From contig OZ024742.1 of the NCBI GenBank assembly GCA_964016885.1, positions 34,224,001 to 34,288,000 on the forward strand: a DNA stretch of 64,000 bases. Direction: 5' to 3'. This document shows, in pieces, positions 1 to 64,000 of this stretch. The DNA comes from Eledone cirrhosa. Lineage: Eukaryota. How positions within the stretch are numbered: position 1 is the first letter of the stretch; each line of letters begins with the position of its first letter. The position numbers were made by a program, and so were the translations under genes. The notes under the pieces are model-generated. The model searched no databases. It worked only from the letters and a program-made list of their open reading frames with translations, and was not told where the DNA came from.

Positions 1-840
1 CACAACTGCTGTAAATGACATGTAATGATTACCGTTTAACTAACCAATTAGTTAAAACTTCGACAGAACATATAGACAGAACATTATAATATCTAGAGGA
101 TATAGATTTAATTGTTTACATTGAATTACTTAACCCTTCCAAATCTACATCAGTTGGCAGAACTTAGTAATATCAATGACATATAACAATGATAAACAAT
201 ATATTGTTACATCATCGCATTATCATTTCCATACATAATTACTACTGCTAGGAATCATAATTTATTCAGTTTTTCAAATTTATATAATTCTGCAATTGAA
301 TAACCGTATAAACTTTGCTACAGCGCTTGTCAACATACGTAATGTTTCTTACACATTATCTATTCCAACTTGAAATCTTATAGTAAATTAGTTAACCTAA
401 AAAGAGAAAGCAAGTTATTTTACAATTGATTTCAAGTTTGTATGTTACCAGCTGCTTTGAACTCCAAAGGATTAATCGTCTAACACAGCTTATCATAGCG
501 GTAATTGAAAACTACTCATGAGTATAATTGTTTTATTTTTCATGTAGCCTTTAACGAGTCGAATTAAGATCGATGATATTGGAAACACGTCACTTTGAGA
601 TATATATGTTACTGACACAAAAAGAGATTATTGGTTGTAAGAAGGTTGATGTCAGGCTAGTCAAGATATGTTTGAATAGAATCTTCTTTAGATGAACAGT
701 CTGGAAATGATATCAACTTGATTTTAAACTGAGAGTGGGGGACAAAACTCATAAATAATTGTACAAACCTGATATGGCATACTTACACATAAACAGATAA
801 ACTCTCAGGCACATAACCAGACAGACAGACACACACACAG

Positions 841-872
<32 letters not shown>

Positions 873-1074
873 ACATACACGCACCCCCCCCCCCCCCCCG
901 CCACATATATATATATATATATATATATAGTATTAGAGTTATTTAATTAATGTCCCCCACATTGGTATATTTCTTCTCGTAAGACATCGATTATTTCCAG
1001 AGTGATCAGTTATCAGAAGAATATATCTGTAGAATTTAAACTTGAAATATATATTTATTATTAGAATTTAGCTA

Positions 1075-1257
1075 AGGTGGATTGGCAGTATCGGTAGAGG
1101 GTCAGCCACCATGCTTTCCAGCATAGTTACGTCCCTTAACTATCTGAGTTCAAATCCCGCCGAGGTTAACTTTGCCTTTCATCCTTACGGGGTCGATAAA
1201 AAAAAGTACCAGTAATGTACTGGGTAATTGCTGGCCTTGTGCCAAAAAGTAGAAACA
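1075..1257 (+). mobile_element. tRNA-derived SINE, family A (Meta-domain-like core GCCTTTCATCCTTACGGGGTCGATAAA)
   Basis: A-box-like TGGCAGTATCGG, B-box GAGTTCAAATCC; 14-bp TSD ATTATTAGAATTTA (1057-1070 and 1258-1271); many further copies in the window. Confidence 0.85.
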
Positions 1258-1525
1258 ATTATTAGAATTTAACTTCGGTATAGCTGTATACATATATGTA
1301 TGTGAATATCGTACATCTCAAGATCCACAGCTATGAATAGAAGGCTGACGGCCAGTACCGTCTAGCGGAATCCAGCAGAAACAAGGGGATAATTGTTTAT
1401 GCATTTCGAACTTAAATGGTTGTCGGCAAAGATTGCCTCATCCCTGTCTATTGCTGGACTTTAATATATAGCTAAACGGTGTACCAATATTTATTACCTT
1501 TTTCTATCTAAATAAGAATTGTAAA

Positions 1526-1712
1526 TTGGCAGAGTCGTTAGAGCATCGGATAAAAAGCTTTGCAACATTTTTTTCAGGATTTTATAAATTATGTTCTAAT
1601 CCCGCTGAGGTCAACTTCCCCTTTATACCTTCAGGAGACGATAAGATAAACTACCAGTAAAGTACTGCTAGCGATAAAATCGACTTTTCCCTCTGCTCCA
1701 AATTGGAAGCCA
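1526..1712 (+). mobile_element. older diverged SINE family A copy
   Basis: TGGCAGAGTCGTTAGAG head, AATCCCGCTGAGGTCAACTT, GATAAGATAAACTACCAGT match family A. Confidence 0.65.
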
Positions 1713-1869
1713 TGTAAATCAATATTTAATTTATTTTTCCTTTATATTTCTAAATGTATGCATTAATTATTCTTTCGAGAGAGGAACCGCATAAATTCCA
1801 TTAATTAATACTGTTTATTATTGACTACATAATTATTTCTAGTTAACATGATAATGATGTCTTCATTAA

Positions 1870-2090
1870 CTCTTTAGCATTTACATTACTCTATATTTAC
1901 TATTGTATTTTCATGGTAAACACTTTATTTCACAAAATTATCTCACATAATATCGAATCTACGAGATTTTGATATTATTTATTTTGAGAACAATACCTTA
2001 ACATCAGTATGAACAGCCGGTTATGGTCGCCTTAAACAGAAAGAGGTGAGACAATTCTGGCCGGATATGGCCGGTTTAAATGCTAAAGGT
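1870..2090. mobile_element. TTAA-flanked MITE (piggyBac-like)
   Basis: TTAA at 1866-1869 and 2091-2094; imperfect TIRs CTCTTTAGCATTTA / TAAATGCTAAAGGT. Confidence 0.65.
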
Positions 2091-2124
2091 TTAATTATGT
2101 CAACATTAATTTAACTATATTGGT

Positions 2125-2275
2125 AAGGTGCCTAGGTCAGTGGTTAGGGCATTGGTCTCAAAATTGCATGGTAGCAAGTTCGATTCGGGTGCCGAATGGC
2201 GCATTGTGCTTCCTTGTAGAAGACACTTTATTCTATGCTACACCAGTCAACTTAAATGTAAGGAATGAGTTGCAA
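2125..2275 (+). mobile_element. diverged tRNA-derived SINE family B
   Basis: CAGTGGTTAGGGCATTGG head, GTTCGATTC B-box, TCCTTGTAGAAGACACTTTATT core. Confidence 0.55.
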
Positions 2276-2768
2276 GGAAACATATACCAAGCCCTATTCG
2301 TATTTACCTTTCCCTTGGCCAACACCATATAGGGTGCATATTAGTTGCAATAGATGCCAATCTATGTCGACTTTTGACTTTCCCTCAGACATTATCATAT
2401 ATAATCTATATATAAATTTGAGCGACTTCCGTCCGTCACACAATGTGTGTGTGTGTTTGTGTGAATGTGTGTGTGTGTAAAAGGAAGGAAGGGGATGGTG
2501 AAAAACTATAGCAAAACACCGGTTGGCGTTCTGCTTGCTACGCTGTATGTGAGTGTTTGTGTATGTTTGAGTTTGCGTGAATGTATGTCCGCGAGTGTGT
2601 ATTTTTGTAAGTGTGTCTATGTTTGCGCGTTCATATTTATATAATCATACATATAAATGTATGCATATGCTCATACACAAACGCACACACATATACACAT
2701 AGGCATCAGCGTGTTGAAAAACATTCTAGTGCATATATGTATAATATAGTTATGAATTGCAACTTCGA

Positions 2769-2895
2769 AGGCGCGTGGCTTAGTAGTTAGAGCGTTGGAT
2801 TAACACTCTTGAGGATGTGAGTTCAATTCTCGGACCGTCCAGTGCATTGTGTCAGTGTGCAATATATTTTCTTTTCATTCAGTTGCAGGAATGAG
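2769..2895 (+). mobile_element. diverged tRNA-derived SINE family B
   Basis: AGGCGCGTGGCTTAGTAGTTAGAGCG head, GAGTTCAATTCTCGGACCG as in the 31126 copy. Confidence 0.6.
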
Positions 2896-3762
2896 TTTTG
2901 TCGTTACTGGTGTCAAGTTGAATTGGGCTTTGTTATTTCCCTTGGACAACGCCGGCGGCATAGAAAGGAGAGACTGGTGTGCATGGACGACTGCTGGTGT
3001 TCCACAAAAACACATTTGGCATAATTTATCTTGGAGGGGAAAACTCTATAGGTGGAAAACTCATGGCGACCACAGTCGTAGAAGTACTAGTTGAAGTTGC
3101 TCTTTTTTATGCTGTTTGGTTTTTATTCTCATTCTTGTCATAGTTCTCATTGTTGTTGCTGATTCAATCCAGAGAGAACATGACCCGGCACAATGATGTT
3201 TAAATACATTCATGCCATGCATATAAGGACAATTTCATCTTTTTGTATAATTCTAACAAAACCTGCGAACCACAGAATGGTTGTCTTGGAGGAAGGATTA
3301 GTTTAGTTATACAACGATGTTCACTGAGTAATAAAACGTTTAATAAAATGTTTAATAAATAAAACAAAAATACACAACGTTCCGTCCTGTTGGAGCAAAA
3401 AATTCAAAATATAGGAAAGAAGGCGAAAGATGTACACCCCCTCCATATATATATATATATATGTGTGTGTTTACGCAAACACTCATACACGCGCGCCGTA
3501 GGGACGTATAATCACACACACACACACACATGCTTACGCACGTGCACAAGTATAGCTCTTTTTACAAAACGGTTTTTTTTTCCATTTCAGGTAGACCCGC
3601 TCCATCAACCATTTTTCTAAAAATTAAATCATACACAAAACGCCAGCACCAACAATTTTGCAAGAGATGTCAACATGAATGGACGTGTTATTTTTTTTAT
3701 CTAAAGACATTTTTCCAATTCCAACCCACCCGTCCCCTCAATCTAACTTATTTCTCATTCTT

Positions 3763-3798
3763 TCTTCTGATAAAGGACTAGCGTCCGAAACGTTAAGA
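3763..3798 (+). ncRNA. decayed minimal type-I hammerhead (G8>A)
   Basis: TCTT-CTGATAA-A-GGAC-TAGC-GTCC-GAAA-CG-TT-AAGA; stems intact, core G8 mutated. Confidence 0.55.
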
Positions 3799-3880
3799 CC
3801 CTCTTCCTGCTATATCAAGAGTTAACCTAATATATCGCTTCCATATATTGTACCGATTGTGTTGTTATTTCTGTTTACCT

Positions 3881-3912
<32 letters not shown>

Positions 3913-3922
3913 CATACATACA

Positions 3923-4468
3923 TGATGGCTGCCAACTCGTTTTCGAGTACGGCCACTACTTTATATCCATGTAGGAGAGCCCTTACCGATGCGCTGAACA
4001 AGTGTGACTTTTTAGTCCAGCCAGCGACTTGAAAACTCTGGTACAAACACTACACTTGTGACAATTATTGACACATAGTGCTGGGCCCATGGTACCATGT
4101 GACGACAAGTGCAGAGAGATCTCCAGATATAAAACAATGCCTGTGCCGTGAAGCTTTTATAGTGAGCAAAGGTACTGCACAAAGTCAGTCCCACTCTCTT
4201 AACCAAGATGATATTTACCAAAAAGAAGAACAAGTCAACGTCATTGGATACCATCAGGGTTGCAGGTGTTACATCAGAGTTTTCCTTCTCCTAGAATTCT
4301 GCCTTGACAAAGGCTAAGGGACCATCTCTCCCGGTGATTTTGGATGGCCATTGACTCTTAAGAGCTCCTTTGTCCTTTGACAGGTTTTGTTTTTAGTCCT
4401 GCAGGATGTCCAAAGTCACCCTCCTCACCAAGAAACCTTGGTGGGGTTGCCAGTTTAGTCGCCAACGA
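3923..4468 (-). mobile_element. non-coding retroposon (probably RTE-derived, non-autonomous), 5'-truncated copy of 61921-62528
   Basis: Reverse complement aligns along its length with 61980-62528; 3' end runs into (ATGT)n. Confidence 0.75.
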
Positions 4469-4522
4469 ACATACATACATACATACATACATACATACAT
4501 ACATACATACATACATACATAC

Positions 4523-4556
<34 letters not shown>

Positions 4557-4558
<2 letters not shown>

Positions 4559-4740
4559 TGTTTCTACTTTAGGCACAAGGCCAGCAATTAACCAGTGCAT
4601 TACTGGTACTTTATTTTATCGACCCCGTAAGGATGAAAGGCAAAGTCAACCTCGGCGGCATTTGAACTCAAATCGTAAAGGGACGTAACTATGCTGGAAA
4701 TCATGGCGTCCGACCCTCCACCGATACTGCCAATCCACCA
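4557..4740 (-). mobile_element. SINE family A
   Basis: Reverse complement of the 1075 copy; (TTA)n tail at 4523-4557. Confidence 0.85.
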
Positions 4741-4910
4741 AATGCGGAGAAGGAGCAGACGAGTTGGAATATATATACCTTAACACTTCACACAAAGTAA
4801 AATATTTTGTTTTAAACATTTTCTAACCCAGAATAAAGAGAAAACAATAAAAGGGAAAAAAAAAATGTTTCTTCCTAATAATCGCCCTTTTCTCCCTATT
4901 TTCATATATA

Positions 4911-5024
4911 GGTTTTGGGTTTGGCACAAAAAACGAGGAAGGACTGAGGCTCCTGGAATTCTGTATTGCCAATGAATTGACTATCTGCAACACAAACTTT
5001 AAGAAACCATCAAATCAACTGATC
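4911..5024 (+). pseudogene. RTE-clade LINE APE endonuclease fragment
   Basis: Translates GFGFGTKNEEGLRLLEFCIANELTICNTNFKKPSNQLI, typical RTE endonuclease segment (NxxG..LLEFC, NT.FKK). Confidence 0.8.
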
Positions 5025-5427
5025 AAGACAGAACTGTCTTAAACACAAACATCAGTTGGGAGTTGCAACCACAATTGGAGTGCGAGACTGGATGGCACTG
5101 TTATGAGGAGGGACAGGCCAGCTGGTCATCCCAAAATCTTCACAAAGTGGAACCATAGTTTGTGAACTGTTATTTCTAATAGCCATCTTTTCACCCCTTC
5201 ATAATTTGTGTGTGAGACACGTTGGCCGAGTGCTTCTGACAGGAACTAAAAGATTGATTCTTTTTAGCTTCCCGTCCCCACGTAAAATTTATAAATCAGT
5301 GGCTTGTTGAGAGATAGAGTACTATCGGTTGCTAATCGCTTTACCGTGTCGGTTGTCACAAACAGTCATGACCGGCATGGGCCGGTGTTTGGATTCTGTC
5401 GATCGATTGGTTATTGATTAGGCGATA

Positions 5428-5537
5428 CCCGCTGATGAAGCCGCATAAGCCGATTGTGCATTGTTGCATAATATATGCAGACAGATGGTGCAGTGCACCT
5501 TACTGCTGCATTAGTGCGGCAGAAACTCGAGTCCGGG
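5428..5537 (+). ncRNA. type-I hammerhead ribozyme with extended stem II
   Basis: CCCG-CTGATGA-A-GCCGCA...TGCGGC-A-GAAA-CTCGAG-TC-CGGG; palindromic stem III ACTCGAGT, GUC cleavage triplet. Confidence 0.85.
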
Positions 5538-5610
5538 AACCTTATAGGCACCCGTTTTACGTGTGTTGTGTTGTGGCAAATAACTATGTGTATACTCTGG
5601 TAATGTATCT

Positions 5611-5664
<54 letters not shown>

Positions 5665-5665
<1 letters not shown>

Positions 5666-5855
5666 CTGTTTCTACTTTTGACACAAGGCCAAAAATTATC
5701 CCAGTGTATTACTGTTACTTTATTTATCGATCCCGTAAGGATGAAATGCAAAGTCATCCTCGGCGGGATTTGAACTCAGACTATAAAGGGGCGTAACTCT
5801 TTGCTACAAAGGATAGCGTCCGACACCTCTACCAATACTGCCAAACTCCCGCCCT
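5665..5855 (-). mobile_element. SINE family A
   Basis: Reverse complement matches family A; embedded in (TA)n. Confidence 0.85.
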
Positions 5856-6062
5856 ATATATATATATATATAAATAACGGCGATGAATTAGTTTTGCGAA
5901 GTTTTTTATATGAAATCGTGTGTCGAAACAAATATTGTTTTAATTGTTATATTTGTGTAATAATATTGCCAGAATTAATAATAGAACACACTCACTGTTT
6001 GGTTGGTTTTCGCTTCTGTATCTTTTATATCAGTTAATTTAATTTACACGGTCCTCAATGTT

Positions 6063-7979
6063 AACAATGGCATACCACCCTTGTATGGGCTCCGCAAAGA
6101 CCATAAGACAGTCGACGACCCAACAACAGGACCACCAACAAGACCTGTATGCGGAGCCAATATAGCTAGCAACTACAGGATCTCCTACTTCCTCTCAATG
6201 GTTAAACGCCCGATAATCAAGATGTCCCCAGATGTAAATGACAACACAGAGGATCTCTTCAGCGGAATCAGTGAGTGCAACAAAAACAAAAACCTATCCA
6301 ACTGCATAATAGGCAGTATGGACGTGGTATCACTATACCCATACATTAACATTGATTTTGCTGTGGAAAAATGTGTGGAGATGATCATTGAGAGTGAGGT
6401 GGAGTTCTGCGACGTCGACACAGACGAACTGGGCCTCCTACTTAGACTTACCTATGTCACTTACTATCTAGACAGCCATGACCTTAGACGTTTCTGCCCC
6501 AGTAGACCCATAAGAGGTAGACCTCCCCCCACCATAACCTCAATGGCAAAAAAGACTCCCATGGGAAGGTGGACTGGGTGGACCAAAGCCATACGGACTC
6601 CCCAAAACAATGATCAGGTAAGAAAAATGGTCACACATGCAATAGGGGCTAGTATTAAAACTACCCTAAAGGGCCAAATATTCAAATTCAACGAGAAGAT
6701 CTACACCCAAAATAAGGGAGCAGCCATTGGCGTCAGCATAGCTGATGACGTTGCCAACCTTTTTATGGTATGGTGGGAAAGGAAACTCAAAAATCTCCTT
6801 GATGAGAGCTCCATAGACCTCATCATGTACTCTCGTTACGTAGACGACATCAATATAGTAATAAGGACATCCCCACAAGAGAGTACTAACAAGTTTGATT
6901 TAGAACGTAGCACAATGGAAAGCATCCAGCAGATAGCTAATTCCATACACCAGAGTATAACTGTAACTATCGACTACCCTTCCAAATACCCTAACAATAG
7001 ACTGCCGGTATTAGACACGGAACTCTGGATTGACACTATAAATGAGAGAGCCCAAATTCTCCACTCACACTACGCTAAACCCATGGCCTCCAAATACCTG
7101 ATACTCAAAAACTCAGGAAGTGCTAAGTTTAATATTCTGATCGCAGACTTGGTACGAGTGATGAAGAACGTATCCCGCACGTGCGACCCAACAGAAATGG
7201 AAATACACATCCAAAACTTCATCAACCGCATGCAGTTCTCTGGCTACAACCAAAGAGACAGAATCAGAGTATACGAAGGAGCCACGGAGAAGTATAAGAC
7301 CCTCATAGAACTGAACATGAAAGGAATTTTCCCATTATATAGGAGCAAATCATGGAATAGCTTAGATAGGGCTAGACATAAGATAGGGAAAGCCACCTGA
7401 TGGTACGACAACCAGAGATACCAGAGTGTCATGTTTGTGGACGCTACCCCTGGAGGGAAATTAGCTAACCAGTGTAGAAAGGCCCTGAGAAAGACCCACT
7501 TAAAGATTAAGGTGGTAGAAAAGCCAGGACCCACCATAAAATCCCTGATCAGCAAAACCTACCCTTTTAAGAAAACCCACTGTACTAATAGGAAATGTAT
7601 CATATGTAAGGTAAACCGTCGGATAAACTGTAAAACTAGAAACGTAGTCTATAGCATAAGATGTACAGAAGGTACTTGCAGAAACATGACAACAAGATAC
7701 ATAGGCGAGACAGCTCGTAGCATAGGTGAAAGGATAGACAAACACTGGGGGGAATTAAAAGGACGAAAAAACGGTTCAGTACTATACGAACATGCCAGAC
7801 AACATGACCGTAACATAGACAACATAGAAATTAGAATAATATTTAAACATAGAAATGACCCAGCAGTTAGGCAAATCAGAGAGGCCAGCGAAATAGAACT
7901 TAGAAGGTCAAGGCTAAACAGAAAAAATGAATGGAATAACAACACCCAAACAAACAACACTGACCTAAGAGCAGTATAA
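6063..7979 (+). pseudogene. PLE reverse transcriptase + C-terminal GIY-YIG endonuclease, one frame split by a single TGA (7398-7400)
   Basis: LYGLRKDHK, RPVCGA, GSMDVVSLYP, QNKGAAIG, RYVDD, LPVLD; EN NVVYSIRC...C...YIGETARSIGERIDKH...EH (CCHH); ORFs 6003 and 7431 share the same frame. Confidence 0.92.
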
Positions 7980-8246
7980 ATAAATAAATAAATAGATAAA
8001 TAAATAAATAAATACATATACAAGCACAATAACAATAAACACATATAAACACACACTAGTAAACTAAGATAGAATACAATAACCAAAACACAGTCACCGA
8101 AACACGAACACACCTCAAACACTATACACACACGCAAACGCATGCGCAGAGAAGAAGACAAACATAATAAATAAATAAATAAATAAATAAACGGATTAAA
8201 TAAAGATGGCGTAGACATACAATACAACAGGGGGAAACATAATAGC

Positions 8247-8289
8247 ACCACTGACGATGTTGCAGATGTGCAACGAACGAACTCTGTTA
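8247..8289 (+). ncRNA. degenerate hammerhead in PLE pseudo-LTR
   Basis: CTGACGA-T-GTTGCA-GATG-TGCAAC-GAAC (GAAA in the sister copy at 16239). Confidence 0.55.
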
Positions 8290-8484
8290 GACTATATATA
8301 TGTGTTTTGTGTCTATATTATATCTGTAATTTTGACCGTTGGTCAGTTAATGGTAAACATTGAGGACCGAGTAAATTAAATTAACTGATATAAAAGATAC
8401 AGAAGCGAAAACCAACCAAACAGTGAGTGTGTTCTGTTATTAATTCTGGCAATATTATTACACAAATATGACCATCCCGAAGTA

Positions 8485-8596
<112 letters not shown>

Positions 8597-9374
8597 TAGA
8601 TAGATAGATAGACAGATATGTATGTATGTATTATATTCGAGACTTTAAGTTCCTTTAGTAATAAATTTCATTTATATCTGGCCCTGTTGAACACATTGCT
8701 ATGCTAAATTTAACCACCATTTACTATTTCAGAACGTACTATCAAACATTAGCCTACCGCCATTATAGATAACCAGAGTTGTGTTTGTTTCTACTTTTCA
8801 CTTTTTTGTTTTGTTTTCTTATTTCAAATTTTCAAATGACTGTGTCGTCGGGACGTCGGATCGAAAGCTTTGCCGTATTCGGTCCGGCTTTTTAGTCCCC
8901 TGAGTTCAAATCCCTTTCGCGGTCTACTTTGCCTTTTATCCTTTCGAGGTCGATATGCAACATACTACTCCAGTACTAGGGTCGATTACCATCTATACCC
9001 CTTTATTTACTTTCTCTCATCTTCGCTGTCCTTCTCTGGAAGAAATCGAATATGTTCAGATCCGTCAAGATTATAAAATGCTGAAGACATCCTGTATTTT
9101 GACCACGCCATTACAATTCCAGGAGATCGGAACTCATTGCATGTCAGTTTCAAACTACACATTGCTTATTTTCTATCATATGACTCTTCATCCCCAAATA
9201 AATTATAACCATTTTCTACAACAATTTATCTCTTCCGATTTCCACAGTTGTCTGCTCTCGCTGTTAAACAGTAAGCTAAGCGCCTTCACATGACACATGT
9301 CTTACTGGTTAGGGCGTTCGGACCACGATCGTACAGTTGGAGCTGATTGGAGTCCTTATGTGTGTGTGTGTGTG

Positions 9375-9617
9375 GGACAGCTCACACCTATGCAGGTTTA
9401 GCTGGCCTTCTCCAAGGTATATCTCGTTGGAGATGTCTTGGGTAATTTAATGATAGGGACCCCAGTTCTATCATCCCATTTCTACAGTTGAGTAAACTAG
9501 AGCAACGGGAAATGAAATATCTTGCTCAAGGAAACAACACATCACACGGTCCGAGAATCAAACTCACAACCTTTCGATTGCAAGCCCAATGCTCTAACCA
9601 CTAAGCCATGCGCCTTC
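9375..9617 (-). mobile_element. tRNA-derived SINE family B (CORE/V-like core), full length with (CA)n tail
   Basis: Reverse complement matches 31126-31364 and 21919-22153; core TCCTTGAGCAAGA...CAGTTTACTCAGCTGTAGAAATG. Confidence 0.85.
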
Positions 9618-11939
9618 ACATGTATGTACAGCAGTGTCCTTATTTTGTTGTTCAGTATAAAGTAGTATCAAGATTCTAAAATGTATGGTGATCATTTTCA
9701 GGTTTTTCTCCTTAAATATGCCTATTCGGTCTTTTCTGGACGTACTCGTGCTGCTGTCTATTCACGTTAAGAGAAACAAGTAGACCAGCAACTCTATATA
9801 TTTCTGTATATGAATCATGTACGATAGGAGCCAGTTGATATTTTCTAGAATGAAAAGGCATTAAATTCTCAGATCGTTGATTGCACTCAATAAGACAGAA
9901 GCAAATACATACGTCTAGGGTTCAAACGGGAAAAATAATACTTAGTACATGTAATAGAATATATTTATTGTTATAATGTTGATGGTACAGCCCCATGAGG
10001 TGTGAAAATTACTGCATACACATGTAGATATTTTTCATATCTAAAGATGAGATTAACAGACTAAGATTGTGTGTTTTAACTGTGTCCTACCAATTTAGCT
10101 AAGTTCTAGTTTAAATATGTTGGTGTGTTCTACTTTAAACCTCCCATGGAATCAATAAAATAGAAAGTAGTCATATTTTGGGGTTTATTTCCTCAACTAC
10201 ACTCTTCATTTATAAATTTATGACTTTGTTGCCTTGCGGAGAAGCTAGAAATCAATATATAATAATATACAGACAGCAGACCCAATCAAAAATGAAACAA
10301 TGATTATAAACATATGTTTAAGCGTGTATGTATGTTTATATGAATATACTTGTATGTATGTATGTATGTATGTATGTATGTATGTATGATGTATGTATAT
10401 ATGTATGTATGTATTTCCACATACATTCTCGTGAGCTGTACATAACTCAACATTATTAAACGTTTGCAAGATAAATTTACGACGTATATCGATCGCTAGA
10501 AACCTCTTTAAATGATAAAGTGAGGTGTCTAGAAATAAACGTCGGAACACAACAAAACATTATCTCAATTTTCAGATAATTATTTGGTGTGACCTCTTTA
10601 TTCGCAGCTATATAGATGTCTGACACAGTGCTATATTATTATTTTTGTCATATAGTCCAGCATGGGTCTGGTCAAGAAAACCAATTATCGAAGGCTTTCC
10701 AGTCATGACAATCCAGTAATGTAATATTCCAAGCATAGGATTTCGATGACTGTTATAAGCTGTGTGTCCTTTTTTAAATAACACAGTTGTGTGTAATTTT
10801 AGAGATATTTTACTGCTATTTTTAGTTAGCCAATCGTTGGTGCTCTATTGTCCTGGTCAGAATTGTGTAGAACTAGCTGAGCTATAATCAAAGCGTTCCA
10901 TTACTGACTATCATATCACTTTCTCTGGCACAACCTATCTGAGATGACATTATCCATTGTTTGTCTACTTATGACATAGGGTGTAATAGAAAAAAAAATC
11001 GTTATTATTTCTGGTAAGCCTATGATCTCGTAGAGGCTCTCTGGCTGTCTTGGTCTCCTTGCGAGTCTATCAACCGAAATATCACTGGCAGGCGTATCCA
11101 GTTATTTCGGTTATAGACCAGCAAGTTTAAATCTCGCTAGATTAGTCGACACAATATCTCGCAATATATACAGCTGTTTATAAGATAGCCCTGCTTGTCT
11201 GGTTCGTAGATCATTAAGTTAAGGCTGGTAACTCGGTTTCGAATCCTAGTCCCCGCATGATCTGCATTCTTAAGCCAACGAAAGAAGTACCTCTCGCAGA
11301 TCAAGAGTACATAATGGATAACACACTACTGAACTAAAAGAACAGACAGGATGCTCCATCCCGGCTGAATTGAATCTAAAATCAACAGCAACATTTCTTG
11401 AATTAAAGACCAGAATTATATGAGTGGAAGTGGATACTTAGTTGAATTAACCACACAGAGCTTATCTGTACCTAATTTCTCAACCCCAGAAACCTAAAAG
11501 ATATTAAGTTGACACTCGCTCCTTACAAGACTGGGACTAAAAACTGGAAATTAAATAAGGCATTACAAGCTCCAAATTGAAAAAGTAACGCCCAGTAGAA
11601 ATTGGAGCACGTATTCATCAATTGCCGGACAGACGTGTTAGTCATTTCACGTCGTATTACCTGAAGTGCTTCTTATATCAGGCGCCATATTTGAAGAATA
11701 GTTAGAGCATTCAGATAAAATAGCTCGCAATATTTATTCCAACACCTTGCATTAGGATTTCAGGTTTCGTAAAGGTCAACTTTGCCGTTGGTCTTGCGAT
11801 ATTTGTTCAAGCTCTTTGCGTTCTGTGTCCAAACCCCGCTGTGGCTGTTTACTGAAGAAGACATGGTGTGATTTGATGGATATTTGGCTGTTATTTCCGG
11901 TAATTCCTGCAACTGTACTACGCTATTTTATTGATTCGG

Positions 11940-12212
11940 ATAGAGAGGAAGAGAGCGAAAGAGAAAGAGAGAGAGTGAGAGAGAAAGATAGAGCGAAAGA
12001 GAAAGAGAGAGAGTGAGAGAGAAAGAGAGAGCGAAAGAGAGAGCGAAAGAGAAAGAAAGAGAGAGAGTGAGAGAGAAAGAGAGAGCGAAAGAGAGAGCGA
12101 AAGAGAAAGAGAGATAGCGAGAGAGAAAGAGAGAGCGAAAGAGAAAGAGCGAGAGAGAGAAGGGGAGAAAGAGAGCGAGAGAGAAAGAGAGAGCGAGAAA
12201 GAAATAGAGAGA
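11940..12212. repeat. GA-rich compound microsatellite
   Basis: Reiterated GAGAGCGAAAGAGAAAGA units. Confidence 0.9.
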
Positions 12213-12837
12213 AAGTTTTTGAAAGCCGTACAAATGTTTGATTGTATCGATTCAGGCATTAAAAGAATTGGATCCCAAACTTTGGTAAGTACTTATCGTT
12301 AAGTGAATTGAATGTCGGCAAATCTCACTTTTCAAAATGGATTTAGCTGTTTGGCTGCTAGGTTGGTCGGTTGGTTGATTTGTGTGCTTGATGTGACGGC
12401 GATAATGTTGGGGAATGTAGAACAGGGGTATGGTACAATGTTGAGAAGGATGACGGTGGTGGGACGGTTGTATGCTATGATTTGAGTGGTGGTATGATTG
12501 TACGTTGAGAATTATGGTGACGGTGGTATGGTTAGAAATGAGAACAAAGATGTTGGTGATGGTGTTACGCTGCTGGTATGCTTGTATGTCAACTATGATG
12601 TTGGTAGTGATGGTAGGGCTGGATATGAGAACGATCATGTTGGTAGTACAGTATTATGTTGAAGATGATGTTAATGGTGGTTCAATGAAAGAGTGTTGGT
12701 GGTGGTAGCATCGTTGGGTGTTGAAGATGTTGTTATTTGCTGTTTTATTTTTGTAGTTACTCGAAAGACATTGTTTTTTTTATCTGTACATTTTTGTAAT
12801 TTATTTATTTGTATTTCAACAATACCTACTACGTAGC

Positions 12838-13053
12838 CGTTGTTATTGTTGTTGATGTTGTTGTTGTTGTTGTAGCTGTTGTTGTTATTGCTGCTGTTGC
12901 TGCTCATGTTGTTAATGTTGTTGAAGTTACGGTTGTGGTTGTCGTTGTAGCTATTGTTACTTCTGCTTTTGTTGCTGCTGCTGTTACTGCTGCTGTTGCT
13001 GCTGCGGTTGTTAATGTTGTTGATATTGCAGTTGTTGCTATTGTTGTTGTTGT
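12838..13053. repeat. (GTT/GCT)n degenerate trinucleotide tract
   Basis: Direct reading; gives spurious poly-N/poly-V ORFs. Confidence 0.9.
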
Positions 13054-13315
13054 CAATAACCATTAAGTTGATTTTGTTTGACATTTTATTTTCGAAAGAA
13101 AAATATATTTATATAATTTTTACTTTTTTAAATGTATGTTTTCTTCTCTTAACAAATCATAAAAGTTAGTACATGTATATGGATGTAGGTGTGGTGGTGG
13201 TGGTGAGGGCGTTGGCGACAGTTGTTTTGGGATTGAAGAGGGGATAACCAGCATAAGCAGGAGGGGTTAGATTGGTCGATACACTTTTGTGCATATCAGG
13301 GGATATGTGTGTTTC

Positions 13316-13516
13316 TCTAGATGTATGTGCATCTACGTAGTGCTATGAGTGCACATGTACATGCATATGCATGTGCATGTATATATGGACAAGAACATTT
13401 ATCTTTCTATCTAGGTATCGATCTATGTGTGTATGTCTAGATGTATGTGCATCTATGTAGTGCTATGAGTGTGCATGTGCATGCATATGCATGTGCGTGT
13501 ATATATGGACAAGAAT
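13316..13516. repeat. two-copy tandem duplication, period about 120 bp
   Basis: TCTAGATGTATGTGCATCTA...ATATGGACAAGAA at 13316 and 13436. Confidence 0.75.
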
Positions 13517-13539
13517 ATCTATCGATCTATGTGTGTGTG

Positions 13540-13588
<49 letters not shown>

Positions 13589-13674
13589 ATAATAATAAAT
13601 TTGAAGACTAAAATCCAAAGAGGGCTCGATAAGGATAAATATATATCAGATATATAAGAACCGTAGAGCAAATA

Positions 13675-13818
13675 CGCATTATATGGTATAATCCACCATA
13701 TAATATGGAGGTGGCCACACCTTTAGCTAACATCTTTCTATCCCTTATTATGAAGCATTTCCCCCCAGCACATAAATATAGTAAAATGTTTAATAGAAAT
13801 ACCATTAAAATTTCTTAT
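13675..13818 (+). pseudogene. PLE (Hydra-like) RT-EN linker fragment
   Basis: RIIWYNPPYNMEVATPLANIFLSLIMKHFPPAHKYSKMFNRNTIKISY aligns to RVTWYNAPFN...KNFPPNHKYHQILNRSTVKFSY in ORF 47270-49195. Confidence 0.85.
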
Positions 13819-14548
13819 TTCGTATACGTGATATTTTGTCTGTGTGAGTATGCGGGTTCGTACGTATGTAGGGCGTGTGTATATGTGTACTTTGTGTTTT
13901 GTTTGACGTACGTCCGCGAACATTTACATGTGGGTGTGTGTGTGCACGCGTTGTATACATTTTTATGTGTGTATATTTATATACGTTTATTTAATTATGT
14001 ATACAGGCACACACATGTGTATATATATGAGTTTTTATTTATTTATTTTTATGTGTATTTGGTGTATTCGTTCGTATGTGTGCGGTTGGCGTTGCGTAGG
14101 TTCTGGATGTGCGTGCGTGTGTTTTTATTTTGTTTTTTTTTTATGTACGTGTTTGTTTTTGCATACCCATGGAGAGTGTTTTCGCGTATGCTCGCGTATG
14201 TACGTATATGGATGTGTGTATGTATATATTTAATTTCAATTACCTCTGTATTTTATTTACTTTATTCTTAACTCTGGAGCCGAGAATTTTAGTCTACGAC
14301 TTCAGTTATACCATTTACGTGGTTTTGTCTTTGCGTATAATTGTTTTCATTGATCCACATAATGACGTGTTATCTTCATTTTTTTCCATTCATTGCCAGA
14401 GAACGTCTCCATGAAGCACCTAATAGAATATTAATCTACGACTTCATTTATACCCTAAACGTGGTTTTGTCTTCGCGTGTAATTGTTTTCACTGCACCAA
14501 ATAATGACGTATTATCTTCGTTTTTTTCCCGTTCTTTGCCAGGGAACA

Positions 14549-14625
14549 TTTCATTCTTTAGAAATCATCAGGAATCAGGATTCCTGATGATTTCTAAAGA
14601 ATGAAACAGTTCTAGTCCTGTAGAA

Positions 14626-14630
<5 letters not shown>
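14549..14630 (+). ncRNA. mini-palindrome containing a hammerhead-like motif
   Basis: CAGGATTC-CTGATGA-TTTC-TAAA-GAAT-GAAA-CAGT-TC-TAGTCCTG (14576-14620) preceded by its own inverted copy; stems imperfect. Confidence 0.5.
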
Positions 14631-14661
<31 letters not shown>

Positions 14662-15570
14662 ATATTTGGGGAGGGTCATATTTGCGTAATATTGCCAGAA
14701 TTAATAACAGAACACACTCACTGTTTGGTTGGTTTTCGCTTCTCGCTGTCTTTTATATATATATATCTGCGATCTAACTTACTCGGTCCTCAATGTTGCC
14801 ATTGACTGACCGGCGGTCAAAAATAATACAGATACAATATAGACAAACACATATATATATAGTTTACATAAATCTTTCGTTGCACATCTGCAACATCGTC
14901 AGTGGTGTTATATTCATTGTTCCTCCTGTTGTGTTGTATGTCTACGCCATTTTTTTTTTTTTTTTGTTCAGTCTGTCTATATATTTATTTATTTATTTGC
15001 TTGTTTGTTTATCTTATTTTATTTTGTCTTCTTTGCGCATGCGTTTGCGTGTGTGTATAGTGTTATGTGTGATGTGTGATGTGTGACTAGTGTGTATAGT
15101 GTTGTCTGCTGGGTGACTAGTGTGTGTTTATGTGCTTGTGTATGTATTTATTTATCTTATTTTATTTAATTTAATTTACTTATTTATTTATACTTCTCTT
15201 AGGTCAGTGTTGTTTGTTTGGGTGTTGTTGTTGTTCCACTCATTCTTTCTGTTTAGCTTTGGTCTTCTAATTTCTATTTCACTGGCCTCTCTGATTTGCC
15301 TATCTGCTGGGTCATTCCTATGTTTAGATATTATTCTAATTTCTATGTTGTCTATGTTACCGTCATGATGTTGTCTAGCATGTTCGTATAGTACTGACCC
15401 GTTTTTTCGTCCTTTTAGTTCCCCCCAGTGTTGGTCTATCCTTTCACCTATGCTACGAGCTGTCTCACCTATGTATGTTGTTGTCGTGTTTCTGCAAGTA
15501 CCCTCTGTACATCTTATGCTATAGACTACGTTTCTAGTTTTACAGTTTTATCCCCCCGGATAAACTGTAA

Positions 15571-15930
15571 AACTGTAAAACTAGAAACGTAGTCTATAGC
15601 ATAAGATGTACAGAGGGTACTTGCAGAAACACGACAACAACATACATAGGTGAGACAGCTCGTAGCATAGGTGAAAGGATAGACCAACACTGGGGGGAAC
15701 TAAAAGGACGAAAAAACGGGTCAGTACTATACGAACATGCTAGACAACATCATGACGGTAACATAGACAACATAGAAATTAGAATAATATCTAAACATAG
15801 GAATGACCCAGCAGATAGGCAAATCAGAGAGGCCAGTGAAATAGAAATTAGAAGACCAAAGCTAAACAGAAAGAATGAGTGGAACAACAACAACACCCAA
15901 ACAAACAACACTGACCTAAGAGAAGTATAA
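15571..15930 (+). pseudogene. PLE GIY-YIG endonuclease domain (5'-truncated; mirror copy on the minus strand in the left arm)
   Basis: NCKTRNVVYSIRCTEGTCRNTTTTYIGETARSIGERIDQH...; close match to 7626-7979. Confidence 0.85.
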
Positions 15931-16210
15931 ATAAATAAGTAAATTAAATTAAATAAAATAAGATAAATAAATACATACACAAGCACATAAACACACACTA
16001 GTCACCCAGCAGACAACACTATACACACTAGTCACACATCACACATCACACATAACACTATACACACACGCAAACGCATGCGCAAAGAAGACAAAATAAA
16101 ATAAGATAAACAAACAAGCAAATAAATAAATAAATATATAGACAGACTGAACAAAAAAAAAAAAAAATGGCGTAGACATACAACACAACAGGAGGAACAA
16201 TGAATATAAC

Positions 16211-16252
16211 ACCACTGACGATGTTGCAGATGTGCAACGAAAGATTTATGTA
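16211..16252 (+). ncRNA. hammerhead motif in pseudo-LTR (mirror copy 14865-14906, minus)
   Basis: ACCA-CTGACGA-T-GTTGCA-GATG-TGCAAC-GAAA-GATT-TA-TGT; core and stem II intact, stems I and III weak. Confidence 0.6.
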
Positions 16253-16518
16253 AACTATATATATATGTGTTTGTCTATATTGTATCTGTATTATTTTTGA
16301 CCGCCGGTCAGTCAATGGCAACATTGAGGACCGAGTAAGTTAGATCGCAGATATATATATATAAAAGACAGCGAGAAGCGAAAACCAACCAAACAGTGAG
16401 TGTGTTCTGTTATTAATTCTGGCAATATTACGCAAATATGACCCTCCCCAAATATAACAATATCTGTTTCGACACACGATTTCATATAAAAAACCTCGCA
16501 AAACTAATTCATCGCCGC

Positions 16519-16559
<41 letters not shown>

Positions 16560-16894
16560 ATGGGTGTGTGTGCGTGTGTAGTTATGTATATATAGAGAGA
16601 AAGAGAGATAAAGCATTATATATGTATATATTTGTGTGCATCTCTACGTAGTTTTGAATAAGTCTATGTATATATACTCACGTCTGTGTCTCTGTGTGTG
16701 GTATATCCAGAGCAAATTTTAATATTGATAATTTATTATATTTTTAGAATAGATAAATAGGATTTAAGAGGATTTTGAAATACATGTGCCTACCCTATAA
16801 TTCTATGAATTGACTCTGTTCGGATTGATATAGATTAGAAGAAAGAGTACATACGTATACAATACAGAGTCATACATTCATACATGCATACACA

Positions 16895-16938
<44 letters not shown>

Positions 16939-16939
16939 T

Positions 16940-16993
<54 letters not shown>

Positions 16994-16999
16994 ATATAT

Positions 17000-18450
17000 T
17001 TTAAAATATAAATATTAATAAAATAGATGTTCTTTTGATCAATTACATTTCATTATACATATTTCGGATGTACAACAGTACGTCCTCATCAGACAAAATA
17101 TCATTATATTTGACATATCCTGAGATGTTAAATGGTTAAGATTTAATCAAAGTAGTGATTAACCTAAGAGAAGATTTAACATATATACCCTAATTATGAG
17201 AAAATGCGAAAACGTAATAAATTCATTAGAGAATGTGTGAGTAAGAAAAACGTTGCTTAATGTAACTGTTCTAGAGATTTTAAAATGTATGATACTACGA
17301 TATATCTAGGAAAACATCTCATGAATCATAACAGCCAGTGATAGCCACTGGAAAAGGTTGTATAAAGAGGGAAAGATAAAGGGGTGGGGGTGATATATGT
17401 AGAAGGAGCTTTTTTCCGATAGTTAAACGGTTAAATTTGAAAATATTTAATTTATAATTTTAGGGTGAATACTCCAGATTTCAGGATTATTTGCTGGTTA
17501 TTTATATAGTAGTTTTATAAATTCAATAAGTGTGTTATCATTTCTAAGCTTCTGAGTTTTATGAGGGTAACATTTAAAGGATTTAGCTGGCACATAAAGA
17601 ATGAAATATTATACTTATGATTATTTACCTAAATTTAAACTTTAACAAAGATACCAACATATTAGGTATGTAAAGCTTTTGAAGTACTTATTGTTATAAA
17701 TATTTAAATAACGATTATGTATATAGATATATCTTAATGAGCCAGTATATTTTAGGTAAATAATAACGACGAAGATAAAAATAAAATAAGATAATAGATT
17801 GAGGTATGTTAAGGTTAAATATAGACCTATATATAACAGGGTGTAAATGTATTAATTATTCTTTAACAAAGATACCAACATATTAGGTATGTAAAGCTTG
17901 TGGAGTATTTATTGTTAGAAATATTTAAATAACGATTATGTATATAGATATATATTATTGATCCAGTATATTTTAGGTAAATGATAACGAAAATAAAAAT
18001 AAATTGAGGCATGTTACGGCTAAATATACACCTATATACAACGGGGTGTAAATGCATTAATTATTCTTAGTTCAGAGTTTACGTAATCAAGAAATTTAGA
18101 AGTTAAATAAAAATTGTGTATAGGAAGATATAGGGAGGTATATATAAATATATATTAGGTATTAGTGGTGCAGTATACTTTAGGTAAATGATAAAGGTTA
18201 TAATTTTATAAGGTAGAGTTCAACGTGTTACATTTAAATACATATATTTATATAAGAAAAACAATAATAAGTGCATGGATCATTCAGAGTTCAAAATAAT
18301 GTCTATAATAATTTTTAGTTTGGATATTTTCTCTATATTTGAATCATATATATAGAAATGTGGTAGATATATTCAAAAATATTTAAAAATATATAAAATA
18401 TAGTATATAACTACGTACATATTATAATACATTATATTATAAATAAGAGA
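17000..18450 (-). mobile_element. non-coding HHR-bearing PLE-type repeat, copy 1 (HHR 17046-17100)
   Basis: Colinear with 19264-20420; reverse complement contains TATTTTGT-CTGATGA-GGACGTAC-TGTT-GTACATCC-GAAA-TATGTA-TA-ATGAAATG; internal duplication 17641/17862. Confidence 0.75.
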
Positions 18451-18453
18451 TAA

Positions 18454-18495
<42 letters not shown>

Positions 18496-18554
18496 TAATA
18501 AATTTGAAGACTAAAATCCAAAGAGGGCTCGATACATATATATATATATATATA

Positions 18555-18850
<296 letters not shown>

Positions 18851-19004
18851 TATACACGGGTGTGTATGATTGTGTATAGAAGACTATATTAATAAAAGGA
18901 ATTCCAACTTTGTCTGATTTACTCGTTTTATTTACAATCCTTTAACATTTATAATGGTATTAATCACAGTTGAAAATTGCAAACTTGACTGTCAGCACAC
19001 ATTA

Positions 19005-19043
19005 TGAACCTGAAGATTGCGAAAGCATGAAAGTACTTGTTCA
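19005..19043 (+). ncRNA. minimal type-I hammerhead ribozyme (39 nt)
   Basis: TGAAC-CTGAAGA-TTGC-GAAA-GCAT-GAAA-GTAC-TT-GTTCA; lies between inverted arms 18885-18962 / 19087-19155. Confidence 0.85.
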
Positions 19044-19168
19044 ATTAACACTTAACATTTAATATTCTATCATACTATTTCATTATAATACCATTATAAA
19101 TTTTAAAGGATTGTAAATAAAACGAGTAAAGTTGGAATTCCTTTTATTAATATATATATATATATATT

Positions 19169-21199
<2,031 letters not shown>

Positions 21200-21217
21200 A
21201 TATATATATATATATAG

Positions 21218-21431
21218 GAACGATAGACTTTCGTCAAATCGGACCGAGGGAACAATGTTTCCGTTGGTCTTTCCAATTGCTAATACTATCTATCGGTCGC
21301 AACTCCAGGTAGAAGGAGCAACGTGAAATAAAGTGTCTTGCTCAAGGACATAACGCATCGCCTGGTCCAGGAATCGAACTCACAACCTTACGATTGCGAA
21401 TCTAATTCTCTAACCACTCAGCCACACGCCA
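21218..21431 (-). mobile_element. tRNA-derived SINE, family B variant (second copy 37078-37248)
   Basis: Reverse complement GGCGTGTGGCTGAGTGGTTAGAG...GAGTTCGATTCC...GTCCTTGAGCAAGACACTTTATTTCACGTTGCTCC. Confidence 0.8.
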
Positions 21432-21544
21432 TATATATATATATATACATAGATATACATCTCTATCTATCTAACTATCTATTCTTGGAACGAAACAGTT
21501 TTAGTCTTGGAGAAGACATTTCTATATTTTAAATATATATATAA

Positions 21545-21649
<105 letters not shown>

Positions 21650-21918
21650 TATTTGAAACCATCTGAGAATATGGTTGCGTGAATATGAGAGTGCTTATGT
21701 GCATGTGCGTGGATGTGATGGTACACAGGGGATATATCATGGATGTGTGTTTCACATACGGATGCAATGAAGGGAAAGTAAAAAAATGAAACATCTCACA
21801 TTATATACAACCCCTTTTCCATCTCAATATATTTTCAATATGCGTGTATACTTGTGAGTATGCGTGTGTGTATATAATATGTACATGTGTAGGGTGAACT
21901 GTTCATATACTGACTATA

Positions 21919-22153
21919 GCATGGCTTAGTGGTTAGAGCATTGGCCTTGCAATCGAAAGACTGTGAGTTCAATTCTCGGACCGAGTGATGTGTTGTTTCC
22001 TTGAGCAAGACACTTTATTTCCCGTTGCTCCAGTTTACTCAGCTGTAGAAATGAGATGATAGGATTGGGGTCCCTATTATTAAATCACCAAAGACCCCTC
22101 CAACTAGATATACCTTGGAGGAGTCCAGCTAAACCTGCATAGATGTGAGCTGT
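21919..22153 (+). mobile_element. SINE family B
   Basis: Matches 31126-31364 end to end. Confidence 0.85.
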
Positions 22154-22983
22154 TAAAAAAAAATATATATATATAGGAGTGGTGATAGAGCTGTGAAAAT
22201 TTGTATGCATTACTTTCAACTCTTCTTATAAATAACTGTACTGTTTCTTTCCAGGGGCTATGTTAAAAAATAAATCTAATTTGGTCATATATATATATAT
22301 ATATATACGAGCAGATGAATGAAACCACACACACGTGAGATCCAAAGCTCACACACGCACACATTTCATTAGTAGAAAAGATATCCATTTATTTCATATA
22401 GAAATGACTTCTACAATATTAGAACCATTTCATTAGTTCAAAATCATTATATTTTTCCATGATTTCAAACGATGAAACAACACTGGATGTAACACGTTTT
22501 TCTTGACGGTCTCAGTTTCCCAGCTTGAGCTTATCTTTCTTTTTTGTTTCTTTTTTTGCAGTGTCTGGTTTAATGATCACATCTGCTTCAATTTATTAAT
22601 TAGTTTTCGTATTTCAGTCCCAAGGTATGTGTTTTCATTTTCATGTTTTCTCGTCTCTTTTGCTATGCATCGTTTGTATTGATTCTAGGCCTGTACCAAA
22701 CTATTTTGTCTTGTCTCTTATTTTCCGATTGTCACCAATCTATTTTGACTGGTTACTGCGGTAGAATTTTGGATTTATGCTGAGTACGCCCTTTCGGCTG
22801 AAACCGATCTCACGACCATGGATAAGCGGCTGAAATCCGAAATCATGTGCTTATTTCGTTGGTTTTGTTTGTTTTTTCATCCTCTAGTCTCGATAAGGAT
22901 AAATATATATCAAATATATTTGATATATATTTATCCTTATCGAGCTCTGTTTGGATTTTAGTCTGCACATTTATTATTATTAC

Positions 22984-23017
<34 letters not shown>

Positions 23018-23050
23018 GCTTACATTCACACATATGTACATATATACATA

Positions 23051-23315
23051 TTGGGAGACACAAAGCAGACCTTGTTAAGAAATGGCTGGCGAATTTGAAA
23101 ATTAGGTAGAAACATGTGCTTATTTTACTAGATAGAATTAGTTAGTTGGGATTTTTAAAAAAATGCTCTGAATGGAAAAAAAAAATGATGAGTATTTACG
23201 GAGATGGAACACGAACCGACATCTTTGGTTTGTCAGTCCAATGTGTTACCATTACACCACCACGCCACCCAAGCCTTCTGCCATTCAATTAGAAGATATG
23301 TACCATGGCAGGTAT
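23051..23315 (-). mobile_element. TA-anchored repeat containing a tRNA-like fold (23198-23266)
   Basis: Reverse complement TGGTGTAATGGTAACAC-A-TTGGA-CTGACAA-ACCAA-AGATG-TCGGTTCGTGTTCC followed by body and tail shared with 23332-23586. Confidence 0.7.
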
Positions 23316-23331
23316 ATATTTGTATATAAAT

Positions 23332-23586
23332 AGGGAGACACAAAGCAGACTTTGTTTAGAAACGGCTAGCGAATTTGAAAATTAGGTAGTAACATGTGCT
23401 TACGCTGTAAGCATCCCACTCGTGTTGGTGTAATGGTAAAACCTGGTCCGGCAAACCAAAGATGTGGGTTCATGTCCCGTGTACAGCAATACTCATCCTT
23501 TTTCTAACCAGAGGGTCTTTTAAAATCCCAAATAACAGACTAATTCTATTTAGTCAAATACAGCGTAAGCACACGTTGCTATCTTA
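23332..23586 (+). mobile_element. head-to-head element with tRNA-like fold (23419-23488)
   Basis: Left arm 23332-23408 is the inverted 3' end plus tail; the right part has A-box TGGTGTAATGG, B-box GGTTCATGTCC and ends in (TA)n. Confidence 0.7.
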
Positions 23587-23592
23587 TATATA

Positions 23593-24342
23593 TTTGTATA
23601 TGGTTAATTATGCTAATTAGAAGAAGAAATAGTATATATTTTAATATCTGATGATTCTAAAGACATGATTTATGATATAATGCTCTGATTTTTTTATTTT
23701 AATTTATTAATTCTTCATAGAACTTAAAAGTGAACAGTTGCAACATATATATATCTTTAACTTTATGTATATGATAACCTTTATATTTAATAATCTCCCA
23801 ATTGGTTGAGATTAAATTTGGCGATATATGGCTGCGCTTTCTATCAGCAAGCCTACCCGCCATAAGCAACCAATCACACTCTTTCTCTCTGGCTGGAACA
23901 CAGCTACATAGCGATTTTTAGCCATTTTTGAATCTAAATTTGGCGGGATCGGATAGAAAAACTAGATGTCTGATTTTGAGTTTATCTCCTGATGAAACCT
24001 AACTCTGGACATTCATATTATTTGGAAGTCCTAAATAAGGAAGAAACCATGGTAGAGATATAATTACGGTATGTGCGCATTTCTTCTAAGTTTAATTTTA
24101 CTACTAATTGTGTGTGGTTGGTGGTATATTTAGTTGGATTCTACATGCTGTCGAAATGTTGGATAAATAATGGAACGGGGCCGACGCGAAGAGGCTACGA
24201 TCGATTATTTGTCGGAGATTTCCCCATAAGAAAATTTATTCTTATAGCTTGTTGGGATGGATTTTGTATATGGTTAATTATGCTAATTAGAAGAAGAAAT
24301 AGTATATATTTTAATATCTGATGATTCTAAAGACATGATTTA

Positions 24343-24349
<7 letters not shown>
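23593..24349 (+). mobile_element. ORF-less 670-bp unit with 87-bp terminal direct repeat and one HHR (retrozyme-like / non-autonomous PLE)
   Basis: 23593-23679 = 24263-24349; HHR 23983-24060; TA-rich flanks. Confidence 0.75.
23983..24060 (+). ncRNA. type-I hammerhead ribozyme
   Basis: TATCTC-CTGATGA-AA-CCT...GGAC...GTCC...AGG-AA-GAAA-CCATGG-TA-GAGATA; palindromic stem III. Confidence 0.8.
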
Positions 24350-24396
<47 letters not shown>

Positions 24397-24402
<6 letters not shown>

Positions 24403-24797
24403 AGATCAAAAGATGGTTAAAGGAGTTCCATGTATTTTATTATGCGCATTTCAAAAACAAACATCATCATGCAATAATATTTGTGTTTTCATCAGATAAA
24501 ACAGGAGAACATGATATGAAGGCTAAAAAACACTTGTGGATAGTGCAGTTTTAAATCAACATATCCACAAGTGTTTTTTAGCCTTCATATCATGTTCTCC
24601 TGTTTTATCTGATGAAAACACAAATATTATTGCATGATGATGTTTGTTTTTGAAATGCGCATAATAAAATACATGGAACTCCTTTAACCATCTTTTGATC
24701 TTATATTATGTATACTCCAGTCCTACAAACTGTAGAGTGCTTCTTATCCGATATCTGCATTGCTTTATTGTACTACAATAAAACTCACCTCCTACAT
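24397..24797. mobile_element. TA-embedded asymmetric palindrome with an HHR on each arm (24433-24503 -, 24601-24671 +)
   Basis: Arms 24397-24542 / 24562-24708; TGTTTTAT-CTGATGA-...-GAAA-TGCGCA-TA-ATAAAATA; ~88-nt tail on the right only. Confidence 0.85.
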
Positions 24798-24858
24798 ATA
24801 TATATATAAATATATATATAAATATATATATAAATATATATATAAATATATATATATA

Positions 24859-24913
<55 letters not shown>

Positions 24914-25529
24914 GTGTGTGTGTGTGTGTGAACGTCTGTGCTTGCACTTACTTATTTGATAATGTAGACTAACTTTTGATAATGTAGACTGTTCATTCTG
25001 ACAGGAATATAAAGCCCAAATCTCCATACATATGTCTCTGAATCAGTGTCTCTATTTGTTTATCACCCTTCCTCTTCTGTCTTTCATTCCCCTCTCTCTA
25101 TCACCATAACTTCGATTCATACCCAATATTATATATATATTCACGTGGGTGTTTTAGTTGAGGAATTATTCTTATAATTATCTTATTAATAATTTCTTCA
25201 TTCATATATAATTGCCATAAGATTGATTAAAATTATGCGCCTTGGCCGGCGTTCAAATTTACATCTACCTAGCAAGCGTCGTAGAAATCTGGGTATGGTG
25301 TTAATGTTTCTAAGAAAGGTTGTTATGAAAAGATTGAAATGTGATATTCCGTGTACAAACCAGGTAAAAGACAGCTGAATGGTCGCACAGAGAACATTTT
25401 GACGTTGTACGCTTCTACGTTTAACTCCAATCGTGATAGAGCTACTTGGCTTTTATTTTCATCTTTTCAACAACCCCGAGTACCATTTTGATATCCAACA
25501 ACAACCCTGAGTACCTTTTCGATTTCCAT

Positions 25530-27515
25530 GTGTCTAACACACGTGGGCATGCCAACAAAGTCAGAAAACAACACAGTTCTCAATGACTTTCGGAAATATT
25601 TTTTCACACTCAGAGTTGCTGAAGCATGGAACATACTACCTTCATCAGTTGTTAGCTGTCGAGACACTGCATCTTTCAAAACCTCCATGGAACAAACTAC
25701 CTGCATCAGTTGTTAGCTGCCGAGACACTGCATCCTTTAAAACCTCCATGGAACAAACTACCTGCATCAGTTGTTAGCTGTCGAGACACTGCATCCTTTA
25801 AAACCTCCATGGAACAAACTACCTGCATCAGTTGTTAGCTGTCGAGACACTGCATCCTTTAAAACCTCCATGGAACAAACTACCAGCATCAGTTGTTAGT
25901 CGTCGAAACACTGCATCCTTTAAAACCTCCATGGAACAAACTACCTGCATCAGTTGTTAGTTGTCGAAACACTGCATCCTTTAAAACCTCCACGGAACAA
26001 ACTACTTGCATCAGTTGTTAGCTGTCGAGACACTGCATCCTTTAAAACCTCCATGGAACAAACTACCTGCATCAGTTGTTAGTCGTCGAAACACTGCATC
26101 CTTTAAAACCTCCATGGAACAAACTACCTGCATCAGTTGTTAGTCGTCGAAACACTGCATCCTTTAAAACCTCCATGGAACAAACTACCTTCATCAGTTG
26201 TTAGTCGTCGAAACACTGCATCCTTTAAAACCTCCATGGAACAAACTACCTGCATCAGTTGTTAGTCGTCGAAACACTGCATCCTTTAAAACCTCCATGG
26301 AACAAACTACCTTCATCAGTTGTTAGTCGTCGAAACACTGCATCCTTTAAAACCTCCATGGAACAAACTACCTGCATCAGTTGTTAGTCGTCGAAACACT
26401 GCATCCTTTAAAACCTCCATGGAACAAACTACCTGCATCAGTTGTTAGTCGTCGAAACACTGCATCCTTTAAAACCTCCATGGAACAAACTACCTGCATC
26501 AGTTGTTAGCTGTCGAGACACTGCATCCTTTAAAACCTCCATGGAACAAACCACTTGCATCAGTTGTTAGCTGTCGAGACACTGCATCCTTTAAAACCTC
26601 CATGGAACAAACTACTTGCATCAGTTATTAGCTGCCGAGACACTGCATCCTTTAAAACCTCCATGGAACAAACTACCTGCATCAGTTGTTAGCTGTCGAG
26701 ACACTGCATCCTTTAAAACCTCCATGGAACAAACTACCTGCATCAGTTGTTAGCTGTCGAGACACTGCATCCTTTAAAACCTCCATGGAACAAACTACCT
26801 GCATCAGTTGTTAGCTGTCGAGACACTGCATCCTTTAAAACCTCCATGGAACAAACTACTTGCATCAGTTGTTAGCTGTCGAGACACTGCATCCTTTAAA
26901 ACCTCCATGGAACAAACTACTTGCATCAGTTGTTAGCTGTCGAGACACTGCATCCTTTAAAACCTCCATGGAACAAACTACCTGCATAAGTTGTTAGCTG
27001 CCGAGACACTGCATCCTTTAAAACCTCCATGGAACAAACTACCTGCATCAGTTGTTAGTTGTCGAGACACTGCATCCTTTAAAACCTCCATGGAACAAAC
27101 TACCTGCATCAGTTGTTAGCTGCCGAGACACTGCATCCTTTAAAACCTCCATGGAACAAACTACCTGCATCAGTTGTTAGCTGCCGAGACACTGCATCCT
27201 TTAAAACCTCCATGGAACAAACTACCTGCATCAGTTGTTAGCTGCCGAGACACTGCATCCTTTAAAACCTCCATGGAACAAACTACCTGCATCAGTTGTT
27301 AGCTGTCGAGACACTGCATCCTTTAAAACCTCCATGCTTCCTGAGATTCTCCAACACTACACCTAATATTCCCCCTCCATACACACGCACACATGTATAT
27401 CATGACTCATACACTATTCGCTTCCCTGACATTTGTATATTATTCTATGTACTATACATTTACATTTGATTAGTTGTAGTGCACCTGAGCACTGTACACA
27501 ATAATTTCATTATCA
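25530..27515 (+). mobile_element. CR1-like LINE 3' end interrupted by an internal tandem expansion
   Basis: NDFRKYFFTLRVAEAWNILPSSVVSCRDTASFKTSM is the typical CR1-group ORF2 C-terminus (FF..RV...WN.LP..VV.....FK); the ORF end and 3' UTR resume at 27337. Confidence 0.8.
25625..27336 (+). repeat. minisatellite, 28 x 61 bp
   Basis: Unit CATGGAACAAACTACCTGCATCAGTTGTTAGCTGTCGAGACACTGCATCCTTTAAAACCTC; CATG at 25625 and 27333 are 1708 = 28 x 61 bp apart. Confidence 0.95.
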
Positions 27516-27640
27516 TTTTTATTATATATGCGTAGGAATGGCTGTTTGGTTAAAAGTTCGTTGCGCAAACTCGTGCTCCCTTGCATGTCTCCGACTACAG
27601 GCACGAACGGTTATTGGAAACTTCGACACTTCATCGCATA

Positions 27641-27711
<71 letters not shown>

Positions 27712-27727
27712 GTGCGTGTGTGTGTGC

Positions 27728-27759
<32 letters not shown>

Positions 27760-27799
27760 ATGTATATATATATACATATATATATCGGGGTGGGTGTGA

Positions 27800-27960
27800 T
27801 TATGTCCAGTAACCTAGTGGTACTACAAAAAGAAATACCAGACTTGAAGGAATAAAACTGGGCTCAATATGATCGAAAAAAACCCTCCAAAACTCCCATT
27901 AAAACGGTGCCCTAGCATGGCCGCAGCCTAGTGACTGATGCCTGTAAAAGAGTAAAAAGA
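27800..27960 (+). mobile_element. SINE 3' fragment sharing its tail with the LINE at 33500-35033
   Basis: CGGTGCCCTAGCATGGCCGCAGCC...GTAAAAGAGTAAAA vs CGGTGCCCCAGCATGGCCTCAGCC...GTAAAAGAGTAAAAGAG. Confidence 0.65.
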
Positions 27961-28116
27961 AGGTAGGAAAACAAGATGAGAGGGTTACAACTAGAAAGCC
28001 TTTGGATCATAAGGTTTGATCAGTTGAAGCTTATACAGAGCTACATAACGTGACAACGTGCGAACATCTACGCTGTCAATGGAGGTGCTAGAAATAATAG
28101 CTAACTCTAAAATAAT

Positions 28117-28333
28117 GGTTTCTTATATAAGCACAAGGCCAGCAATTTTGGGGGAGGGGAAAGTCGATTAAATGTACCCCAGTGTGTGACTGGTACTTTC
28201 TTTTATCGACCCCCGTAAGGATGAAAGGCAAAGTTAACCACGGCGGGATTTGAACTAAGATCATAAAGGGCCGTAACTCTATGCTGCAAAGCATGGCGTC
28301 GGACCCAATACTGATTCTGTCAATCCACCGCCC
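28117..28333 (-). mobile_element. SINE family A, longer subfamily
   Basis: 19-bp TSD TAGCTAACTCTAAAATAAT at 28098-28116 and 28334-28352. Confidence 0.88.
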
Positions 28334-29084
28334 TAGCTAACTCTAAAATAATAGAAACAAAAATGATACTGTATAATGTAGTACTGTGTACAACGGTTAG
28401 AAAAAGGTGAAAAAAATCATATTGATACCAGCTGTTACGCCTTAGATCTTCGATCTGTTGAATGAGGAATGACCTCGCGTCAAACATAGACAACAATAAG
28501 AAAGACAACAACAATGCCATCTTACAGATATAAAATTTAATTAATCCCATGTACATTAAAAGAACATAAAATCAAATAAATTAGTACAAATTCTACCAAT
28601 CAAAATTAAAAGAAAAGTAGGCGACTAATTACATCAGAGTTGTCTCGTACTACTCCACATTCATATTAAAATCAATTTTTTTCCTAAGCCAATATGACGA
28701 ACAATAATAATAAAAATATACTTTTTAAAAGATGTAAGAACGCTAGGCAGGTGTTAAAAACAGATCAATGGTAATTTAACAATAGGTTTTTTTAAAAAAA
28801 AAAGTAAGTTACGATTAAAAAATAATTTTACCAATTAAACTGTACCGAGAAATTTTAACATGATTTTCAACTTACTTATCTCTACATTTAGAAAATCTGA
28901 GATTTTTCTTGGAGAATATTATCGAAAAATGATTTATAATCGATAGAAAACAATTAAATGTAATTATTATTCTGCTTGTTACAAGGTGCAGGATATGAGA
29001 AATTTAAAAGTAATTAACTTACTTTCATGTAAATATATTTAGAAATGTTTACTAAAAAATACAGGAATACACACACACACACAC

Positions 29085-29152
<68 letters not shown>

Positions 29153-29162
29153 AACCAGCAAG

Positions 29163-29256
29163 ACCCCGACAGCTGAGCTCAAGCCGTTTCGACGGCTAAT
29201 TCTGGACTAAATGAACATTTATCCTGGTATTTAAATAGCCGATCTTCTCAAGGGGT
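29163..29256 (-). ncRNA. type-I hammerhead with U3-A8 core and full stem III
   Basis: Reverse complement ACCCC-TTGAGAA-GA(T)CGGCTA...TAGCCGTC-GAAA-CGGCT-TGAGCTC-AGCTG-TC-GGGGT. Confidence 0.75.
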
Positions 29257-29653
29257 AATTCCATATATGGTCAAAGTGATTGTCAAAAATCAGTAGTAAT
29301 TCTGTGGTTGCAAATTAGTAGGGGAGATGGTGGCTAAACCTGCCAGTAGGAGAAAGAGGGGAGGGGGTGGAGTAGACCCAATCAAGCGTTGGTAGTGCCA
29401 GCTACAGCTGGGCATGAGGTCAAAGAAGATACAGGGGAGGGGGAGGGGGAGGAAGTCGGAACGGTAGGTAGAACAATGGGGGGTAGAAATATATAGGAAA
29501 GAAAAAATACTGAGAGTGAAGAAAAGCAAATAAGTGTAAAGAAAAAAGTAAAGTAAATTAAATTCTACGACCTAGGTCTCTAGCTATTGTTAGGCTAGAA
29601 TAAATAAATAAAGAAAGAAAGAAAGAAGTAAAGAAATAAATAAAGAAATAACG

Positions 29654-29731
<78 letters not shown>

Positions 29732-30484
29732 GTACATAAGTTAAGGAAACACGAAATGAACAAACAAGAGGATGCAATAATATGACGTGTATTAGTTTCA
29801 CGCTAGGAGGAAGAAGAATGAGTTACATATTAAATGTATCGGGCATTTGTCCTTCATCGGGAATAACATAAAAGGGAAATAGCTAAGAAAATAACGTAAA
29901 AGAATGAAATATACAAAAAAACAAACACACAAATAAAAGGTTGTTAAAATAGAGTTAGAAAGAAAAAATAATAATAAAAATATAAAAAGGAGAGTTGGGG
30001 AGTGGTCTGTATCCTGATGGGGCGGAGTGGTGTGTCAGACGTGTAGTGGGTGGGTAAGTGTAAGTGGGGTTCATATTATGCTGCGTTTGCGCGAGTGTGA
30101 GTGTTAACTGCGTTGATGGTTGAAGTATGCGTTCCGACATATATGTGAGCGTGTGCATGCTGGTATGTGTGGTTGTTGGTGTGTATTGCGTGTTTGTATA
30201 TATACGTGTATGTATGTGTACGTGTGCGTATGTGTTTGTGTAAATACTGGGGTGGGATTAAGAGTCTAGACAGCCCTGAGTTGGGCAGAATCTAGGTAGG
30301 TTCCGAGTTGATAAAAGTAGGTTCAAGGTTAGTAAAGGTGGGTCCAACGTTGTTAAGTCAAAAGTCAAGGAGGCCATATATATGTATGTATGTATATATA
30401 TATATATATTAAAATAACAGATTAAAGTTTAAGCAAAGAGGAGTCGAGCCCTCTTTGGATTTTAGTCTTCAAATTTATTATTAT

Positions 30485-30556
<72 letters not shown>

Positions 30557-30574
30557 GTACTTCAAGTTATGATA

Positions 30575-30860
30575 AAGTCACTGCAGTGTTAGATGCAGTT
30601 AAGTCTGAGTCATATATCCTGATGGGAAACTTCAATGCACTTGTTGGCTCTGACCACCTGACATGGTAAGTAGTTATTGGTAGGATCGGCCATCTCAATC
30701 TAAATACAAATGGGGAGGCCTCTAGCAATACACTCTCTATTTTGAACAGCTTCTTCCAGCACAGAGGCATCCATACATATACATGGTATAAGGAGAAGCA
30801 GGGATAGAGATCAAGTTCGTGTTAAAAGAGAGGCTGAGCTGTCAACTGATCACCATCTAG
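30575..30860 (+). pseudogene. RTE-clade LINE APE endonuclease remnant
   Basis: YILMGNFNALVGSD (GDFNA motif), NTNG, LNSFFQHRGIHTYTWY, STDHHL (SDH motif); contains a stop and deletions. Confidence 0.75.
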
Positions 30861-31125
30861 GTATCTGCATCTTGAAATTACTTAAACCAAAGACGCTCAA
30901 ATACTGCTGGATAAAGAAACTGAATTTATAAAAAAAACATTCCATGGGGCACAGAAGTACTGATGGAATTGTAGGGACACTGTCTTTTAAGTCTGGAGCA
31001 GTCTAGCCCTGGATAGGTCTGAACATTTCTCTGAGAAAAAGATAGGGCTAGAGAATGCACAATCGGAACAATTCGAGGCTTTAAGAAGTACAAACCGAGC
31101 CTCTATAGATCACGACTGATATTCA

Positions 31126-31364
31126 AGGCGCATGGCTTAGTGGTTAGAGCATTGGGCTTGAATTAAAAGGTTGTGAGTTCAATTCTCGGACCGGGTGATG
31201 TGTTGTTTCCTTGAGCAAGACACTTTATTTCACATTGCTCCAGTTTACTCAGCTGTAGAAATGAGATGATAGGACTGGGGGCCCTATCATTAAATTACCC
31301 AAGACACCTCCAACGAGATATACCTTGGAGGAGGCCAACTAAACCTGCATAGGTGTGAGCTGTC
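31126..31364 (+). mobile_element. SINE family B with (CA)n tail
   Basis: AGGCGCATGGCTTAGTGGTTAGAGC head, GAGTTCAATTC B-box, conserved core. Confidence 0.85.
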
Positions 31365-31773
31365 ACACACACACACACACACACGACTGATATTTAGATG
31401 GTGCGGCGTATTGAAATGGAAAATAGAGAAGGAATAAATGATTTTTTTTATCTCTACCCTGTACCCTGTCGTGCAGAGAACAACTTAAGAACGATTGCGT
31501 GTCTAAAACAACTAAGAAAAACATTGCATTCGGCAAAACGTTGTACGGAGTTAGCAACTTTTTGACCTATAGTTTTCCATCCTATTTTTTTTTTTTTTAG
31601 CGGGGGGACTAATTTTATACAGGGAGTTTTGCCTTTAACTCGTGCGCACATACATACACATCATACTCACATACACACATATATATATATATGTTTGCGT
31701 GTGTGTATGTGCGCGCGTAAATATATGTATATGTAGACATATCTACAAACACACACATACACACACACATACA

Positions 31774-31877
<104 letters not shown>

Positions 31878-32638
31878 CTTATGTGTCTCTGTATGCACGT
31901 ATGGTTGTGTATCCTTTGGTGTGTCAGATTTTGAAGCGCATCTTTGATTGTGTGCAGGTGCCGTTAACGTATTTATAAGCTACTGGGCTACACACACAAG
32001 TACTCTATCACTGAATTCTTTTGTAGATTCTAGAGAAAGAGCTAGAAGGGAATGTTTCCTCCATACATCTATCTATACGCCAACACCAAACACCTCCACT
32101 TCCGCCACCATTATACAGATGAGTTTATTTTGAGATCTATTTTTCTAACGTCTAGAAGCCATTCAATAAACTATTTAAATCTTATTATTCCTTTCACATG
32201 AATTATTAAAGCTGGAATATTTTGGTTTCGCTTACAGTTTTGTTTAAGAATTTAAATTGGTTGTCAGTTATTGTTCTGTTCTCTTTCCTTTCCCATGTGT
32301 ATTTCGATGTATTTAGCACGTCCAATACATGTAGCTTTCTACACATGCATTAAGGTGTGCATCGCGTACACAGATACTCATGTGTGAGCACACATACACA
32401 TAGATAGACAAAGATATACCGATAAAAGCATTGACACGTGAATGGAAACGCATATTGATACATAAGTACACACTCAGACACAGACACACACAGCCACACA
32501 CACACACACATACACACACCTATACACATATAGTTCCATTTATATATACACAAATGTGTGTATATGTATGAATGCTTGTATGTATACACATACAGATATA
32601 TACGTATATACATTTATATGTACATGTATATATATATA

Positions 32639-32728
<90 letters not shown>

Positions 32729-32816
32729 TATTTATATATATTTATATATATATATCGTTTCTGAATTTGTAGGATAGAAGAAAGGAAAGGCACAGAAACA
32801 AAGAAAGGAATCCCCA

Positions 32817-32859
32817 GTCACTGAAGAGGTCACAGAGTGTGTGACGAAAGGACTATGCC
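32817..32859 (+). ncRNA. hammerhead motif in TA-embedded element 32756-33024
   Basis: GTCA-CTGAAGA-G-GTCACA-GAGTG-TGTGAC-GAAA-GGAC-TA-TGCC; homologous to 63803-63845. Confidence 0.7.
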
Positions 32860-33053
32860 TATATATAAACAACTATCTGGTTGTGGAACCAACCAACCAA
32901 CCAGAAATTTATAGGTTTGTAAATTTGTAAATTTATAAATTTATAAATATATAATAAATTGAAGTGAAAGCAACTGGTGCGTGTGTTTCTTATTGGCAAC
33001 ATGACCCTCCCAAAGTATAACAATATATATATATATTTATATATATATTTATT

Positions 33054-33109
<56 letters not shown>

Positions 33110-33128
33110 CATATATATATATATTTAC

Positions 33129-33160
<32 letters not shown>

Positions 33161-33171
33161 CTATATATATT

Positions 33172-33432
<261 letters not shown>

Positions 33433-33499
33433 TATTTATATACATATATATATTTATATATTTATATATATATATTTATATATATATATATATTTATAT

Positions 33500-35032
33500 T
33501 CAGGGAGCTGAAAGAAGGCACAATATGCCCTATCCATAAAGGAGGTAGTAGAGCGGAGGCCAAGAACTATAGGCCAGTCTCCCTGACGTCGCATATCAGT
33601 AAGGTCATAGAGCGAGTTGTCAGAAAGAAACTAATCACTTTCCTCGAAGAAAATGACCGCCTGACTAGCACGCAACATGGCTTCCGCCCAGGAAGAAGCT
33701 GCCTTACACAGCTGCTACATCACTACGACTGGGTACTGAGACAACTACTAGACAGCTCACATGTGGACGTGATATATCTTGACTTTGCGAAGGCCTTTGA
33801 CAAGGTCGACCACGGAATGATATGTCACAAACTACACGGACTCGGCATAACTGGAAAAGTAGGTGAGTGGCTGCATGGCTTCCTAAGGGACAGAAGCCAG
33901 GCAGTCGCAGCAAATGGGGCCCTCTCGAGGGAAACACCGAGGGAAACAGTGGGGTGCCCCAGGGGACAGTCCTGGGACCACTACTGTTTTTGGTGGCTCT
34001 CTCGGACATGCCCTCTGTGGTGCATGCAACAACATCCCTCACTAGCTATGCTGATGACACTAAGGTAGCACAGGAAATCAAAAACCCGGCTGACGCTGCC
34101 CTTTTACAGCAGGATCTGGATGCCATATAAAGATGGGCGGAAGAAAATAACATGCAGTTTAATGCTGGCAAATTCCAAGCCCTACAATACAAACCTGCAA
34201 ACACAAATATAGTGGAACACAGCTACACAGGACCAGGAGGGACCGATATCCCCGTGTCAAAATCGATACGAGACCTGGGCATAGACATGAGCAATGATGC
34301 ATCTTTTTCTTCACACATCATGAAAGTGGCGACAATGTGCAGACGACTCGCTGGCTGGATTTTGAGGACTTTCCGGACAAGAGATCGAGACACCGTGTTG
34401 ACACTGTGGAGGACTTTTATCCTAAGCCGCCTGGACTACTGCTCCCAGTTGTGGTCACCCCATAGTGTCAAACTAACCACGGAGCTTGAGGCAATCCAGC
34501 GAAGCTACACCAAGAGGATTGCCAAGATGAGGGTGACAAGCTACTGGGAGAGGCTGAAGGAACTGAACCTCTACTCCTTGGAGCGAAGACGGGAGAGATA
34601 CGCAGTGATCTACATGTGGAAAATCCTGGAGGGACTAGCACCAAACTTTGGCATTGGGAGCTGGACCAACCATCGAACAGGACATCACTGTGTGGTGCCA
34701 AAGGTCCCGTCTTCCACATCTAGAATAAGGAGCAGGTATTGCAATAGCCTGGGATTCAAGGGCCCTCAACTCTTCAACAGGCTGCCGAGGCATCTGAGAG
34801 ACTTGCATGACGTGGAGGTGGATGTCTTTAATAAACATCTCGACACCTTGTTATCCAGGATCCCGGATGAGCCCACAGCAAGACACGAGGGAAACCTAAG
34901 TGCAGCAGCAACAAACTCCCTCTTACACCAGTGGCCAACCTATACAGGCTGGAGATAAAATGTGTAGCAACAAGGGCGGTGCCCCAGCATGGCCTCAGCC
35001 GGATGGCTGAAACAGGTAAAAGAGTAAAAGAG

Positions 35033-35033
<1 letters not shown>
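33500..35033 (+). mobile_element. 5'-truncated CR1-group LINE (RT pseudogene, coding to 34958)
   Basis: PIHKGG...NYRPVSLTS, QHGFRPGRSC, YLDFAKAFD, SGVPQG, YADD, DYCSQLWSP; one frameshift near 33940 and TAA at 34128; tail (GTAAAAGA)n. Confidence 0.92.
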
Positions 35034-35069
<36 letters not shown>

Positions 35070-35071
35070 AT

Positions 35072-35225
35072 TTAATACAATAACAGAGATAGTTTAAAGC
35101 TAAACTCTGACTGGTAACCATCTCACTCAACAAACATTAGGTTATATTTAAATATAAACCCAATTTAATTGTGTGGGGTGCTAACAATATGTATAATGTG
35201 GAAAAACCAGTTGCATTATTTTATG
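35072..35225 (-). repeat. TA-anchored repeat, same family as palindrome 53091-53325
   Basis: TTTAATACA.TAACAGAG...TCTCACTCAACAAACATTAGG...GGGGTGCTAAC...CCAGTTG shared by both loci. Confidence 0.7.
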
Positions 35226-35923
35226 AGATATAATTAAAGTTAAAGTATATCTCTCTTTCCAAACAATTGTTTCATTATAAGTTTTCTACAAGTTGGGAGA
35301 ATATTTCCAGTTTATGTAGAAGCCTTATATATATTCATGTAAAAATATATTTAGGTGGTCGTTTATAAATCATCAGTGGAAGCCCATTAAACTTTGATAT
35401 AAGAAAGAAATTCTTACCGCAGTCAAAAATCGTGTCTGTTAAGTTGCTCCTTCTCGCCTCGAATGACCGCCAAATTTGAAATTCCAGCAGTTTTTGACTG
35501 ATGAAGTATCATAGCGACACGAAGCGGGAAGGGGAGACAACTACGATCCACGAAAGGAGGAAAAAAATAATATACACGCGGGTTAATTAGTCTTTTCGAA
35601 AACATTATCAATCCAACGTGTTAAGAACTCAATTGAAAATAAAAAAAATAAATATATGCGTGTATAAATTACACACGCATATAGATATTTTCTTAGGCTA
35701 AAATCAGAAGTTGTACCCGAATAAGAATCGCATCTCATAACCGCAGTAAATACAGAAAGTTATGCTTTAAAGGGCAAATGGGAATGTAAATCTCCGGCCG
35801 AATTGAGAGTAAAATATAAAACACACGCGGGTTAATTAGTTATTTCAAAACTAATATTAATTCCTCGTGTAAAGAACTCAATTAATTAAAGAAAATAAAT
35901 GTATGCATGTAATTATATACATA

Positions 35924-36118
<195 letters not shown>

Positions 36119-36315
36119 AGAAACGATTCAGGACTCCGACGGCTGAGCTCCGGCCGTTTCGACAGCTAGATCGGAAGTTCGGATCTAGCTGTCGAAACAG
36201 CCGGAGATCAGTCGTCGAGGTCCTGAATCTTTTCATATTACCTACTCTACAACCCCGAGTATCGCGTACTCTGGTGCCTTATGGCTCACCTGGTATCTTA
36301 CCACACCCTCTTTGT

Positions 36316-36316
<1 letters not shown>
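36119..36316. mobile_element. asymmetric palindrome, diverged member of the 18555/29151 family
   Basis: Arms around GATCGGAAGTTCGGATC; tail on the right is the reverse complement of the 18555/33315 tails. Confidence 0.7.
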
Positions 36317-36366
<50 letters not shown>

Positions 36367-36946
36367 TTCGGTGTATATACGTATATGTATGTGGCCGAAA
36401 CGGGTTTAATTTTCGAAATCTGCGTCACAAGGGGAAGGTTTTGGGGACACATGGAAAATAAAAGAAATGAAAAACATAAACTAGAACTTTTATCATTTCT
36501 ACACATGTAAATATCCAGGAATGGGTGTGAAAAGGTGACAGATAACCAATCAGATTAGTGAATGGATCTCAATGACACATTTGTCATCGTCCGTTTAAAA
36601 GCTCTTTTCTTCTGGTGTTTTTCGCTTTCGTATTGTTAATGTGTATATGACTTTTCGTCGCAGCGTAATTTAGTGGTTGAGGTATTTGTCTCACGATCGT
36701 AAGGTTGTGATATCGATTCCTGGCGGCCCGTTGTGTCCTTCAACAAGACACTATACTTTACGTTGCTCCAATCCACTTTCTATAGAAACCTCATTGGGGG
36801 CAATTGATGATTTATGGGGACAGCCCATGGGGAATAATTAACGGAAGATGAGACGCGGGGGAGACATGATCAAAGATGGAATACAAATTTGAAAGAAAGG
36901 TATTCTATGGTGGAAATTGCCCGGCAACGATGGATTACTCTACAAG

Positions 36947-37027
<81 letters not shown>

Positions 37028-37477
37028 TAGTGTGTGTGTATACATAGAGAGAGAGGGAAAGAGGGGGGGGGGAGTGAATAATTGGTCTTTCCAATTGCTA
37101 ATACTATCTATCAGTCGCAACTCCAAGTAGAAGGAGCAACGTGAAATAAAGTATCTTGCTGAAGGACATAACACATCGCCCGGTCTAGGAATCAAAATGA
37201 CAACCTCACGATTGCGAATCCAATTCTCTAACCAATCAGCCACACACCAGAGTAGAATAATCCACTACTATTTTGGTAAGGTGCGCGTCAAAAACGCTGC
37301 GATATTAAAGTGGACAGCATGCAGGAAACCAAGTCAAAGGCCTACTCTACAATACTTGTAGATGAAGACAGTGAAAGCCGCAGAGCACACATTAATGCAA
37401 AAGGAAAACCAAGGTGCTATATCTACACCTACAGTCCCCAAAGTAGATATTGGGTGTGTTCTGTGTGTGGAGGTGGT

Positions 37478-37575
<98 letters not shown>

Positions 37576-38151
37576 GAGAGAGAAAGTGTCACGTATAAAA
37601 TGTAGTGTTCTATATATCCAATCTATTGCGTCTGTCTTTGGGAAATGTTGAAAGTCTGGAAATAATAGTTGTTCTGTCAGACACTATATATAGCGTTAAA
37701 CTAATATTTCATTGTACTGTGTTGTTTGCTTTTTTATTTCTATTTACATTTTACACCCTTCTCCCTATTGAAATAGGTGGTGTGACGATAGTTACAAAAG
37801 ACTACAATAAAACTAAGGGTTTTAGTTGTTCGCCAATATTTTTAAGAGACAACGTGTTTTCTAGCCAAGTTATATGATGTGGCACGATTTGTAGGTTTCT
37901 ATGGAGGTCGTGGATAAACTTTTAAAGCATGGTCGGACGGTTATACAAAGAGAGATTTCTGATACGGCGTTTCGTAGGTGCCTTAGCACTAATAAGGACA
38001 TTTTTGGAACATTTTGCGTTATTTCTAGTTTGCAGATGAGAGGCATAGGACTTTGAAATTTAACTTAATAGACTATCCGGGAGCTTCCAACAGAAATGGT
38101 CGCATTCTTTAAGGGTATGTCAATATTTATTTATAAAACTTCTCTATATTA

Positions 38152-38216
38152 TATTTTATCTGATGAAAGCACACCATAATTTAACTTGGTGTCCTTGAAA
38201 TATGTATAATGAAATA
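38152..38216 (+). ncRNA. type-I hammerhead (element ~38090-38349, family of 56080-56702)
   Basis: TATTTTAT-CTGATGA-AAGCACACCA...TGGTGTCCTT-GAAA-TATGTA-TA-ATGAAATA. Confidence 0.8.
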
Positions 38217-38399
38217 AATATGGTTTTATAAATATAGTTTCCATTTGTTAATATATCGTATTTTTATTCCAATAATTTGTTGAGTGCTTTATATCAGTTA
38301 TAAAAATATTTGCTTGTTGTATCCCAACAATTTAAATAGAACTTCTACATATATACAGATATATATATAGTTTCGTTGACAAGTATATCAATGTGCCCA

Positions 38400-38446
38400 A
38401 GCACTGATGATTCCTGCCATAGGGTATGGATGAAACACTGTTAGCT
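38400..38446 (+). ncRNA. hammerhead-like motif in a 125-bp TA-flanked fragment
   Basis: AGCA-CTGATGA-TTCCTGCC-ATAG-GGTATGGAT-GAAA-CACTG-TT-AGCT; stem I has a mismatch. Confidence 0.55.
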
Positions 38447-38512
38447 AATAAAACAATGTATTTCATAGCACTCTTTGGTTATTCCTAAAATGATATATAT
38501 ATATATATATAT

Positions 38513-38897
38513 ACATACTTACATTTAAGTAAGTGCCATACTAAGAGTGAGAAATGAAATTTCGTTTTCATTTTTTTCAACTTATCGTTTTCGGTATGCC
38601 TGACCGATTTAACTCACTCAATATGCAAATTAGGCTGCTCAGCCGTTAATTTTCATAAGGAAAGTATATACTTTCGAACGTTCAACTATCTGGCAGATGG
38701 GTAAACGGTGCTGATGATAGCTAACAAGCTTGAAACTAGTACATCGTTCCTGTGTCAGTGTTGAACAAAAAGGTGACGTGGTTGCCTTAACACCGTATGG
38801 CATAAATTCAGGCTTTTCAGTTTGTTGACAAACGAACAAAGCGGCGTTATAATAAGCGTCCGCTAAACTGATGCGTGCATATATGTATGTGTACCTG

Positions 38898-38951
<54 letters not shown>

Positions 38952-39064
38952 CATGCTACTGTACGTCTGTATACATATATGTATGTACGTATACATACAT
39001 ACTTACATTTAAGTAAGTGCCATGCTAAGAGTGAGAAATGAAATTTAGTTTTCATTTTTTTCAA

Positions 39065-39068
<4 letters not shown>
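38513..39068 (+). mobile_element. ORF-less ~483-bp unit with ~72-bp terminal direct repeat and one HHR (retrozyme-like)
   Basis: 38513-38585 matches 38996-39068; homologous to 55160-55982; (TA)n both sides. Confidence 0.8.
38704..38748 (+). ncRNA. minimal type-I hammerhead ribozyme
   Basis: AACGGTG-CTGATGA-TAGCT-AACA-AGCTT-GAAA-CTAG-TA-CATCGTT. Confidence 0.88.
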
Positions 39069-39117
<49 letters not shown>

Positions 39118-39143
39118 TCAGCGAGGATCGTATTCTGGCGGGT

Positions 39144-39209
<66 letters not shown>

Positions 39210-39359
39210 ATAGCCACCGACATATCACAATGGTTGCATAACTACACCGATGATTGCGTAAGAATCTGACGCAATCACATGAATAACCACGTAACAGAAA
39301 TATATATAATGCAATACACAATTATGGTGATTTAATCCCGTCATAGCTACCATCATTTG

Positions 39360-39468
<109 letters not shown>

Positions 39469-39811
39469 TGTGTGTGTGTGTGAGAGTGAGAGAGAGTGTG
39501 TGTGTGTAAATAAGATCGTTATTGATAAAACCTGTCTATTCACCATTTGGACGCTTTTACTGTCTCAGAAATTACTACTTCATGGGAAACATACCAAATT
39601 TAGTTAGATCTCTAGAAAATGAATAGAATTAAGTTCAAAATAGGTTAAATTAAGGCCATACGCTTTCCAAAACAAACTGAAACCAGCCTCCTAAAGAAAT
39701 CTTTTGGATCTATCCTAAATACGATAAGCTTCTACTATCTTAACATCTATACACATATATACATTTATACATATAATTTAGAAGAGATATAAAAGCCGGA
39801 CAATGCATATA

Positions 39812-40003
39812 ATTGTTTCTACTTTTGGCACAGGGCCAGCAATTATCCCAGTGTATTACTGGTACTTTATTTTATCGACCCCGTAAGGATGAAAGGCAAC
39901 GTTGACCTCGGCAGTATTTGAACGCAGAATGGCAAGGGCTCTATGTGTCACTCTATGTGTCAAAGCATGGCGTCCGACCCTCTACCGATACTGCCAATCC
40001 ACC
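39812..40003 (-). mobile_element. SINE family A
   Basis: Reverse complement matches family A. Confidence 0.8.
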
Positions 40004-40346
40004 ACACTTAATGCATATCATGAAATATGTAAAACAGGAATTTATTCAAAACGTTCAGTCTTAATAAACTCTTTTCATGAAAGAGGAAGTTCCACTGGCA
40101 TATTTCAGTAAATCAACATGGTAATGTCTATGTGTATGTGTGTGAAGTGATCATAGTTATTCATAAAACTGAAAGAACTAAGCATATTTGATATATTTAT
40201 ATTCCGACATTCTCATATATGTATATATGTTCAAATGTGTTATACATAAATATTCATTATTCAATTAAGCTGAAGAGGACTGCACATTATGCAAATGAAA
40301 CTGGCCATTATATTTATTTCCCATTTTTTGTTTGATATAATGTTTG

Positions 40347-40407
<61 letters not shown>

Positions 40408-40642
40408 ATATATATATATATATGTTTGAGTATGTGTTACCGACACTTCCGTATGCAGGGCAGAGCACTCAACCAAGTGCGCAGGTGGGTTTGTTTACTC
40501 CGAAGTAATTTAAAAACAAGAAGTATAAGACAACAGGTAAAATAAACTGTGTTTATTCATATTCTATATTCGCTGTTATATATATTTCCGAAATATATAT
40601 AACAGTGAATATGAATGAACGAAGTTAATTTTAACATGTTGA

Positions 40643-40707
<65 letters not shown>

Positions 40708-42335
40708 GCTCTCTGTATATCTCTCTATCTGTATCTCTCTCTATATCTCTCTCCCTCTATCTCTGTATGATGAGGAAACTTGTCTACTGTGAATTGTTCG
40801 TAGGCAATTATTTACCTTTTTTGTGTGTACAGGAGACAATAAGAAAATCTTCTTCACATTTGGTTGAATTTTCACAGCGAGGCATATAAAATGTAGTTAC
40901 GCTTATATTAAATTTATGTTGTGGATATTCCTATTCCACGGCATTCCACTGTTATATGAGAAGATGGGGAGAGTTTGATTTAACTGAGATACATTCAACT
41001 AATTTGGCTTGCTGTTAGACAGCGGTAGTAAATTAATTTTCAATTTATGAGGTTGAAAAAGTGATACAGAGAAAATATTGTAGAAATGACCGCTGTATTG
41101 TTAGTAGTATATGTTAGTTGTATTCATAAGTGAGCCGTAAATTTCATGTAAAAGAGGATTATAATAAGACATATATGTGGGGGGCTGTTTTTATTTTTGC
41201 CCGTGTGTGTATTGGTGCGCTTGTATGTGTGTGTTTGTGTTTGTTTGTTTGTGTGTATTTGCACACGCCTTGCGCGTGTGTAGTAATTATTAATTAAAAT
41301 TGTACTTTATGTGAGCAAAACACTTCCATATGATTCTTAGCATAATGAACGGACTGGGTTGAATACCCCCTCCCCCACATATATCGACGAAAAGTTTTCT
41401 AGTATTTCAATCAATGTAACAGACTTGAAATTACCGTTCAAGGGGATGGATGATTTCACACCCACGTACTCTTAAATTAATTCTGAGAGAGATTAAGCGT
41501 GACAATGTGTCACAAAATTGGCTCTATAAATTACAAGGTACAGTGAACTCAAAGTGTTCTTAAGCAGTTTCCGTCTATCAATTTCCACTTACAAAGATTG
41601 GTCCGAAACGCCGGAGTCGTCTGATAGCGAAGCAAGCTTCTTAAACATTCGACTACGCTGCGATTATGATAAAGTGACTATGGATAGGAAAATGGCAAGT
41701 GCCTTACCTCTTGATGGAGTTGTAGGGGTACCTTCCTGACACACGGTGTGTGTTGGTCATTTAAACATGGCAGAGCTGACCTCTCTCTATGTCTAAACAG
41801 ACATCTAGTGAAGGAGGAAAGCGGAAGAAAGCGATAAAGAGCAATAATGGAAGTTTGGATGCCAGGAATGAACTGATATTTTATTTGTTAACCTTGAAAG
41901 GATGAAACGCAAAGCTGTGGGGTTTAAAATAAGAATGCAGGAACCAGAATAAATACCGAGGTATTAAATCCAATGTCCTAACTAGTCTGCTAAGTCGCAG
42001 TCTTCTATTTACATATGGATAAAAGAAATTTGCAAGTTTTAATAGTGGAATTCAAGGAATGTATAAGATATAAAGAACATGAGAAAAAGCTAAAACCATA
42101 ACAAAATATACTAGTACGGCTTCTCCACAAATACAAAGACAAACAGAATTCAGGCTGATTGGTATAATGAATATATATATTTTTTTCTTTTATTTGTGTG
42201 TTTGCATGTATTGGTCCAAGTATGTATATATGCGTGTGTTTGTGTGTTTGTACATGTGTGCATATGCATACATATATTTCTCTCTCTCTCACACACACAC
42301 ACTCTCTCTCTCTGTATATATGTATACACACACAC

Positions 42336-42436
<101 letters not shown>

Positions 42437-42578
42437 GTTTTCAACTAGCAATAACCACGCCTCGGATATACCTCATTGGCCATGGTACCTATATATATAG
42501 TCTTCACATTTATTATTATCACTATATATATATATAGTGATAATAATAAATGTGAAGACTAAAATCTGAAGAGGGCTC

Positions 42579-42653
<75 letters not shown>

Positions 42654-42686
42654 GTGTGTCTGTGTTCGTATCTGTAAGAGATAGAG

Positions 42687-42725
<39 letters not shown>

Positions 42726-42953
42726 GCGAGAGAGACAGAGAGAGAGAAAGAGGGAGAGAGAAAAAGAGAGAGGGGGGTAGCTAAATATCAGCTTCTTGAA
42801 TACAGTGAGGCTACGGTAATATTTTATCACTATTTGCTATATATAAACCTTTGTTCGTACTACCTCTTTGTTTTGTTCTCGTTCCATTTTTCACTATATA
42901 TATATATGATGTTTGGTTATTAAATGTTTGAAAGGTTAAATAATCGTTGATTA

Positions 42954-43076
<123 letters not shown>

Positions 43077-43122
43077 GGATAAATATATATCAAATATATA
43101 AGAATCCAAGAGCAAATATTTA

Positions 43123-43181
<59 letters not shown>

Positions 43182-43526
43182 AGTATATGTGTGTTGTGTG
43201 TAAAGCGAAATGGCAAGGAGGCAACAGCAGTAATAACTAGAAAAAACAGTCGATATCACAAGAGTATAGTTGTGCTAACGTTCCCCTTCATATTCTTAAT
43301 TTATGGTTTCCCCAATGACAAACAAGACAGATACATTTTCACGCTTTCGTCGCTTCATCAATCACTTCTGTGTGTGGTTGTATGAGTGTCAGTACATAAT
43401 ACTTATTACACAAGTCAATTAATCTACCCTCGGGCTTTGTTAATTGTTTGATGAATATATACGAACTTTTTCATCCTCGTCTTTGAATGAAATGTCTACC
43501 TACATTATACACACGTTGAAAGGTGA

Positions 43527-43580
<54 letters not shown>

Positions 43581-43733
43581 GAGTTATATATGAATATCTT
43601 ACTACATCCAGGACGGCGGTTTAATGCCACTGCGTGACACTTGTGCAAGTGTCTTTAATACATCAATTATTGATATATTCGAGATAACTTTGATTATATA
43701 TATATATAAGTTTAACTATAACTATAAATATAC

Positions 43734-43772
<39 letters not shown>

Positions 43773-44885
43773 GATAAATCTACCAAGAGTTTACGGTAGT
43801 GTCCAATCCGTATGAAGAACTCAATGTATTCCGGATATCATGGAAAGAAGAGATGTAATGAAAATCCACTTTCGGTGAAAGATAAACGGTATACAGAGTC
43901 AAGATAAAATATTAAACAAATAATGAACAAACAATTCCTTATATTAAACAAAAAAAGTTCACTATTTAACGATCGTTTCTAGGGTATACATGTGTTATAA
44001 TTGGTATGCATATTTAACAGATCTATGTACAAAATTATACAAAATTATACAAATTATCAAGATTAAATATACATACCTAACTCATATATACGCCGTCTTC
44101 AGAAATAATGAAGTATATTTATTGATAATAACAACAATTCAAAATATCAGTTCAAAATTGACCAATGAAAACACAAAGGGTTAAAAGCAGTTTGGTGTGT
44201 GTATATACATGTAAAAACCTTACACATATTTTACAATAATGTGTGTATAATTTGTATGTGCATACTAAAAAGATGGATGCAAACACAAAATTTCAAGGTT
44301 AATATCTCTGTAAGCTTAATGCGCTGATAAGATACGCAATGATACTTATGGAGTCAAGCATATAAATATATTTTTTTCATACTCACACATATCAGTATAA
44401 TCACACATACATGTGCGTATATGCATAAATATACACATAACCACGAACATACAAACACACACACTCCCCCACTCACATTTATATATGTGGATATAAAATC
44501 ATAAGCAAATAGAAATTAAGTCACTCACATAAAACACTGGCACACACATTTTTCAAGATCAAGATACAGAAATTAGGTGGGAGGGGGGGGGGGGGAGGGG
44601 TCAGTATTAGATTGTCAGACCAGACTGCCTAATATAAATGTATCTATAAATTAAGAAAAATAAAAAAATAAAAACAATAAAATATAATAAATATAATATA
44701 ATGTACATACACATACATATATACATACACATACATACATGTACGCGCACATAGAGATATCTACACATACATACATACACACATACCTATACAGTCATAC
44801 ACACACATACATTTACACGAACATACACATACACATATAAAAAGATATAAATACACACACACACACGCGCAACACATACACACAT

Positions 44886-44938
<53 letters not shown>

Positions 44939-44945
44939 TAGACTC

Positions 44946-44980
<35 letters not shown>

Positions 44981-45272
44981 AACATATATATCCACACACT
45001 CATACCACCATAAATACACATACAAACACCCACATGTATATATATATATATATATATATCCACATACACACACTTACACATATATATACACACATATATA
45101 TACACATACACATATATATATACACACACATAAAAAACAGACATGCACATATATATATATATATATATATATTTCATTACTCATATATATACACATAGTA
45201 TATATACATACACAACCTCACTTATACACATATACACATAAGTTATATTACAATAATAATAAAGAATAATAT

Positions 45273-45325
<53 letters not shown>

Positions 45326-45419
45326 TACATACATACATACACATACATACATACACACAAATATATACATACATAAATACACACATACGAATAAAGACAT
45401 ATATTCACACATAGACACC

Positions 45420-45454
<35 letters not shown>

Positions 45455-45457
45455 CTG

Positions 45458-45505
<48 letters not shown>

Positions 45506-47050
45506 CACACACACACACACACACAGACACACATACACACTCACATATATATATATATATATGTGTATGTGAGTGTGCGCAAATACACATATATATACAC
45601 ACATATATATACACACATACATACAAACACACACAAACACATACATATGCATACGTGCACACACATATATCACATAGATACGAAGATAAACATATAAACA
45701 GAGAGACATACAAATATATACAGAACCCATATACACATACATACAAACACGCATATACATATACATACATATATACACATATATATATTCCTATATACAA
45801 GCATACACATACATACACATATATACATATACATACACATATACATACCACACATTCACATACACATACATATATAATACATATATATACATATATATAC
45901 ATACCTATGTATGTACAATCATATATACACACTCAATCTTACATTCATATTTACATGCTCATATATGTATTTTTATATTTAGAAATAAATACCAAAACCT
46001 ATATAGACACCCACCTACACATATATTCATACATATACGCTTACAAAAACAGATGATAATAGTATGGGGGAAAGGGGGGGGTTGGAGAAGGGGATCAAAG
46101 TAAATATATGTTTCAAGAAATATATAATATTTTCCGTATCTTAATTCAATGTATGTTCTTACATATTTTCAGTGCTAGGAAATACGAAATCTATGCATCT
46201 CAAAACAAAAAAGTATACCATTAATCATATGTTAACTAAACCAAAGATAGTCAACATATTGATTTCCAAGGTGTAAATTAGTTAGGTTTATAATATTTGA
46301 AGCAGAATTATGAAGTCAAACAGTAGTAGATTATTAATTACATTATAACTAAATTAAAGTTAATAACGTTATGGTATCAATATTAGGAGATGAATTTAGT
46401 AATAGGGAAAAGAAACCCAAATAAAAATAAAATAAAGTATTACATCGGTAGTAGCATATAAATTATATGTTAACTAAATTAAAAATTATATATTTATTTC
46501 AATAGTATACGTTAATTAGTATATGTTAATTAGGTATACAATACATAAAGCAGATATTGTATTTCATCAATAGCATAATATAATTATATGCAAATAAAAA
46601 TCAAAATTAATACGCATACATATACATATACATACACATACACATATATATACATATACACACATATATATATATATATACATATATATACACATATATA
46701 CATATATACTCACATAAACAAACATACAGATACACATACACAACACACACATATACATATACATATATATATACATATCTTTTTCAAAAAATTGCACAGA
46801 ATATATTAACTAGGTATATATCCAAAACACATCCCATTCTATGATTACATGACATTCTGCAATTCGTCTGTACAAGGATACTAATTTTAAGCAAATTAAA
46901 ATTAAAGTTTTAGGTTGATTAAAACTAAAACCAAATAATAAATATATTTCCAAAATGTATATTAATTAGGTCTATAATACTAAAAATTCTTTCTCCGTCA
47001 TTGGATACATGATATTATTTTGTTATATTTTATCTGTAAAAGAATTATAA

Positions 47051-47081
<31 letters not shown>

Positions 47082-47269
47082 ATAATAAAAGGTTAAAATA
47101 AATTAAAATTAATCTATAAATTAAATTACTGAGTATATATTAGTAATATTTAAAGGTTTTTCAAAATTTATGATTACATAATATTTTCTCATCTGTAATA
47201 AAATATTAATTAAATTAAATTTACAGGTTAACTAACATTTAAATTAAATTAAATTCTAGAATAATGTTA

Positions 47270-49195
47270 TTAATTAGGTTTATAATATTTAAATGTTTTT
47301 TTTAGTTTATGATTACACGATATAATTAATTCCTGTCTTTTATTTAATAAGATATCCCTAGACCTCATTATTTCAAATAGTTCTTGGGAACATAATCTAC
47401 ATTCCTTTCTATTATTTTGATAAGGGGTGGCTCTTTTGAGCACACTCCAGGTCAAATCATATTTTATATTTTTATTTTTATAACTATTGATTTTTTCTGC
47501 TAGAGATGTTGTATTAGCCAGTGCGGCATTTTTAAAGCTATGTTTGTGGGTATTATACCTTGTCTTAAAATTGTTAGAGGTAGCTCCTATATATGAGCAA
47601 ATAGAATCTTTAGTTTTAACATTACATTTATAGACTATGTTGTTAACAAGACAATTCCCTTTTAATGGGCAGTTTGTTTTGTTTCTACAGTTACATCCTT
47701 TCGTTAATTCTGTATTTGAGGAGATATTATTGTTAATTTGATGTACTGGTGGTATACTTATGGTTTTCTTACATTTATATGCATTATATGCACTTATATT
47801 TTGTTTTATGTTATTTGTTGTAGAGTATGAGAATTTAACTGTAGACCTATTTAAGATTTGATGGTATTTGTGGTTTGGCGGGAAGTTTTTCTCAAGGATA
47901 TAAAAAAATTTTTTAGCAATATTATCCTTAACTTGTAAATTAAAAGGAGCATTATACCAAGTAACTCGTCTATTACGGTTTCTATGTTGTTTATTATTTT
48001 TATTATTTTTATATGTTGTATCATGATTTTTACTAGGAGGATTAATGTTAATGATATCACCACAACTATTTTTAGTTATATTTGTAGATTTAGGTGTTTT
48101 ATCTTTTTTATTAGGAGTTTTATTATTAATATTTATTATAGTTGTATGATGAGTAGTTTTTTGAGGGTTACTATACTTTATATTAGAAGATTTAGTATTT
48201 TGGGGTATACTGTGGGTGGCATTTAGGTGTGTACTTTTCATTTGGTGTTTGTTGGTAATATTATGCTGTATGCTTTCAGTATTTTTAGTAGAAGGTATAT
48301 ACTCTAATCTATTTTTGTGGCCACTTCTATCTAGAGCTTCATTATAAAAGGTCGCATTTTTATCAAATACATCTTGGTTAGAAGAAAGGTTAGAAATTCT
48401 AAGTGATATATTATATGCAAGGTTTTTAAGGATAGATTTAGGGTGATTAGATTGTGAGTGTATGTAATGTAAGTTTTGGTTAGGTTTATGGTAAGGTTGG
48501 TATATACCCGTAGCTAAATCTAAAGTTATATCTAGGAAATTTACTACTTTACTTGTTTTTTCAAAAGTAATATTAAGATTATAATAGTCTTTAAGGAAAG
48601 TTCTAATATGCTTTTTGTTTTTTTCGATTTCTGAAAGGCTAAGGTTGTTAGAAAGAAGAAGACAGTCATCACGATATAAACCACCTTTGAGGTGGGGAAA
48701 AGAGGCATTTATGTTGAAAAGGAGAAAGAGGCCCACAAGATCAGTAATTTGGGCGGAATCGCTTGAACCCATAGTAATATCAAAAAGATTACTGTATGTG
48801 TTTCTGGTCCAGTATTCATTCTGAAATTCAATAAGTGTTTGTCTAGCATGTGTAATAATGTTAATGTCATCCGAAGTTAAATTAGATCTATTTTTAGCAA
48901 ATATTAATGCTTTGTTCAGGAGTATGGGTGATATAGAAGAATAGTAATTATCTATATCAAATTGTAGGAAAGAAGCAGAAGATTTACACCTAATATTTTT
49001 AAACCAATTAATTACCTGGGAGGTGTTTTCCCAGAGTGGTAAAATAACGTATTTTCTTAATTGTGGGATGACTCTATCTAAAATTTTTTTGCTAATTATT
49101 CCAATATCTGATTTGGAGGGACATATAAGTCTAATAGAAGGATTAGAGTTAAAGTTAGATTTGTGATCTTTCAGGTTGAAGTGTGGTCTTTTCAA
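47270..49195 (-). CDS. PLE RT + GIY-YIG endonuclease, uninterrupted but 5'-truncated
   Basis: LKDHK...RLICPSKS, QFDIDNYYSSI, FDITMGS, YRDD, VNFLD, SNHP, WYNAP; CNCRNKTNC (CxCx5C) linker; IVYKC...YIGAT...RYNTH; C-terminal CRLC and SCNH; no CCHH. Confidence 0.92.
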   Translation of the reverse strand: MKRPHFNLKDHKSNFNSNPSIRLICPSKSDIGIISKKILDRVIPQLRKYVILPLWENTSQVINWFKNIRCKSSASFLQFDIDNYYSSISPILLNKALIFAKNRSNLTSDDINIITHARQTLIEFQNEYWTRNTYSNLFDITMGSSDSAQITDLVGLFLLFNINASFPHLKGGLYRDDCLLLSNNLSLSEIEKNKKHIRTFLKDYYNLNITFEKTSKVVNFLDITLDLATGIYQPYHKPNQNLHYIHSQSNHPKSILKNLAYNISLRISNLSSNQDVFDKNATFYNEALDRSGHKNRLEYIPSTKNTESIQHNITNKHQMKSTHLNATHSIPQNTKSSNIKYSNPQKTTHHTTIININNKTPNKKDKTPKSTNITKNSCGDIININPPSKNHDTTYKNNKNNKQHRNRNRRVTWYNAPFNLQVKDNIAKKFFYILEKNFPPNHKYHQILNRSTVKFSYSTTNNIKQNISAYNAYKCKKTISIPPVHQINNNISSNTELTKGCNCRNKTNCPLKGNCLVNNIVYKCNVKTKDSICSYIGATSNNFKTRYNTHKHSFKNAALANTTSLAEKINSYKNKNIKYDLTWSVLKRATPYQNNRKECRLCSQELFEIMRSRDILLNKRQELIISCNHKLKKTFKYYKPN

Positions 49196-50777
49196 TGTCT
49201 TTTTTTTTTTTTTTTTTTTTTTTTTATTATAATTCTTTTACAGATAAAATATAACAAAATAATATCATGTATCCAATGACGGAGAAAGAAATTTTAGTAT
49301 TATAGACCTAATTAATATACATTTTGGAAATATATTTATTATTTGGTTTTAGTTTTAATCAACCTAAAACTTTAATTTTAATTTGCTTAAAATTAGTATC
49401 CTTGTACAGACGAATTGCAGAATGTCATGTAATCATAGAATGGGATGTGTTTTGGATATATACCTAGTTAATATATTCTGTGCAATTTTTTGAAAAAGAT
49501 ATGTATATATATATGTATATGTATATGTGTGTGTTGTGTATGTGTATCTGTATGTATGTTTATGTGAGTATATATGTATATATGTGTATATATATGTATA
49601 TATATATATATATGTGTGTATATGTATATATATGTGTATGTGTATGTATATGTATATGTATGCGTATTAATTTTGATTTTTATTTGCATATAATTATATT
49701 ATGCTATTGATGAAATACAATATCTGCTTTATGTATTGTATACCTAATTAACATATACTAATTAACGTATACTATTGAAATAAATATATAATTTTTAATT
49801 TAGTTAACATATAATTTATATGCTACTACCGATGTAATACTTTATTTTATTTTTATTTGGGTTTCTTTTCCCTATTACTAAATTCATCTCCTAATATTGA
49901 TACCATAACGTTATTAACTTTAATTTAGTTATAATGTAATTAATAATCTACTACTGTTTGACTTCATAATTCTGCTTCAAATATTATAAACCTAACTAAT
50001 TTACACCTTGGAAATCAATATGTTGACTATCTTTGGTTTAGTTAACATATGATTAATGGTATACTTTTTTGTTTTGAGATGCATAGATTTCGTATTTCCT
50101 AGCACTGAAAATATGTAAGAACATACATTGAATTAAGATACGGAAAATATTATATATTTCTTGAAACATATATTTACTTTGATCCCCTTCTCCAACCCCC
50201 CCCTTTCCCCCATACTATTATCATCTGTTTTTGTAAGCGTATATGTATGAATATATGTGTAGGTGGGTGTCTATATAGGTTTTGGTATTTATTTCTAAAT
50301 ATAAAAATACATATATGAGCATGTAAATATGAATGTAAGATTGAGTGTGTATATATGATTGTACATACATATGTATGTATATATATGTATATATATGTAT
50401 TATATATGTATGTGTATGTGAATGTGTGGTATGTATATGTGTATGTATATGTATATATGTGTATGTATGTGTATGCTTGTATATAGGAATATATATATGT
50501 GTATATATGTATGTATATGTATATGCGTGTTTGTATGTATGTGTATATGGGTTCTGTATATATTTGTATGTCTCTCTGTTTATATGTTTATCTTCGTATC
50601 TATGTGATATATGTGTGTGTGTGTGCACGTATGCATATGTATGTGTTTGTGTGTGTTTGTATGTATGTGTGTATATATATGTGTGTATATATATGTGTAT
50701 TTGCGCACACTCACATACACATATATATATATATATATGTGAGTGTGTATGTGTGTCTGTGTGTGTGTGTGTGTGTG

Positions 50778-50827
<50 letters not shown>

Positions 50828-50828
50828 G

Positions 50829-50863
<35 letters not shown>

Positions 50864-50957
50864 GGTGTCTATGTGTGAATATATGTCTTTATTCGTATGT
50901 GTGTATTTATGTATGTATATATTTGTGTGTATGTATGTATGTGTATGTATGTATGTA

Positions 50958-51010
<53 letters not shown>

Positions 51011-51306
51011 ATATTATTCTTTATTATTATTGTAATATAACTTATGTGTATATGTGTATAAGTGAGGTTGTGTATGTATATATACTATGTGTATATATAT
51101 GAGTAATGAAATATATATATATATATATATATATGTGCATGTCTGTTTTTTATGTGTGTGTATATATATATGTGTATGTGTATATATATGTGTGTATATA
51201 TATGTGTAAGTGTGTGTATGTGGATATATATATATATATATATATATATACATGTGGGTGTTTGTATGTGTATTTATGGTGGTATGAGTGTGTGGATATA
51301 TATGTT

Positions 51307-51343
<37 letters not shown>

Positions 51344-51350
51344 GAGTCTA

Positions 51351-51403
<53 letters not shown>

Positions 51404-52178
51404 ATGTGTGTATGTGTTGCGCGTGTGTGTGTGTGTATTTATATCTTTTTATATGTGTATGTGTATGTTCGTGTAAATGTATGTGTGTGTATGACTGTAT
51501 AGGTATGTGTGTATGTATGTATGTGTAGATATCTCTATGTGCGCGTACATGTATGTATGTGTATGTATATCTGTATGTGTATGTACATTATATTATATTT
51601 ATTATATTTTATTGTTTTTATTTTTTTATTTTTCTTAATTTATAGATACATTTATATTAGGCAGTCTGGTCTGACAATCTAATACTGACCCCTCCCCCCC
51701 CCCTCCCACCTAATTTCTGTATCTTGATCTTGAAAAATGTGTGTGCCAGTGTTTTATGTGAGTGACTTAATTTCTATTTGCTTATGATTTTATATCCACA
51801 TATATAAATGTGAGTGGGGGAGTGTGTGTGTTTGTATGTTCGTGGTTATGTGTATATTTATGCATATACGCACATGTATGTGTGATTATACTGATATGTG
51901 TGAGTATGAAAAAAATATATTTATATGCTTGACTCCATAAGTATCATTGCGTATCTTATCAGCGCATTAAGCTTACAGAGATATTAACCTTGAAATTTTG
52001 TGTTTGCATCCATCTTTTTAGTATGCACATACAAATTATACACACATTATTGTAAAATATGTGTAAGGTTTTTACATGTATATACACACACCAAACTGCT
52101 TTTAACCCTTTGTGTTTTCATTGGTCAATTTTGAACTGATATTTTGAATTGTTGTTATTATCAATAAATATACTTCAT

Positions 52179-52323
52179 TATTTCTGAAGACGGCGTATAT
52201 ATGAGTTAGGTATGTATATTTAATCTTGATAATTTGTATAATTTTGTATAATTTTGTACATAGATCTGTTAAATATGCATACCAATTATAACACATGTAT
52301 ACCCTAGAAACGATCGTTAAATA
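52179..52323 (+). ncRNA. type-I hammerhead with 116-nt stem II (mirror 43963-44107, minus)
   Basis: TATTT-CTGAAGA-CGGCGTATATATG...GGTATGTATATTTAA...TTAAATATGCATACC...CATGTATACCCTA-GAAA-CGATCG-TT-AAATA. Confidence 0.8.
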
Positions 52324-52373
52324 GTGAACTTTTTTTGTTTAATATAAGGAATTGTTTGTTCATTATTTGTTTA

Positions 52374-52520
<147 letters not shown>

Positions 52521-52608
52521 TGAGTAATATTAAACATTACCCAGTATGAATATAGCTCGATGTAACGATGTTTGGTTATTAAATGTTTGAAAGGTTAAAT
52601 AATCGTTG

Positions 52609-52689
<81 letters not shown>

Positions 52690-53011
52690 ATAAATATATA
52701 TCAAATATATAAGAATCCAAGAGCAAATATTTATTAATATATATATATATATATATATATATTTAGAAACACACAGATACATGCGGACGCACACATATAT
52801 ACATGAATGCATCCGCACCCAACTGTGAGTTAAGGGTGCCAACTTCACCGATGTTGCTCAATGAATGACTGGGACAGACCAATTCAGTTTGAACTAGACT
52901 GAACCAGTATCAGAGTTAAAAATACATTATGAAGAGAGAATTTAGGAACAGTTTAGGTATGATACATTTTATTACTAATTATATCTAAATGTTTCTTCTC
53001 TCTTCATAATG

Positions 53012-53070
<59 letters not shown>

Positions 53071-53090
53071 TATATATATATAGATATATA

Positions 53091-53321
53091 TTTAATACAT
53101 TAACAGAGAAAGCTTTAAGCAATACTCCGACCGGCTTCCGTCTCACTCAACAAACATTAGGATATACCTTAGTATAATCCCAATTATACGTTTGGGGTGC
53201 TAACTATACGTATTTTGCGGATAGCCAGTTGTATTATTTTATACTAAGGTATATCCTAATGTTTGTTGAGTGAGACGGAAGCCGGTCGGAGTATTGCTTA
53301 AAGTTAATACTGTTAATGTAT

Positions 53322-53325
<4 letters not shown>
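53091..53325. repeat. TA-embedded inverted-arm element
   Basis: 53091-53177 is the reverse complement of 53239-53325. Confidence 0.8.
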
Positions 53326-53379
<54 letters not shown>

Positions 53380-53491
53380 TAAATATTTGCTCTTGGATTC
53401 TTATATATTTGATATATATTTATCCTTGTCGAGCCCTCTTTTGATTTTAGTCTTCGCATTTATTATTATTACTATATATATATATATGAGA

Positions 53492-53531
<40 letters not shown>

Positions 53532-53727
53532 CTGTGTATATAGATATATTCATTATTTATATATTTAATCATTTTAAACATCGTCCGTATAGAGCTTGTA
53601 AGTCATGACAGACTAGGGGAAGTATCTAGTAATTCTTACAGTTGAGAAATAAACAAACCAAAAAAAAACAAGATATACAGAGATAAGTGAATAAATAGAT
53701 GAAAAAGAACCCAAATAAAATAAAATA

Positions 53728-53910
53728 ATTGTTTCTACTTTTGGCACAAGGCCAGCAATAAACCAGTGTATTACTGGTACTTTATTTTATCGACCCCGTA
53801 AAGATGAAAGGCAAAGTTAACCTCGGCGGGATTTGAACTCAGAATGGAAAGGGCGTAACTCTATGCGTCAAAGCATGGCGTCCGAGCCTCTACCGATACT
53901 GCCAATCCAC
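53728..53910 (-). mobile_element. SINE family A
   Basis: Reverse complement matches family A. Confidence 0.85.
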
Positions 53911-54169
53911 ATAAATAAACATGGAAGGGCAACGGGAGGCAAGGTAAGCATAAACAAAAGCTAAAGAAAAAATGGGATTCAAGAGAAGCTGTAAAGATTC
54001 TAGGAGGTTCTTTTGGTAACTTCTATGTACTCAAAGATTGTGTTTATATTTGTAGATCTTTTACATTATCTTGTTCCTTTTTTAATGAGGCTTCAATATA
54101 TCCTCTCTCTCAGACTGATAGCTGTTTCCATTCTAACAGATAGCACCAAAATGTTTCTGGGGAATCGCC

Positions 54170-54620
54170 ACAAGAATATATAGATGATTCATACGACCTT
54201 GACGTCTACTGTGATCAAACAGATTGAGGTTTTCAAGAGTTTTATGTTTCTGGTTATTTCATGTACGCAATTTTCAGTTTTTCTCTTCATTCGAAATCCG
54301 AACTGAGATTTGAATAAAATGTTCATTGTCTCTCCTAAGAAAAATAATCTATTATCTCTAATTTTTTCTTACATTTTAGACAGAGTACTTAGTATAACTA
54401 CTGGACAATATGATCTGGTAGAGTGATAGTTGTTCTTATTCGGTTTAGGAATTATTAATAATTGGGTAAATTTCCATATACATCTGGATGTTGTCGAAAT
54501 TTAATCAGACTATAAAAGAGGTTTAGGACAATACTTTTAGGATAATTAATTGTATTGCAATCAATTTTTCACTTATGATTCAATTAGATATTCCATCTTG
54601 ATCTCTGAGCGTTTCCTCGT
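54170..54620 (-). pseudogene. decayed non-LTR RT fragment (R1/I-group-like)
   Basis: Minus strand IIPKPNKNNYHSTRSYCPVVILSTLSKM*EKI...SQFGFRMKRKTENC...ITVDVK; contains stops and frameshifts. Confidence 0.7.
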
Positions 54621-54777
54621 TTAAGTCATACTTAACTTCCAGTAGCGCTTGTTCAATAGTAGGAGGGATGTCTACATTCGGAAAATAAGGGGTAGAAAGT
54701 TTGTAATTAGTATTGGGTTCTGTAAACGAACGGTTGTTCGAAAACGATCCTGCAGCTGTAGTAATGATTGTTTATAC

Positions 54778-54900
<123 letters not shown>

Positions 54901-55040
54901 ATTTACAATATGATATTATGCTTTCATCTCTGTGTTGGTCTAATCTTTTCTTGAACTTTATATATATATATATATATATTTATTTTTACACACACACATA
55001 TATATGTATATATACATATATATATATACATATATATATA

Positions 55041-55072
<32 letters not shown>

Positions 55073-55159
55073 CATATATATATACATACATACATACACA
55101 TGCACACACACACACATATATATGTATATATATACATATATATATATATATACATATAT

Positions 55160-55982
55160 ATAAACGGAAAAAATGAAACGAAATTTCATTTCTCATTCTT
55201 AGTACGGCTATTACTTAAATATAAGTATGTATAGGTACATACATATATGTATACAGACGTACAGTAGTATGTATATGTATATACATACATGCACACATAT
55301 ATACATGTACGTATGGATTCACCGAACATTTATTATAATGCTCGGTGTGTTTGTAAACAAACATCCCGAATTAAGCCGTAGTGTCTAGCAACCATCATTG
55401 CTCGTTTGTTCAACACTGACAAAGGAACGCCGTACTAGTTTCAAGCTTATTAGCTATCGTCAGGAACGTATACCTTCCTGCCAGATGATTGAACGTCTGA
55501 AAGTATATACTTTCCTTATGCATATTAACGGCTGAGCAGCCTAATTTGCATATCGAGTGGGTTAATCGGCCGGGTGCATCGAAAACGATAAACGGAAAAA
55601 ATGAAAGGAAATTTATCGTTTTCGGTGCACCCGGCCGATTAACCCACTCGATATGGAAATTAGGCTGCTCAGCCGTTAATATGCATAAGGAAAGTATATA
55701 CTTTCAGACGTTCAATCATCTGGCAGGAAGGTATACGTTGCTGACGATAGCTAATAAGCTTGAAACTAGTACAGCGTTCCTTTGTCAGTGTTGAACAAAC
55801 GAGCAACGATGGTTGCTAGACACTACCGCTTAATACGGGATGTTTGTTTACAAACACACCGAGCATTATAATACATGTTCGGTGAATCCATACGGATATA
55901 TATATATGTGTGCATGTATGTATATATATACATACTACTGTACGTCTGTATACATATATGTATGTACGTATACATACTTATC
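55160..55982. mobile_element. head-to-head palindrome of the 38513 retrozyme-like family, HHRs 55427-55469 (-) and 55735-55777 (+)
   Basis: ACGTTG-CTGACGA-TAGCT-AATA-AGCTT-GAAA-CTAG-TA-CAGCGT; left arm holds more than one monomer (ATAAACGGAAAAAATGAAA at 55160 and 55589). Confidence 0.85.
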
Positions 55983-56079
55983 CATATATATATATATATA
56001 TATATACGTATGTATATACATACATACACACATACACACGCACCCCCGCACCCCCACACACATATATATATATATATAT

Positions 56080-56699
56080 GCAAAAGTTTTATTTAAAATT
56101 GTTGGGTTACAACTAGTAAAAATTTTATAACTGATATAAAAGCACTCAACAGTTTTTGGAGTAGGTTTACGATATTAAACAAATGGAAACTATACTTATA
56201 AAACCATATTTACTTCGTTATATATATTTCTGGGATATCATATTAAAAATATGGTATGCCTTCCTCAGACAAAATACAATATATAAGCTGTTTTATAAAT
56301 AATTTTGACATACCTTATAATAATGCAACTTCCATCATCAACTTTTTAAATGGAAGTTGCATTATTATAAGGTATGTCAAAATTATTTATAAAACAGCTT
56401 ATATATTGTATTTTGTCTGAGGAAGGCATACCATATTTTTAATATGATATCCCAGAAATATATATAACTGTTTCTACTTTAGGCACAAGGCCAGCAATTA
56501 CCCAGTGCATTACTGGTACTTTATTTTATCGACCCCGTAAGGATGAAAGGCAAAGTCAACCTCGGCGGGATTTGAACTCAGATCGTAAAGGGACGTAACT
56601 ATGCTGGAAAGCATGGCGTCCGACCCTCTACCGATACTGCCAATCCATATAACGAAGTAAATATGGTTTTATAAATATAGTTTCCATTTGTTTAATATC

Positions 56700-56702
<3 letters not shown>
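56080..56702. mobile_element. asymmetric HHR palindrome (HHR 56211-56276 -; mirror from 56409 split by a SINE)
   Basis: Arms 56168-56336 / 56350-56702; TATTTTGT-CTGAGGA-...-GAAA-TATATA-TA-ACGAAGTA; ~88-nt tail on the left. Confidence 0.82.
56469..56647 (-). mobile_element. young SINE family A copy
   Basis: TSD TATAAC at 56463-56468 and 56648-56653; nearly identical to 59922-60106. Confidence 0.9.
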
Positions 56703-56736
<34 letters not shown>

Positions 56737-56999
56737 ATTGGTACAAATACAGAAAGGTCTTATAAAATATCTGTAGAATATTTTTTCAACTTTCATCCGG
56801 AATATCCGCTGTAATCGCATATCTATTACTTATCATGTGATATGATTAGACGTTGGTAAATTTTTTTTCCTTTAATATAGTCACGTTTTTCAATCCTATG
56901 TATGTGCGTATGTATGTATGATACAGCGTGTTATATTTATAACATGATTTTGTATATGCTTATATTGATAACGTATTCATAATGCATTATTGATATAAA

Positions 57000-57674
<675 letters not shown>

Positions 57675-57953
57675 CAAGCAAATTATAAACGTAAACATGT
57701 AAGTATGTTTTTAAACGGTGCGCGAGTTTGAAATTAGAAATTAGAAATTATAAGCTTTCACCGTATGTTTAGACTAAAGAAATTTCTAGCCTGATAGTGG
57801 GGTTTATAACCCTCGGAGAAATGGAAAAAGATGAGTGTTGCCGTACAACACTCATCTTTTTCCATTTCTCCGAGGGTTATAAACCCCACTATCAGGCTAG
57901 AAATTTCTTTAGTCTAAAAATACGGTGAAAGCTTATAATTTCTAATTTCTAAT
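57675..57953. mobile_element. asymmetric palindrome related to the tRNA-containing 23051/23332 family
   Basis: Arms 57734-57840 / 57846-57953; CAACACTCATCTTTTTCC...GAGGGTTATAAACCCC...TTTAGTC aligns with 23487-23560; tail includes AAACGGTGCGCGAGTTTGAAA as at 23358. Confidence 0.7.
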
Positions 57954-58032
57954 ATATATATATATATGTACATATATATATGTATATATATATGTGTATA
58001 TATTTCTCTCTATATATATATGTATATATTTC

Positions 58033-58063
<31 letters not shown>

Positions 58064-58559
58064 TATATATATATATAAATATATTATATATTATAAGTAT
58101 AATACAGAATGTTGTATGGCGATGCCGATGATGGAAATAAAGATTTGTTTACAATATCTGTTGAATTCGCTTCTGTCAATGCTAATCCGAAAACTCCGCT
58201 TGTAATCACATGTTACTTATTACTGTCCATTTTATTTGGTAGACGTTGCAGATATATTTAACACAAAAATTGGACATCTATGATATGAGAGACAACGTTA
58301 ATATATTTAACATATAAACGGGCCGATCTATATTGCTATGCCGATATGAAAGTAACTGCATCTGACCTAATTCTTATGAAAATATATTACTTAATGCTAC
58401 GGAAATGTCGCGTCAATATGTTTAAGATTTGCAATATCTGGAGCCGTAAACGGTTATCATAAATTTAATATGTCCGTCATTGATGTTATTTAACCGGAAA
58501 ATTTGCTCAAATGAACATAAAGCCACTCCATGCAGTCTCAGATATTCAGGATTTTTCGA

Positions 58560-58975
58560 AGTTTCCTTGCTGTTCCCAGTAGGCATGCCATTTGACATCT
58601 TCCAAAAAAGAGGGTTAGGCTCATTTTCTTTAGCCATTCTTAGAAACTTTTCGGTACCAAGTACTACTATGAGGATGGCGACGACCTTGATCTCATGACT
58701 ATCCGAAATCATTTTCAGTCCCCTCTTTAGGTCCTAGTACCGGTTAATTTTCTCATTTTCCTTTTCTTGAGCTCTTGTGTCAAAGGGGCTACATCTATAA
58801 TTAAGCAAACTCTGTTTTTCCTGTCAAAAGTCACCAGGTACGACCTATTGTGTTTTAATTCTTTATCTATTTGTATCCTGAAATCTCACAGTACCCTCAC
58901 CCGATCATTTTCTCTCACTCACCCCGGCTGTCTTATGCTCATACCTTTTCTCAGAGTGTGGTAAATTATTCAGTT
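58560..58975 (-). pseudogene. restriction-like endonuclease C-terminus of an R4/Dong-type non-LTR element
   Basis: LPHSEKRYEHK...ENDRVRVL*DFRIQIDKELKHNR...CLIIDVA/PFD...EKENEKINRY*DL...VVAILIVVLGT matches the R2-group RLE pattern. Confidence 0.75.
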
Positions 58976-59039
58976 TGCATAAATGCCAGTGGCTCACTTT
59001 TCCCATGATAAATTGCCTCCATCCTGTAATAAAGTACCT

Positions 59040-59218
59040 GTAATGCGCTGGGGTCGATTTAATCGACTTTCCCCTTCCCCAAAATTGTTGGCCTTGTGCC
59101 TAAATCAGAAATCATCATCGCCGAGGTTAACTGCCTTTCATCCTTACGGAGTCGATAAAATAAAGTACCAGTAATGTACTGGCTTAATTGCCGGCCTTGT
59201 GCCTGAAGTAGAAACAAT
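59040..59218 (+). mobile_element. two adjacent partial SINE family A 3' pieces
   Basis: GGCCTTGTGCCT...AGAAA occurs twice; the Meta-like core is in the second piece. Confidence 0.7.
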
Positions 59219-59921
59219 CATTATTATTATTATCATCATCATCACCATTACCATCATCATTATAATCAGGTCTGTGAAGAGGGTAGATAGGCAGAGATAT
59301 CATAATGTCGGGCAAAATGTTTTGTGGTATTTAGTTGCGTCCCTTATATTCTGAATTCCACCAAGATCGACTTTGCCTTTCCTATCTTTGCACTCGATAT
59401 AATATATACCTTTCCGTTACTAATTTGATCTAAGTAATTCAACCCACCCAGAAACATACAATACATCGTGGTATTTTGCTTATATTAGGAAGCTTTCACC
59501 GTTAAAATACACCAAGGGGTATATTGTCCAATATATCCTTTCATTCAATACATGTTGCATGTATTGAAATACAGGGTAATAGAATGCATCCTCGGTCGGT
59601 TTCAGATTTATTGAGCTACATACAGGATGATTAAAATATAGCGTAAGTGGCTGAGTATTCCACAGAAATGACTAAACCTATGCTAGAATCTGTCTCATGA
59701 TTATCTCGGAGACTTTAAATTACAGGTACAGTTCAGCTGTAAAATGAGGGAGATTTGGCTGATAGTTTTAGCAGCTCAAGAAACCGCATAAAATATCTGC
59801 TGGTTGATTCTCGAAAACTGCTTCTAAAATTTGCATCAGATTTGTTTTATCCACTCTAACTAATTGATGGTCTGCTATATGAGTAGGAAAATGACAATAA
59901 TATGTTTGTTAGTTAATTAAT

Positions 59922-60106
59922 TGTTTCTACTTTTGGCACAAGGCCAGCAATTACCCAGTGCATTACTGGTACTTTATTTTATCGACCCCGTAAGGATGAA
60001 AGGCAAAGTCAACCTCGGCGGGATTTGAACTCAGATCGTAAAGGGACGTAACTATGCTGGAAAGCATGGCGTCCGACCCTCTACCGATACTGCCAATCCA
60101 CCGCCC
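59922..60106 (-). mobile_element. full-length young SINE family A copy
   Basis: 19-bp TSD TGTTTGTTAGTTAATTAAT at 59903-59921 and 60111-60129. Confidence 0.92.
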
Positions 60107-61292
60107 TTTTTGTTTGTTAGTTAATTAATGTCAGTACAAAAGCTATTTATGCAAAGAAACAAAGCCTGTTTTAAGGGTTTTTTTTTTTCTGTACTAAATC
60201 AAGTCAATTTAATTATCAATATACCCAAGAATTGGTTGAAATTTCAAAACAGATTTCTTTTTGTTATTGATTTCTGATGGAGCTATCGAAGAATTTATCG
60301 CATATGTCCAAATAGAAAGATAAAATAAACAGAATTATGGAGGAGTATAGTATATAAATATCTTAGCGGGAACTATAACAATATTGAACGGCTGAATATT
60401 CTACTTGCCATTCACTGTGGTAATAATTGGTTGTTTTCTGTTGCAATGATAAACGTAGTTTATTGTCAAGAGCATCAGATTTGACAGAATATTGCTTAGT
60501 CACTGAAAATTAAATGAATGTTTATAGGAGAAACGTAAATACGTCAGATACTCTTCGTCATCCTCCTTAACTTCCACCTCCTGTTCCTCCTCTGCCTCCT
60601 CCTTCTCCTTCTCCCCCTACCCCTTCTCATCTGCCTCCTCCTCCCCCCCTCCCCCTCCTCCCCCTCCTCCTCCTCCTCATCATCATCATCATGGTCATCA
60701 TCATCATCCCGGCAGTCCTTGTCATCCTCATCACTATTATCATTATTATATGTTCAGGCTGCTATGGTACAGTGTCATAAATAAACACCACCTTTCTGGT
60801 ATTTATTTATGAATCATTACGATCTGTTTGCAAATCCCGCTATGGTAAATTTATATTTTCATCATTTAAGGTCGATAAAATAAAATACTGCCTTCTCCAT
60901 TCTGTCCGCCGGAGCTGTGGGGAGGCCACCAATATGATTGACTGACTTGTCATTTTATCAGTCAGGTGTTCTAATGATTCTATGTTACTCAACACTAGGG
61001 TTCTAAACAACACTTTAATATACGTTGCTTGTTTAATCGACTTCTCATTCCAGCCAGTTGCTGGCCTTGTGTCTAAATCAACAACCGATATTATTATCCT
61101 TGTTATAACTATTGTCTAATTGCACTCCACGCACTACTGCCGCGCCGTAAGTCTGAAAATAAATTGTTATTACTGCTCATTTACGGATTTCTTAATGAAT
61201 TGTCATGTTTTACCAACTTGTTTCGGATTTCAACGTAATATTTGGGGTGTGGTTATCTTTTTCCGGTTCTATAAGGGGCAGAAACTAATTTC

Positions 61293-61466
61293 AAAATATA
61301 TCTAATGACAAAATATATCTAATGACCAAATATATCTAATGACAAAATATATCTAATGACAAAATATATGTAATGACAAAATATATCTAATGACAAAATA
61401 TATCTAGTGACAAAATATATCTAATGAAAACATTTATCTAAAGATAAAATATATCTAATGAAAAAT
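61293..61466. repeat. 17-bp minisatellite, about 10 copies
   Basis: Unit AAAATATATCTAATGAC. Confidence 0.9.
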
Positions 61467-61798
61467 ATTTTAAAACATCAGATTTACAAATGGTGTCGTT
61501 GGACAAAGTTAAGAAGTTGGCAAAAAAAAGATGTAAGAAAGGATCATTAAAGGAATGCAAAAGGAAAATGTTCCTCCTTATTACGAAGGAGAGCTGTACT
61601 CACATCGTTTAAACAACTGGAAATAACAGTCAGAAACGAAACAGCAACCACAGATGCAGTTAAAACATAAAAAAACAAAAACAAAAGAAACAGCAGGACC
61701 AACAAACCCATCCACTACACCAACAACAAAGAGACGTTCTACATTACTTTACGAGGAGATAGTTATTTCATCAGGCCACATCAATTAGTATACATGAC

Positions 61799-61904
<106 letters not shown>

Positions 61905-61920
61905 ATATGTATATATATGT

Positions 61921-62528
61921 CAGGTCACCAGTTGGTGCTACTGGTAACATGTATCCCAGTGCAACCTGTCTCATGGTCGGGTCGTTGGCGACTAAACTGG
62001 CAACCCCACCAAGGTTTCTTGGTGAGGAGGGTGATTTTGACATCCTGCGGGACTAGAAAACAAAACCTGTCAAAGGGCAAAGAAGCTCTTAAGAGTCAAT
62101 GGCCATCCAAAATTACCGGGAGAGATGACCCCTTAGCCTTTGTCAAGGCAGAATTCTAGGAGAAGGAAAACTCTGATATAACACCTGCAACCCTGGTGGT
62201 ATCCAATGATGTTGACATGTTCTTCTTTTTGGTAAATATCATCTTGGTTAAGAGAGTGGGACTGGCTTTGTGCAGTGCCTTTGCTCACTATAAAAGCTTC
62301 ACGGCACAGGCATTGCTTTATATCTGGAGATCTCTCTGCACTTGTCCTCACATGGTACCATGGGCCCAGCACTGTGTGTCAGTAATTGTCACAAGTGTAG
62401 TGTTTGTACCAGAGTATTCAAGTCGCTGGCTGGACTAAAAAGTCACACTCGTTCAGGGCATCGGTAGGGGTTCTCCTACATGGATATAAAGTAGTGGCCG
62501 TACTCGAAAACGAGTTAGCAGCCACCAT
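61921..62528 (+). mobile_element. ~600-bp non-coding retroposon (probably bipartite RTE-derived)
   Basis: Close match to 3923-4468 inverted; no Pol III boxes or credible ORF; structured 5' end. Confidence 0.7.
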
Positions 62529-62551
62529 GTATATATATATATATATATGTA

Positions 62552-62727
62552 CGAGGGCAATCCCAAAAGTAAGGTCTCCTTCCGATATTGCAACTTTTCC
62601 GTTAAAATCCTGTGGATGGTGCTTCGGGAAACCTCAGGAACCAAAATGCAGAGAACATCCAGACTGATCCGCCGATCTTTACGCATGTTTTCCTCGGAAG
62701 GAGACCTTACTTTTGGGATTGCCCTCG
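62552..62727 (-). mobile_element. mariner-derived MITE
   Basis: TA TSD; 34-bp TIR CGAGGGCAATCCCAAAAGTAAGGTCTCCTTCCGA; interior encodes RKDRRISLDVL...EVSRSTIHRILTEKLQYRK (mariner HTH). Confidence 0.85.
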
Positions 62728-62732
62728 TATAT

Positions 62733-62940
62733 AATAACTGCGCGAAATTCGCACTTGGGGGTAGCGTTCAACGGGAGCTCCATTCTCAACGGCTGCCAAG
62801 ATTGAGCATCCTATCGAAGCGCGCGCATGCTTGTTTGGGAGTGAAGGAAGCACCAATCACAGCAGTGTTGTCAACGGCCGTACGAACAGTTTCTCTGCGT
62901 CCCCATCGCTTTCGAGACCTTACCTTTGAGATTACCCTCG
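62733..62940 (-). mobile_element. mariner 5' end: TIR, 5' UTR and transposase start
   Basis: TIR CGAGGGTAATCTCAAAGGTAAGGTCTC; ATG at 62783 gives MELPLNATPKCEFRAVI. Confidence 0.75.
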
Positions 62941-63090
62941 TATGTATATATATATAACAAAAGGTTCAGTTTACATGCCAACACAAGATCAAGAACGAGG
63001 GGCTCATGCTACTGCTTAAAAGAGGCGCTTTGCATAATTGCAAACCAATCGAATATTATTATTAGTATTCAAAAAAACTTAAATTACATT

Positions 63091-63323
<233 letters not shown>

Positions 63324-63624
63324 ATGTAGGGATCGATTGCCTGCTGTAAGGATGAGTACAACATCATGACAGATAAATCTTTCATTATTTTCCAGTGCTT
63401 CAACAACCATTTCTACCCATTTGGAAAACGTAGCACCAGAATATCTATGTAGAGTTCTCTTAGTACATAGAATATGTCGGGAGTTGATAACGAGATCTAC
63501 AATATTCTATTAGGTTAGTATTGCACTTTGGAAGTTTCACTCACTATATACAAAGACATACACAGCGGGTATTCACACACAAACCCAGATAATAATATAT
63601 ATTTGTACATAGGTATGACTTGTT

Positions 63625-63689
<65 letters not shown>

Positions 63690-63692
63690 ACG

Positions 63693-63746
<54 letters not shown>

Positions 63747-63802
63747 TCAAAAGCAAGATGGTGTATGACAGAAGAACAAAAGAGACACAAAATAAAAACC
63801 TA

Positions 63803-63845
63803 GTCACTGAGGATGTCACAGAATGTGTGTCGAAAGAGCTTTGAC
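63803..63845 (+). ncRNA. type-I hammerhead ribozyme
   Basis: GTCA-CTGAGGA-T-GTCACA-GAATG-TGTGTC-GAAA-GAGC-TT-TGAC; flanks homologous to 32756-33000. Confidence 0.75.
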
Positions 63846-64000
63846 AATATATAAACAACCTTCCTGTTATCGAACCAACCAGCCACGCGGAAATTTATAA
63901 TAAATTGAAGTGAAAACCTACAGGTGTTTGTGTTGTTATTGGCAGCGATAATGAGGGACAGAGACCGCTGGAGATAACTCGTCCATGGATCTCGGGAATT

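Follow-up and report, generated by a model that had tools for sequence, protein, structure and literature searches.

Insertion at 23051-23587

The window analysed in this study, a stretch of 64,000 nucleotides from the AT-rich, 3.0 Gb genome of Eledone cirrhosa, carries a short insertion with two tRNA-like segments at 23051-23587. The following features were recognised within it:

23051..23312, minus strand: full unit of the old T58 subfamily (A), 82.9% identical to consensus positions 1-269
23172..23193, minus strand: trailer with T run, the 3' strand of the helix and a potential Pol III terminator, recognised from its sequence
23196..23266, minus strand: tRNA-like cloverleaf with T at position 58 (Rfam RF00005, 34 bits; gathering threshold 29)
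23267..23288, minus strand: purine-rich leader, trailer-pairing in consensus copies and decayed here (this copy folds at z -0.38)
23313..23329, minus strand: AT-rich head-to-tail junction joining two units, equal in length to the junction at locus L027 and one substitution apart from it
23330..23409, minus strand: 3' 80 nt of the tandem's upstream unit, 96% identical to consensus 190-269
23410..23587, plus strand: arm in inverted orientation, truncated at 5' and reaching to the short 3' end, 89% identical to consensus 50-218
23422..23485, plus strand: second tRNA-like copy, inside the plus-strand arm (Rfam 19.2 bits, below gathering)

The full unit runs from 23312 to 23051 and stops at its long 3' end inside a TA-rich flank, while the six nucleotides preceding the tRNA-like part of the plus-strand arm deviate from the consensus. 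Neither tRNA-like copy was called by ARAGORN. An earlier note on this DNA had described two separate diverged copies and had taken 23330-23409 for the inverted arm. Both copies do match the Rfam tRNA model, but they belong to one composite insertion, made of a minus-strand partial tandem and a plus-strand inverted arm. A single event is the likely origin, although unproven, as the pieces differ in their identity to the consensus (96%, 83% and 89%). D-stem GTGT/ACAC and anticodon arm TTGGT-7-ACCAA, both given in that note, and T-loop TTCGTGT proved to be those of the subfamily consensus, on which the short end also lies about 100 nt behind the tRNA. The inverted arm, one-sided tail and TA flanks all hold. 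Directly to the right of the insertion, an exact 87-bp duplicate occupies 23593-23679 and 24263-24349.

Repeat family and its subfamilies

The insertion belongs to a repeat family whose unit is a non-coding monomer of 260-290 nt (longest open frame, 75 codons), found in three subfamilies. Subfamily A, that of the insertion above, has T at tRNA position 58, and subfamilies B and C have A58; the label A used here differs from the 'family A' of the earlier note. The unit measures 269 nt plus an AT-rich linker in A, 290 nt in B and 260 nt in C. Copies of A are about 90-96% identical to their consensus, and B is the youngest of the three. The layout comprises a leader, the cloverleaf, a run of five or six T residues, about 100 nt to the short end and a further 37-59 nt to the long end.

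Exact 3'-body patterns matched the genome 199 times for A, 629 times for B and 1,234 times for C, and a tRNA-arm pattern matched 1,023 times, with no match for the backward controls of either kind. These matches count arms rather than loci and are lower bounds; well over a thousand sites carry the repeat, mostly in TA microsatellites. The tRNA-arm patterns gave some 340-410 more matches on the reverse than on the forward strand, which suggests a much larger array somewhere in the genome.

Loci for detailed analysis, about 190 in total, were picked by the 3'-body pattern, avoiding a bias towards the tRNA. The B sample was drawn from the first 100 of the 629 matches, giving 80 loci after merging; the A sample holds 69 loci, from the top of the 199 listed minus two loci, and the C sample 45 loci, from the top of the 1,234 listed minus one. 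Break counts exclude two short stray matches in B and two in A, and the flank tests exclude five loci.

A third relative in the window, the palindrome at 57675-57953, turned out to be the same element in a younger subfamily, with its centre at tRNA positions 65-72:

57675..57847, minus strand: long-end arm of the young A58 subfamily, broken at about tRNA position 65, 98.9% identical to consensus 118-290
57846..57953, plus strand: short-end arm of the young A58 subfamily, broken at about tRNA position 72, 99.1% identical to consensus 125-231

Penelope-like insertion pattern

[quoted passage not shown] The 3' ends of the units fall into two fixed classes, long and short, 37-59 nt apart, and the 5' breaks are variable and spread over the whole unit. 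Inverted arms were present at 51 of the 80 B loci and 44 of the 69 A loci; long and short ends were paired in 41 of these 51 and 29 of these 44, respectively, compared with none and one for two long ends. Tandem junctions amounted to 60 in 194 loci (19 in 80 for B, 17 in 69 for A and 24 in 45 for C, about half of the last from one array), and many copies pass the leader and the junction seamlessly, with no scar. At least one flank contained (TA)4 at 76 of 79 B, 54 of 67 A and 39 of 44 C loci, compared with 10-16% of control windows.

The earlier note had reported an absence of target site duplications (TSDs), which is incorrect. Duplications of 9-13 bp occur at non-microsatellite sites; among the 18 loci that have no microsatellite in their flanks, 6 carry a duplication of 11 bp or more, compared with 2 of 306 mismatched pairs. 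A strict test allowing an offset of up to 4 nt found none among the 18 loci; since units extend a few bases beyond the mapped end, the offset was widened to 19 nt, giving 6-7 of 18, two of these in AT-rich sequence of low complexity. The absence of poly(A) was borne out, with A8 at none of 233 long ends.

In the Anolis element PAc, the PLE tail is reported as the stretch between two internal start sites of the reverse transcriptase (RT), with both target strands primed in vitro (PMC11167929). The tail of 37-59 nt observed here, as compared with 30-40 nt in print, counts against the PLE reading. Each of the three consensus folds has a predicted stem, with base pairs in A that differ from those in B and C, whose loop contains the short site, and this stem-loop may be a candidate protein-binding signal.

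PLE-type mobilisation of a tRNA-containing, ribozyme-free unit is well supported by the loci chosen through the 3'-body pattern. Duplications of 9-13 bp, together with 5' truncation, are also compatible with LINE machinery, that is, with a LINE-mobilised SINE carrying twin-priming inversions, and a MITE or Helitron derivative, or a solo pLTR with a captured tRNA SINE, might be considered as well; as the partner search found no autonomous element, a solo pLTR of an unseen PLE keeps a small probability. However, fixed pairs of long and short 3' ends, seamless tandems, the lack of poly(A) and variable 5' ends all speak against this group of explanations, as does the failure of any of the 80 B loci to run from the unit into a shared coding sequence. 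The group as a whole is regarded as very improbable, and by the end statistics the ordinary LINE-SINE, MITE or Helitron version is largely refuted. Near-perfect inverted repeats fill the window, which might raise the suspicion of assembly or read fold-back artefacts, but the arms within a B locus differ by 2.2%, much like copies at different loci (2.0%), they terminate at two distinct fixed positions and TSDs are present at some loci, leaving an artefact scarcely credible.

Variant sharing in B was 13% within loci and 1.3% between loci, indicating a common template that may be either a circle or a multimer. At loci L063 and L085 two tandem units lack the same stretch of about 12-20 nt at the junction, which is what a variant circle, or else a source locus already in tandem, should produce. 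A C-subfamily array of about 26 units (G000:C1:131458900-131465800, L321-L322), which retains the PLE pattern at its ends, with an inverted short-end arm and a long end in TA, was considered as evidence of rolling-circle copying and rejected: it is old (15% pairwise divergence) and its variants are common to subsets of units, so that it was amplified after insertion and is uninformative on this point. The array has the appearance of a retroelement turning into a minisatellite.

tRNA-like fold and the leader-trailer helix

Younger copies score 33-47 bits against the Rfam tRNA model and are called tRNA-Ala(GGC) or tRNA-Ser(GGA) by ARAGORN. The tRNA part is not an unrelated sequence nested in a few copies, being within the unit in all three subfamilies; it is internal, behind a leader of 47-55 nt, and not at the 5' end. 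Compared with the tRNA-Gln of the genome, the sole isotype compared, 42-43 of 72 positions are identical, mostly in the D arm. A cluster of tRNA-Gln genes was also observed (G000:C1:168210000-168276000, L328-L338), with interspersed Gln-like copies bearing a CTA anticodon (ARAGORN 'Pyl') that are possibly amber-suppressor-like pseudogenes.

Each of the three subfamilies has an intact A box. The B box is of canonical form in B and C, and in A, the subfamily of the two copies for which the earlier note had claimed both boxes, it has T at position 58. The anticodon loop differs between subfamilies, making a role in translation unlikely, and the stems outside the promoter boxes are kept together with the leader-trailer helix. 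About 10 nt behind the tRNA there is a T run, T6 in the A consensus and T5 in B and C; it is the only run of at least five T in the B and C units, and A has two T6 runs.

The purine-rich leader is predicted to pair with the trailer over 17-21 bp, prolonging the acceptor stem across a 3-nt bulge. The predicted duplex has an energy of -22 to -24 kcal/mol, which was equalled by 0, 2 and 0 of 1000 leader shuffles, and four near-consensus copies fold at z of -3.4 to -4.5, compared with about -0.4 for the decayed copy in the window. In subfamily A the helix has two extra bases on both strands, a balanced 2-nt indel, and in a C variant a G-U pair becomes A-U. These are few independent changes, taken from three related consensus sequences, and an old inversion could also have given rise to the helix. 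As both strands are needed, the helix forms only in RNA that contains the leader and the trailer.

The lack of a hammerhead stated in the earlier note is upheld: no Rfam ribozyme was matched in five loci, and the CTGANGA core is absent from both strands of the three doubled consensus units. It is about an even call that the tRNA part is mainly a folded RNA module capped by the long helix, which would likely stabilise the RNA; a Pol III promoter, the main alternative role, has a smaller though appreciable chance.

The earlier note had proposed a SINE. This is not supported if taken to mean a Pol III RNA that begins at the tRNA and is copied in full: the tRNA is internal and has a T5 or T6 run about 10 nt behind it, copies pass seamlessly through leader and junction, and no pile-up of breaks occurs at +1. 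Neither a plain Pol III SINE nor processing by RNase P/Z fits when the T run after the tRNA is taken together with the lack of pile-up at +1 or at the RNase Z site. A modified version, which keeps PLE mobilisation and gives the tRNA part mainly the role of a Pol III promoter, would make the element a PLE counterpart of SINEs and TRIMp3. Transcription beginning at +1 would run past the first T5 and stop at the next, giving a terminally redundant RNA, and the RT would jump from the 5' to the 3' tRNA copy and so rebuild tandems. The conserved boxes and the single T run per B and C unit favour this version; a tRNA-like Pol III RNA would also be a natural methylation substrate, and there is a precedent among LTR elements in Helenus (PMC10886601). 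Against it, the events per nucleotide at risk at +1 were 5/429 (B), 1/402 (C) and 6/555 (A), with 0.6-1.1 per 100 nt in the leader; an altered B box (T58) and two T6 runs did not keep subfamily A from spreading; and the non-promoter stems and the leader-trailer helix were kept with a variable anticodon loop. A linear RNA from +1, whether made by Pol III or by RNase P, is not the main template, given the scarless crossing and the lack of enrichment at +1 or 74, unless the RT jumps efficiently or the RNA was circularised. On balance a chiefly promoter role is considered rather unlikely.

Stop of 5' breaks at A58

The 5' breaks are concentrated within the tRNA part of the two A58 subfamilies. Breaks at tRNA positions 58-65 were present in 56 of 114 segments in B and 32 of 78 in C, compared with 4 of 92 in A; counted by locus, the figures were 39/72, 24/43 and 4/64 (Fisher test, 7e-10 and 1e-8). 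Positions 48-57, just upstream, had one break in B and none in C. Break rates at positions 66-74 were mildly raised in B and C (1.8 and 1.3 per 100 nt, with the trailer at 0.3-0.5), a point against the reading proposed here. Subfamily A has T58, yet it shares the T-stem and the CATG palindrome with B and C and has the most stable cloverleaf (-15.7 kcal/mol versus -11.7 and -13.9 in the other two), so that neither of these accounts for the stop. The dependence of the pile-up on A58 suggests that the template RNA contained a tRNA which was modified or folded.

N1-methylation of A58 blocks base pairing and stops the RT of HIV-1, and the stop is gone in TRMT6 mutants, according to a review (PMC13191261). 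It is, by a modest degree, probable that the same mark causes the stop observed here. A tertiary fold of the T-loop or a bound protein is a less probable cause and a cut in the T-loop slightly less probable again; fold and cut would leave the same edge and are thus rivals to the methyl-mark reading. Against the methyl-mark reading, misincorporation at A58 in read-through copies was not clear (1/72 in B and 3/50 in C, compared with 0.7% and 2.5% at other A sites). Most breaks lie at 63-64 and not at 59, which means that trimming to microhomology must be assumed. A58 is absent from one subfamily only, the older A, in which position 59 is different too and for which a different RT may have been at work.

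A cut by a host nuclease in the T-loop of the tRNA mimic, or by RNase P/Z at its borders, would replace hammerhead self-cleavage, and the pile-up would then represent the 5' ends of RNA. This explanation gains from the position of the tRNA, which lies upstream of the short start site by about 100 nt, like the hammerhead cut site reported for PAc (PMC11167929), from the identical edge at 59 expected of a T-loop cut and from the fact that ends re-ligated into circles would be traceless. On the other hand, hammerhead cleavage is reported to be dispensable for PAc in vitro (PMC11167929). The form of this explanation suggested by the earlier note, recruitment of RNase P/Z, is not supported by the breaks, which show no spike at +1 or after base 73 (one event at base 74 in B, none in C) and an A58-dependent spike at 58-65. 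A paired leader and trailer is also likely to hinder RNase P/Z, which counts against cutting at the borders. Nuclease cutting as a whole is accordingly viewed as improbable.

Proposed mechanism and search for a partner

The element is most likely a PLE-dependent tRNA mimic, a non-coding tandem unit copied in trans by the RT and endonuclease of a PLE. The template would likely be a multimeric or circular RNA, probably treated as a tRNA by host enzymes. The PLE protein would nick both strands of AT-rich DNA and prime at two internal RNA sites, as does that of Anolis PAc in vitro, after which the RT would copy towards the tRNA, with 41-49% of passes stopping at A58. Two stalled cDNAs might then join through the CATG palindrome at 63-66, yielding palindromes such as 57675-57953; a block at A58 with trimming to this palindrome explains why that copy is centred there. 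Read-through of A58 would yield tandems such as 23051-23409.

A search for an autonomous PLE sharing the 3' end found none, a point against this mechanism: the 3' part of the unit was no closer than shuffles to the ends of seven PLE-type families in the 64-kb window, and 34 non-microsatellite 5' flanks held no common upstream sequence joined to the unit. Same-strand tRNA matches 2.4 kb apart at L061 and L062, a potential pLTR-ORF-pLTR arrangement, were found to be segmental duplications. PLE ORF fragments near units, detected by tblastn, were likewise rejected as partners, with TA tracts or other sequence intervening in all eight loci viewed.

The genome contains two active PLE families, each with numerous long open frames that are nearly identical, and these families could supply the RT and endonuclease for the unit; in the comparison of family ends neither had sequence in common with it. 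The PLE ORFs of the window were not classified by Pfam. One family is represented at 43760-52382 by a 5'-truncated copy with inverted 3.2-kb arms; a hammerhead-like core lies close to the 3' end, and about 135 nt separate the long end from the short one. The family has frames of 830 aa, with 68 copies scored at 98-100%, and its motifs, compared by eye with the supplement of PMC8557442, resemble those of the Hydra clade. The second, at 5985-8517 and 14654-16463, combines GIY-YIG-like motifs at the C-terminus with a hammerhead core and a tail measuring about 58 nt, and has young relatives whose open frames reach 1217 aa. Further short TA-anchored families with hammerhead-like cores (CTGATGA...GAAA) were observed at 24390-24714, 17092, 19354, 21107, 38160 and 38711.

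Comparison with known systems

Animal non-LTR retrozymes are non-coding monomers of 170-400 nt, occurring as dimers to long arrays, which have been proposed to be non-autonomous PLE derivatives (PMC7229834; bioRxiv 10.64898/2026.07.22.740005). The element resembles them in its 260-290-nt monomers in tandem, with one array of about 26 units, but in place of a hammerhead it has a tRNA-like fold closed by a long helix; the word 'tRNA' does not occur in the main text of the preprint (bioRxiv 10.64898/2026.07.22.740005). Non-autonomous Chlamys PLEs such as MRC1 likewise depend on PLEs and lack a ribozyme, are inserted head to tail and target microsatellites (PMC8557442). These dependants generally share 3' sequence with autonomous families and have no tRNA module in the descriptions given there (PMC8557442), whereas no similarity to a partner was found here. 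The line-wrapped supplement of that paper, which covers limited clades, showed neither of two short motifs taken from the unit (PMC8557442).

The PAc Poseidon element of Anolis is alike in that its tail is set by two internal RT start sites, both strands are primed and targets are AT-rich but, unlike the unit, it is autonomous, with an ORF and a hammerhead (PMC11167929). Helenus and TRIMp3 likewise represent non-SINE, non-autonomous retroelements with an internal tRNA-like sequence, although they depend on LTR elements and have a PBS, a PPT and TSDs of 4-5 bp, and 'Penelope' is not a word of the text describing them (PMC10886601). The unit has variable 5' ends, inversions and 9-13-bp TSDs, as opposed to the two fixed-end LTRs of TRIMp3. 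It also differs from MITE and Helitron derivatives, as its ends are not both fixed. The octopus OK, OR1 and OR2 families, tRNA-derived SINEs reportedly described by Ohshima and Okada in 1994, are said to be short and of high copy number, with A and B boxes. The element shares these three features with tRNA-derived SINEs, but the internal tRNA, the two 3' ends, the tandems and the lack of a LINE tail set it apart.

The element works like a retrozyme or a non-autonomous Chlamys element, but is neither a retrozyme, lacking a hammerhead, nor a SINE, having an internal tRNA and two 3' ends. No PLE-dependent tRNA element was found described in the full-text literature searched, which included few subscription papers and lay outside Repbase and Dfam, and an earlier entry, unnamed or under a different name, is possible. 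With some reservation, and at rather less than an even chance, it is proposed that these are undescribed, widespread PLE parasites in which a tRNA mimic borne by a long helix replaces the hammerhead, and that germline m1A58 halts the RT about half of the time, so that genomic copies would record the mark at base resolution and the T58 subfamily would be an escape variant.

Implications

Young copies that ARAGORN calls tRNA-Ser or tRNA-Ala genes would inflate tRNA annotations. As a natural substrate of 290 nt with two mapped start sites, the unit makes RNA recognition by PLEs testable in the existing in vitro assay. If the present reading is true, tRNA-derived passengers are carried by PLEs as well as by LINEs and LTR elements. 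Furthermore, the dependence of the stop on A58 suggests that a retroelement can be restricted by a modification of RNA, and that this modification can be read from the genomic copies alone.
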